From Escherichia coli (GTDB lineage: Bacteria; Pseudomonadota; Gammaproteobacteria; Enterobacterales; Enterobacteriaceae), in assembly GCF_001677475.2 (NCBI RefSeq), contig NZ_CP015229.1: a stretch of DNA of 64,000 nt. One strand, 5' to 3'. Below are positions 1 through 64,000 of this stretch, piece by piece. The notes beneath the pieces were generated by a model. That model was not told the DNA's origin, did not search any database, and saw nothing but the letters and a program-made list of their open reading frames with translations. The number at the start of each line of letters is the position of its first letter. Positions within the stretch are counted from its first letter, which is position 1. Made by a program: the position numbers and the translations under genes.

Positions 1-616
1 GATGCTGTTCCGCCATAAGGCGACGGATATTGCCCGCGAACTCATCATCCTGAATCAGCGACAAATGGGCGCTGAGGATGGTTTTGCTTTCGCCGTCACG
101 CTCGCGCAACTGCTGGTTCAGTTGCTCGGCAAGCGTTGCCAGGCTGTGCTCCAGCCAGGTGGAATCTTGCGCACTGGCCGGGATCGCCCGATAACTGTCG
201 AGGCTGTCGCTCTGTAACAGGGTCAGTGTACCCACGCCGACGCCGCTTGCCAGCACATTGCCGTACAGTAAATCCGGGTTAAGGCGGCTTAATGAACGCG
301 GCAGCGGATGCGCCGTCAGTTCTGCCTGCGTCGGCTGAACGCTGTCGCTGTCGATAAAGCGCACCTGGATGTACTCTTCCAGCACGCGCCGCGCCTGCTC
401 TTCATCGCTGCCGCTAATGTTCAGGCTGCAACTGTCATTAAATAAGGTGCCGGTGCCAATCAGCGCCAGTGAACTTTTGGCATCGGCCTTTGCGTTCTGG
501 CGATGGTTAATAAAAGTGATTTCGCTTTGCCACTGGCTGCACTGCTCTTTAAGTTCCCACGCCGGACGAGCATGTAGACCGTTAGGCAAAGGACAGAGAA
601 ATTGAATCGTTAACAT
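1..616 (-). CDS. fryA: PTS multiphosphoryl transfer protein FryA, N-terminal part only (gene runs off the window start)
   Basis: Minus-strand ATG at 616 with GGAG RBS upstream; translation begins MLTIQFLCPLPNGLHARPAWELKEQ (HPr-like domain); open frame continues to position 1. Not in the ORF track because no stop lies inside the window. Confidence 0.85.
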   Translation of the reverse strand, partial: MLTIQFLCPLPNGLHARPAWELKEQCSQWQSEITFINHRQNAKADAKSSLALIGTGTLFNDSCSLNISGSDEEQARRVLEEYIQVRFIDSDSVQPTQAELTAHPLPRSLSRLNPDLLYGNVLASGVGVGTLTLLQSDSLDSYRAIPASAQDSTWLEHSLATLAEQLNQQLRERDGESKTILSAHLSLIQDDEFAGNIRRLMAEQH

Positions 617-640
617 AACCGCTCCGGGTTAATCAGGAGA

Positions 641-1678
641 TCATCTGAAATCCGTCAGTTGAACAACCGTCTCACGCGTAAGACGTTGAATAAGGGCAGA
701 TAAAAGCTGCTGCATCTGCAAGATGTCGCGGCAGTCGGCAATCGATGCGGCGCAATGTCCATGGCGGGTTGCTGGCCCCATCACCACTGTGGGTACGCCA
801 GTACCGGTTAAGTGAACCGCTCCACCGTCCGTGCCGCCGTTACTGAACATATCCGCCTGTAACGGCACGCCAATTTCTGCCGCCACGGTTTCGATCCAGG
901 CGGTGAGTTTTGGCGGCGCAATCAGTGACTTGTCGCTTAACACCAGCATCGGGCCGTTACCAATCTGGCGATGGTTAGCCGTGCCATAATCAAAGTTTTT
1001 CGCCCAGCAGGCGGTATCAAGCACAATGGCGACGTCCGGCGACACCGCGCGGGTGGCAGTTTGCCCGCCGCGTAATCCCACCTCTTCGCTCGAACTTGCC
1101 ACCAGCCACACTTCCGCAGGCAGTTCGGCGTCGTGCAGCTCACGTAGTAACGTCACCAGCAGATAGCAACCGAGGCGGTCATCAAAAGCTTTCCCCATCA
1201 CTCGCTGGTGGGGGAGAACCTGAAAAGTAGTATCAAACGTGACGCGATCGCCTGGGCGAATTCCCGCCTGCATCACTTCGTCATACGAGCGCGCACCAAT
1301 GTCCACGCGCATGGCGCTGACATCATTCCCCTGCCGGTCGCCGTCAAGCAGGCCGGGAATTTTGCACTCTTTACGGGTGGTGATGCGCACCGGCTGCAAC
1401 TGGCGGGCAGCCATGCGCACGTTGCCAACCGGCAGCACGTCAATAGCGCCTTCGCGGGAGATGCTGCGCACCATAAATCCCACTTCGTCCATATGCGCAC
1501 AGATCATCACTTTCGGACCTGTCGATTCATTGAGGCGGATCAGCACCGATCCCAGACCATCAAATCGCACTTCTTTTTGCAGGCGATCCGCTTCTTCCAG
1601 CAGGATCTGCCGCACTTCCTGTTCCGAGGAGGCGATCGCATCGGCCTCGCTCAACGCTTTTAATAGCGATAAATCCAT
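641..1678 (-). CDS. ypdE: M42-family aminopeptidase YpdE
   Basis: 345 aa ORF; N-terminus [21 protein letters not shown]; start overlaps ypdF stop by 1 nt (TAATG). Confidence 0.9.
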
Positions 1679-2763
1679 TATGCCTCTCCCGTGAGCAACA
1701 CTGTTTTCGGCATGGCGTAGAGCACTTCTGCGCCTTGCGGGGTAACCAGCACAACATCTTCGATGCGCACGCCCCCTTGCCCTGGCAAATAAATCCCCGG
1801 CTCTACGGTCAGTAACATGCCAGGCTGTAGCGTCGTGGTGTCCCTCGGTGAAAAACGCGGATCTTCATGGACTTCAATGCCGATAGCATGACCGGTGTTG
1901 TGGCCAAAATAGTCGCCATAACCGGCTTCTGTAATGACCCGGCGCGCGGCATCGTCAACCTGCTGGCAGCGCACGCCGGGGCGAATCGCGGAGATTGCCG
2001 CGAGCTGTGCCTGCAGGACAATCTGATAGACGTTAAACAGCGGGTGAGATTCGGCGCTCACCCCTTCGCCATTCACCAGCAAGGTGCGCGTCATATCAGA
2101 GCAGTAGCCCTGATATAGCGCACCGAAATCGAGAGTGACAAACTCGCCCGCTGCAACAATCTTGTCGCTGGCTTTGCCGTGCGGCAGCGCCCCACGCCAG
2201 CCACTGGCGACAATGGTGTCAAAAGAGGCTTTTTCTGCGCCCTGCTGGCGCATAAACCACTCCAGTTCAGCGGCTATCTCGCGCTCGCTCATCCCCGCCT
2301 GAATAAAGCGGCGAATATGCTCCGCTCCGCGATCGGCAATCCCACAGGCGAGGCGGATTTTCTCCACCTCCTCTGGCGTTTTGATTTGCCGCAGCACATC
2401 CGGCGTGGCGCTTACCAGTTTCGCATTGAGTTCAGACTGCCAGCGGTGCGCGGTTTCCCAACTCACCTGCTGGCCTTCAAAACCGAGCGTTTGCAACTGC
2501 TCATCGGCAATGATTTGCCTGACGACGGTTGTAAGCGTGTGCGTCGCGTCAAGCAAATGCAGCGGGTAGCCTTGCGTGCGAGCTTCCACATCCGCGTAAT
2601 AGCGCGAATCCACCAGAATGTGCGCACTTTCACGGCTAATCACCACATAACCTGATCCGGTGGAGATCCCCAGATGCGGCTGTTTGTTCTGCCGTGAGGA
2701 GAGAAGCACTGCATCCAGTTGTTGCGCCTTAAGCCAGTCGCGCAGCGAAGCGAGTAATGTCAT
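1678..2763 (-). CDS. ypdF: Xaa-Pro aminopeptidase YpdF (M24 family)
   Basis: 361 aa ORF with HxxxH/E metal-binding signature region typical of M24 peptidases; position between fryC and ypdE. Confidence 0.9.
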
Positions 2764-2777
2764 CTGGATTTTCCTTC

Positions 2778-4025
2778 TTACAGGCTATCGATTAACAATT
2801 TACCTTTGCGGAACATCATCAGACGCAGGAACACCACCATCAGCGCAGTTATGACTGCCCCCAGCGCGATCCCCGCCATATAGACGCCCAGGTTAGTGAC
2901 CAGCGGCCATGCCCAGATAGCGGATTCCGGGAACCATTGCACTGCGCCCAGCCAGACAGCGGCGGTTGAGCCGACAATAGCACCGACCATATACGACGGA
3001 ATGGCGGTGATGGGACTTTCCAGCGCAAACGGAATCGCACCTTCACTGATCCCCATAAACGCCAGGAACATCGCGGTTTTACCCTGCGGATAAAGTTGGG
3101 CGTTGAACAGACGTTTGCCGGTTAAACGGCGGTCGATAATGGTCGCCAGACCCAGACCAATCGGCGGAATAACAATAGCGATGGAACGCGCGGTAACCGG
3201 TAATACGTGGTCAGTGGTAAAGCTGAAGGCAACGAAACCAGCTGCTTTGTTGATCGGGCCACCAAGGTCGATTGCTGTCGCCGCGGCGATCCCCATCGCG
3301 TACATCAGCGCGCCCTTCTCACCTGCGGCAGTCAGCACGGTACGGATACCGCCGTTGATCCAGCCACCAAAGGGGGTGATGACGTAGTACATCGCCAACA
3401 TGACAAAAATGGCGGAAAGAATCGGTAGCAAAAATGTGGTTTTGAACGCTAACAGGAATTCCGGTAACTGGATTTTCTGGTTCATCCACTTCACAAGGTA
3501 ACCAGCAACGATAGAAATAATCAGGGCACCAATGAAGGTGGACGGCACCGGCGAAGAGGTCGCCCATTGCATAGTGCTGGGATCGAAGTTCAGCAGTTGC
3601 GTCGGCTGGGTAGACATCAACCCGCCGATAAAACCAGCCGGGAACGCCAGTTTGCCACCGATAGAGTTCGCCACAAATGCAGCAAACATCGGAATGGCAA
3701 AACCAAACAACACGCCGCCGAAGGACTGCGACAACCAGGCAAATTTCAGTAAGGAGAGGTCGAAACCGGAGAATTTCCCGCTATTAAGAGCATCCATGAT
3801 GCCGATATCAGCAGGAATTTTAAGCCAGCTATAAGCAATCAGCTGGCTGAAAGCGAGGATCACACCGCCCATAATTAAGGTCGGCACCATGCGTGAAATC
3901 CCTGACATCACATGCTGCGGGAGTTCACCCCAGAAGCTGCTTTTAGAGGCCTGCGGATTCTTAACTGCCGCTGCCGCACCGGATGCGCCAGGCACAACGG
4001 TTGCACTGCGTTTTTTAATGGCCAT
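2778..4025 (-). CDS. fryC: PTS fructose-like EIIC component FryC
   Basis: 415 aa polytopic membrane ORF with PTS EIIC character; synteny with fryB/ypdF. Confidence 0.9.
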
Positions 4026-4046
4026 AACAATTATCCCTGTCGAATA

Positions 4047-4373
4047 TTACTGTTGTTCAGAGGCAATCATCTCTTCGATTTCTTTGATGATGCCCGCAGC
4101 GTTTTTAATTGCGTCCTGCAAAGTGATTTCATAAACGTCGCGTGATTCGAAACGTTCGTTATCTTCCGGGGTAACTGCCACTGAGTGGATGATGATGGTC
4201 GCTTCGGCGATATCCTGCACCGTCAGGCGATTCTGGATGCCGTCCGCGCCCTGAGTTTCAATTTTCACTTCATAGCCTGCTTCCACCGCCGCTTCTTCCA
4301 GCGCCTGGGCTGCCATAAAGGTGTGAGCCAGACCCATAGGGCAGGCACATAAAGCAATCAGTTTCTTACTCAT
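4047..4373 (-). CDS. fryB: PTS fructose-like EIIB component FryB
   Basis: ORF track gives 125 aa; the RBS-supported start is the internal ATG (MSKKLIALCACPMGLAHTFMAAQ), giving 108 aa with the CxxxxxxH-like EIIB cysteine motif; GAGGA RBS upstream. Confidence 0.85.
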   Translation of the reverse strand: MSKKLIALCACPMGLAHTFMAAQALEEAAVEAGYEVKIETQGADGIQNRLTVQDIAEATIIIHSVAVTPEDNERFESRDVYEITLQDAIKNAAGIIKEIEEMIASEQQ

Positions 4374-4552
4374 CGTTAATTCCTCGTTCAGTGATAGTTG
4401 ACGATTGAAATTATGAACGTGCAAAACAAATCGCCGTTACCAGACAAATAATGCATTTACTGGAGAATTAATCCCGCTGTACGGAAGTGTGACGCAGGTC
4501 GGCCTTGTGAGGAGGACACAAAGAAAAATTGAATTAACTGTATGATTTAAAA

Positions 4553-4582
4553 GATTATCGGGAGAATTACCTCCCGATATAA
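4553..4582 (-). terminator. Intrinsic terminator downstream of glk
   Basis: Hairpin ATCGGGAG-AATTAC-CTCCCGAT followed by a T-rich run on the minus strand, just after the glk stop. Confidence 0.6.
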
Positions 4583-4592
4583 CAGGAAGGAT

Positions 4593-5558
4593 TTACAGAA
4601 TGTGCCCTAAGGTCTGGCGTAAATGTGCACCGGAACCGAGAAGACCCGGATTGTCATGGACGATGAGATACACCGGAATATCATGGACATATTCTTTAAA
4701 GCGCCCTTTATCTTCAAATGCGGCACGGAAACCAGAGGCTTTGAAGAACTCAAGGAAGCGCGGCACGATACCGCCCGCAATAAACACGCCGCCAAATGTC
4801 CCTAGATTGAGCGCCAGATTGCCGCCAAAACGGCCCATAATGACGCAAAACAGCGACAACGCGCGGCGGCAATCGGTGCAGCTGTCAGCCAGCGCGCGTT
4901 CGGTAATATCTTTTGGCTTGAGATTTTCTGGCAGGCGGTTGTCGGCTTTAACAATTGCGCGATACAAATTCACCAGCCCAGGGCCAGAAAGCACGCGTTC
5001 CGCCGAAACATGGCCAATTTCCGCACGCAGTATTTCGAGGATAATGGCCTCTTCTTCACTATTCGGCGCAAAATCAACGTGACCGCCTTCGCCTGGCAAG
5101 CTTACCCAACGCTTATCGACATGGACCAGATGTGCAACCCCAAGCCCCGTTCCGGCACCGTAAACCGCAATAGGCTTACCTTCGACCGGTTCTGCGCCAC
5201 CAAACTGAATCAGATGCTCTTTTTTCAGCATCGGGATCGCCATCGATACAGCGGTAAAATCGTTAATAATTTCCAGATGGCTAAAACCGAGATTCTTTTT
5301 CATTTCGGCAATTGAGAACGCCCAGGTATGGTTGGTCATTGCCACCCAGTCACCGGTAATTGGGCAAGCGATGGCAATACAGCCGTCTTTCACCTCGACC
5401 TTATGTTCTTCAAGATAAACGCGAATGACCGCTTCGAGGCTGGGGTAATCAAGCCCTGAATAGGTCTTAGCCTGCGAGATTTCACCACTGGCAATATCAC
5501 ACAGAGCAAGACGTGCGTTGGTGCCGCCCACATCACCGACTAATGCATACTTTGTCAT
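4593..5558 (-). CDS. glk: Glucokinase
   Basis: 321 aa; N-terminus [21 protein letters not shown] (ROK/glucokinase ATP-binding motif). Confidence 0.97.
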
Positions 5559-5761
5559 TCTTCAACTGCTCCGCTAAAGTCAAAATAATTCTTTCTCACA
5601 CTGTAAATTCCTGGGGGCATAACAACAACGCCGGAAAGGCAGGCTCCCTGTAAATATCGATCTGGGTCACACAATTACTTTATCGTTTCAGCACCAATTG
5701 CAGCGATGCCTTTTTGCAAGCTGGGCAAACTAAGTATCTGACCCCGCATAAGGAATAGAAC

Positions 5762-7018
5762 ATGCTCCATCCGCGAGCCAGAACCATGTTGTTATTATCG
5801 CTCCCCGCCGTGGCAATTGGGATTGCGTCCAGTCTTATTCTGATTGTGGTGATGAAAATCGCCTCGGTATTACAGAATTTGCTCTGGCAACGACTGCCGG
5901 GAACTCTGGGGATAGCCCAGGATTCACCTTTCTGGATCATCGCCATATTAACGCTAACAGGTATTGCGGTGGGGTTGGTTATCCGTTTCAGCCAGGGGCA
6001 TGCTGGACCAGACCCCGCCTGTGAACCGCTGATCGGCGCACCGGTTCCGCCCTCTGCGCTACCAGGACTTATCGTAGCATTAATTCTCGGTCTTGCTGGC
6101 GGCGTCAGCCTGGGGCCGGAACATCCGATCATGACCGTCAATATCGCCCTTGCCGTCGCCATTGGCGCTCGTCTGTTACCGCGCGTCAACCGAATGGAGT
6201 GGACTATTTTAGCCTCTGCCGGAACCATCGGCGCGCTGTTTGGCACACCTGTTGCGGCGGCGTTGATATTTTCGCAAACCTTAAATGGCAGTAATGAAGT
6301 GCCGCTATGGGATCGACTCTTTGCGCCGTTAATGGCAGCGGCGGCTGGTGCGCTGACGACAAGTCTATTTTTCCACCCCCATTTTTCGCTGCCCATTGCG
6401 CATTACGGACAGATGCAGATGGCAGACATTATCAGCGGTGCGATTGTAGCGGCGATTGCCATCGCTGCGGGGATGGTCGCCGTATGGTGTCTGCCACGGT
6501 TGCACGCAATGATGCATCAGATTAAAAACCCTGTGCTTATGCTCGGGGTTGGCGGGTTTATTCTCGGTATTTTGGGGGTTATTGGTGGGCCGGTTTCACT
6601 GTTTAAAGGGCTGGATGAGATGCAGCAAATGGTGATGAATCAGGCTTTCAGCACCAGTGATTACTTTTTACTGGCGGTGATTAAGCTCGCCGCTCTGGTC
6701 ATTGCCGCCGCCAGCGGGTTTCGTGGCGGGCGAATCTTCCCGGCAGTGTTTGTTGGCGTGGCGTTAGGTTTGATGCTACATGAACACGTTCCCGCAGTCC
6801 CGGCGGCAATTACTGTCTCCTGCGCTATTCTCGGTATGGTACTGGTGGTAACGCGCGATGGCTGGTTAAGCCTGTTTATGGCGGCAGTCGTTGTACCTGA
6901 TACCAATCTGCTACCGCTACTTTGTATCGTTATGCTTCCGGCATGGCTATTGCTGGCTGGCAAACCGATGATGATTGTGAATCGCCCGAAGCAGCAACCA
7001 CCCCACGATAATCTTTAG
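5762..7018 (+). CDS. yfeO: ClC-family putative ion channel YfeO
   Basis: 418 aa polytopic membrane ORF; N-terminus [20 protein letters not shown]; AAGGA RBS. Confidence 0.9.
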
Positions 7019-7132
7019 CAAAAAATGCTCTCCATCATGATTTAAGAGTTATGGCGATGAAACGGGGCTTTACCTCCCCGTAATATTGCGTTAACAGGCC
7101 GCTGACGGCTTCGATCGTGAAGGAGAATATCA

Positions 7133-7459
7133 ATGTTCAGGTCACTGTTTCTGGCGGCCGCCCTGATGGCTTTTACCCCGCTTGCGGCAAACGCAGGTGA
7201 AATTACCCTACTGCCATCAATCAAATTACAAATTGGCGATCGCGATCATTACGGTAATTACTGGGACGGTGGTCATTGGCGCGACCGTGATTACTGGCAT
7301 CGTAATTACGAATGGCGTAAAAACCGCTGGTGGCGTCACGATAATGGCTACCACCGTGGCTGGGATAAGCGTAAAGCGTATGAGCGTGGCTATCGTGAAG
7401 GCTGGCGCGACCGTGATGATCATCGAGGGAAAGGCCGTGGACACGGACATCGTCATTAA
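7133..7459 (+). CDS. ypeC: Small secreted protein YpeC (DUF2502), W/R/H/D-rich
   Basis: 108 aa; signal peptide [21 protein letters not shown] followed by low-complexity [18 protein letters not shown]...GHGHRH; GGAG RBS. Confidence 0.85.
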
Positions 7460-7483
7460 ACACATCCACCAATGGAGCACGAT

Positions 7484-7575
<92 letters not shown>

Positions 7576-7600
7576 TGTGCCTGGTACGACGCCAGTTGAA

Positions 7601-8848
<1,248 letters not shown>

Positions 8849-8851
8849 CTA

Positions 8852-8873
8852 AAACATAGCCTTTGCTATGTTT
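8852..8873. promoter_or_regulatory. MntR operator (palindrome) in the mntH leader
   Basis: AAACATAGC-CTTT-GCTATGTTT perfect inverted repeat immediately upstream of the mntH RBS; matches the MntR box as I recall it. Confidence 0.75.
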
Positions 8874-8890
8874 CATGCTATGCCAAACGA

Positions 8891-8910
8891 GAATGATTAT
8901 CAAATTCATT
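8891..8910. promoter_or_regulatory. Fur box candidate upstream of mntH
   Basis: GAATGATTATCAAATTCATT resembles the GATAATGATAATCATTATC Fur consensus; mntH is known to be Fur/MntR co-regulated. Confidence 0.5.
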
Positions 8911-9174
8911 TGAATGGATTGTGGTGATTTCTCTGATAGACCAGGATTATGACTACGAAAAGATTGATGACTTGAATGTTATGGTTATGTTTAATGTTAG
9001 CACATTTACATAACTTTCAGCTTCCATACACAACATAGCAGAAATGTATGACAGCTCACTATTTTTGAAGCTTGTCACAGGACGTCATTATAGTGTGTGT
9101 CAGATCTCGTTTTCCTTAACCATGTTACATAGAATGTGCACGGAAATTTAACCTGCCTCATATTTGGAGCAAAT

Positions 9175-10377
9175 ATGGACCGCGTCCTTCATTTTGTACT
9201 GGCACTTGCCGTTGTTGCGATTCTCGCACTGCTGGTAAGCAGCGACCGCAAAAAAATTCGTATCCGTTATGTTATTCAACTGCTTGTTATCGAAGTGTTA
9301 CTGGCGTGGTTCTTCCTGAACTCCGACGTTGGTTTGGGCTTCGTGAAAGGCTTCTCCGAAATGTTCGAAAAACTGCTCGGATTTGCCAACGAAGGGACTA
9401 ACTTCGTCTTTGGTAGCATGAATGATCAAGGCCTGGCATTCTTCTTCCTGAAAGTGCTGTGCCCAATCGTCTTTATCTCTGCACTGATCGGTATTCTCCA
9501 GCACATTCGCGTGTTGCCGGTGATTATCCGCGCAATTGGTTTCCTGCTCTCCAAAGTCAACGGTATGGGCAAACTGGAATCCTTTAACGCCGTCAGCTCC
9601 CTGATTCTGGGTCAGTCTGAAAACTTTATTGCCTATAAAGATATCCTTGGCAAAATCTCCCGTAACCGTATGTACACCATGGCAGCAACGGCGATGTCCA
9701 CCGTTTCTATGTCCATCGTTGGTGCATACATGACCATGCTGGAGCCGAAATATGTCGTTGCAGCGCTGGTACTGAATATGTTCAGCACATTTATCGTGCT
9801 GTCGCTGATCAACCCGTACCGTGTTGATGCCAGTGAAGAAAACATTCAGATGTCCAACCTGCACGAAGGTCAGAGCTTCTTCGAAATGCTGGGTGAATAC
9901 ATTCTGGCAGGTTTCAAAGTTGCCATTATCGTTGCCGCAATGCTGATCGGCTTTATCGCCCTGATCGCGGCGCTGAACGCACTGTTTGCCACCGTGACTG
10001 GCTGGTTTGGCTACAGCATCTCCTTCCAGGGCATCCTGGGCTACATCTTCTATCCGATTGCATGGGTGATGGGTGTTCCGTCCAGCGAAGCACTGCAGGT
10101 GGGCAGTATCATGGCGACCAAACTGGTTTCCAACGAGTTCGTTGCGATGATGGATCTGCAGAAAATTGCTTCCACGCTCTCTCCGCGTGCTGAAGGCATC
10201 ATCTCTGTGTTCCTGGTTTCCTTCGCTAACTTCTCTTCAATCGGGATTATCGCAGGTGCAGTTAAAGGCCTGAATGAAGAGCAAGGTAACGTGGTTTCTC
10301 GCTTCGGTCTGAAGCTGGTTTACGGCTCTACCCTGGTGAGTGTGCTGTCTGCGTCAATCGCAGCACTGGTGCTGTAA
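9175..10377 (+). CDS. nupC: Nucleoside:H+ symporter NupC
   Basis: ORF track starts at 9136; chosen start is the ATG giving [20 protein letters not shown] (400 aa), CNT-family transporter. Confidence 0.95.
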
Positions 10378-10388
10378 GCACCATACAT

Positions 10389-10420
10389 AAAAAAGCCGGG
10401 GATAATTCCCCGGCTTTTTT
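10389..10420. terminator. Bidirectional intrinsic terminator between nupC and pdeA
   Basis: AAAAAGCCGGGGATAATTCCCCGGCTTTTTT: GC-rich hairpin flanked by A-run and T-run. Confidence 0.8.
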
Positions 10421-10427
10421 ACGCCTG

Positions 10428-12617
10428 TTAATCAGCTAATGGCTGCGGGCGACCAATCAGATACCCTTGCAGATATTGCACCCCGAGCTTATGCAATAGC
10501 GCCTGTTGCTGTTGCGTCTCGACAAACTCCGCGACCACACTCAATGACTTCGCTTTCGCCAGATCGGTAATTGATCTCACAATCATCGCATCCAGCGTGT
10601 TCGTGACAATATCTTTCACAAAGACGCCATCAATTTTGATGATATCAGCCTGCAAACGCTTTAACCGTTCGTAGTTGGCATATCCGGTGCCAAAGTCATC
10701 AATCGCAATCCGGAAACCAAACTTATGCAGCTGCTCGATGTTGTACATGCTGCTTTCTGCGTTAGAAAACGCCTGCTCCTCGGTGATCTCAAGAATGACC
10801 GCCTGCGGGGAGATGTGATAACGCTTAAACAGACGAATAATCCGCCCGGCAATATTCTTTTGCAGCAGCGTGAGCGGCATTAAATTGACTGAAAAGCGCG
10901 GTCCTTTTTTGTCGCAAGGGTGTGTTGCCAGCCACTTCAACAAGGATTCCAGCACTTGCAAATCAAAACGCGCGCTAAGGTTAAACTGAGCAATAAGGGG
11001 CAGAAACTTATCCGGGGTCATAATGCCGCCGTCATACTTCAGTCGCGCGAGGATCTCATCATAACCTTCACCCTCTTTGTTGCGAATTGGCTGGGCGTAG
11101 AGCAGCAAATCACCCTGATCTAACGCCGTGCGAATGGTATTCAGCAATAGCACCTGTTTAGTGGTCTGCCCGGAAACCATCTCCTCTCTGCTATCCAGCG
11201 CCAGCACATGATGATGTGCACAGGATTGCTCCGCCAGCCAGCTTAACTGCCCCAACAAGGGTTGCAGGGTTTCCTGATTTCCATCAAAACGCCCCCAGGC
11301 AGCACCATAGCCCATATCCAGCCCGGTATTGTTCCAGTGAATTTGCCGACTATTCAGGATGTTAACCATATGCTGGAGTCGTCCTTCCGTTTCCGGTCCG
11401 CTCAGCACTAACAGCAGTTCACTACCCGGCAATTGATACAACTTTTCGTTTTCCTGCATCAACGGCAGCAGCGTACGGTAAATTGAGCGGATACAGTGAA
11501 CGCGCATCATTAACCCGTAATGACGACTCATAAACTCAAGATTATCAATGCGCAGGCAGCAAAAACTCTTGCCCGCCTCTTGCTCCGGCGCTTGTTCTAA
11601 CGCACGAAAGTTGGGTAGGAGCGTTAACGGATCGGTCAGCGCCTGCAAATGCCAGCGGCGATTAAGCCATTCACTGCGATGATAAATGCGCACCATATAG
11701 AGCAGGCAAACGCTAAAGGAAATCAGCACCGCAAGAATAAATGCCAGCGAATATTCGGTTTCCACCCCTTGCAAAAAGTTCTGGTTGTAATTCAGCAGGC
11801 AAAGCGTTGAAACAGCCCAGGTGAGATTTAAAAACGGATAGCGAAGCTTACCGACCCCGAGGGTAAAGATGATGAAGAAAACGGGTACCAGGTAACCGGC
11901 AATAAAGTCGTTTTCATAAGGTGTGCACAACAGAAGTAGCAGCACGCTTAACGCTGCCAGCCAGCTTAAGGTAAATGCGCGTTTCTCTTTGCCCAACGAC
12001 GGAGCGATATCCCTGCGCCACAATATCTGCGCAAAGTGGGGACTTACAATCATGCGAGTGAGATAGTAGAAAAGCATGTTGTAAATCAGCACAGCGGTGA
12101 AAAGGCTTAGCAAATCAACGACCGTGAAAATGGCATCCGCATCGCCGAAAAAGGTGGATATCTTTAGCGGGAAATCAAAGAAGCTCCCCACAAGATACAT
12201 GCTGCATTTGATGCCGATCGGCGTCACCAAACCAAGCCAGAACAGACGTTGCCAGACATATCGGCTGGTCAATCCATAACGCCAACGCGTCCCCAGCTGC
12301 CAGCGTAATATTGCGCAGGCACACAACACGACAAACGTCTGGCTGCCGAGCATGACCGCAGTCTGTAAAAAAGAGAGATGAAAGTTCCACAGATTGGTGC
12401 AAAACATCCCGCATAAAACGGGAACGACACCGCGCCAGCCAAAGATAAACAAGATTGATAGCATTACGCACAGTGGCATCCACGCCAGAAAGATATAACT
12501 GGAATGGATAATGGCAAGTGGCGAAATAAAACGGGATAGCTGAATAAGTACCACGGTGAGCGTAAACGCTAGTGTGAATATCTTGATATTTTTTATCAGG
12601 TTATGCTCCACAAACAT
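10428..12617 (-). CDS. pdeA: c-di-GMP phosphodiesterase PdeA (YfeA), MASE1-GGDEF-EAL
   Basis: ORF track 749 aa; start chosen at internal Met (MFVEHNLIKNIK) giving 729 aa; N-terminal polytopic domain, C-terminal EAL motifs (EITE...DDFGTGY). Confidence 0.85.
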   Translation of the reverse strand: MFVEHNLIKNIKIFTLAFTLTVVLIQLSRFISPLAIIHSSYIFLAWMPLCVMLSILFIFGWRGVVPVLCGMFCTNLWNFHLSFLQTAVMLGSQTFVVLCACAILRWQLGTRWRYGLTSRYVWQRLFWLGLVTPIGIKCSMYLVGSFFDFPLKISTFFGDADAIFTVVDLLSLFTAVLIYNMLFYYLTRMIVSPHFAQILWRRDIAPSLGKEKRAFTLSWLAALSVLLLLLCTPYENDFIAGYLVPVFFIIFTLGVGKLRYPFLNLTWAVSTLCLLNYNQNFLQGVETEYSLAFILAVLISFSVCLLYMVRIYHRSEWLNRRWHLQALTDPLTLLPNFRALEQAPEQEAGKSFCCLRIDNLEFMSRHYGLMMRVHCIRSIYRTLLPLMQENEKLYQLPGSELLLVLSGPETEGRLQHMVNILNSRQIHWNNTGLDMGYGAAWGRFDGNQETLQPLLGQLSWLAEQSCAHHHVLALDSREEMVSGQTTKQVLLLNTIRTALDQGDLLLYAQPIRNKEGEGYDEILARLKYDGGIMTPDKFLPLIAQFNLSARFDLQVLESLLKWLATHPCDKKGPRFSVNLMPLTLLQKNIAGRIIRLFKRYHISPQAVILEITEEQAFSNAESSMYNIEQLHKFGFRIAIDDFGTGYANYERLKRLQADIIKIDGVFVKDIVTNTLDAMIVRSITDLAKAKSLSVVAEFVETQQQQALLHKLGVQYLQGYLIGRPQPLAD

Positions 12618-12824
12618 GAGTACACTACTCTCACTGATCGGGGTTTTCAGGCACACAAATAATAAGTTTATTCGCATCGCGAAGCAAACAGGGGCCAGCC
12701 TGTTGCCTATTTTTCATCCAATGATGCTTTCACCAGGCGGCGCTAACCCGGACGTAGACTGTATTACAAAAGCGGCAAAAAGCAGAGACAAAAAACCCCC
12801 GCTTTGCAGCGAGGGTTGGAAATT

Positions 12825-12900
<76 letters not shown>

Positions 12901-12932
12901 GTCACGTAAAGCTTGTCGAGTTGACGGGCGGC

Positions 12933-12961
12933 ATCATATGAATTCCGCCCGAATGTGTCAA
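12933..12961 (-). promoter_or_regulatory. Sigma70 promoter for tRNA-Ala
   Basis: On minus strand TTGACA (12961-12956), 17-nt spacer, TATGAT (12938-12933), followed by GC-rich discriminator typical of stable-RNA promoters. Confidence 0.6.
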
Positions 12962-13134
12962 CGGCAAATTGCAACGTGTAGTTTCAATCGCTGAAAAATC
13001 AGGCAAATGAACAATTTTGGAAAACCGCTCGCATTCAGTAGTTATTCATGTCACGGTTTCCTGTAAAGTGGTGTTATAAAATGAACTACTAATAGACCCC
13101 ATACATTCAGGGAATTGTTATGTTCAAGGAGAGG

Positions 13135-13479
13135 ATGACGCCAGATGAACTTGCCAGACTGACTGGCTATAGCCGCCAGACCATTAATAAATGGGTACGC
13201 AAGGAAGGCTGGACAACGTCACCAAAACCTGGCGTCCAGGGTGGCAAAGCCCGACTGGTTCACGTCAATGAACAGGTTCGTGAATATATTCGCAATGCTG
13301 AACGTCCGGAAAGTCAGGGAGAAACGCCTGCCCTTTCTGGTGATGCGCCGCTTGAAGTATTGCTGGTGACACTGGCGAAAGAGATGACGCCAGTCGAACA
13401 AAAACAGTTTACATCCTTACTTCTGCGGGAAGGGATTATCGGATTGTTACAACGCTTAGGGATTCGCGATAGCAAATAA
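13135..13479 (+). CDS. yfeC: Putative HTH DNA-binding protein YfeC
   Basis: ORF track starts 13120; AGGAG RBS supports ATG at 13135 (MTPDELARLTGYSRQTINKWVRKEGW), 114 aa; paralogous to adjacent yfeD. Confidence 0.85.
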   Translation: MTPDELARLTGYSRQTINKWVRKEGWTTSPKPGVQGGKARLVHVNEQVREYIRNAERPESQGETPALSGDAPLEVLLVTLAKEMTPVEQKQFTSLLLREGIIGLLQRLGIRDSK

Positions 13480-13480
13480 T

Positions 13481-13873
13481 ATGAAAAGATTACGCAATAA
13501 AATGACCACCGAAGAACTGGCTGAATGTCTCGGTGTGGCTAAACAAACTGTTAACCGTTGGATCAGAGAAAAAGGCTGGAAAACGGAAAAATTTCCCGGC
13601 GTGAAAGGCGGTCGTGCCAGACTTATTCTGGTCGATACGCAAGTTTGCGAGTTTATTCAGAACACGCCTGCGTTCCATAACACACCAATGTTGATGGAAG
13701 CTGAAGAGAGAATTGCTGAATACGCTCCTGGAGCACGCGCCCCGGCGTATCGACAAATCATCAACGCGATAGATAATATGACAGACATTGAGCAGGAAAA
13801 AGTCGCGCAATTTTTGTCACGTGAAGGAATTCGCAATTTCCTCGCCCGTCTCGATATTGACGAATCAGCATAA
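13481..13873 (+). CDS. yfeD: Putative HTH DNA-binding protein YfeD
   Basis: 130 aa; MKRLRNKMTTEELAECLGVAKQTVNRWIREKGW, clear paralogue of YfeC. Confidence 0.85.
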   Translation: MKRLRNKMTTEELAECLGVAKQTVNRWIREKGWKTEKFPGVKGGRARLILVDTQVCEFIQNTPAFHNTPMLMEAEERIAEYAPGARAPAYRQIINAIDNMTDIEQEKVAQFLSREGIRNFLARLDIDESA

Positions 13874-13875
13874 AT

Positions 13876-13915
13876 AAAAAACGGCAGGATATTATCTCCT
13901 GCCGTTTATCTTTTT
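13876..13915. terminator. Bidirectional terminator between yfeD and gltX
   Basis: AAAAAACGGCAGGATATTATCTCCTGCCGTTTATCTTTTT hairpin with flanking A/T runs. Confidence 0.8.
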
Positions 13916-13924
13916 ACACGCTAA

Positions 13925-15340
13925 TTACTGCTGATTTTCGCGTTCAGCAATAAAGGCCAGCGCTTTGTTGATACGCTCAATGCTACGTGTCTTACCGATC
14001 GCGTGAACGGTAACATCCAGTGCTGGAGACTGCCCCGCACCGGTTACGGCGACACGCAGCGGCATACCAACTTTACCCATACCCACTTCCAACTCATCCG
14101 CCGTCGCCTGAATAGCGTGATGAACGTTTTCAGCGGTCCAGTCAGTAATCGCGGCCAGTTTGTCACGAACCACTTCCAGCGGCTGACGCGCTACCGGACG
14201 CAGATGTTTTTTCGCGGCGTCGGCATCGAACTCTGCAAAATCTTCGTAGAAATAACGGCAGCTCTGTGCCATCTCTTTCAGCGTCTTGCAGCGTTCGCCC
14301 AGCAGTTTCACCAGATCAGCCAGCTGCGGGCCGTTACGGGTATCGATATTTTCCTGCTCAATGTGCCACTGTAAGTGAGTAGCAACATACTCCGGCGGCA
14401 GCGCGTTAATGTAGTGATGGTTCAGCCACAGCAACTTGTCGGTGTTGAACGCACTGGCAGATTTGCTGACGGCATTCAAAGTGAAGTATTTGATCATCTC
14501 TTCACGAGTGAAGATTTCCTGATCGCCGTGGGACCAGCCCAGACGCACCAGATAGTTCAGCAGTGCTTCTGGCAAATAACCGTCATCACGGTACTGCATT
14601 ACGCTGACCGCCCCGTGACGTTTGGACAGTTTTTTACCGTCATCGCCGTTGATCATAGAAACGTGCGCGTAAACCGGCACCGGCGCTTTCAGGGCTTTAA
14701 GAATGTTGATCTGGCGCGGCGTGTTGTTGATATGGTCTTCGCCACGGATAACATGGGTGATTTCCATATCCCAGTCATCAACAACCACACAGAAGTTATA
14801 GGTTGGGGAACCATCGGTACGGCGAATGATCAGATCATCCAGCTCCTGGTTGCTGAACTCAATCGGGCCACGGATCTGATCGTCAAAAACAACAGAACCT
14901 TCCTGCGGGTTAGCAAAACGTACAACGCACGGTTCATCATCAGCATGATGCTCATGGCTGTGGCGGCAGCGACCGTCATAACGCGGCTTCTCACCTTTCG
15001 CCATTTGTTCTTCGCGCAGCGCTTCCAGGCGCTCTTTAGAGCAATAGCATTTATAAGCAGTGCCCTCTTCCAGCATCTGATCGATCACCGCGTTGTAGCG
15101 ATCAAAACGTTTGGTCTGGAAGTACGGACCTTCATCCCACTCCAGGCTCAGCCAGTTCATGCCATCCATAATGGCTTCGATAGCTTCCGGCGTGGAACGC
15201 TCAAGATCGGTGTCTTCAATACGCAGCACGAACTCACCGCCGTGGTTACGTGCAAAAAGCCAGGAGTAAAGAGCAGTACGCGCGCCGCCAACGTGCAGAT
15301 AGCCTGTTGGGCTTGGCGCGAAGCGAGTTTTGATTTTCAT
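13925..15340 (-). CDS. gltX: Glutamyl-tRNA synthetase
   Basis: 471 aa; N-terminus [27 protein letters not shown] (HIGH motif), KLSKR (KMSKS-like) motif present. Confidence 0.97.
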
Positions 15341-15553
15341 GAAATGGCCTTACGTTTAGAAAGATGCCGACAACCGGCAAATCCTGGAAAAATTGAGTGG
15401 GCGATATTCTATCACTCCCGCCTGATTCCTCAATGTAGTTCGGGTTTCTACCTTAAGCATTATTGTTTTCGTTGACAAATTGCGCAACACGGTCTGTTTT
15501 GCGATCATCTTGCTTAAATTTACGACGAACGAACAATTTCTTTAGAAAATGCG

Positions 15554-15581
15554 TTGACTCATTTTGAACTCTCCCTATAAT
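15554..15581 (+). promoter_or_regulatory. Sigma70 promoter of the Val-Val-Lys tRNA operon
   Basis: TTGACT (15554-15559), 16-nt spacer, TATAAT (15576-15581), GC-rich discriminator GCGACTCC, AT-rich upstream region. Confidence 0.7.
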
Positions 15582-15598
15582 GCGACTCCACACAGCGG

Positions 15599-15674
15599 GG
15601 GTGATTAGCTCAGCTGGGAGAGCACCTCCCTTACAAGGAGGGGGTCGGCGGTTCGATCCCGTCATCACCCACCA
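15599..15674 (+). tRNA. valU: tRNA-Val (UAC)
   Basis: GGGTGATTAGCTCAGCTGGGAGAGCACCTCCCTTACAAGGAGGGGGTCGGCGGTTCGATCCCGTCATCACCCACCA, 76 nt. Confidence 0.95.
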
Positions 15675-15718
15675 ACTACTTTATGTAGTCTCCGCCGTGT
15701 AGCAAGAAATTGAGAAGT

Positions 15719-15794
15719 GGGTGATTAGCTCAGCTGGGAGAGCACCTCCCTTACAAGGAGGGGGTCGGCGGTTCGATCCCGTCATCACCCACCA
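15719..15794 (+). tRNA. valX: tRNA-Val (UAC), second identical copy
   Basis: Identical 76-nt sequence to the first Val tRNA after a 44-nt spacer. Confidence 0.95.
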
Positions 15795-15798
15795 CTTC

Positions 15799-15874
15799 GG
15801 GTCGTTAGCTCAGTTGGTAGAGCAGTTGACTTTTAATCAATTGGTCGCAGGTTCGAATCCTGCACGACCCACCA
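15799..15874 (+). tRNA. lysV: tRNA-Lys (UUU)
   Basis: GGGTCGTTAGCTCAGTTGGTAGAGCAGTTGACTTTTAATCAATTGGTCGCAGGTTCGAATCCTGCACGACCCACCA, 4 nt after the second Val tRNA. Confidence 0.95.
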
Positions 15875-15878
15875 ATGT

Positions 15879-15907
15879 AAAAAAGCGCCCTAAAGGCGCT
15901 TTTTTGC
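15879..15907 (+). terminator. Intrinsic terminator of the tRNA operon
   Basis: AAAAAAGCGCCCTAAAGGCGCTTTTTTGC hairpin plus T-run. Confidence 0.85.
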
Positions 15908-15982
15908 TATCTGCGATTTGCGAAATTGCCTGATGCGCTTCACTTAGCAGACTACTATTTCCGGCAATTCCTGTCTCCTCAC

Positions 15983-16867
15983 CTACTGTGTCAATGCAGC
16001 CAACAGCTTAACCATCGCGGGCGTCACCTGCTGTGTTTCATAAACAATATATAAATCTGCAGGGATGCGCTGTTTGAGCGGACGGAAAATGACACCTGGC
16101 CAGTTCATTTGTGCGTAGCTGTCCGCTATCAATGTGATACCAATGCCCATACTGACCATGGCGAGTACCGTTTGCGGTTCATTAACTTCGCGAATAACAA
16201 CCGGTGAAAATCCCACCTGCTGGCAAACTCGCTGCAAAAAATCCCAGTCAGTGTACACGGGCGGCATTGTAACAAAATACTCGTCACGTAGCGCTTCCAG
16301 CGGGACGGTGGAAAATGATGAGAAATGATGCTCTTCAGGCATCGCCACCAGAAACGCCGATTCATGCAACCGTAAGCTGGTAAAACCTGCAGGTGGTTCT
16401 GTTGCCATTCGCCAGATACCGGCATCGAGTTCACGTCGTTCCAGCAGGGTCATTTGCATCGCGGGCATCTTTTCGCGAAAAAGAACGTCAACGTTAGGAT
16501 TTTCCCTGAGGAATCGCCGCATAACCGGGCGCATCCGTCCCCACATTGCCGTTCCCACTACGCCGAGTTCAATCCGCCCTGCTTCTCCCCGACCTATTTG
16601 TTCAACCCGAGCCAATACATTATTAGCATTCACCAGCAATCGACGCGATTCTTCCATCAAGATTTTGCCCGCGTGTGTCAGTACGACGCTGCGCGAATGG
16701 CGAATAAAAAGCTGCGTGCCGAGTTGATTTTCCAGCTCTTTAATATGAATACTGAGCGGAGGCTGAGACATATTTAAACGCGCTGCTGCGCGACCAAAAT
16801 GCAACTCTTCCGCTACGGCAAGAAAATAACGGAGCAACTTAAGATCTGTTCTGTATACGCGTTCCAT
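15983..16867 (-). CDS. xapR: LysR-family activator of xanthosine catabolism XapR
   Basis: ORF track 299 aa; start chosen at MERVYRTDLKLLRYFLAVAEELHFGRAAARLNMSQPPLS (294 aa), LysR HTH. Confidence 0.9.
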   Translation of the reverse strand: MERVYRTDLKLLRYFLAVAEELHFGRAAARLNMSQPPLSIHIKELENQLGTQLFIRHSRSVVLTHAGKILMEESRRLLVNANNVLARVEQIGRGEAGRIELGVVGTAMWGRMRPVMRRFLRENPNVDVLFREKMPAMQMTLLERRELDAGIWRMATEPPAGFTSLRLHESAFLVAMPEEHHFSSFSTVPLEALRDEYFVTMPPVYTDWDFLQRVCQQVGFSPVVIREVNEPQTVLAMVSMGIGITLIADSYAQMNWPGVIFRPLKQRIPADLYIVYETQQVTPAMVKLLAALTQ

Positions 16868-17087
16868 AATTAAGTGCTCCATATAATAAATACATCGTAT
16901 TAAATTATCATGGCATAAAGTATTTCACCACCAGATATCCGACATACATAAACACAATGGATAATATACCTGGTAATACATTTGGTACAGGAATAGGCAA
17001 GCGCACGATTGTAAACAAAGCACCAATGCCAAAACCAACGCCGGAAGAAAATAAAATATCTTTCACTAATTAACCTTTATCATAAAA

Positions 17088-17110
17088 GCAGCTCTGAAGA
17101 GCAGAGCTGC
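17088..17110 (-). terminator. Terminator hairpin downstream of xapB
   Basis: GCAGCTCTG-AAGA-GCAGAGCTGC inverted repeat followed by a T-run on the minus strand. Confidence 0.6.
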
Positions 17111-17118
17111 GAATCCTT

Positions 17119-18375
17119 TTAATGAGCCACCGCTCGATGCTTTATCTTTTCAGGGTCATGATTATATTTAAACCCAAAGAAAAATATCACTGCGAGAAAA
17201 AGAGCATATCCTGCAAACACCAGCCAGATAGTTTGCCAGTCTTTTACGCCATCCACCGAAAAGTAATCTACTGCCATACCGCTCAGAATCGAGCCAATCC
17301 ATGCGCCGACACCATTTACCATGGTCATAAAGAGCCCCTGCGCGCTGGCACGAATGCTGGAATCAACTTCCTGTTCGACAAATACCGAACCAGAAATATT
17401 GAAGAAATCGAATGCACAGCCATAAACAATCATCGACAGCAGCAGCAAAATAAATCCGGTTGTTGACGGATCGCCATAGGCGAAGAAGCCAAAGCGCAGC
17501 GTCCAGGCCACCATACTCATCAGCATGACGGTTTTAATTCCAAATCGCTTTAAAAAGAATGGGATAGTCAGTATAAAGCCCACTTCTGCCATCTGTGAAA
17601 CCGACAGTAAAATGGAGGGATATTTCACCACAAAACTGTCAGCAAACTCCGGGTTACGGGCGAAATCATGTAGGAACGGATTACCAAAAACGTTGGTAAT
17701 TTGCAGTACCGCACCCAGCATCATGGCAAAGAGGAAAAAGATGGCCATGCGTGGATTTTTAAACAGCACGAAGGCATCCAGACCCAGCTTGCTGGCAAGC
17801 GATGTGGTCGTTTTTTTCTCCGCAACCGGAATCTTCGGCAAAGTCAGCGCATAAGCCGACAGCAGCAATGACGCACCGGACGCGATATACAGCTGCAGAC
17901 TACTCAATTCCAGATGCAGCAGGCTTACTGCCCACATCGCGACAATGAACCCCACCGTACCAAAAACGCGAATGGGCGGGAAAGCGGTCACCGGGTCAAG
18001 CCCTGCCTGGGCAAGACAGGAATAAGAGACGCTGTTCGATAACGCAATAGTCGGCATAAACGCCATCGCATTGACTAACATCACCCAAAACATCATATCC
18101 GGATCAGTTACGGATGCCGCATAAAAAAGTACGCCCGCACACACCAGGTGACATAGCATGTATGCACGTTCTGCGCGCAGCCATTTGTCTGCGATGATCC
18201 CCATTATACCAGGCATAATAATCGCGGCGATCCCTTTGGAACTGTAAACCATGCCAACATTAGCGCCGGTGAAATGAAGGGTATTAATCATGTAAGAACC
18301 GAGGGTAACCAGCCAGCTCCCCCAGATAAAATATTGCAAAAAGGACATTACCTTTAAGCGCAAAGCGATGCTCAT
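17119..18375 (-). CDS. xapB: Xanthosine permease XapB (MFS nucleoside:H+ symporter family)
   Basis: 418 aa, 12-TM-like ORF; MSIALRLKVMSFLQYFIWGSWLVTLGSYM. Confidence 0.95.
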   Translation of the reverse strand: MSIALRLKVMSFLQYFIWGSWLVTLGSYMINTLHFTGANVGMVYSSKGIAAIIMPGIMGIIADKWLRAERAYMLCHLVCAGVLFYAASVTDPDMMFWVMLVNAMAFMPTIALSNSVSYSCLAQAGLDPVTAFPPIRVFGTVGFIVAMWAVSLLHLELSSLQLYIASGASLLLSAYALTLPKIPVAEKKTTTSLASKLGLDAFVLFKNPRMAIFFLFAMMLGAVLQITNVFGNPFLHDFARNPEFADSFVVKYPSILLSVSQMAEVGFILTIPFFLKRFGIKTVMLMSMVAWTLRFGFFAYGDPSTTGFILLLLSMIVYGCAFDFFNISGSVFVEQEVDSSIRASAQGLFMTMVNGVGAWIGSILSGMAVDYFSVDGVKDWQTIWLVFAGYALFLAVIFFFGFKYNHDPEKIKHRAVAH

Positions 18376-18435
18376 AATCGTTTCCTTGTCGCATCATATG
18401 GCCTCACTCAGTGAGGCCGTTTATTGTTGTTTTAC

Positions 18436-19269
18436 TCAGGCAATTTTGCGCAGAAAGCCGCAAATAAGATTAATAAAGTTTTGCTTTGAGAGTTCCGCTG
18501 CTGCCAGCGTTTGGGCATGAGAAAGCTTCACGTCACTCAGACCTTCCGCCATGTTGGTAATCGCAGAGACCGCAACGACTTTAAGGTCGCAATGGCGAGC
18601 TGAAATAACCTCAGGCACCACAGACATACCAACAACATCCCCACCAATAATTTGCATCATGCGAATTTCCGCCGCAGTCTCGAAATTCGGCCCCGGATAC
18701 GAGACGAACACGCCCTCCGTCAGAGAGAAACCCTCTTCTTTTGCCACTTTTTGTAACAGTGCGCGGTATTCCGCATCGTAGGCATTTGCCAGTGAGAAGA
18801 AACGCTCGCCAAAACGATCATCGTTAAGACCCACCATCGGCGTACCTGGCATGGCGTTGATATGATCTTTCAATGCGACCAGGCTGCCTGCCCCCACTTC
18901 CGGACGCAGCGAGCCTGCCGCATTGGTGCAGAACAGTAGCTCGCAGCCCAGCAGCTTAAAGGTACGAATTGCGTCAGTCATAATGGTCATTCCACGACCT
19001 TCGTAGAAATGTCCGCGACCTTTCATACATACCACCGGTACGCCCTGGAGATGGCCCAGCACTAACTCCCCCGCATGACCATGTACCGTACTTACCGGGA
19101 AGCCCGGCAGCTTTTCGTAGGAAATTGCGACAGCGTTCTCAATCTGATCGGCCAGCGCGCCCAGCCCGGAACCTAAAATAAAGGCCACTCGTGGCGTGAA
19201 ATCAGGTTTATAAGTCTTGATAATATCTATGCAAAACAGCGGGTTATGAGAAAATTGAACCTGAGGCAT
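18436..19269 (-). CDS. xapA: Xanthosine (purine nucleoside) phosphorylase II
   Basis: 277 aa; PNP-family motifs (GSGLG, hexameric/trimeric PNP fold signature). Confidence 0.95.
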   Translation of the reverse strand: MPQVQFSHNPLFCIDIIKTYKPDFTPRVAFILGSGLGALADQIENAVAISYEKLPGFPVSTVHGHAGELVLGHLQGVPVVCMKGRGHFYEGRGMTIMTDAIRTFKLLGCELLFCTNAAGSLRPEVGAGSLVALKDHINAMPGTPMVGLNDDRFGERFFSLANAYDAEYRALLQKVAKEEGFSLTEGVFVSYPGPNFETAAEIRMMQIIGGDVVGMSVVPEVISARHCDLKVVAVSAITNMAEGLSDVKLSHAQTLAAAELSKQNFINLICGFLRKIA

Positions 19270-19517
19270 ATATATCCTTTTTCTGTAGGGTGGAATCTAA
19301 CGCCTTTTTATAGCGAGGTTGTCCCGGCTCTTACCAATACACTTTTCTCACGCATTCAATAGCGATTCGATATCGATGGATTTATATCTTTTCTCTATTA
19401 ATCCACGGTAAAAACTGTATTGGCGATATTAATTCCTTTGCATTAACAATATGTCGTTTTTAGCAAACCACTTTATTAAGCAATCTACTAATAACGATCG
19501 GCATAGGGAATTATGCT

Positions 19518-20282
19518 ATGAAAAAACATCTTTTAACTCTGACACTTTCCTCTATATTAGCGATACCTGTTATATCTCATGCAGAATTTAAAGGCGGTTT
19601 TGCAGATATCGGCGTGCATTATCTGGACTGGACCAGCCGGACTACCGAAAAATCGTCGACCAAATCACACAAAGATGATTTTGGTTATCTTGAAATTGAA
19701 GGTGGCGCTAACTTTAGTTGGGGAGAAATGTACGGGTTCTTCGACTGGGAAAACTTCTATAACGGTCGCCATAATAAACCAGGTAGCGAGCAGCGTTATA
19801 CCTTTAAAAATACCAACCGTATTTACCTGGGTGACACCGGATTTAATCTTTACCTGCACACGTATGGCACCTACGGGTCTGCGAATCGTGTGAATTTCCA
19901 CGACGATATGTTCCTGTACGGTGTCGGCTACAATTTCACCGGCAGCGGTTGGTGGTTCAAACCGTTCTTTGCTAAGCGTTATACAGATCAAACCTATTAC
20001 ACTGGCGACAACGGCTATGTCGCCGGCTGGGTTGCAGGTTACAACTTTATGCTGGGCAGCGAGAAATTCACTCTTACCAACTGGAACGAGTACGAGTTTG
20101 ACCGTGACGCTACCTATGCAGCGGGTAATGGCGGTAAAGAAGGGCTGAATGGCGCAGTTGCACTGTGGTGGAATGCAACATCACACATCACTACGGGGAT
20201 TCAGTATCGATATGCGGATGACAAACTGGGCGAAGATTTTTACCAGGATGCGATAATCTACTCCATCAAATTTAACTTCTGA
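19518..20282 (+). CDS. yfeN: Putative outer-membrane beta-barrel protein YfeN (Tsx-like)
   Basis: 254 aa; signal peptide MKKHLLTLTLSSILAIPVISHA; aromatic-rich strands and C-terminal ...IKFNF typical of OMP barrels. Confidence 0.85.
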   Translation: MKKHLLTLTLSSILAIPVISHAEFKGGFADIGVHYLDWTSRTTEKSSTKSHKDDFGYLEIEGGANFSWGEMYGFFDWENFYNGRHNKPGSEQRYTFKNTNRIYLGDTGFNLYLHTYGTYGSANRVNFHDDMFLYGVGYNFTGSGWWFKPFFAKRYTDQTYYTGDNGYVAGWVAGYNFMLGSEKFTLTNWNEYEFDRDATYAAGNGGKEGLNGAVALWWNATSHITTGIQYRYADDKLGEDFYQDAIIYSIKFNF

Positions 20283-20320
20283 TTGATTCCTGCCGGGGCT
20301 CCCGGCAGTATGAATTCACT

Positions 20321-21247
20321 CTATATCTGATACAACGGATCCCCTTCCCGCCCAGCCATTAGCGCATGGCCCTGGTCTCGTACCACGTCCCATAACGCTT
20401 GTGCGGCGGTGGAAAGTGAACGGTTCTTCCTGCGCACCAGCATCAACTGGCGTTCCACCACCGGCGTAATGCGCTTTACCACCAGCGGGCTACCTTCAGG
20501 TAACGGCAGCGCCAGTGCGGGAAGAATACTGATGCCGATGCCTGCGGCTACCATCGGGAACAGCGTCGCCGGATGTCCAATCTCCTGCACAATATTCGCC
20601 TGAATACCATTGCGCGCCAGCGCTGCGTCAATCAGCGGTCGGCTGCCTGACGCGTAATCCTGCAACACCAATTTCGCTCCCTGTAATGCCTGCCAGGGTA
20701 CATAATCTTCCACGGCCAAAGCGCTATCGCGATGGCAAAGCAGAAAGAAAGGCTCGGAAAGAATCGCTTCACATTGCAGATCGCCCACTGGGCCTGGATC
20801 GATGACGATGCCAAAGTCGACATCTCCCTGGCGAATACTTTCCATCACCCACTGCTGCGGACGATCGTGCAGGACAAACTGAATATCTGGATAGCGGCGA
20901 TGGCTTTCAGCAATGCATTGCGGAATAAGATGCGCGGAAATGGTCTGGCTGGCAGCGACGCGAACTTTTCCGCTCAGTTGTTGCCCCATACGCCCGGTAT
21001 CGCGCAACGTACTGTTAAGTTCATCCAGTAGTCGCTCAAGACGCAAAGCCAACTGCTGCCCTGCATCTGTAAGCACCACTTCACGCGTGGTTCTGTCCAG
21101 CAGGCGAACACCAGTATGATTTTCCAGCTCCTTCACACTGTGACTCACTGCCGACTGGCTCAGGCCGATACGCTCTCCTGCACGACTAAAACTTTTCTCC
21201 TGCGCTACTGTGACGAAAACCTTTAATTGTTTTAAAGAATAATTCAT
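20321..21247 (-). CDS. yfeR: LysR-family transcriptional regulator YfeR
   Basis: 308 aa; N-terminal LysR HTH ([38 protein letters not shown]). Confidence 0.9.
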
Positions 21248-21336
21248 CTGTTTTCTTCATGAATGGATGCAATAAATCAATTTTATTTCTCAAACTGGAA
21301 GAAGCACAATAGAACCATCGATCATCTGGAGTCTTT

Positions 21337-22335
21337 ATGAAACTTTTTCGTATCCTCGATCCTTTCACCTTAACCCTGATCACGGTGGTGTTGCTGGCCT
21401 CTTTCTTTCCGGCCAGAGGCGATTTCGTCCCCTTCTTTGAAAATCTGACCACCGCAGCTATTGCCCTGCTGTTCTTTATGCACGGCGCGAAGTTGTCGCG
21501 TGAGGCGATTATTGCTGGCGGTGGTCACTGGCGACTGCATTTGTGGGTAATGTGCAGCACCTTCGTGCTGTTTCCGATTCTGGGTGTACTGTTTGCCTGG
21601 TGGAAACCGGTAAATGTCGACCCGATGCTCTACTCCGGTTTTCTCTACTTGTGCATTCTCCCCGCTACCGTGCAGTCTGCAATCGCCTTCACGTCAATGG
21701 CGGGCGGTAACGTCGCGGCGGCGGTTTGTTCTGCGTCAGCATCCAGCCTGCTGGGGATTTTCCTTTCGCCATTGCTGGTTGGCCTGGTGATGAATGTTCA
21801 CGGTGCAGGGGGCAGCCTTGAACAGGTCGGTAAAATTATGCTGCAACTGCTGCTGCCGTTTGTGTTGGGGCATCTTTCCCGGCCGTGGATTGGTGACTGG
21901 GTGTCGCGCAATAAAAAATGGATTGCGAAAACTGACCAGACGTCCATTCTGTTGGTGGTTTATACAGCGTTCAGCGAAGCCGTCGTTAATGGTATCTGGC
22001 ATAAAGTTGGCTGGGGATCATTGCTGTTTATCGTGGTGGTCAGCTGCGTTCTTCTGGCTATCGTGATTGTAGTTAACGTCTTTATGGCACGCCGACTGGG
22101 CTTCAATAAAGCAGATGAAATTACTATCGTCTTTTGTGGTTCGAAAAAGAGTCTGGCAAATGGCATCCCGATGGCAAACATTCTGTTCCCCACAGCGGTG
22201 ATCGGTATGATGGTGCTGCCCCTGATGATTTTCCATCAGATCCAATTGATGGTCTGTGCGGTGCTGGCGCGTCGATACAAACGCCAGACCGAACAGTTAC
22301 AGGCGCAGCAGAAAAGCCGCGCCAATAAAGCTTAA
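21337..22335 (+). CDS. yfeH: BASS-family (bile acid:Na+ symporter-like) transporter YfeH
   Basis: 332 aa polytopic membrane ORF, divergent from yfeR. Confidence 0.85.
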   Translation: MKLFRILDPFTLTLITVVLLASFFPARGDFVPFFENLTTAAIALLFFMHGAKLSREAIIAGGGHWRLHLWVMCSTFVLFPILGVLFAWWKPVNVDPMLYSGFLYLCILPATVQSAIAFTSMAGGNVAAAVCSASASSLLGIFLSPLLVGLVMNVHGAGGSLEQVGKIMLQLLLPFVLGHLSRPWIGDWVSRNKKWIAKTDQTSILLVVYTAFSEAVVNGIWHKVGWGSLLFIVVVSCVLLAIVIVVNVFMARRLGFNKADEITIVFCGSKKSLANGIPMANILFPTAVIGMMVLPLMIFHQIQLMVCAVLARRYKRQTEQLQAQQKSRANKA

Positions 22336-22550
22336 AGCGGACGCTTCAGGGGCTGGACCAGTTGCGTCAGCCCCTCAGTTTTAATCAGCAGCGTGATTTG
22401 CATTAGCTCACCGAGCTTCCCTGCCGGGAACTCATCTTTGCGGGCAAACCACAGAAGATACTCCTCCGGCAGGTCGATTAAGCGACGCCCTTTGTATTTG
22501 CCAAACGGCATTATCGTATTGGCTATTTCAATCAGCTGCTCTTTTTCCAT
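22332..22550 (-). CDS. ypeB: Small protein YpeB (DUF3820)
   Basis: ORF track 103 aa would overlap ligA; the start consistent with ligA stop is MEKEQLIEIANTIMPFGKYKGRRLIDL (72 aa). Confidence 0.75.
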   Translation of the reverse strand: MEKEQLIEIANTIMPFGKYKGRRLIDLPEEYLLWFARKDEFPAGKLGELMQITLLIKTEGLTQLVQPLKRPL

Positions 22551-22551
22551 C

Positions 22552-24576
<2,025 letters not shown>

Positions 24577-24581
24577 TCAAT

Positions 24582-24606
24582 GCTAAAAACCCCCGACAAG
24601 CGGGGG
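24582..24606 (-). terminator. Terminator-like hairpin between zipA and ligA
   Basis: On minus strand CCCCCG-CTTGT-CGGGGG followed by TTTTTAGC, ending about 14 nt before the ligA ATG. Confidence 0.5.
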
Positions 24607-24637
24607 TTCGAAGAGGAGTTAATTTGCCTTAAGTGTA

Positions 24638-25636
24638 TCAGGCGTTGGCGTCTTTGACTTCGCGGATGATGTCCTGGTACTCGCGCAATTTCTGCGGAGT
24701 CATCATACGGCGCTGATCGTCAAGCACTACACCGCCCACTTCATCGGCAATATGCTGCGCAGATTGCAGCATCAGCTTGAAGTTCTGCAGCTCGTCACCG
24801 TAAGACGGTACCTGCATAAAGATAGTGACACCCGGAGTAGTGAAATCCTTCATTTCAGGATCAAAGGTTCCCGGTTTCACCATATTCGCCAGGCTAAATA
24901 ACGCCGGGCCGCTGCCATCCGGGCTAAGATGACGATGGTAAATATTCATATCGCCAAAAATGAAGCCCGCTTGTTGAATGCTGTTAAGAAGCAGTTCACC
25001 GTTTAGCTCGCTACCGTGATGCGCCGCGACGTTCATGATAATCACCGCTTCTTTGCGCTTCGGTTTATCCATAACTGGAGCCGGTTCCGCTACAGGCTCA
25101 GGCTGTGGTGCCGCTACAGGCTCTGCAGGCTGGAAAGCCTGTTGTGCCGGTTGCGGTGCTGAATGCACTGGCTGCGGCGCTGATGCGACCTGTGGCGAAA
25201 CTGGCTGCTGCAACGGCTGTTCAGGCTGCGGCTGATAGGCAGGCTGCTGCACGGGTTGCTGCACCGGCTGCGCTGGACGCGGAGCATGTTGCGGCGGTAC
25301 CTGCGCTTCAGGCGGCTGCTGGACCGGTTGACGCGGCTGTGCAGACGCATAAGGCGGTTGGTACTGGTGTTGCGGCGACGGACGAGCAGCCTCATGCTCC
25401 TGGGCGTTAGCCGGGGCATGATTCACGCGGTGAACACGAACCTCACCAACGCCCTCATCATCTTCGACATCCTCGTCATAAGAATCGTCGTCACGTTTTG
25501 ACTTCATTCGTTTTAATGGCCGATCGCGGAACATAGAAGATCGTTCTTTACGGCTGGTCCAGAAACCATGTACCAGTAAAGCGATTATGGCGATCGCGCC
25601 AACAATGATTAATATCAGACGCAAATCCTGCATCAT
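24638..25636 (-). CDS. zipA: Cell-division protein ZipA
   Basis: ORF track 349 aa; start chosen at [26 protein letters not shown] (N-terminal TM anchor), long P/Q-rich linker, C-terminal FtsZ-binding domain. Confidence 0.9.
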
Positions 25637-25865
25637 TATATTCTCTGTTGTTCTAACACCTTGCCACCACGGCAAACATTTACTCACTAAGAGTATTTGC
25701 CGATTACCTCAAGTGCAAGTGCACTATTAACTTTCACAGCACAAAGATAGATGAAATCGTGCTTTTTGCTGTTTTTTCGAACATATCCTAACTGTCCATT
25801 GCGCAATTACCCGGTAAAATACGCAGAATTTTCCTGGGATTGGTCAAAAGGAGCTCATCCTGATT

Positions 25866-26627
25866 ATGGTTTCATCATTCACATCTGCCCCACGCAGCGG
25901 TTTTTACTATTTTGCGCAAGGCTGGAAGCTCGTCTCGCAACCTGGGATTCGGCGTTTCGTTATTTTACCGCTGCTGGTCAATATTTTGTTGATGGGGGGC
26001 GCATTCTGGTGGCTCTTTACGCAACTCGATGTCTGGATCCCGACTCTCATGAGTTATGTTCCGGACTGGTTACAATGGCTGAGCTATCTGTTGTGGCCTC
26101 TGGCTGTCATCTCTGTGCTGTTAGTGTTTGGCTATTTCTTCTCAACGATTGCTAACTGGATTGCCGCTCCGTTCAATGGTTTATTGGCTGAACAACTGGA
26201 AGCACGATTGACTGGCGCTACACCGCCAGATACCGGGATTTTCGGTATCATGAAAGATGTGCCGCGAATCATGAAACGCGAATGGCAAAAATTTGCCTGG
26301 TATCTGCCGCGCGCAATTGTATTGCTAATTCTTTACTTCATCCCTGGTATTGGGCAAACCGTCGCGCCGGTACTGTGGTTCCTGTTTAGCGCCTGGATGT
26401 TAGCCATCCAGTATTGCGATTACCCCTTCGATAACCACAAAGTGCCGTTTAAAGAGATGCGCACCGCCCTGCGCACACGCAAAATCACCAATATGCAGTT
26501 TGGTGCTTTAACCAGTCTGTTTACGATGATCCCTCTGCTTAATCTGTTCATCATGCCCGTTGCCGTTTGTGGTGCGACGGCGATGTGGGTCGATTGCTAT
26601 CGCGATAAACACGCGATGTGGCGGTAA
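25866..26627 (+). CDS. cysZ: Sulfate transporter CysZ
   Basis: 253 aa; [39 protein letters not shown]. Confidence 0.95.
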
Positions 26628-26811
26628 CAATCTACCGGTTATTTTGTAAACCGCTTGTGTGAAACAGGGGTGGCTTATGCCGCCCCTTATTCCATCTTGC
26701 ATGTCATTATTTCCCTTCTGCATATAGATATGCTAAATCCTTACTTCCGCATATTCTCTGAGCGGGTATGCTACCTGTTGTATCCCAATTTCATACAGTT
26801 AAGGACAGGCC

Positions 26812-27783
26812 ATGAGTAAGATTTTTGAAGATAACTCGCTGACTATCGGTCACACGCCGCTAGTTCGCCTGAATCGCATCGGTAACGGACGCATTCTGGC
26901 GAAGGTGGAATCTCGTAACCCCAGCTTCAGCGTTAAGTGCCGTATCGGTGCCAACATGATTTGGGATGCCGAAAAACGCGGCGTGCTGAAACCAGGCGTT
27001 GAACTGGTTGAACCAACCAGCGGTAATACCGGGATTGCACTGGCCTATGTCGCTGCCGCTCGCGGTTACAAACTTACCCTGACCATGCCAGAAACCATGA
27101 GTATTGAACGCCGCAAGCTGCTGAAAGCGTTAGGTGCAAACCTGGTGCTGACCGAAGGTGCTAAAGGCATGAAAGGCGCAATCCAAAAAGCAGAAGAAAT
27201 TGTCGCCAGCAATCCAGATAAATACCTTCTGCTGCAACAATTCAGCAATCCGGCAAACCCTGAAATTCACGAAAAAACCACCGGTCCGGAGATCTGGGAA
27301 GATACCGACGGTCAGGTTGATGTATTTATTGCTGGCGTTGGCACTGGCGGTACGCTGACCGGCGTCAGCCGCTACATTAAAGGCACCAAAGGCAAGACCG
27401 ATCTTATCTCTGTCGCCGTTGAGCCAACCGATTCTCCAGTTATCGCCCAGGCACTGGCTGGTGAAGAGATTAAACCTGGCCCGCATAAAATTCAGGGTAT
27501 TGGCGCTGGTTTTATCCCGGCTAACCTCGATCTCAAGCTGGTCGATAAAGTCATTGGCATCACCAATGAAGAAGCGATTTCTACCGCGCGTCGTCTGATG
27601 GAAGAAGAAGGTATTCTTGCAGGTATCTCTTCTGGAGCAGCTGTTGCTGCGGCGTTGAAACTACAAGAAGATGAAAGCTTTACCAACAAGAATATTGTGG
27701 TTATTCTACCATCATCGGGTGAGCGTTATTTAAGCACCGCATTGTTTGCCGATCTCTTCACTGAGAAAGAATTGCAACAGTAA
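26812..27783 (+). CDS. cysK: Cysteine synthase A (O-acetylserine sulfhydrylase A)
   Basis: 323 aa; [24 protein letters not shown]...[10 protein letters not shown] (PLP lysine motif). Confidence 0.97.
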
Positions 27784-27805
27784 TGCCAGCTTGTTAAAAA
27801 TGCGT

Positions 27806-27834
27806 AAAAAAGCACCTTTTCAGGTGCTTTTTTG
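27806..27834 (+). terminator. Intrinsic terminator after cysK
   Basis: AAAAAAGCACCTTTTCAGGTGCTTTTTTG hairpin plus T-run. Confidence 0.85.
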
Positions 27835-27905
27835 TGGCCTGCTTCAAACTTTCGCCCCTCCTGGCATTGATTCAGCCTGTCGGAACTGGTATTTAACCAG
27901 ACTAA

Positions 27906-27927
27906 TTATTTTGATGCGCGAAATTAA
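27906..27927. promoter_or_regulatory. Candidate Mlc/NagC-type operator in the ptsH upstream region
   Basis: TTATTTTGATGCGCGAAATTAA: AT-rich arms around a central CGCG, as in Mlc operators; ptsHI is known to be Mlc-regulated. Confidence 0.45.
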
Positions 27928-28166
27928 TCGTTACAGGAAAAGCCAAAGCTGAATCGATTTTATGATTTGGTTCAATTCTTCCTTTAGCGGCATAATGTTT
28001 AATGACGTACGAAACGTCAGCGGTCAACACCCGCCAGCAATGGACTGTATTGCGCTCTTCGTGCGTCGCGTCTGTTAAAAACTGGCGCGAACAATACAGG
28101 CTAAAGTCGAACCGCCAGGCTAGACTTTAGTTCCACAACACTAAACCTATAAGTTGGGGAAATACA

Positions 28167-28424
28167 ATGTTCCAGCAAGAAGTTACCATTACCGCTCCGA
28201 ACGGTCTGCACACCCGCCCTGCTGCCCAGTTTGTAAAAGAAGCTAAGGGCTTCACTTCTGAAATTACTGTGACTTCCAACGGCAAAACCGCCAGCGCGAA
28301 AAGCCTGTTTAAACTGCAGACTCTGGGCCTGACTCAAGGTACCGTTGTGACTATCTCCGCAGAAGGCGAAGACGAGCAGAAAGCGGTTGAACATCTGGTT
28401 AAACTGATGGCGGAACTCGAGTAA
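28167..28424 (+). CDS. ptsH: Phosphocarrier protein HPr
   Basis: 85 aa; [29 protein letters not shown] (His15 site). Confidence 0.98.
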
Positions 28425-28468
28425 TTTCCCGGGTTCTTTTAAAAATCAGTCACAAGTAAGGTAGGGTT

Positions 28469-30196
28469 ATGATTTCAGGCATTTTAGCATCCCCGGGTAT
28501 CGCTTTCGGTAAAGCTCTGCTTCTGAAAGAAGACGAAATTGTCATTGACCGGAAAAAAATTTCTGCCGACCAGGTTGATCAGGAAGTTGAACGTTTTCTG
28601 AGCGGTCGTGCCAAGGCATCAGCCCAGCTGGAAACGATCAAAACGAAAGCTGGTGAAACGTTCGGTGAAGAAAAAGAAGCCATCTTTGAAGGGCATATTA
28701 TGCTGCTCGAAGATGAGGAGCTGGAGCAGGAAATCATAGCCCTGATTAAAGATAAGCACATGACAGCTGACGCAGCTGCTCATGAAGTTATCGAAGGTCA
28801 GGCTTCTGCCCTGGAAGAGCTGGATGATGAATACCTGAAAGAACGTGCGGCTGACGTACGTGATATCGGTAAGCGCCTGCTGCGCAACATCCTGGGCCTG
28901 AAGATTATCGACCTGAGCGCCATCCAGGATGAAGTCATTCTGGTTGCCGCTGACCTGACGCCGTCCGAAACCGCACAGCTGAACCTGAAGAAGGTGCTGG
29001 GTTTCATCACCGACGCGGGTGGCCGTACTTCCCACACCTCTATCATGGCGCGTTCTCTGGAACTACCTGCTATCGTGGGTACCGGTAGCGTCACCTCTCA
29101 GGTGAAAAATGACGACTATCTGATTCTGGATGCCGTAAATAATCAGGTTTACGTCAATCCAACCAACGAAGTTATTGATAAAATGCGCGCTGTTCAGGAG
29201 CAAGTGGCTTCTGAAAAAGCAGAGCTTGCTAAACTGAAAGATCTGCCAGCTATTACGCTGGACGGTCACCAGGTAGAAGTATGCGCTAACATTGGTACGG
29301 TTCGTGACGTTGAAGGTGCAGAGCGTAACGGCGCTGAAGGCGTTGGTCTGTATCGTACTGAGTTCCTGTTCATGGACCGCGACGCGCTGCCCACTGAAGA
29401 AGAACAGTTTGCTGCTTACAAAGCAGTGGCTGAAGCGTGTGGCTCGCAGGCGGTTATCGTTCGTACCATGGACATCGGCGGCGACAAAGAGCTGCCATAC
29501 ATGAACTTCCCGAAAGAAGAGAACCCGTTCCTCGGCTGGCGCGCTATCCGTATCGCGATGGATCGTAAAGAGATCCTGCGCGATCAGCTCCGCGCTATCC
29601 TGCGTGCCTCGGCTTTCGGTAAATTGCGCATTATGTTCCCGATGATCATCTCTGTTGAAGAAGTGCGTGCACTGCGCAAAGAGATCGAAATCTACAAACA
29701 GGAACTGCGCGACGAAGGTAAAGCGTTTGACGAGTCAATTGAAATCGGCGTAATGGTGGAAACACCGGCTGCCGCAACAATTGCACGTCATTTAGCCAAA
29801 GAAGTTGATTTCTTTAGTATCGGCACCAATGATTTAACGCAGTACACTCTGGCAGTTGACCGTGGTAATGATATGATTTCACACCTTTACCAGCCAATGT
29901 CACCGTCCGTGCTGAACTTGATCAAGCAAGTTATTGATGCTTCTCATGCTGAAGGCAAATGGACTGGCATGTGTGGTGAGCTTGCTGGCGATGAACGTGC
30001 TACACTTCTGTTGCTGGGGATGGGTCTGGACGAATTCTCTATGAGCGCCATTTCTATCCCGCGCATTAAGAAGATTATCCGTAACACGAACTTCGAAGAT
30101 GCGAAGGTGTTAGCAGAGCAGGCTCTTGCTCAACCGACAACGGACGAGTTAATGACGCTGGTTAACAAGTTCATTGAAGAAAAAACAATCTGCTAA
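28469..30196 (+). CDS. ptsI: PTS Enzyme I
   Basis: 575 aa; [51 protein letters not shown]; [13 protein letters not shown] phosphohistidine motif. Confidence 0.98.
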
Positions 30197-30236
30197 TCCA
30201 CGAGATGCGGCCCAATTTACTGCTTAGGAGAAGATC

Positions 30237-30746
30237 ATGGGTTTGTTCGATAAACTGAAATCTCTGGTTTCCGACGACAAGAAGGATACCGGAACTATTG
30301 AGATCATTGCTCCGCTCTCTGGCGAGATCGTCAATATCGAAGACGTGCCGGATGTCGTTTTTGCGGAAAAAATCGTTGGTGATGGCATTGCTATCAAACC
30401 AACTGGAAACAAAATGGTCGCGCCTGTAGACGGCACCATTGGTAAAATCTTTGAAACCAACCACGCGTTCTCTATCGAATCTGATAGCGGCGTTGAACTG
30501 TTCGTCCACTTCGGTATCGACACCGTTGAACTGAAAGGCGAAGGCTTCAAGCGTATTGCTGAAGAAGGTCAGCGCGTGAAAGTTGGCGATACTGTCATTG
30601 AATTCGATCTGCCGCTGCTGGAAGAGAAAGCCAAGTCTACCCTGACTCCGGTTGTTATCTCCAACATGGACGAAATCAAAGAACTGATCAAACTGTCCGG
30701 TAGCGTGACTGTGGGTGAAACCCCGGTTATCCGCATCAAGAAGTAA
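30237..30746 (+). CDS. crr: Glucose-specific PTS EIIA (EIIA-Glc)
   Basis: 169 aa; [39 protein letters not shown]. Confidence 0.98.
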
Positions 30747-30760
30747 TTCTTGCCGCAGTG

Positions 30761-30790
30761 AAAAATGGCGCCCATCGGCGCCATTTTTTA
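30761..30790. terminator. Bidirectional terminator between crr and pdxK
   Basis: AAAAATGGCGCC-CATC-GGCGCCATTTTTTA; overlaps the pdxK stop codon. Confidence 0.8.
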
Positions 30791-31639
30791 TGCTTCCGCC
30801 AGCGGCGGCAAAATCAATTCATCGCTCTCATGCTGCTGGGTATAGCGCATCACCTCCAGCACACGTAATCCCGCGCTATGTACCGCGTCAGTTAATTCCT
30901 TACCTTTCAACAAGCCACTGATAAGCTGAGCACAAAACAGGTCGCCAGTCCCTTTCAGGTCAGTTTTAACCCGTGAATGGGAAATGACATTCACGCTGTC
31001 GGCACTGACCACCACCACCTGCATCTCCTGATTTTCTTCATTACCGGAGACGCTGGTAATCACCACCCATTTTAATGTGTCTGAAAGCAGACTTTTTGCG
31101 GCAGCAATGGCACTGTCGAGATCGCGGCAATTTTTACCGGTCAGGATTTCCAGCTCAAAAATATTGGGGGTAATTCCCTGCGCCAGCGGCAGTAAATATT
31201 GTCGATACGCCTCGGGAAGGTCAGGTTTGACATAAATTCCGCTATCAATATCGCCAATCACTGGATCGACCATGATCAATAGGTCAGGATGATCTTTGCG
31301 TAGTGCAGTCAGCCACTCGGCAAGGATTTTGATTTGCGATGCCGTTCCCATATAGCCCGTGGTTACAGCACGAAGTTGGCGCAACGCATCACGCTCCTGA
31401 AGCGCACGCAAATAGCCGCTAAACCATTCGTCCGGAATCGCACCACCGTAGAAAGTGTCATAATGCGGTGTATTGCTCAGCAATACAGTCGGCACGGCAA
31501 AGACATTCAAGCCGTTCTGTTTTATAGCAGGCACCGCAATGCTGTTGCCTACGCTGCCGTACACTACCTGCGACTGCACGGCGACGATATCCGCCTGCAA
31601 TGCCCTGCTCTTATCGTTAAACAACAACAAACTACTCAT
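30788..31639 (-). CDS. pdxK: Pyridoxal/pyridoxine/pyridoxamine kinase
   Basis: 283 aa; [40 protein letters not shown]. Confidence 0.95.
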
Positions 31640-31652
31640 TTAATTTTTTCTC

Positions 31653-32112
<460 letters not shown>

Positions 32113-32114
32113 TC

Positions 32115-33026
32115 TTAAATCCCTGCCCCCTGGCTAAAATGCTCTTCCCCAAACACCCCGGTAGAAAGGTAGCGATCGCCGCGATCGCAGATGATCGCGA
32201 CCACCACCGCGCCGGGGTTAGCTTTTGCCACGCGCAGTGCTCCGGCAACCGCGCCGCCAGAGCTGACGCCACAGAATATTCCTTCCCGCACTGCCAGTTC
32301 GCGCATGGTGTTTTCTGCATCGCGCTGATGAATATCCAGCACCTCATCCACCAGCGAAGCGTTGAAAATCCCCGGCAGATATTCCGCAGGCCAGCGGCGA
32401 ATGCCGGGAATGCTACTGCCCTCTTCCGGCTGCAGGCCAACAATGGTCACCGGTTTGGATTGTTCGCGCATAAAGCGTGAAACGCCGGTGATAGTGCCGG
32501 TTGTTCCCATGCTGGAGACAAAATGGGTAATGCGCCCGCCAGTTTGCTGCCAGATTTCCGGCCCGGTGGTAGTATAATGGGCGTAGGGATTATCAGGATT
32601 ATTGAACTGATCGAGCAGCTTTCCTTCACCACGATTCGCCATTTCAAGCGCCAGATCGCGCGCACCTTCCATGCCCTGCTCTTTGGTGACAAGAATCAGT
32701 TCCGCACCATAAGCACGCATCGCCGCACGGCGTTCCTGGCTCATGTTGTCGGGCATCAGCAATTTCATGCGATAGCCTTTAAGCGCGGCAATCATTGCCA
32801 GCGCAATGCCGGTGTTACCACTGGTGGCTTCGATCAGCACGTCACCCGGTTTAATTTCCCCGCGCTTTTCCGCCTCGACGATCATCGAAAGTGCCGCACG
32901 ATCTTTTACCGAACCTGCCGGGTTATTGCCTTCCAGTTTCAACCAGACTTCACTGCCGTTATTCGGCCCCATTCGCTGCAACTTCACCAGAGGCGTATTG
33001 CCAATTGTTTGTTCTAATGTACTCAC
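32115..33026 (-). CDS. cysM: Cysteine synthase B (O-acetylserine sulfhydrylase B)
   Basis: ORF track shows a 329 aa open frame; the start is taken as GTG at 33026 (STLEQTIGNTPLVKLQRMGP...), giving 303 aa; PLP motif SVKDRAA. Confidence 0.92.
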   Translation of the reverse strand: MSTLEQTIGNTPLVKLQRMGPNNGSEVWLKLEGNNPAGSVKDRAALSMIVEAEKRGEIKPGDVLIEATSGNTGIALAMIAALKGYRMKLLMPDNMSQERRAAMRAYGAELILVTKEQGMEGARDLALEMANRGEGKLLDQFNNPDNPYAHYTTTGPEIWQQTGGRITHFVSSMGTTGTITGVSRFMREQSKPVTIVGLQPEEGSSIPGIRRWPAEYLPGIFNASLVDEVLDIHQRDAENTMRELAVREGIFCGVSSGGAVAGALRVAKANPGAVVVAIICDRGDRYLSTGVFGEEHFSQGAGI

Positions 33027-33049
33027 GATCTCTATCCATACGTGGTGTT

Positions 33050-33086
33050 GCCTGATGCGACGCTTGCGCGTCTTATCAGGCCTACA
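33050..33086. repeat. REP element between cysA and cysM
   Basis: GCCTGATGCGACGCTTGCGCGTCTTATCAGGCCTACA, canonical REP, inside the cysPUWAM transcription unit. Confidence 0.8.
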
Positions 33087-33159
33087 GGTTACAAACCTTG
33101 CCATTAAAAAGCCCGGATCGCGGGAAGCGCCTCCGGGCGTTTAACATTCACTCAACCTA

Positions 33160-34257
33160 TCAGGCGCTTTGTGCGAGAGCAAGTTCCTCATCGCGGGTTT
33201 CAATACGCTCGTCGCCGTTATACAGCCGCGCATGTTGCAGACCAACGAATAAACGCTCGCCACGTTGCGGGGCGTCGTCGCCGTGCATCACGACCGTCAG
33301 CGCTTCGTTGTACCACCCCAGCGGCTGCACGACTAATTGGGTGTAGTGGCCTTTCGGGCTGGCTTCCAGTACCTGTACCGGCAGCGGCGAATCGAGGCTG
33401 GTACGGCGGCTGATATCCACTTCCCACGGACGCAGGAAGAGATCCACCGGCCCCTGATACGCAGGTGTATAGCCCAGCGGCCAGCGATGTGCGCCAACAT
33501 GGAACTGCCCGCCGCGAATGGTTCCCTGCAGGCGGTTCACTTCGCCCATAAATTCGAGTACAAAACGGGTCGCTGGTTCGCGCCATACCTGGTCCGGTGC
33601 ATCAGCCTGCTCGATATTGCCCTGGCTCATCACCACTACACGATCGGCTACTTCGGTCGCTTCTTCCTGGTCATGGGTCACAAACACGCTGGTGAATTTC
33701 AGCTCTTCATGTAACTGACGCAGCCAGCGACGCAGCTCTTTACGCACCTGCGCATCCAGCGCGCCAAACGGTTCATCAAGCAGCAGAATTTGCGGTTCTA
33801 CAGCCAGCGCGCGCGCCAGCGCTACACGCTGTTTCTGGCCGCCGGAAAGCTGCGCCGGATAACGATCCGCCAGATGGGCAAGCTGCACCATCTCCAGCAA
33901 TTTTGTCACTTTCGCTTTGATCGCCGCGGCATTCGGGCGCTCGCGACGCGGCAGCACCGTCAGGCCAAAAGCGATATTGTCGAACACCGTCATATGACGG
34001 AATAGCGCGTAATGCTGGAACACGAAACCGACTTTACGGTCCCTCGCGTGCAGACGGCTGACATCGGTACCGTGAAAGCGAATTTGTCCGCTGGTTTGAT
34101 GCTCCAGCCCGGCAATAATGCGCAGCAGCGTGGTTTTCCCGGAACCGGACGGCCCCAGCAACGCGACCATCTGACCAGAAGGAATATCCAGTGAGATATC
34201 GTTCAGCACCTGGGTGCGACCAAACGACTTCTTAATATTGGCAATCTCAATGCTCAT
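33160..34257 (-). CDS. cysA: Sulfate/thiosulfate ABC transporter ATP-binding protein
   Basis: 365 aa; Walker [10 protein letters not shown], signature [15 protein letters not shown]. Confidence 0.97.
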
Positions 34258-35122
34258 GATGCTCCTCCTGCTGCGCGCGTTTTTCCTGATTCTCCAGGCG
34301 CCACTGCAACATACTCTTTAAAAACAAGGTGATAATCGCCATCAGCGTCAACAGCGCGGCGGCGGTAAAGGAGCCGACGGTGTTGTAGTCCTGCTCCAGC
34401 AATTCAATCTGTAACGGCAGCGACAGGGTTTCACCGCGAATCGAGCCGGAAACCACCGATACCGCGCCAAACTCGCCAATCGCGCGGGCGTTGGTCAGCA
34501 CCACGCCGTAAAGCAGCGCCCAGCGAATATTCGGTAATGTGACGCGACGGAACATCTGCCAGCCGGACGCGCCAAGCAAAATCGCCGCTTCGTCCTCCTG
34601 GCTGCCCTGGCTTAACATCACCGGCACCAGCTCGCGCACCACAAATGGACACGTCACGAAGATGGTGACCAGCACCATTCCCGGCCACGAGAACATAATT
34701 TGCAGGTTATGCTCGTCGAGCCAACCGCCCAGCGGGCCATTAGAGCCGTAGAACAGCAGATACACCAGACCGGCAACCACCGGCGATACGGCAAACGGAA
34801 TGTCCAGTAGCGTCAGCAGTAACTGGCGTCCAGGGAAGTTAAAGCGCGTCACCAGCCAGGCCAGCAGAATGCCGAACACCAGGTTCACCGGCACGGCAAT
34901 CAGCGCAATCATCACCGTCAGCCAGATGGCGTGCAGCATGTCCGGGTCAGCCAGATTCTGTATAACTGGCATCAGCCCTTTGCTGAACGCCTGTATGAAG
35001 ATATAAATCATCGGCACCAGCAGGATGAACGCCGATACCAGCATCCCGATGCCAATCAGAAACCATTTGCCCCAGTTAATCGGGCGCGCGTCATAACGCT
35101 TCAATTGTGTCACTTCCGCCAT
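34247..35122 (-). CDS. cysW: Sulfate/thiosulfate ABC transporter permease CysW
   Basis: 291 aa membrane ORF; 11-nt overlap with cysA. Confidence 0.95.
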
Positions 35123-35955
35123 TAATGACCTACCACACGCCGACCAAAGCGACTTTGCAGAGTGTTAATTGAGAACAGCAGCATCAGGGATGCCGCGAGG
35201 ATCACCGAAGCAATCGCGCTCGCCGCCGGGTAATCAAACTCCTGCAAGCGCACAAAAATCATCAGCGACGTAACTTCCGTCTTCCAGGCGATGTTCCCGG
35301 CGATAAATATCACCGCGCCAAACTCACCAAGACTACGGGTAAACGACAGCGCAATACCGGCAATCAGCGCCGGAGAGAGTTCTGGCAGCACCACTTTGCA
35401 GAAGCTCTGCCAGCGCGTTGCACCGAGCGTTTCTGCCGCTTCTTCATATTCCGGCCCTAACTCTTCCAGCACCGGCTGCACGGTACGCACTACAAACGGA
35501 ATGCTGGTAAAGGCCATCGCCACCGCAATCCCCAGCCAGGTATAGGTGACTTTGATATCAAACTTCGCCAGCCATTCACCGTAAAAACCGTTCACGGAAA
35601 AGAGCGAGGCCAGCGTTAAACCGGCCACTGCCGTTGGCAGCGCAAAGGGTAAATCCATCAGCGCATCAAGCAGCGTGCGGCCAGGGAAGCGATAACGGGT
35701 TAAGATCCACGCCATCAGCAGGCCGAAAACACCGTTAAAAATCGACGCGACAAACGCCGACAGCAGCGTCACTTTATAGGCCGCGACCACCTGCGGATTG
35801 GTGATCACCTCCCAGTACTGCGCCCAGCTCATCTCAGAAAGCTGCATCACCAGCGCGGAGAGCGGCAGTAACAAAATCAGGCACACAAACAGCAGACTGG
35901 TGCCGAGGCTCAGGGTAAAGCCCGGCAACACGCGTCGTGAAGAAACTGCAAACAT
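35122..35955 (-). CDS. cysU: Sulfate/thiosulfate ABC transporter permease CysU (CysT)
   Basis: 277 aa membrane ORF; start/stop overlap with neighbours. Confidence 0.95.
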   Translation of the reverse strand: MFAVSSRRVLPGFTLSLGTSLLFVCLILLLPLSALVMQLSEMSWAQYWEVITNPQVVAAYKVTLLSAFVASIFNGVFGLLMAWILTRYRFPGRTLLDALMDLPFALPTAVAGLTLASLFSVNGFYGEWLAKFDIKVTYTWLGIAVAMAFTSIPFVVRTVQPVLEELGPEYEEAAETLGATRWQSFCKVVLPELSPALIAGIALSFTRSLGEFGAVIFIAGNIAWKTEVTSLMIFVRLQEFDYPAASAIASVILAASLMLLFSINTLQSRFGRRVVGH

Positions 35956-36971
35956 TACTTACGCCCCGCCGCTAACAGCTTGTCTAACTCGCCGCCGCTG
36001 GTGAAGTGGGTTTTCATCACTTCCGGCCAGGAGCCAAATTTGTCTTCCACGCGGAACAGATCGGTCTGCGGGAATTTGTCTTTCAGTTTGTCCATGACTT
36101 CCGGGTTATTTACGCGGTAGTAATAGTCGGTGATGATGGTTTGCGCCTGCGGGCTGTAGAGCCAGTTCAGGTAGGCTTTTGCTGCTTTTTCCGTACCGTT
36201 GGCCTGCACGTTTTTATCGACCCACGCCACCGGGAATTCCGCCAGAATGTTGGTTTTCGGAATCACCACTTCAAAGCCCTGCGCTTCATACTGTTTACGG
36301 ATGTTGTTCACTTCCGACTCGAAGCTGATCAGCACATCGCCCAGGCCGCGCTCGGCAAAAGTGGTGGTCGCGCCACGACCGCCGGTATCGAACACTTCAA
36401 CGTTTTTCAGGAACTGGGTCATAAACTGTTCGGTTTTGGCTTTATCGCCACCGTCAGCTTGATCCGCTACGCCCCATGCCGCCAGATAGGTATAACGCGC
36501 GTTACCCGACGTTTTCGGGTTCGGGAAAATCAGCTTCACGTCGGAGCGCACCAGGTCGTTCCAGTCGTGGATATTCTTCGGGTTGCCCTTACGCACCAGG
36601 AAGCCCATGGTGGAGTAGAACGGCGAGCTATTATTCGGCAGGCGCGACTGCCAGTCTGCCGGGATCAGCTTGCCTTTGTCATGCAGGATCTGTACGTCAG
36701 TCACCTGGTTATAAGTGACAACGTCGGCTTTTAAGCCCTGCAAAATTGCCAGCGCCTGTTTTGATGACCCGGCATGAGATTGTTTTATCGTCAGTTTGTC
36801 GCCGCCGTTATCTTTTGCCCACTGCTGTTCAAACGGGATATTCAGGGCGGCAAACAGCTCGCGGGAGACGTCATAAGAACTGTTCAGCAGTTCCGTTGCC
36901 TGTACATGGCCCGCCAGCAGCAGAGAAGCGACCAGCGCGAGTGAGTTCTTTTTCAGTAAGTTAACGGCCAT
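35955..36971 (-). CDS. cysP: Periplasmic thiosulfate-binding protein
   Basis: 338 aa; signal peptide [25 protein letters not shown]. Confidence 0.95.
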
Positions 36972-37274
36972 TGCGCACCCTTATAAATTTAATGACTTTC
37001 TAATAGTCATCATATTTATAACGGACGTGAAAGGAGTAACGGTTTTATATACCGTTTGGTGATTTGGAAGTTGAAAAGGGAATAAGAACTTGGTTCAACA
37101 GGCGTAATTGTTGCAGTCAGTTTGGACACGGACAGCGCGGAGAAACCGGAGCGTACACATAGTACGTGAGGATTTCGAGCACTGCCCGGGGCAAAAATGA
37201 CAAATAAAATAGCCTGGTGAACTTAGTTCAAGACGAAATCCTCCCCACACATGCAGGGAGGAAACAGAGGTGAA

Positions 37275-38066
37275 TCAGATGCCGACGCTAACCGTCTCCG
37301 GCAGTGTGCTGCCGCCATCAATCACATTCTGTGTACCGGTTAAATAACTTGATTCATCCGATGCGAGGAAGGCTGCCAGTTCGCCGACTTCCAGCGGATC
37401 GGCGAGGCGACGCATCGGGATTGCTTTTGCCATTTCAGTCAGCACCGATTCTGGATCTTCCGGGTTCGACTGGCGGGCAATGCTTTCCGCCATTGGCGTG
37501 CGAACGTATCCCGGGCAGATGGCGTTAACGCGAATACCAGACTGCGCGTACTCCACCGCCAGCGATTTAGTCAGGCCAACAATCGCCGCTTTCGTTAAGG
37601 CGTACGCCGTTTCACCCGGATCGGCCACCATATCGCCAGTGACCGAAGACATCATCACAATGCGACCATCTTTGCGGGCAATCATCTCCGGCAGCACCGC
37701 CTTCGTGACGTTCCATACGCCTTTAATATTGATATCAATATGGAAATCGCGATCTTCATCGCTCATATCGAGGAAACTGCCCAGACGACAAACGCCTGCG
37801 TTATTCACCAGGATATCAATGCGCCCTTCTTTTTCCTTCGCGCGCTTGATAGCTGCGGCTACCGACGCCGGGTCACGCACATCGGCGACAACCGCCGTAC
37901 AGCGATGACCACGACCACACAGTTCGTCCGCCAGTTTTTCGATCTCAGGGGAGATATCCAGCAAGATTAGGTTTGCGCCATGACGCGCAAAAGTTCTGGC
38001 AATTCCTTCGCCAATTCCCTGCAATGCGCCCGTAATCAGTGCTGTCTTGCCCGTGAGTTTACCCAT
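37275..38066 (-). CDS. ucpA: Short-chain dehydrogenase/reductase UcpA
   Basis: ORF track 285 aa; AAGGAGA RBS supports start at MGKLTGKTALITGALQGIGEGIA (263 aa), classical SDR TGxxxGIG and YxxxK motifs. Confidence 0.92.
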   Translation of the reverse strand: MGKLTGKTALITGALQGIGEGIARTFARHGANLILLDISPEIEKLADELCGRGHRCTAVVADVRDPASVAAAIKRAKEKEGRIDILVNNAGVCRLGSFLDMSDEDRDFHIDINIKGVWNVTKAVLPEMIARKDGRIVMMSSVTGDMVADPGETAYALTKAAIVGLTKSLAVEYAQSGIRVNAICPGYVRTPMAESIARQSNPEDPESVLTEMAKAIPMRRLADPLEVGELAAFLASDESSYLTGTQNVIDGGSTLPETVSVGI

Positions 38067-38194
38067 TTTAATGCTCTCCTTGTTAATACAGAGCGTTACA
38101 CTCCATTCCCTCTGAAAATACAGGATAAACAAAATATTGCTGCGGATCAGCTCACTAATTCAGGAAAATCTCAATTCAGTCGCTGCTTTATGCA

Positions 38195-39052
38195 TCATTT
38201 CAGGCGTTGCGTTAGCTCACTGCTGCGCTCAATCATTTTCAATGACTCCACATCATTGAGTTGCACAAGGCCAACAAACAGTAAATCGGTAACAGAATTT
38301 TGCGCCGTGCGGGTGGACATCGACGAGCTGCGCCATTCGGTTTCGCCAGAAACGGTATCGAGGGTGAAATGCGCCAGCCGCCGCAGCGGGGAATCGGTTA
38401 ACGAGGTAATGGCAATCACCGTTGCCCCCTGCTTTCGCGCTGCCTCGGCGCACAGCACAATCTCTTTTTTACTGCCGCTGTAAGAGATAGCGATTTGTAC
38501 ATCGCCTTTTTTTAGCGCCTGGGAAACGGTGGCTTGTACATGTGTGTCGGCTTCGCAGGCCACGCGATAGCCAATTTTCATCAGTTTGAATGAAAGATCG
38601 CGCCCCACCAGCGCCGACCCGCCCAGGCCCGTTATCTGGATAAACGGTGCTTTACTGATGACCTCAATGATTTTTTGCAGCCGCGCGTAGTCGAACAACG
38701 CGCAGGTTTGCTCCAGCGCCAGTTCTTTTTCGCGATTCAGTTTGCGGGCAATCACTTCCAGCGAATCATCACTGGTAATCGAACTGTGCAGGTGCAGCGC
38801 CGTGGCATTCGTTTTCTCCCGGCTGGCACTGTATTCGCCAATTAACGCCATACGCAATTCAGTAAATCCTTGCGCGCCGAGCTTCTGGGCAAACTTCACA
38901 ATACTCGACTGACTGATGCCGAGCTGTTTCGCCATCTTGCGCGAAGAAACGGATTTCAGCTCACTCACGTTGTCCTGCAGAAAGTCAGCAATTTTTTGCT
39001 CGTTCTCGGTAAATTCACTTTCCGCATTGCGTATTTTCGTCAGGTACAACAT
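38195..39052 (-). CDS. murR: RpiR/SIS-family repressor MurR
   Basis: ORF track 370 aa; start chosen at [24 protein letters not shown] (285 aa), HTH plus SIS domain; divergent from murQ. Confidence 0.9.
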
Positions 39053-39215
39053 CTTCCACTCTCCTGGGCTGGCAGCAAAAATTCCGCTTAAGTTCTTATG
39101 ACGCTCTTCACACTCTGCGAGTGTAGACTCAATGATTCCTTTAAGTCTGTCAATTCGGGATATATGATTCCATACATCTGCAATTATTTGATCGTAAATA
39201 GTAAGGTCACCACCG

Positions 39216-40112
39216 ATGCAACTTGAAAAGATGATTACCGAAGGCTCGAACGCCGCCTCGGCTGAAATTGACCGCGTATCAACGCTGGAAATGTGCCGGA
39301 TTATCAACGATGAAGATAAAACCGTGCCGCTTGCCGTTGAGCGCGTACTGCCGGATATCGCCGCAGCGATCGATGTTATCCACGCCCAGGTAAGCGGCGG
39401 CGGGCGTCTGATTTATCTCGGTGCGGGAACATCAGGTCGTCTGGGGATTCTGGATGCCAGCGAATGTCCGCCGACCTACGGCGTGAAACCGGGCCTGGTA
39501 GTTGGTTTGATTGCTGGCGGCGAATATGCTATTCAGCACGCGGTGGAAGGCGCGGAAGATAGCCGGGAAGGTGGTATTAATGATCTGAAAAATATCGGCT
39601 TAACCGCGCAGGATGTGGTGGTTGGTATTGCGGCCAGCGGACGCACGCCGTATGTGATTGCCGGACTGGAATACGCACGCCAGCTTGGCTGCCGCACAGT
39701 GGGAATTTCCTGTAATCCCGGGAGCGCTGTTTCAACTACCGCAGAGTTTGCCATTACGCCGGTAGTTGGGGCCGAAGTGGTCACTGGTTCTTCTCGAATG
39801 AAAGCAGGTACGGCGCAGAAACTGGTGCTCAACATGCTCTCCACCGGGCTGATGATTAAATCCGGCAAAGTGTTCGGCAACCTGATGGTCGATGTGGTCG
39901 CCACCAACGAAAAACTGCATGTGCGCCAGGTCAATATCGTTAAAAACGCCACCGGATGTAATACCGAACAAGCAGAAGCGGCGTTAATTGCCTGCGAACG
40001 CAACTGTAAAACTGCCATTGTGATGGTGCTGAAAAATCTCGATGCCGCAGAAGCTAAAAAACGCCTGGATCAACACGGCGGCTTTATTCGTCAGGTTTTA
40101 GACAAGGAATAA
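39216..40112 (+). CDS. murQ: N-acetylmuramic acid 6-phosphate etherase
   Basis: 298 aa; [41 protein letters not shown] domain. Confidence 0.97.
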
Positions 40113-40115
40113 CCC

Positions 40116-41540
<1,425 letters not shown>

Positions 41541-41545
41541 TATCA

Positions 41546-41635
41546 TGAAACGGACAATGCTCTATCTTTCTCTGCTGGCTGTTAGCTGCAGCGTCAGCGC
41601 CGCAAAATACCCTGTTCTGACAGAAGGTAGTTGAT
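41546..41635 (+). pseudogene. yfeW: 29-codon ORF encoding only a signal-peptide-like sequence; probable 5' remnant of yfeW (PBP4B)
   Basis: MKRTMLYLSLLAVSCSVSAAKYPVLTEGS then stop; in the reference gene order a ~430 aa penicillin-binding protein follows murP here, but only ~180 bp separate murP and yfeX in this window. Confidence 0.5.
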
Positions 41636-41663
41636 CAAGTATATGCGGCGTTAAAGCAGTAAT

Positions 41664-41700
41664 AAAAAGGCCAGTCAGTAATGTTACTGCCTGGCCTTTA
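41664..41700. terminator. Bidirectional terminator hairpin before the yfeX stop
   Basis: AAAGGCCAG-TCAGTAATGTTACTGC-CTGGCCTTT long inverted repeat. Confidence 0.7.
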
Positions 41701-41719
41701 ATCAATGAATCAGAAACGC

Positions 41720-42703
<984 letters not shown>

Positions 42704-42714
42704 TCAGACGCAAA

Positions 42715-43290
42715 TTAACGCCGCCAGATAATTTTACTGACTTTCCAGTTTTTCAGGGTATCGTCAGAAGGCATTAACCCTTCAGGACCACTCCATTCCC
42801 CGCTGAACTGGTAGCTAATATGTTGACTGCCTTCGGCTTTACATTCGACGGCACGATTATCATCACTGTCGGCCTTTTGGCAATTGCCAAATGCTTTGCT
42901 GTAAAGGTCGCTAAACGGTGTACCGATTTTAACACCGGTGTCAGCAGCAATATCGCTATCCAGCACATCAATGCGGCTGATCGTGCCTTGATCGCCGTTA
43001 ATCACCATCGCCACGTTGTCGCCTTTCATCACTTCAAAAAAGCGCACCACGTTGCCGTTCGCGGTTTTCATTCCGCTGCGCAGGCGATAATCGCCATCAA
43101 GCGCATCGGCAATGGCTTGTTCTTGCAGTGGTGTGGACGCCGTTAATTCACCCACGCCCTGCTCGCTCACTTTGGTGGACGAACCAAACCAGTTCCACGG
43201 GTTAGCGGCAGACCAGTTAACTGACGACATCGTGGAACAGCCGGCCAGCATCAACGGCATAGCGCATAACATTAAACGCAGCGATTTCAT
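42715..43290 (-). CDS. yfeY: Lipoprotein YfeY (DUF1131)
   Basis: 191 aa; lipobox MKSLRLMLCAMPLMLAGCS. Confidence 0.88.
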   Translation of the reverse strand: MKSLRLMLCAMPLMLAGCSTMSSVNWSAANPWNWFGSSTKVSEQGVGELTASTPLQEQAIADALDGDYRLRSGMKTANGNVVRFFEVMKGDNVAMVINGDQGTISRIDVLDSDIAADTGVKIGTPFSDLYSKAFGNCQKADSDDNRAVECKAEGSQHISYQFSGEWSGPEGLMPSDDTLKNWKVSKIIWRR

Positions 43291-43350
43291 GTCACTTCCT
43301 TTGGTTATTCAATAACGTTGCTTGGAGTGCAAATTCACCAAAAAGTGCCG

Positions 43351-43800
43351 TTATTCTTTTTCTTCATTAAAACAAGCGCGTAAACGTCGATTGGTCAGCA
43401 GCCAGATTAACGCCACAATATCCGCCACTACCAGCGCCAGACCGATACCGCTAACGGATTCACCGTTCAGCCACAGCCACGGTTGCCAGCAAAGTAAAAC
43501 CACTTGCGCTAACAGCAACAGAAAATAGAGCCCATGCCAGGTGCGAGGAAACGTAGCCCGCCGACCGCTCAACAAAAACGCCAGCACCGCCGGAATGCCA
43601 GGAATCAGCCCCAGCCAGAAATTATCGTGATCGGGATAAAACAGATTTAGCAGCGCAGTACCCTGCTCGCGCGACGCACCGGCAATGACAAACAGCACCC
43701 AGGTTCGCGCCTGAAGCAATAGCACAAGCCAGAAGAGCAAGGGTAAACGCAGGCGACCGTGCGCATCATAATGGACAGGATGAAACTCAGTACTCTTCAT
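43351..43800 (-). CDS. yfeZ: Inner-membrane protein YfeZ
   Basis: 149-151 aa hydrophobic ORF ([29 protein letters not shown]); exact start (43806 or 43800) uncertain. Confidence 0.8.
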
Positions 43801-44212
43801 CTTCAATCAAACGCTTACCCAGACTCAGCACGTCGGCGTGTTCATATCCCAGGCGTTCATACATTCCGAGCACCATGTCGTTATCTTCCGGCACATTGAT
43901 CTGAATTTTCGGGCAGCCGCGAGCAATCAGCTTTTTCTCCAGCCGGTTAAGCAACGCATTGGCAATCCCACGCCCACGAAACTCAGGATGCACGCCAAGA
44001 TAATAAGCAGACCCGCGATGCCCGTCATAACCGCCCATCACCGTTCCGACCACTTCACCGTTCACCTCAGCGACCAGAAACAAACTGACGTCATGGTTCA
44101 TCTTACGCTCGATGTCCATTTCCGGATCGTTCCACGGACGCAGCAAGTCGCAACGCTCCCAAAGGGTGATTACCTCTTCGAAATCTTCCTGGCGAAATAC
44201 GCGTATCTCCAT
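43787..44212 (-). CDS. ypeA: GNAT-family acetyltransferase YpeA
   Basis: ORF track 178 aa; start chosen at [24 protein letters not shown] (141 aa); overlaps the yfeZ start by about 14 nt. Confidence 0.88.
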
Positions 44213-44425
44213 GGTATTCGTTACCTTTTTGCGGGTTAAAAGGCTGATTATGGCGTGAACGGTCGAATTAGCCAATATCTGACGAAAATCGGTTGAAAAA
44301 GTGGCATAATGGGGAGTTGTCAACTATTGAAATGAAAAGTAAAACAATTCTCAACAGCAAACCGTCGTAACGGATTACGCGATACGATATAACATCTGGA
44401 ACTTTATTATTACAACTCAGGCCGT

Positions 44426-45295
44426 ATGAGCACTTTTAAACCACTAAAAACACTCACTTCGCGCCGCCAGGTGCTGAAAGCCGGTTTGGCTGCCCTGACG
44501 TTGTCAGGAATGTCGCAAGCCATCGCCAAAGACGAACCTTTAAAAACCAGCAACGGACACAGCAAGCCGAAAGCCAAAAAATCTGGCAGCAAACGTGTCG
44601 TTGTTCTCGATCCAGGCCACGGTGGGATCGATACCGGAGCGATCGGACGCAACGGTTCGAAAGAAAAACATGTGGTGCTGGCGATTGCTAAAAACGTCCG
44701 TTCCATTTTGCGTAATCATGGGATTGATGCGCGTTTAACGCGTTCTGGCGATACGTTTATCCCACTTTACGATCGCGTTGAAATCGCCCATAAACATGGC
44801 GCAGATCTGTTTATGTCAATTCATGCCGATGGCTTTACCAACCCGAAAGCTGCCGGTGCTTCGGTATTTGCCCTCTCTAACCGTGGGGCAAGTAGCGCAA
44901 TGGCGAAATACCTGTCTGAACGCGAAAACCGCGCCGATGAAGTTGCCGGTAAAAAGGCGACTGACAAGGATCACCTATTGCAGCAAGTGCTGTTTGATCT
45001 GGTGCAAACCGATACTATTAAAAACAGCCTGACGCTTGGCTCGCATATTCTGAAAAAGATTAAGCCGGTGCATAAACTGCACAGCCGCAACACCGAACAA
45101 GCCGCGTTTGTGGTGTTGAAATCGCCGTCGGTTCCTTCGGTGCTGGTGGAAACCTCGTTTATCACCAACCCGGAAGAAGAGCGACTGTTAGGCACGGCGG
45201 CGTTTCGTCAGAAAATCGCCACAGCGATTGCTGAAGGCGTGATCAGTTATTTCCACTGGTTCGACAACCAGAAAGCACATTCGAAAAAGCGATAA
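44426..45295 (+). CDS. amiA: N-acetylmuramoyl-L-alanine amidase AmiA
   Basis: 289 aa; Tat-type signal (SRRQVLKAGLAALTLSG), amidase_3 domain. Confidence 0.95.
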   Translation: MSTFKPLKTLTSRRQVLKAGLAALTLSGMSQAIAKDEPLKTSNGHSKPKAKKSGSKRVVVLDPGHGGIDTGAIGRNGSKEKHVVLAIAKNVRSILRNHGIDARLTRSGDTFIPLYDRVEIAHKHGADLFMSIHADGFTNPKAAGASVFALSNRGASSAMAKYLSERENRADEVAGKKATDKDHLLQQVLFDLVQTDTIKNSLTLGSHILKKIKPVHKLHSRNTEQAAFVVLKSPSVPSVLVETSFITNPEEERLLGTAAFRQKIATAIAEGVISYFHWFDNQKAHSKKR

Positions 45296-46198
<903 letters not shown>

Positions 46199-46203
46199 CT
46201 CCC

Positions 46204-47256
46204 TCACCCCCATTCCCGCATCCGCTGATGCAACGTCAACGACGGCTTCTCGGCAAACAGCTGCTGGTAATCCGTGGCAAATTGCCCCAGATGCCAGAAT
46301 CCCCACTGCATGGCGGCGTCTTTTACCGTTGTGCTTTGCGACCACGGGCTTATCAGTTCGCGGCGTACGGCATTCAGGCGAATGCGTTTCAGCCACGCGT
46401 TCGGGCCAATGCCTAAAATAGCGTGAAACGCGTTTTGTAGCGTGCGGCGACTGACATGCAGTTGATTACACAAATCCAGCACCGTCACCGGTTCGGACAT
46501 GTTTTCCAGCACATATTCACGGGCGCGGGAAAGTAATCTACGGTAACTCTGATGACTGATGCTTTCCGCCGTCACCATTGGTTGCGCTTCTTCCAGCATC
46601 GCCCCCATCGCCATTAGCAAATTATCCCCCAGCACTTTTCGCACTGCAGGCTGATGGAGATTTTCCGGGTTCTCGCAAAACGTCGCCAGCGCCTGTTGGA
46701 CAAAGCCCCACAGCGCGGCTTTATGCTGCTCTTTCACTTCCAGCGCCGACTGGCTACGCAGCATATGTAATACCCGATCCGGATTATGCAAAAAGTTAGC
46801 CTGACGGGTGATGACATCTTCAGAAAGCACTACGCCCAGGATCGTGTAATCGTCCGGCGTACTTAATTCAAACTCAGTGCCACCGGGGCGCGTCGCTATT
46901 TCTGCGCTTCCCAGACATTGCGAACCGATAAATCCCTGCTCACCGCGCGTCGCCGGAATGCCAAACCAGAACGAGTTCGGCCAGACCAGGCACGACTGAC
47001 GCAGTGCCAGACCGGTGTATTCACGAAAAACCTGAATATCATCGAGTAGAATTTCCGTAAATTCACCATGAAACTTGCCCGGATGCAGCTGATCGTAAAT
47101 CTGCTGCCAGGCGGTAATCGTTAAAGCATGTTCATAGACATCCGTTGTCTGTCGTTGATGAACATTATCCACTTCGACCTTCGGCGTGAGCTTCAGGTTT
47201 TCGGGTAAGGGTTCATGATAAAGATGGTGCAAATTGGCTGTACGGGTCTTTTTCAT
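46204..47256 (-). CDS. eutR: AraC-family activator of the eut operon
   Basis: 350 aa; C-terminal AraC HTH; stop is 5 bp from the convergent hemF stop. Confidence 0.95.
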
Positions 47257-47301
47257 GATGTTAATGCCAGGTGTTGTAGGACACCCGGCACCTCCGACAG
47301 G

Positions 47302-47802
47302 TTAATGGGGCTTGAGACGATAACGACTACTGCGTTTACGTAACGTCCCGGCAGAAAAGAGCTGTTCGAGCGCATTTCTGGCTTTTTCCAGCGGCCAGCC
47401 AAAGTGGGCAGCCACTTCTCCTGCCGTCATTCCCTGACGTACTGATGTTAACAGCGCCAACAACTCGTCAGCAGATTCCGCGACGATAACTGGCGCGTCG
47501 GGTTCCTTTACGGGTTGCTTCGGCTGGCGGTTAAAGCCAGTAACCAGCCACTGGGTGTCATCGTCTGGCCGACCGATCTCCTTACGGCTGATGACACGCC
47601 CGGTACGCATCGCGGCAGCACAACCTGCGTCCAGCGCAGCACGACACGCCGCCAGATCGCCTTCCACCACCAGCGTTAAGCGACCAGGGTCAAGCACTTC
47701 GTGACTGAGCAGACGAACGTTAGCTGCTTTGAGCATGGCATCCGCTGCATCTATCGCGGCGACCATGCCGTCCACTTCCAGCAATCCCAGTGCATTGATC
47801 AT
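47302..47802 (-). CDS. eutK: Microcompartment shell protein EutK (BMC domain plus C-terminal nucleic-acid-binding-like domain)
   Basis: MINALGLLEVDGMVAAIDAADAMLKAANVRLL (BMC fold); start 47802 or 47808. Confidence 0.92.
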   Translation of the reverse strand: MINALGLLEVDGMVAAIDAADAMLKAANVRLLSHEVLDPGRLTLVVEGDLAACRAALDAGCAAAMRTGRVISRKEIGRPDDDTQWLVTGFNRQPKQPVKEPDAPVIVAESADELLALLTSVRQGMTAGEVAAHFGWPLEKARNALEQLFSAGTLRKRSSRYRLKPH

Positions 47803-47814
47803 CGGCAACCTCCA

Positions 47815-48474
47815 TTACGCACGCTGGATTGGATTACGCGCGATTTCCAGCACTGCATCGGTAAAGGCGTTACAGGCCGCTTTACACGCTGCCTGGCTAC
47901 CGGTTAAAAATGCTGCCGAGTAGTTAGTTTCAGACGGTGGCGGGACATAGGTCACCAGCTGTACGTCGGCAGATTTCAGGGCTGCATCAATGCCGTAGGT
48001 CGCTTCCAGCGGCGGTGCCACCAGATACGCCATCGGATCGCCAAGCGTGATCCCGGCGGTTGATGAGAGATAAGAACCGGTACGCGAAACTACATGTGCC
48101 AGGAAGGCTGTATTTTCTGCGTCATTAGCCCACTGGAAAGCAGCGCCATTTTCAATATGCGCAACCATCGCATCCAGACCTGCACGCACTTCCGCCGGGT
48201 TTGGCCCACCAAGCATAATCAGCACTTCACCGGCAGTCGGTGACGGTCCGTGTGCAGCGCCCGCATACAGCGAGCGACCATACACCACTTCGACCATCGC
48301 CTGTTTGGTCGCTTCGTCAGCCGCAATGTAGGTTACGTCATCGGAGTCGGCAGAAATCAGCCCGAGGCTACGAATATGCGGCGGCAATTTCAGTTCACGC
48401 GCAAATTCGGCGTTAACGGAGGCAATCACCCGCATGGCGGTGACAGACGGTCGAATCAAATCTAAAGCTGGCAT
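47815..48474 (-). CDS. eutL: Microcompartment shell protein EutL (tandem BMC domain)
   Basis: 219 aa. Confidence 0.95.
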
Positions 48475-48483
48475 GATGCCTCC

Positions 48484-49371
48484 TTATCGGGTCATGTTGA
48501 TGCCGGATGCTTTCTGCTCCAGCATACGTTTCGCCAAATCCACAATGACGGCTGCGGCTTCAACCGGCGGTGTGCCGCCCTGGTGAATGTTAGAGATACA
48601 GGTGCGATCGGCCTCAACGGTGGTCGCCATACGCGGCGAGTAAACGGCGTAGCAGGAGAGGCTTTCTGACTGCCCTAATCCCGGGCGTTCGCCCACCAGC
48701 AGGATCACCACTTTCGCGCCGAGGATCTCACCGATCTGATCTTCAATCTTCACGCGACCATAACGAACAAAGAATGGCGTACCGACTTTCAGCCCGGCCT
48801 GTTTCAGGCCCGCCATCAGCGGCGGCAGGATCTCTTCGTAGTTCACGGTGATCGCATCAGTTGACAGGCCATCAGAAATAACGACCTGCACGTCCGGATT
48901 GGCAACACACTGCGCTTTCAGCGCTTCAACAGCTTCTGCACTCAGGCGGCGGCCCATATCCGGGCGAGTCAGGTAGAGATTTTTGTCGCTAATTTCAGAG
49001 CGTACTTCCAGCAAGCCCTGCGCTTTCACCCACTCTTCCGGCACTTCTTTAAGTACGGTATCTTTCGAACGAGAGTGATCGGCCAGGAAACGCAGCAACG
49101 CCTGGGTACGCGGACGCGGACCGGCACGACCGGTACAAACGCGGGCCACGGTGCTGCGACGCAGTTCTGTTAACACATCCGCACGATGTGGGTTTTCAAC
49201 ACCAATCCACGCTTTTGCTTCCGCAGAACCTAAATCCAGCGCGCAGCTTTCCGAGGTCACCGATGCCGCACAGGTGGTGGTGGCGCACTTTGCTTCTGAC
49301 GGCTCGGGGGCCGTTTGTCCCATTGACGCCATCACGCTGCGTACAATTTCTTCAATCTGTTTTTGATCCAT
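48484..49371 (-). CDS. eutC: Ethanolamine ammonia-lyase small subunit
   Basis: 295 aa; [18 protein letters not shown]. Confidence 0.96.
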
Positions 49372-49391
49372 GATGTGTTATCTCCGCGTCA

Positions 49392-50753
49392 TCAGAAGAA
49401 CAGTGACGGATCGCCCGCCCGTTTGGTCAGGCGACCGTTTGCCATAATGCCCATGCTTTCCAGCCAGCGCTCAAACTCCGGTGACGGGCGCAGGTTGAGT
49501 AACTGACGCACAGTGGCAGTGTCGTGGAAGGCCGTGGTCTGGTAGTTGAGCATGATGTCATCGCCTAACGGCATCCCCATGATGTAGTTGCAGCCTGCGG
49601 TGGCGAGCAGGATCATCAGGTTTTCGTTGAGGTTCTGGTCAGCGTCAGCGTGGTTGGTGTAACAGCAGTCACAGCCCATAGAGATGCCGCTCAGCTTGCC
49701 CATAAAGTGATCTTCTAAGCCCGCACGGATAATCTGACGGTCATTGTAGAGATACTCCGGCCCAATAAAGCCGACCACGGTGTTGACGATAAACGGATCG
49801 TAATGACGCGCCAGCCCATAGTTACGTGCTTCCATCGTCACCTGGTCTGCGCCGAAGTTAGCGCCAGCGGATAGCGCTGAACCTTGTCCGGTTTCGAAGT
49901 AGAGGCAGTTTTCCCCGGCGATACGGTTGAACTCTGCACCCACTGCGCGCGCTTCGTCGAGCATCGCCAGTTCCACACCAAACTCTTTCAGCCCTTTTTC
50001 ACTGCCACAGATACTCTGGAAAATCAGCCCGCCTGGTGCGCCACGACGAATCGCTTCGATCTGGGTGGTGACGTGCGCCAGTACGCAGCCCTGAGTTGGG
50101 ATGTTGAATTTGTCGATCACGCTATAGATGGTGTCCAGCACGCGGCTTAAGTTTTCCACGTCGTCAGTTACCGGGTTGACGCCGATCACCGCATCGCCCA
50201 CCCCGAAGGAAAGCCCTTCGTAGATTTGCGCGGCGATACTTTGCACGTCGTCACGGGTGTCATTTGGCTGCAAACGGGCGCTGAAGGTGCCCGGAATACC
50301 GATGGTGGTATTGGCCTTTTTGATTACCGGCATTTTCTTCGCGCCGTAGATCAGGTCCGCGTTGGAGCAAATCTTCGCTACCGCCGCGACCACTTCCGAG
50401 GTCAGCCCTTTGCGGGTAAAGGCAATGTCGTCCACGCTGGTTTCATCGCTCAGCACATACTCACGCAGTTCGCTGATGCTCCAGTTTTTAATCTGGTTGT
50501 AGGCCGTTTCGTTAACGTCGTCCTGAATCAGCCGCGTCACGCAGTCATCTTCATAGGCAATCACCGGATTATTGCGGATGTCCGCTACGGTCATTTCCGA
50601 CAACACCTGCTTTGCCGCCACGCGCTCCTGTGAGCTTGCCGCTGCAACGCCTGCCAGCACATCCCCCGAACGCAGTTCGTTGGCTTTAGCCAGCACCTCT
50701 TTTACATCCTTAAACTGATATACATTGCCGAACAATGTGGTCTTTAGTTTCAT
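49392..50753 (-). CDS. eutB: Ethanolamine ammonia-lyase large subunit
   Basis: 453 aa; MKLKTTLFGNVYQFKDVKEVLAKANELRSGDVLAG. Confidence 0.97.
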   Translation of the reverse strand: MKLKTTLFGNVYQFKDVKEVLAKANELRSGDVLAGVAAASSQERVAAKQVLSEMTVADIRNNPVIAYEDDCVTRLIQDDVNETAYNQIKNWSISELREYVLSDETSVDDIAFTRKGLTSEVVAAVAKICSNADLIYGAKKMPVIKKANTTIGIPGTFSARLQPNDTRDDVQSIAAQIYEGLSFGVGDAVIGVNPVTDDVENLSRVLDTIYSVIDKFNIPTQGCVLAHVTTQIEAIRRGAPGGLIFQSICGSEKGLKEFGVELAMLDEARAVGAEFNRIAGENCLYFETGQGSALSAGANFGADQVTMEARNYGLARHYDPFIVNTVVGFIGPEYLYNDRQIIRAGLEDHFMGKLSGISMGCDCCYTNHADADQNLNENLMILLATAGCNYIMGMPLGDDIMLNYQTTAFHDTATVRQLLNLRPSPEFERWLESMGIMANGRLTKRAGDPSLFF

Positions 50754-50764
50754 AAGTCGTTCCC

Positions 50765-52168
50765 TCAGGAAGGAAATGCGAGTGATTTCACCGTCACCGG
50801 CACAACCGATCCGCCAAAAAGAGGCGTACCAATGTCGATATAGTCCCCCGCGCGGACAATCACTTCGTCAATGACTGCCAACGGGAGTTGTTGTAGCTGT
50901 GGGCGCAATAACATGCCCAGAGCTTTACCAAAGTCCTGCCCGGCCACCACCAGCAGGGGATGCGGATTCGGAAAACGCGCGACGAAATCGACCAGCGCGT
51001 TGATGACCGTCAGTACCGCGGCGTAACGCACAGGCAGCGAGGCGGGAAGCGCCAGCACGTACGCGTCAGTTTTGGGATCAAGATCCAGCTGAATCAGCGC
51101 CTGTTGCCAGGCACTCACCAGATCCGTTTCATCAATCGGGATCGCCACCGGCAAATTGCGCAGCGGCAGTTGTACGCCCTCCAGCCAGATTGTGCTGCCA
51201 GAGAGCGAAAGGGTATGTGCACCCGCGCCAATCACCGTGGCGCGTACGGTTTGCGCCGGAAACTGCACATTCATCTCACGCAGGCGCGGATGGTCATGCA
51301 GCGCCGTTGCCAGAAGTGGGCCAATATCGGCAAAACAGAACGGGTCGGCGGGCTGGTGGCGATAACATTCGCCCACGCCGCCAGAAAGCGTAATGATTTC
51401 GGGCGTAACACCTGTGGGCAGCAAACCGGTTTGCATCAATGCCTGCGCGAGCGGCGAGAGCGTTCCGTCAATCACTTCGACAATCAGTTCTGCCATCCGC
51501 CGGGTAACCTGCACCAGCTGCGCGCCGGTCAGCGAACGGACGTCAGTGCCTGCACCGAAGCACTCATCCACAATCATCTGCCCCGGTTTATGAGCGTAAA
51601 CCACGCGCCCCTGGCTGTCGGTTTCCAGCAGGCGACCACCGACGTTGAGGCAGGCAGTGCCGCTGATTTTTCCGGCATCGAACAGGGCGTAGTTCGCGGT
51701 GCCACCGCCGATGTCGATATTCAGTACCCGACACAGCCGTTGTTCAGAAAGGGTTTGCGCCCCGGCACCGTGACCAGCGATTACGGATTCGAGGTGCGGC
51801 CCGGCGCTGGCGACGACAAAATCGCCCAGCGACTGAGAGAGCGCCATCACCGCCAGGCGAGCATTGCGGGTTTTCGCGCTTTCACCGGTGATGATGATGG
51901 CACCAGAATCAACGCTTTCCGGCGCAATTCCCGCTGCCTGATATTGCTCTAAAATCAGCGATTTCAGTTCCGCTTCTTTTAAACCACCCTGTTTATCGAC
52001 AGGGGTAAAGAACACCGGGCTTTGCCAGCTAATTTCGCGTTTGATGAATTCGTAGCGCGGCACCTGCGACACCGCCGCACGGTTAACCAGCTCCAGGTGG
52101 GAGAAAATCACCTGGGTGGTGGTGGTGCCGATATCGATACCGACGCTCAGTAGCTGGCGAGTGTTCAC
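50765..52168 (-). CDS. eutA: Ethanolamine ammonia-lyase reactivase EutA
   Basis: 467 aa; MNTRQLLSVGIDIGTTTTQVIFS (ASKHA-like ATPase); 11 bp downstream of eutB with no insertion. Confidence 0.96.
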   Translation of the reverse strand: MNTRQLLSVGIDIGTTTTQVIFSHLELVNRAAVSQVPRYEFIKREISWQSPVFFTPVDKQGGLKEAELKSLILEQYQAAGIAPESVDSGAIIITGESAKTRNARLAVMALSQSLGDFVVASAGPHLESVIAGHGAGAQTLSEQRLCRVLNIDIGGGTANYALFDAGKISGTACLNVGGRLLETDSQGRVVYAHKPGQMIVDECFGAGTDVRSLTGAQLVQVTRRMAELIVEVIDGTLSPLAQALMQTGLLPTGVTPEIITLSGGVGECYRHQPADPFCFADIGPLLATALHDHPRLREMNVQFPAQTVRATVIGAGAHTLSLSGSTIWLEGVQLPLRNLPVAIPIDETDLVSAWQQALIQLDLDPKTDAYVLALPASLPVRYAAVLTVINALVDFVARFPNPHPLLVVAGQDFGKALGMLLRPQLQQLPLAVIDEVIVRAGDYIDIGTPLFGGSVVPVTVKSLAFPS

Positions 52169-53391
52169 GATTGTGCCTCCGCTTCGGTTTTAGCCGTTGC
52201 CGCGTCTTCTTTTGGCACCAGCATCATCGCCACGCCAATCGCCGTGACGCCGCCGATAAGCTTGCCGACAATCATCGGGAAGATCATGGCGTTCATGTTG
52301 GCAGCGGCGAAGCCTAAGTGGTCGCCCAGGGCGAAAGCAGCGGAAACGGCGAAGGCGCAGTTGATGACTTTGCCGCGGGTATCCATCTGCTTCATCATGC
52401 CAAACATCGGGATGTTGTTGGCAAGCGTTGCCACCATGCCGGCTGCCGCGATGTTGTTCATATTCAGCACTTTACCGACGCTCATCAGCGGTTTTTCAAA
52501 CCAGCGGGTCAGCAGCAGCACCATCGGATACGCCCCTAACAGAACGCAGGAGATAGAACCGATAACTTCAATGGCGCGCATCACCTCACCGGGTTTATCG
52601 CCAGGGGCCATAAAGATAGGATCCAGACCGGGGATCAGTTCCCAGCCAAGCAGGAATTTCACTACCGCAGCGGCAAGACCGAGGGTGATCAATGCAACGA
52701 GGAATTTGGCAAAGATCTGGAAGCCGTTGATCATTTTTTCCGGGATGAATTTCAGCCCCAGCGCCACCAGAATCGCGACAATGATCACCGGGATCATGTT
52801 CATCAGGATCAGGGCGAAAGTGAAATCCACCGGCTGACCGTTGATCTGTACACCGGAGTACATCGCTACCAGACCACCAGCGATACAACCAATCGGAATG
52901 GTCACAATGCCCGCCAGCACGCCGAGCGCCAGATAACGACGGTCAGAAGGTTCGATAATGCCGAGCGCCACCGGAATGGAAAACACAATCGTTGGCCCCA
53001 TCATCGACCCGAGAATTAACCCAGAGTATAGCCACGCGGCTACGTCGCCGCCCGCCAGCTCTTTGGCGAGGAAGAAGCCGCCCATATCGCACGCCAGCAG
53101 TGTTCCGGCGAACATCGATGGGTTAGCGCCGAGCATTTCGTAAACCGGAATAATTACCGGCCCGAGTACGTGGGCCAGTACCGGTGCCAGCGCGGTCATA
53201 CCGACCATCGCCAGGCCCAGTGCGCCCATTGCCATAAAGCCTTCTTCGAACTGACCGCCTGATCCTTCGATACTTTTACCGAACTTACCGAGGAAACGAG
53301 CAGAACCGCCGAACTGCGACAGGATCCTGTCTACGGCAGCTATCAGCATAAAGAACATCATGATGTACATGATGATTTCGTTAATTCCCAT
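52165..53391 (-). CDS. eutH: Ethanolamine permease/facilitator EutH
   Basis: 408 aa polytopic membrane ORF; 4-nt overlap with eutA. Confidence 0.95.
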   Translation of the reverse strand: MGINEIIMYIMMFFMLIAAVDRILSQFGGSARFLGKFGKSIEGSGGQFEEGFMAMGALGLAMVGMTALAPVLAHVLGPVIIPVYEMLGANPSMFAGTLLACDMGGFFLAKELAGGDVAAWLYSGLILGSMMGPTIVFSIPVALGIIEPSDRRYLALGVLAGIVTIPIGCIAGGLVAMYSGVQINGQPVDFTFALILMNMIPVIIVAILVALGLKFIPEKMINGFQIFAKFLVALITLGLAAAVVKFLLGWELIPGLDPIFMAPGDKPGEVMRAIEVIGSISCVLLGAYPMVLLLTRWFEKPLMSVGKVLNMNNIAAAGMVATLANNIPMFGMMKQMDTRGKVINCAFAVSAAFALGDHLGFAAANMNAMIFPMIVGKLIGGVTAIGVAMMLVPKEDAATAKTEAEAQS

Positions 53392-53421
53392 CGCCTTTAC
53401 TCCCTGTTAGTTGTTATTTAT

Positions 53422-53506
<85 letters not shown>

Positions 53507-53507
53507 T

Positions 53508-54695
53508 TTATTGCGCCGCTGCGTACAGACCGACAATCTGTTCCAGGCTGGCGGTACGCGGGTTGCTGCGCAGACAAATATCTTCCTGCGCGGCCTGCGC
53601 CCATGCGCCGTAATGTCCGGTGGTTGCACCCACGTCTGCCAGCCGCTTGTTGATCCCGACTTCCGCAATCAGCTCACTTACCGCGTTAATAGCGTCACGA
53701 TCGTCGGATTTTTTAGTTCGCAGCGCCCGACCAATCTGACTAAACCGATCACGACAAACCATCCGGTTAAATTCCATCACCGTTGGCAGCAACATGGCGT
53801 TCGCCAGACCGTGTGGAATATGCAGCGCCGCCCCTGGCTGATGCGCCATCGCGTGGCACAACCCAAGTCCGGCACTGGAAAACGCCATTCCCGCCATACA
53901 TGAAGCCAGCAACATGCTCTCGCGCGCGGCAAGGTCATGACCGTAGCCCACCGCTTTCGGCAGTGATTTGCCAATCATCGCAATGGCACCAATCGCCAGA
54001 CTGTCGGTAAACGGTGTGGCGTTCAGCGCGCTGTACGCTTCAATGGCATGGGTTAACGCATCAATGCCAGTCATCGCCGTGACATGCGACGGCACACCTT
54101 CGGTCAATGCGGCGTCGAGGATCGCCACATCCGGCATCAGCGAGGCATGGGCTAACACCTGCTTGCGCCCGCTCACCGCGTCAATAATCACCGTTACGTT
54201 GGTGGTTTCAGAGCCGGTTCCGGCGGTCGTTGGAATGGCAATCAGCGGCAAGCGCGGTTGCAGAACGCTGGTTTCTGACATCTCTGCCAGCGTGCTATCC
54301 GGGTTCGTCACCAGCAACGCCACGGCTTTTGCTGCATCCAGCACCGAGCCGCCGCCAAACGCGATCAACCCATCACAGCCTGATTCACGCAACTGCGCCA
54401 CGGCTGCACACACGTCGGTGATGCACGGTTCGCCCACCGGACATGGCCAGAGCGTCATGGCGATACCTTTAACGGCCAGGCTGCGCGTCAGCCCGGCGGT
54501 CATCCCTGCCTGATGCAAAAAGCTGTCTGCCATCACGAACAGATGTTTCAGCCCACGCGTTTGCGCTTGCTGCCCGCAACTGCTCACCGCGCCCGGACCG
54601 CAAAGCGTCACCGGTGGAACGCTAAATGTTTTTACCCGTTGCAGATTCAGGGTATCGAACGCCTGAAAGAGCGCGGTCTGCAATTCATTTTGCAT
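53508..54695 (-). CDS. eutG: Iron-containing alcohol dehydrogenase EutG
   Basis: 395 aa. Confidence 0.95.
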   Translation of the reverse strand: MQNELQTALFQAFDTLNLQRVKTFSVPPVTLCGPGAVSSCGQQAQTRGLKHLFVMADSFLHQAGMTAGLTRSLAVKGIAMTLWPCPVGEPCITDVCAAVAQLRESGCDGLIAFGGGSVLDAAKAVALLVTNPDSTLAEMSETSVLQPRLPLIAIPTTAGTGSETTNVTVIIDAVSGRKQVLAHASLMPDVAILDAALTEGVPSHVTAMTGIDALTHAIEAYSALNATPFTDSLAIGAIAMIGKSLPKAVGYGHDLAARESMLLASCMAGMAFSSAGLGLCHAMAHQPGAALHIPHGLANAMLLPTVMEFNRMVCRDRFSQIGRALRTKKSDDRDAINAVSELIAEVGINKRLADVGATTGHYGAWAQAAQEDICLRSNPRTASLEQIVGLYAAAQ

Positions 54696-55521
54696 ATAGC
54701 CCCTCCGCTTTTTCTCGCCCGCTACTGGCGATCGCCAGCGGGGTCATAAACAAACTGTGCTGCGGTAAATGCACCTGTAACGCCGGGAATTGTTTGCGAA
54801 ACAGTTCCGCCACGCCCGGTTGCATACAAGAGCCGCCCGCCAGCCATAAATCAGTAATGCCCTGCCCTTCAATATGCCGGGCAACAATGTCCGCCATTTT
54901 TTCGTACACCGGTTTCACCGCGGGCCAAATCTCTTCACCGTGACCGCGCTTGTACTGCTCTGCCTCTTCCAGCGAAATACGACGATTTCCGGCGAGAGTC
55001 AGAGAGATGTGATGTCCGCCAGTGGCTTCATCCGCCGAGTACGTCACCTTGCCCTTTTTCACGATGGCAATGCCGGTAGTGCCACCGCCGATATCCACTA
55101 CGCCTGCGTTATCCAGTTGCAGCAGATCCGCGACTGCGGTTGGCTCATCCAGCACATGGCTCACTTCCAGTCCGGCAGACTCCAGCACGTTGATGGAAAT
55201 ACGCGGGTCCGTACCTGGAGGAAAAGAGGTCGCCGCATGGCTAAAACGGCGACCGAATTGCTGCTCGAGGGTGTCGAGATGGCGACGAACAATGGTGACC
55301 GCACCGAAGAAATCCCAGACGATGCCGTCGCGGACCACATCAGCCCAGTCGAGGCATACCGCCACCGGCTGACCGTCGCGGTCAACAACCATCGACACCA
55401 CATCGCAGGTGCCCAGATCCACCCCCAGCCACAGCGGAGATTCCGTCGCGGCAGGCGTCTGGTTACACAGCGTTGCCGCTATGTGCAGACGTGGGGTGAG
55501 CCATTGTTCGTCGTGCGCCAT
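54685..55521 (-). CDS. eutJ: Chaperone-like protein EutJ (Hsp70/actin-fold ATPase)
   Basis: 278 aa; 11-nt overlap with eutG. Confidence 0.95.
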   Translation of the reverse strand: MAHDEQWLTPRLHIAATLCNQTPAATESPLWLGVDLGTCDVVSMVVDRDGQPVAVCLDWADVVRDGIVWDFFGAVTIVRRHLDTLEQQFGRRFSHAATSFPPGTDPRISINVLESAGLEVSHVLDEPTAVADLLQLDNAGVVDIGGGTTGIAIVKKGKVTYSADEATGGHHISLTLAGNRRISLEEAEQYKRGHGEEIWPAVKPVYEKMADIVARHIEGQGITDLWLAGGSCMQPGVAELFRKQFPALQVHLPQHSLFMTPLAIASSGREKAEGLYAK

Positions 55522-55531
55522 CTGTTACTCC

Positions 55532-56935
55532 TTAAACAATGCGAAACGCATCGACTAATACACAGCGACGCAGACGGACAAACGTCCGCGCGCTGGTTAC
55601 CCCTTCACCGGTTGGCGTGGTGATGGTCATGGTGGTCCAGCCTTCCCCGCCCAGCCCCAGCCCGGCAATACACGGTCCGTTCTTAACGAAAATGCTGGTA
55701 TCAATGGCATTCGCCATCTGGTTCATGTTCTCGATATTGCGCGAGTGCATTGCCGCCGTGTGGTGGCAACCGCCTTCCAGTTTCACCGCCAGCGCAATGG
55801 CATCCGCCACGTTGGCGACGCGCACGACGGGCAGCACCGGCATCATCAGTTCAGTCACAGCAAACGGATGTTCTGCGGTGGTTTCTACAAACAGCAGTCG
55901 CGTTTGTTCCGGAACTTTAAGGCCGATTGCCGCCGCGATTTTCGCCGCATCGCGACCAACCCAGTCACGGCTGACGGTGCCTTTTCCGCGCTCGTCGATA
56001 TTTTTCAGCAACACCGGTTGCAGCTGCTGCGCCTGCTCTGCGGTCAGTTTCACCGCGTGCTGGCCTTCCATCAGACGCATCAGTTCATCGGCTACGCTAT
56101 CCACAACAATCAGTACCTTTTCGTCGGCACAAATGATGTTGTTATCGAAAGACGCGCCTTTGACGATGGACTGAGCAGCACGGGCGAGGTCAGCGGTTTC
56201 ATCCACCACTACCGGCGGGTTGCCAGCGCCTGCGGCAATCAGACGTTTATTGGTGTGTTTACGCGCCGCTTCTACTACCGCTTCGCCGCCGGTCACCACC
56301 AGAAGGCCGATGCCCGGAAACTTGAACAAACGTTGCGCGGTTTCGATATCCGGATTGGCCACGGTCACCAGTAAGTTTTCCGGCCCGCCTGCAGCAACAA
56401 TTGCCCGGTTGAGCAGCGTAATCGCTCGCTGAGAGACTTTTTTCGCCGCCGGATGCGGGGCAAAAATGACGCTGTTGCCCGCAGCAATCAGGCTGATGGC
56501 GTTATTAATAACGGTCGCCGCCGGGTTAGTGGACGGCGTTACCGAAGCCACCACGCCCCAGGGCGCGTTTTCAATTAGGGTCAGGCCGTTGTCGCCGGTC
56601 AGCACCTGCGGAGAGAGGCACTCAACGCCTGGTGTGCCGCGCGCCTGAGCGACGTTTTTGGCAAATTTATCTTCGACGCGCCCCATGCCGGTTTCACTGA
56701 CGGCAAGTTCCGCTAAATCTCTGGCGTGTTTTTCGCCTGCTTCACGAATGGCAACAATGGCTAACTGGCGCATTGCCACGCTCTTTAACCCTTGCTGGGC
56801 AATTTTGGCTGCCGCAACGGCGTCATCCAGGGACGCGAAAACGCCCATCTCATGAACGGCGGCGGGCGGCGTATCACTGCTTTGCATTTTCAGCAGTACC
56901 GCTTTCACCACCTGTTCAATATCCTGTTGATTCAT
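55532..56935 (-). CDS. eutE: Acetaldehyde dehydrogenase (CoA-acylating) EutE
   Basis: 467 aa; MNQQDIEQVVKAVLLKMQSS. Confidence 0.96.
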   Translation of the reverse strand: MNQQDIEQVVKAVLLKMQSSDTPPAAVHEMGVFASLDDAVAAAKIAQQGLKSVAMRQLAIVAIREAGEKHARDLAELAVSETGMGRVEDKFAKNVAQARGTPGVECLSPQVLTGDNGLTLIENAPWGVVASVTPSTNPAATVINNAISLIAAGNSVIFAPHPAAKKVSQRAITLLNRAIVAAGGPENLLVTVANPDIETAQRLFKFPGIGLLVVTGGEAVVEAARKHTNKRLIAAGAGNPPVVVDETADLARAAQSIVKGASFDNNIICADEKVLIVVDSVADELMRLMEGQHAVKLTAEQAQQLQPVLLKNIDERGKGTVSRDWVGRDAAKIAAAIGLKVPEQTRLLFVETTAEHPFAVTELMMPVLPVVRVANVADAIALAVKLEGGCHHTAAMHSRNIENMNQMANAIDTSIFVKNGPCIAGLGLGGEGWTTMTITTPTGEGVTSARTFVRLRRCVLVDAFRIV

Positions 56936-56946
56936 GATGTTCTGCC

Positions 56947-57234
56947 TTATTTGTGGAAAATTACCTGACCGCCAGACACCACCTCATCGACGATGCCAAT
57001 CACGCACAGATCGACCGGTGACGTTTCGCTTTTATGCGCCTGGCGGGCGGAACTGCCACTCACCAGCAACACCCACTCCCCGGTTCCCGCGCCAATATTG
57101 TCGATGGCGACGGCACATTGCCCGTCAGGATTACCTTGTGGATCAATCATTTCCACCATCAGCAATTTGTCATGCGCCAGTCCGTGATGGCGTACGGTAC
57201 AAACAATTTGTCCAGTGACGACTGCCAGTTTCAT
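56947..57234 (-). CDS. eutN: Microcompartment vertex protein EutN
   Basis: 95 aa; MKLAVVTGQIVCTVRHHGLAHDKLLMVEMI (EutN/CcmL fold). Confidence 0.95.
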   Translation of the reverse strand: MKLAVVTGQIVCTVRHHGLAHDKLLMVEMIDPQGNPDGQCAVAIDNIGAGTGEWVLLVSGSSARQAHKSETSPVDLCVIGIVDEVVSGGQVIFHK

Positions 57235-57340
57235 ACCCGCCTCCGTGGCGTATTTCAGGTAAAAGCTCCCCCTACCCTCCGCGGAAGGTAAAATGAAAAA
57301 TGAGAGAGCGTGACGCCCGAATCGACGTCACACAGGGTGA

Positions 57341-57634
57341 TTACAGGTTGCTGCTATCGCCTTTCAGGCCGATCGGGAAAACTTCTTCCAGGTCGCCGTG
57401 CGGGCGCGGGATAACATGTACAGATACCAGCTCGCCGATACGCTGTGCCGCTGCGGCACCGGCATCGGTCGCCGCTTTACAGGCTGCAACATCACCACGA
57501 ACCATAGCAGTACACAGGCCGCCGCCAATCTGCTTAACACCAACCAGTTTGACGCGCGCAGCTTTCACCATCGCGTCAGAAGCCTCAATCAGTGCAACCA
57601 GGCCCCGGGTTTCGATCATTCCTAATGCTTCCAT
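57341..57634 (-). CDS. eutM: Major microcompartment shell protein EutM (BMC domain)
   Basis: ORF track 111 aa; AGAGGA RBS supports start at [28 protein letters not shown] (97 aa). Confidence 0.95.
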
Positions 57635-57672
57635 TGTGCTTTCCTCTTTATCAGGGTCCAGAACGGGACCGT

Positions 57673-58689
57673 TCATTCAACCAGTGTTTGTAAACTGCTT
57701 TCGCGGTTCACTTCTGTCTGACGCGGCACAGCTGCCACCAGCGCCAGCTCGATAATTTCCTGCACGCTACAACCACGAGAGAGATCGTGCATCGGCGCGG
57801 CAAGTCCTTGTATCAATGGCCCGACGGCACGATATCCGCCGAGTCGTTGTGCGATTTTGTAGCCAATATTTCCGGCTTCCAGCGACGGAAAAACCATCAC
57901 ATTGGCCTTGCCTTGTAGCGGGCTGGCAGGCGCTTTTTGCGCCGCCACTTCCGGCACGAAGGCGGCGTCAAACTGCAACTCGCCATCGACTACCAACTGC
58001 GGCGCGCGCTCACGGACGATTTCTGTCGCCTGCTGGACGTTGGCAACGCAGGGGTGACGGGCGCTGCCGTTACTGGAAAACGACAACATCGCCACGCGCG
58101 GCTCTTCTCCGGTGATGGCGCGCCAGGTTTCGGCGCTGGCAAGCGCGATATCCGCCAACTGCGCCGCCGTCGGCTGTGGCACTACGCTGCAATCGGCAAA
58201 GCCCAATGCGGGGCCACTGTACTGTGGCAGCATCAGGAAAATGGAGGAGAGCGTTTTACAGCCTGGCTGTAAGCCAATAATGCGTAATCCGGCACGCAGC
58301 ACATTCGCCGTGGAAGAGAGATTGCCCGCGATACAGACATCCGCTGTCCCGGCGCTGACCATTGCGGCAGCGAACATCAGCGGATCGGTGAGTTTTTCCA
58401 GCGCATCCGGCGGCGTTTTTTCGCCCGCGCGGGCCAGCCAGCGATGAGCAAATTCTTCCCGCATTGCGAGGTTGCCATGCGGATCAATCACCTGTAGCCC
58501 GTCCATCGCCACGCCATGACTGAGCGCAAACTGACGAAGTTCAAACGGATTGGCGACCAGAATGGGCGTTGCCAGACCTTGTTGATGTAAATATTGCGCA
58601 GCTTTCAGCACACGTTGATCTAACGCATCCGGAAAAACTACTCTGGCGGGCGCTCGCAACGCCAGTTCACGACAACGTTCAATAATCAT
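57673..58689 (-). CDS. eutD: Phosphotransacetylase EutD
   Basis: 338 aa; [34 protein letters not shown]. Confidence 0.96.
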
Positions 58690-59489
58690 TGCGTTTCCCC
58701 CAGTCGTTGTTGGATCTGCTTCACCGTTAGCGGCTGCTTCGTTACGCTCAGGATCATCATCACGTAGACCGTGCTCGAAAGGCGGTTCAGTGCCTGCAAG
58801 ATGTCCGGGCGTAATACTTCAAAACTGCGGGTTATAAACACCTGCGCCGCTACGGTTTCGGTTTCCCGCACTTTGGTGCGTAGCAGATTGAGCAACGCAG
58901 CATCGCGCCCGTGGCTGGCTTCCGGCACCAGATGATCGTGGTCGAGATAGCGCAGCGGCTGGTGAGAAAGCCGATGCAGATCTTCGTCAGAAAGCCCGAC
59001 AATCGCTTGTTCGCCCAGCGGTTCCCCCAGCGCATCGGCGCGCATAATGTTGCCAAGACGCGAGCGGATGTCCGCCAGCCACGGCTGCCACGGTTCTGCC
59101 AGTTCAATTTGCAGCCACACTGCCAGCGCAATGGTGCTGTCGAGAACCGCGCGAAAACCCAGGCGCGGATCGCTTTTGGCGACCATTTTTTCCGCCGACA
59201 GGTGAGTCAGCGTATCCGGCTTTTTTGCCACCGGCTGGCGGCACAGTTCGCAGCACGCCTGCGGATGTTCATCGCTACTGGTCAGCCCGTGAACGGGCTG
59301 TGGCTGCTGCTGTTCATCGTCAACAAACAGGCGGCCCTGCTCGTCAATAAACTTGATGCGCAGATGGCGGCTTTCCAGTAACTCCCGGGCAGAGGGCGTC
59401 AGGCGACTGTGCGCAGGGAGATGGATCTCTGCGCCTTCGCTGAGCGTATGGTTCGCTCGTAGCCATGCTTCGGTGATGAAATCTTTCAT
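58686..59489 (-). CDS. eutT: Ethanolamine-utilisation corrinoid adenosyltransferase EutT
   Basis: 267 aa; 4-nt overlaps on both sides. Confidence 0.95.
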
Positions 59490-60187
59490 AGGGATTGCCA
59501 GTTAGCCGGCCAGGCGACATACAGGAATTTCACGCTGGATGTCGTGCCAAATTCGATGCTGGAGCCTTTCGGGATAAACATCACGTCGCCTGCTTTGGCG
59601 ATCATGGTTTCGCCTTCGTGGCGAACATGCAGTTCCCCTTCCAGCACCATGTCGATTTCGTCGTAGTTCAGGGTCCATGGGAAGAAGGCGTTCTCCCACT
59701 GCATAAAACCGGCGGCCATGCTACTGCCGTCATCTCCGGTGACCAGATCCGTTAATCCGACGCAGTGTGGCTGTGCGCCGTCGAAACGACCAAACTTGAC
59801 GCTGCTGCCATCAATCACTTTGATGCCGCCTTTGCCGGTCACCGATTTGAAGCTCGGCTGCATTGCCCCCTGCTCCAGCGACTGTTTTTCCTTCATCACT
59901 TTTTCCATCAGCTGCGCGACCAGGCTTTCGGTAAACTGGCCTTCCGGCAACTGGGCAATGATGGTTTCGCGGATGCGCTGGCTTTCGGTTTTATCGGCTG
60001 GCGCGCTGGCGGGAACAGACGCCGTTACCGGAGTCGATTCATCGCATTCGGTGATGGTAAAACCCAGTAGTTCCGCCACTTCACGGGCTTCCGGAGTAAT
60101 AATGCTGGCACGTAGAACCACGGACATTGCCTGTTCGCCGCGCGCGTGTGCTTCACGAATATCATTCGCTGTGATGAGTTTTTTCAC
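59486..60187 (-). CDS. eutQ: Cupin-fold protein EutQ
   Basis: 233 aa; MKKLITANDIREAHARGEQAMSVVLRASIITPEAR. Confidence 0.93.
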   Translation of the reverse strand: MKKLITANDIREAHARGEQAMSVVLRASIITPEAREVAELLGFTITECDESTPVTASVPASAPADKTESQRIRETIIAQLPEGQFTESLVAQLMEKVMKEKQSLEQGAMQPSFKSVTGKGGIKVIDGSSVKFGRFDGAQPHCVGLTDLVTGDDGSSMAAGFMQWENAFFPWTLNYDEIDMVLEGELHVRHEGETMIAKAGDVMFIPKGSSIEFGTTSSVKFLYVAWPANWQSL

Positions 60188-60641
60188 CTGCTTCCTCCTG
60201 TTTGGTGAGAGATGCCAGATAATCCACCAGTTGCTGCACGCTTTGCGGGTCGTGGCTGTTTAGCTCGAAAATCGGCTCTTCGAAGCCAGTCTCAAGCAAT
60301 AACTTTCGCGTTGCGGCGACGTCAGCATCTGGCATGTCCGTTTTACTGATGACGGCGATTTGCCGTTTGCTGACGCCAATATCCAGCAACCCGGCAGGCA
60401 ACCGACTTTCCGGGTCATTCGCGTCGTGGACATAGATCAGCATGTCCACATCCTGTAGCGTGGTAATTAAGGCGTGATACCAGCGGGGATGGCTAAAATA
60501 TTCACCTGGCGTATCAATATCACCCTTATTATTAAATTCCACAGCCTGCGTTTTTCGCGCGAGGGTATAATCCCCTTGCAACGCATTAAATAACGTTGTC
60601 TTTCCTGCTCCGACAGCACCCACAAACGCAATTCGTTTCAT
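60162..60641 (-). CDS. eutP: P-loop NTPase EutP
   Basis: 159 aa; Walker A GAVGAGKTT; 26-nt overlap with eutQ. Confidence 0.93.
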   Translation of the reverse strand: MKRIAFVGAVGAGKTTLFNALQGDYTLARKTQAVEFNNKGDIDTPGEYFSHPRWYHALITTLQDVDMLIYVHDANDPESRLPAGLLDIGVSKRQIAVISKTDMPDADVAATRKLLLETGFEEPIFELNSHDPQSVQQLVDYLASLTKQEEAGEKTHHSE

Positions 60642-60653
60642 GAATGCCTCGCA

Positions 60654-60989
60654 TTAACTTTTGGTCATTTCACAAAGCGTATAATTTAATAAGCGACCTA
60701 AACCACTGACAGTTTGTGATAACGCTTCTTCTACTGCACCCACCGAGCCATAAATCACCAGCGCGCCGCTAAAACGGTCGAGAAATCCGATATGCACATC
60801 GGCGGCTTTCAGCGCTAAATCACCGGCGATCATCGCCGTTTCGCCGGGAGTTAGCGTCATAATGCCGATTGCACCCGCATCCGGAACGCCGATTTTCTTC
60901 GCCAGTTCCTCGCCGGGATGCGCGATGAGATGCGCCAGTGTGACCTGTTTGCCGGGCACAAATTCTTGAATGATGCGTTCTTTATCCAT
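60654..60989 (-). CDS. eutS: Microcompartment shell protein EutS (permuted BMC domain)
   Basis: ORF track 135 aa; start chosen at [26 protein letters not shown] (111 aa). Confidence 0.9.
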
Positions 60990-61238
60990 GAGTCGCCGCC
61001 TGTGAAAAACTTGCGTGTATCGTGACAATTTTTCGTCAGAGTAAATAACAAAATTCGGCAAGCGCGTTTAAAAGGTGAGGTAGATCACTAAGAATGGAGA
61101 GATATTTACTGTTATGAATAAACTTTCATATGCGACGCATGAATATAAATAAAATAATATCGAGATATTTTATATACTGATTTTTTTATTATTCGCAAAC
61201 TCAGTAATAAGCTTTACTAATATATTGCAGCTAAACTG

Positions 61239-61262
61239 CTTACCCTGAATATTCAGGGTAAG
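61239..61262. other. Perfect 24-bp palindrome between the maeB stop and the eut promoter region (possible maeB terminator hairpin)
   Basis: CTTACCCTGA-ATAT-TCAGGGTAAG, 10-bp arms with a 4-nt loop, in an otherwise AT-rich intergenic region. Confidence 0.45.
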
Positions 61263-61280
61263 CGTGAGAGTTAAAAAAAA

Positions 61281-63560
61281 TTACAACGGTTGGGTTTGCG
61301 CTTCAACCACGGCCAGCGCCACCATGTTGACGATACGACGCACCGATGCGATCGGCGTTAACACGTGAACCGGTTTCGCCACGCCCATCAGCACCGGACC
61401 GACAGTCACACCTTCCGAGCTGGAAACGCGCAGTAAGTTGTAACTAATGCGGGCAGCTTCCATGTTTGGCATTACCAGAATATTGGCGGAACCTTTCAAA
61501 GGGCTGTCCGGCATACGGTCATTGCGAATCGCTTCCACCAGCGCTGCATCGCCGTGCATTTCACCATCAATCATCAGTTCTGGCGCTCGTTCCCTGACCA
61601 GTTCCAGCGCCTGACGCATTTTGCTCGACGACGGGCAGTCAGAAGAACCAAAGTTGGAGTGCGACAACAAAGCAACACGCGGCTCAATACCAAAACGACG
61701 GACAGTTTCTGCCGCCATCAAGGTGATCTCCGCCAGCTCTTCTGCGTCTGGTTCGTCATTGACGTATGTATCGGCAATAAAGGTGTTACCACTCGGCAGC
61801 AGCAGCGCGTTCATGGCACCTGCGGTGTGAACGCCATCGCGATAACCAAAGACATTTTTTACCACGCTAAAGTGTTCATGGTAATCACCCACCGTACCGC
61901 AAATCATTGCATCGGCTTCGCCACGCTGAACCATGATCGCGCCGATCACTGTCGGGTTACTGATCAGCGCACGCTGCGCCTGCTCCTGGGTGACACCACG
62001 ACGCTTCATGATCTGGAAGTATTCGGTCCAGTACTCTTTAAAGCGCGGATCGGATTCGTTATTGACGATCTCAAAATCAACACCCGCTTTGATCTGCAAG
62101 CCCAGTTTCTGAATGCGCATTTCGATCACGTTCGGACGACCGATAAGGATCGGTTTCGCCAGTCCCAGCGTTACCAGTTCCTGAGTGGCATGCAGAACGC
62201 GCGCCTCTTCCCCTTCCGGCAGAACAACGCGCTTCGGCGCTTTGCGAGCCTGGGAGAAAATCGGCTTCATAAACAGGTTGGTTTTGTAAACGAACTCAGT
62301 CAGCTTGTCGATGTAGACGTCGAAATCAGCAATCGGACGCGTCGCCACGCCCGACTCCATCGCCGCTTTCGCGACCGCAGGAGCGATCTTAACGATCAAG
62401 CGCGGATCAAACGGTTTTGGAATGATGTATTCCGGACCAAAGCTCAGATCCTGATCGCCATAAGCTGAAGCCACCACTTCACTCTGTTCCGCATGGGCCA
62501 GTTCTGCAATCGCGCGTACTGCCGCCAGTTTCATCTCTTCGTTGATGGCGGTTGCGCCAACGTCCAGCGCGCCACGGAAGATGAACGGGAAGCAAAGAAC
62601 GTTGTTCACCTGGTTCGGGTAGTCGGAACGGCCGGTACAGATGATGGCATCCGGACGCACTTCTTTCGCCAGCGGCGGCAGAATTTCCGGTTCCGGGTTC
62701 GCCAGCGCCAGGATCATTGGCGCACGGGCCATTTTCTTCACCATTTCCTGGGTCAGCACTTTCGGGCCGGAACAGCCGAGGAAAATATCCGCGCCTTCAA
62801 TCACATCATCGAGGGTACGTTTGCCGTCATCCACTACCGCATATGCGGCTTTGGTTTCCGCCATGTTTGGCTCACGGCCCTGATAGATAACACCTTTTGA
62901 ATCGCAAACCACGATGTTATGTTTTTGCAGCCCCAGCGCCACCAGCAGGTTCATACAAGCGATTGCTGCGGCACCCGCGCCGGAAACCACCATCCGCACG
63001 TCGGAGATGTTTTTCTCCACCACGCGCAAGCCGTTGAGGATGGCGGCAGTGCTGATGATTGCCGTGCCGTGCTGATCGTCGTGGAATACCGGAATATTCA
63101 TCCGCTCGCGCAGTTTCTGTTCAATATAGAAACATTCTGGCGCTTTAATGTCTTCGAGGTTGATTCCGCCGAAGGTCGGTTCGAGCGCAGCGACAACTTC
63201 AATAAATTTGTCCGGGTCGAGTTCATCAACTTCAATGTCAAATACATCAATCCCGGCGAATTTCTTAAACAGAACGCCCTTGCCTTCCATCACCGGTTTG
63301 CCTGCCAGCGCTCCAATGTTGCCTAACCCCAGCACCGCCGTACCGTTAGAGATCACCGCCACCAGGTTACCGCGCGCGGTATATTTGTAGGCTTTTAGCG
63401 GGTCTTTTTCGATTTCAAGACAAGGTGCGGCAACGCCTGGTGAGTAGGCCAGCGCCAGATCGCGCTGCGTTGCCAGAGGCTTGGTTGGAGAAACCTGGAT
63501 TTTCCCTGGAACTGGAAATTCATGGAAATCAAGTGCACTTTGTTTTAACTGGTCATCCAT
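61281..63560 (-). CDS. maeB: NADP-dependent malic enzyme (malic enzyme plus PTA-like domain)
   Basis: 759 aa; [44 protein letters not shown]. Confidence 0.97.
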
Positions 63561-63848
63561 TTGGTTGTTCCTTTCACGTAACGTTCACAAATAAAGTGTG
63601 TGGGCAACAGCCCCTGCCCACAACGTGGCGCACATTATTACCCTGCCGGAGTCTACAGACTTTGAGCAAGTCCAAACTCTCACCATTAATATAATGTTTT
63701 GGTAATAATCCTATAACACTGATGTTACCTGCTTAATCCAGCAATACCATGCCTGTCTGCTATGCTTTTTTGATGCGTTTAGCGAAATTTCTCAGAAGTG
63801 TGAATTAACGCACTCATCTAACACTTTACTTTTCAAGGAGTATTTCCT

Positions 63849-64000
63849 ATGAACGAGTTAGACGGCATCAAACAGTTCACCACTGTCGTGGCAGACAGCG
63901 GCGATATTGAGTCCATTCGCCATTATCATCCCCAGGATGCCACCACCAATCCTTCGCTGTTACTCAAGGCTGCCGGATTATCACAATATGAGCATTTAAT
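63849..64000 (+). CDS. talA: Transaldolase A, N-terminal part only (runs off the window end)
   Basis: AAGGAG RBS then [50 protein letters not shown]. Confidence 0.9.

Follow-up and report, generated by a model that had tools for sequence, protein, structure and literature searches.

The perfect palindrome between maeB and the eut operon of Escherichia coli is best explained as the DNA template of a stem-loop with which the maeB mRNA ends. We read it as an intrinsic terminator with a weakened U-tract, and give this reading a probability of about 0.78. The hairpin determines the maeB 3' end under either termination or trimming. We infer that release is factor independent, rather than that longer transcripts are trimmed back to the hairpin; for this reason, and because the U-tract feature fails, the site is filed as "terminator / 3'-end hairpin of maeB" and not as a proven canonical intrinsic terminator. 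The transcript end is already known and not new, since the site is listed in two public 3'-end catalogues as a maeB transcript end.

The window, that is, the whole 64-kb stretch of DNA that was analyzed, carries the following features around the palindrome:

61281..63560, minus strand: maeB coding sequence, 759 aa, NADP-dependent malic enzyme (ORF list, translation, C-terminal tblastn and RefSeq annotation of matching E. coli loci)
61281-61283, minus strand: maeB stop codon, TAA
61264..61280, minus strand: 17-nt 3'UTR leader from the maeB stop to the stem, UUUUUUUUAACUCUCAC (sequence and fold)
61238..61263, minus strand: hairpin, coextensive with the 26-bp perfect palindrome (sequence and folding; the TRS supplement prints the same fold)
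61263-61253, 61252-61249 and 61248-61238, minus strand: 5' arm GCUUACCCUGA, loop AUAU and 3' arm UCAGGGUAAGC of the hairpin
61229..61237, minus strand: degenerate U-tract and release region, AGUUUAGCU (published K-12 3' ends)
61094..61228, minus strand: AT-rich spacer, 135 bp, Escherichia-specific (locus comparison)
60990..61093, minus strand: eut control block, conserved across genera, upstream of eutS and separate from the hairpin element
61075-61088, minus strand: CRP-like dyad GTGATCTACCTCAC that opens the eut control block (TGTGA-N6-TCACA consensus)
60654..60989, minus strand: eutS (ORF list and RefSeq annotation of near-identical E. coli loci)

The initial annotation had described a perfect 24-bp inverted repeat, CTTACCCTGAATATTCAGGGTAAG at 61239-61262. 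The repeat is indeed exact, and its length was slightly understated: with one more base on each side, the full perfect dyad comprises 26 bp (GCTTACCCTGAATATTCAGGGTAAGC, 61238-61263). It exceeds all other perfect palindromes in the window, the next longest being 16 bp. When the window was shuffled 300 times under a first-order Markov model, a perfect palindrome of at least 26 bp was seen once and one of at least 24 bp three times, which bears out the claim that such a repeat is rare by chance. The flanking genes had been named correctly, and the site does lie just past the maeB stop codon, with a gap of 17 nt. As maeB and eutS are co-oriented, the palindrome falls within the maeB 3' UTR, 248 bp upstream of the eutS start codon. 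Of 5426 complete E. coli genomes, 5422 contain the surrounding 381-bp region, with 90-99% identity.

On the maeB-sense RNA the sequence reads UAA-UUUUUUUU-AACUCUCAC-(GCUUACCCUGA-AUAU-UCAGGGUAAGC)-AGUUUAGCUGCAAUAUAUU, with the hairpin in parentheses. The stem of 11-12 bp, closed by the 4-nt AUAU loop, contains 6 G-C pairs (about 55% G-C), has a folding energy of about -18 to -19.5 kcal/mol and begins 17 nt past the maeB stop on the sense strand, as is expected of a terminator stem-loop. Folded within a 91-nt context, it has a z-score of -4.1 in comparison to shuffled sequences. The 9-nt tail behind the stem, AGUUUAGCU, contains 4 U and is not the U-rich tract of an intrinsic terminator, and its TransTermHP-style score is -2.27 here versus -5.3 to -5.9 in canonical orthologues. 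A run of eight U is present upstream of the stem and is therefore unusable as a terminator U-tract on either strand. The earlier remark that the U-tract is poorly placed was thus correct. A consensus terminator scan did not call the hairpin site, which we attribute to the weak U-tract.

Published transcript ends of E. coli K-12 coincide with the release region. A lack of transcript ends at the palindrome, which had been named among the grounds for refuting the initial observation, is thus contradicted by the K-12 data. From the maeB stop through the hairpin and its tail the window is identical to K-12, so that MG1655 coordinates map onto it by subtracting 2514817 (anchor, 61281 = 2576098; the maeB coding sequence at 2576098-2578377 corresponds to 61281-63560). 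The K-12 3' ends at 2576046, 2576048, 2576049 and 2576050 correspond to positions 61229, 61231, 61232 and 61233 of the window. They lie 5-9 nt past the stem (+5 to +9), in line with the approximately 7-9 nt expected for in vivo 3' ends at a terminator. The TRS study reports a "Primary" maeB 3' terminus at 2576046-2576055, with 2576046 or 2576048 as the dominant position (Signal 1.0, rank 34 among all tested positions, adjusted p = 0, three LB libraries). The fold drawn in its table for UUUUUUUAACUCUCACGCUUACCCUGAAUAUUCAGGGUAAGCAGUUUAGCUG is this very hairpin, with an energy of -19.5 kcal/mol, and the maeB 3' UTR is listed as 53 nt with no outlier flag (PMC10687069), so that there is no sign of a 3'UTR-derived sRNA.

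In an independent dataset, obtained by SMRT-Cappable-seq, full-length transcripts that begin at three maeB start sites terminate at 2576049/2576050 (PMC6131387). Reads ending at the site, reading through it and ending within 50 bp downstream number 11/0/12 in the M9 sheet of this dataset, and 37/3/2 and 21/4/7 in a later sheet, presumably of rich medium; read-through at the maeB site is about 0-13%. Also recorded in this study, as a "novel" operon variant, is a rare read-through transcript that covers maeB, eutS and eutP (b2463, b2462, b2461; MG1655 2576049-2578531). Such a transcript implies low-level, EutR-independent transcription of eutS and eutP from the maeB promoter. Neither the TERMITe supplementary tables examined nor the curated Term-seq list of Adams et al. 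2021 has an entry for the maeB hairpin site, and we came across no in vitro assay of termination there.

Hairpins at the same position are found at the orthologous maeB 3' ends. A scan for EutS in one genome per species yielded 63 loci, 28 of them with maeB directly upstream; with four E. coli sequences added, the comparison covered 32 maeB 3' ends. Every one of them has a hairpin, of -15.5 to -20.8 kcal/mol, that starts 14-20 nt past the stop codon. Textbook GC-rich terminators, with the stem GGCGCGGG-loop-CCCGCGCC or a similar one and a U-tract behind it (most often UUUUUAUUU), are seen in Citrobacter, the Klebsiella oxytoca group, Pseudocitrobacter and Yokenella. Tail scores of these orthologues are -5.0 to -5.9 where eutS directly follows, and -3.7 in Yokenella, where part of the U-run is counted in the stem. 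The U-tract of the terminator nearly abuts the conserved eut control block in Citrobacter and most Klebsiella. The stem sequence of Escherichia differs from those of the other genera, while the position and strength of the hairpin are equal; across Escherichia the hairpin is fixed at 17 nt past the maeB stop. In a cross-genus MAFFT alignment the Escherichia stems could not be aligned with those of other genera. Therefore, no covariation statistic is given, and we relied on hairpin finding in each sequence and on sense/antisense folding instead. The U-tract decays along a gradient within Escherichia, from AUUUUUAUAUU (E. whittamii, E1V33) through GUUUUAUUG (MOD1-EC7003) and GUUUGGCUG (many E. 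coli) to AGUUUAGCUG (K-12 and the window).

Several loci showed further changes behind maeB. The first hairpin after maeB in Klebsiella pneumoniae ATCC 13883 (CGCGCGGA...UCCGCGCG; locus L031, 1280-1400) has no U-tract, and a second hairpin (AGGCAGGC...GCCUGCCUUUUU) has one and backs up the decayed proximal terminator. The spacer between maeB and eutS is longer than in sister species in Citrobacter sp. MGH106 (about 125 bp; L028, 1214-1500) and in C. amalonaticus S646 (about 210 bp; L018). In both, the extra DNA starts within the terminator U-tract and truncates it. The MGH106 insert contains an imperfect 16-nt inverted repeat and may be akin to an ERIC/IRU element, which it resembles.

We propose the following course of events for E. 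coli. RNA polymerase, moving along the minus strand, would pass the maeB stop and 17 nt further on transcribe the 5' arm, loop and 3' arm of the palindrome. The nascent RNA would then fold into the hairpin of 11-12 bp (about -18 to -19.5 kcal/mol), and most transcripts would end 5-9 nt beyond it, in the partly U-rich tail. In this way maeB would be monocistronic, and the separately regulated eut promoter, about 150 bp downstream, would be shielded from most maeB read-through. The hairpin would be what an ancestral intrinsic terminator behind maeB has become in Escherichia. As its U-tract has decayed in E. coli proper, a small fraction of polymerases, in the range of a few percent, would read on into eutS-eutP. 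It was reported that the MaeB protein is not co-induced with the Eut proteins on ethanolamine (PMC11334477), and this independent induction fits a terminator that ends the maeB unit.

An alternative that we consider unlikely is that the hairpin only protects a 3' end generated elsewhere. Polymerase would stop downstream in the AT-rich spacer, by means of Rho or by diffuse pausing and release, and 3'-to-5' exonucleases would trim the transcript back to the hairpin. The weak U-tract would be in keeping with such a route, and the general mechanism is described for Rho-dependent transcripts of E. coli (PMC6061677). Moreover, in one condition, the M9 sheet of SMRT-Cappable-seq, the 12 reads ending within 50 bp downstream are about as many as the 11 at the site, which also fits downstream termination plus trimming. 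However, the AT-rich region between the stem and the control block (144 nt, 61094-61237) is not C-rich and G-poor, with 24% GC and a C/G ratio of 1.06. Neither maeB nor eutS is listed in the table of Rho-termination regions that Adams et al. 2021 give in supplementary file 2, although maeB expression was possibly too low there. The ends at +5 to +9 fit intrinsic release equally well, and the orthologues carry canonical intrinsic terminators at the same position. We therefore retain the intrinsic terminator with a weakened U-tract as the preferred reading.

A further idea, to which we assign little weight, concerns the evolution of this terminator. In the E. coli lineage, where the U-tract decayed and the AT-rich spacer was inserted, a strong ancestral terminator could have been weakened so far that its function hinges on accessory factors or growth conditions. 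Read-through, as in the maeB-eutS-eutP transcript of SMRT-Cappable-seq, would then couple maeB to eutS-eutP. If true, such a coupling would provide basal, EutR-independent expression of a shell protein and a kinase.

The DNA beyond the hairpin separates into independent parts. The initial annotation had taken it as certain that the eutS promoter lies in the AT-rich region. This is doubtful, as the spacer is specific to Escherichia, being absent from Citrobacter and most Klebsiella, and a conserved eut block lies beyond it at 60990-61093. This block of about 100 bp is conserved upstream of eutS at every enterobacterial locus compared, whatever the upstream neighbor; Salmonella subspecies, Pluralibacter, Intestinirhabdus and others keep it where eutS follows something other than maeB. 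Judged from this sequence conservation, the control of eut probably resides in this block and not in the AT-rich spacer, and the match to the TGTGA-N6-TCACA consensus suggests a putative CRP site in it. A consensus promoter scan of 60600-61700 found no sigma-70-like promoter. The loci of Salmonella enterica subsp. arizonae and diarizonae (L009 and L010), which have no maeB within 1.5 kb upstream of eutS, also have the conserved eut block.

In strain MSB1_4I (NZ_LR898874.1; L068, 4302-6336) the spacer is replaced by an insert of 1.9 kb, which separates the maeB hairpin from the eut control block and carries a convergent gene for a family-4 glycosyltransferase. The hairpin is still found 17 nt past the maeB stop, and the block beginning GTGATCTACCTCACC is still directly upstream of eutS. 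From this insert, and from the conservation of the block at loci without maeB, we distinguish three modules: maeB with its hairpin, a variable spacer, and the eut control block with eutS. The palindrome belongs to the maeB module. The same strain also has an IS1 element inserted between eutS and eutP.

These observations bear on whether the palindrome acts as DNA, namely as an operator at which a dimeric transcription factor would control eut or act as a roadblock to read-through from maeB, as had been suggested at first in the form of a regulator insulating eut. We regard this as very improbable. Perfect symmetry over 26 bp is rare by chance, and the site lies between two differently regulated units, both of which would suit an operator. 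A genomic SELEX peak of the sigma S RNA polymerase holoenzyme was described in the eutS-maeB spacer (PMC5493296), but the peak is of low resolution, does not single out the palindrome and is more plausibly due to the AT-rich DNA. In contrast, the variation of the stem follows the RNA. Compared to the window, stem variants occur in three Escherichia lineages (MSB1_4I, Escherichia sp. MOD1-EC7003 and E. whittamii/E1V33), and every difference is a transition: the maeB-sense RNA still pairs there, by a U·G wobble, whereas an antisense RNA would have an A·C mismatch. These substitutions break the DNA dyad and keep only the pairing of the sense RNA. The variant hairpins have energies of -17.9 to -22.0 kcal/mol in the sense orientation, whereas the antisense values are -15.1, -8.5 and -16.3 kcal/mol in the three lineages. 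The center of the palindrome varies among lineages as well (AATATT, GTTTATTC, AGTAATTC). The loops of the other Escherichia lineages are non-palindromic, and the center is perfect in the window because the AUAU loop happens to be self-complementary. Together, the sequence variants point to selection on the sense-strand RNA rather than on the DNA dyad, with two or three independent substitutions as modest statistical evidence.

The position of the palindrome does not follow eut either. The hairpin lies about 150 bp from the conserved eut block in E. coli and about 2 kb from it in MSB1_4I, whereas in both it starts 17 nt past the maeB stop. In other genera an unrelated GC-rich terminator stem takes its place while the eut control block is still conserved. 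In E. coli the palindrome is single-copy (about 5400 genomes), and our literature search found no paper that ties a regulator or a named element to the palindrome in the maeB-eutS spacer. A possible resemblance of CTGAATATTCAG to LacI-family (Cra-type) or LexA boxes was rejected, as the half-site spacing appears not to fit. As a DNA palindrome the site is thus broken in other Escherichia and absent as such in other genera. Of the two interpretations in the initial annotation, the maeB terminator hairpin gains support from the K-12 3' ends at 61229-61233, 5-9 nt past the stem, and from the canonical terminators of the orthologues, and the binding site for a dimeric regulator is left unsupported.

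That the palindrome is a copy or remnant of a dispersed extragenic repeat (REP/BIME, ERIC-like) or the end of a mobile element is scarcely credible: the site is intergenic and palindromic, the adjoining spacer is lineage-specific and in other taxa insertions seem to recur at the junction after the maeB hairpin, but the palindrome is present in 5409 of 5426 E. coli genomes at one locus each and not in the multiple copies of a repeat family, the position is fixed relative to maeB across Escherichia, the pattern occurs once in the window with up to three mismatches allowed (0 expected), and an Rfam scan at a permissive E-value gave only chance-level matches, none on the hairpin. The two places per E. 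coli genome reported by BLAST are the same site, as a palindrome is matched on both strands. The search for it elsewhere in the genome, which had been recommended along with the original observation, thus leads to no further locus.

Read as the end of maeB, the hairpin marks where this transcription unit stops and has little importance beyond annotation. It helps to explain how maeB and the co-oriented eut operon can be regulated separately. It also provides an example of terminator turnover, in which position and hairpin strength are conserved across the Enterobacteriaceae while the stem was replaced and the U-tract decayed in one lineage. Finally, it illustrates that perfect DNA palindromes within 3' UTRs are usually RNA hairpins, with a loop that is self-complementary by chance.

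Among known systems, the hairpin-protected 3' ends of Rho-terminated E. coli transcripts (Dar and Sorek 2018, PMC6061677) share with the maeB site a stable hairpin, a poor U-tract and a sharp 3' end. They differ from the maeB site, where we found no evidence of Rho dependence: maeB has no C-rich, rut-like region downstream and no entry in the published table of Rho regions. Intrinsic (Rho-independent) terminators are matched by the stable stem-loop of the sense RNA soon after the stop codon, by 3' ends at +5 to +9, by slight read-through and by the position that the maeB hairpin shares with canonical terminators at orthologous maeB 3' ends. It departs from the canonical form in the degenerate tail and in a stem with only about 55% G-C. 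The closest counterparts are the maeB terminators of Citrobacter, the K. oxytoca group and Pseudocitrobacter. Their stem sequences are unrelated to that of E. coli, they have 7-8 U in the first 9 positions of the tail, and they are not followed by an AT-rich spacer; yet they are alike in the gene they follow, the distance from the stop codon (17-20 nt), the folding energy and the site upstream of the eut block.
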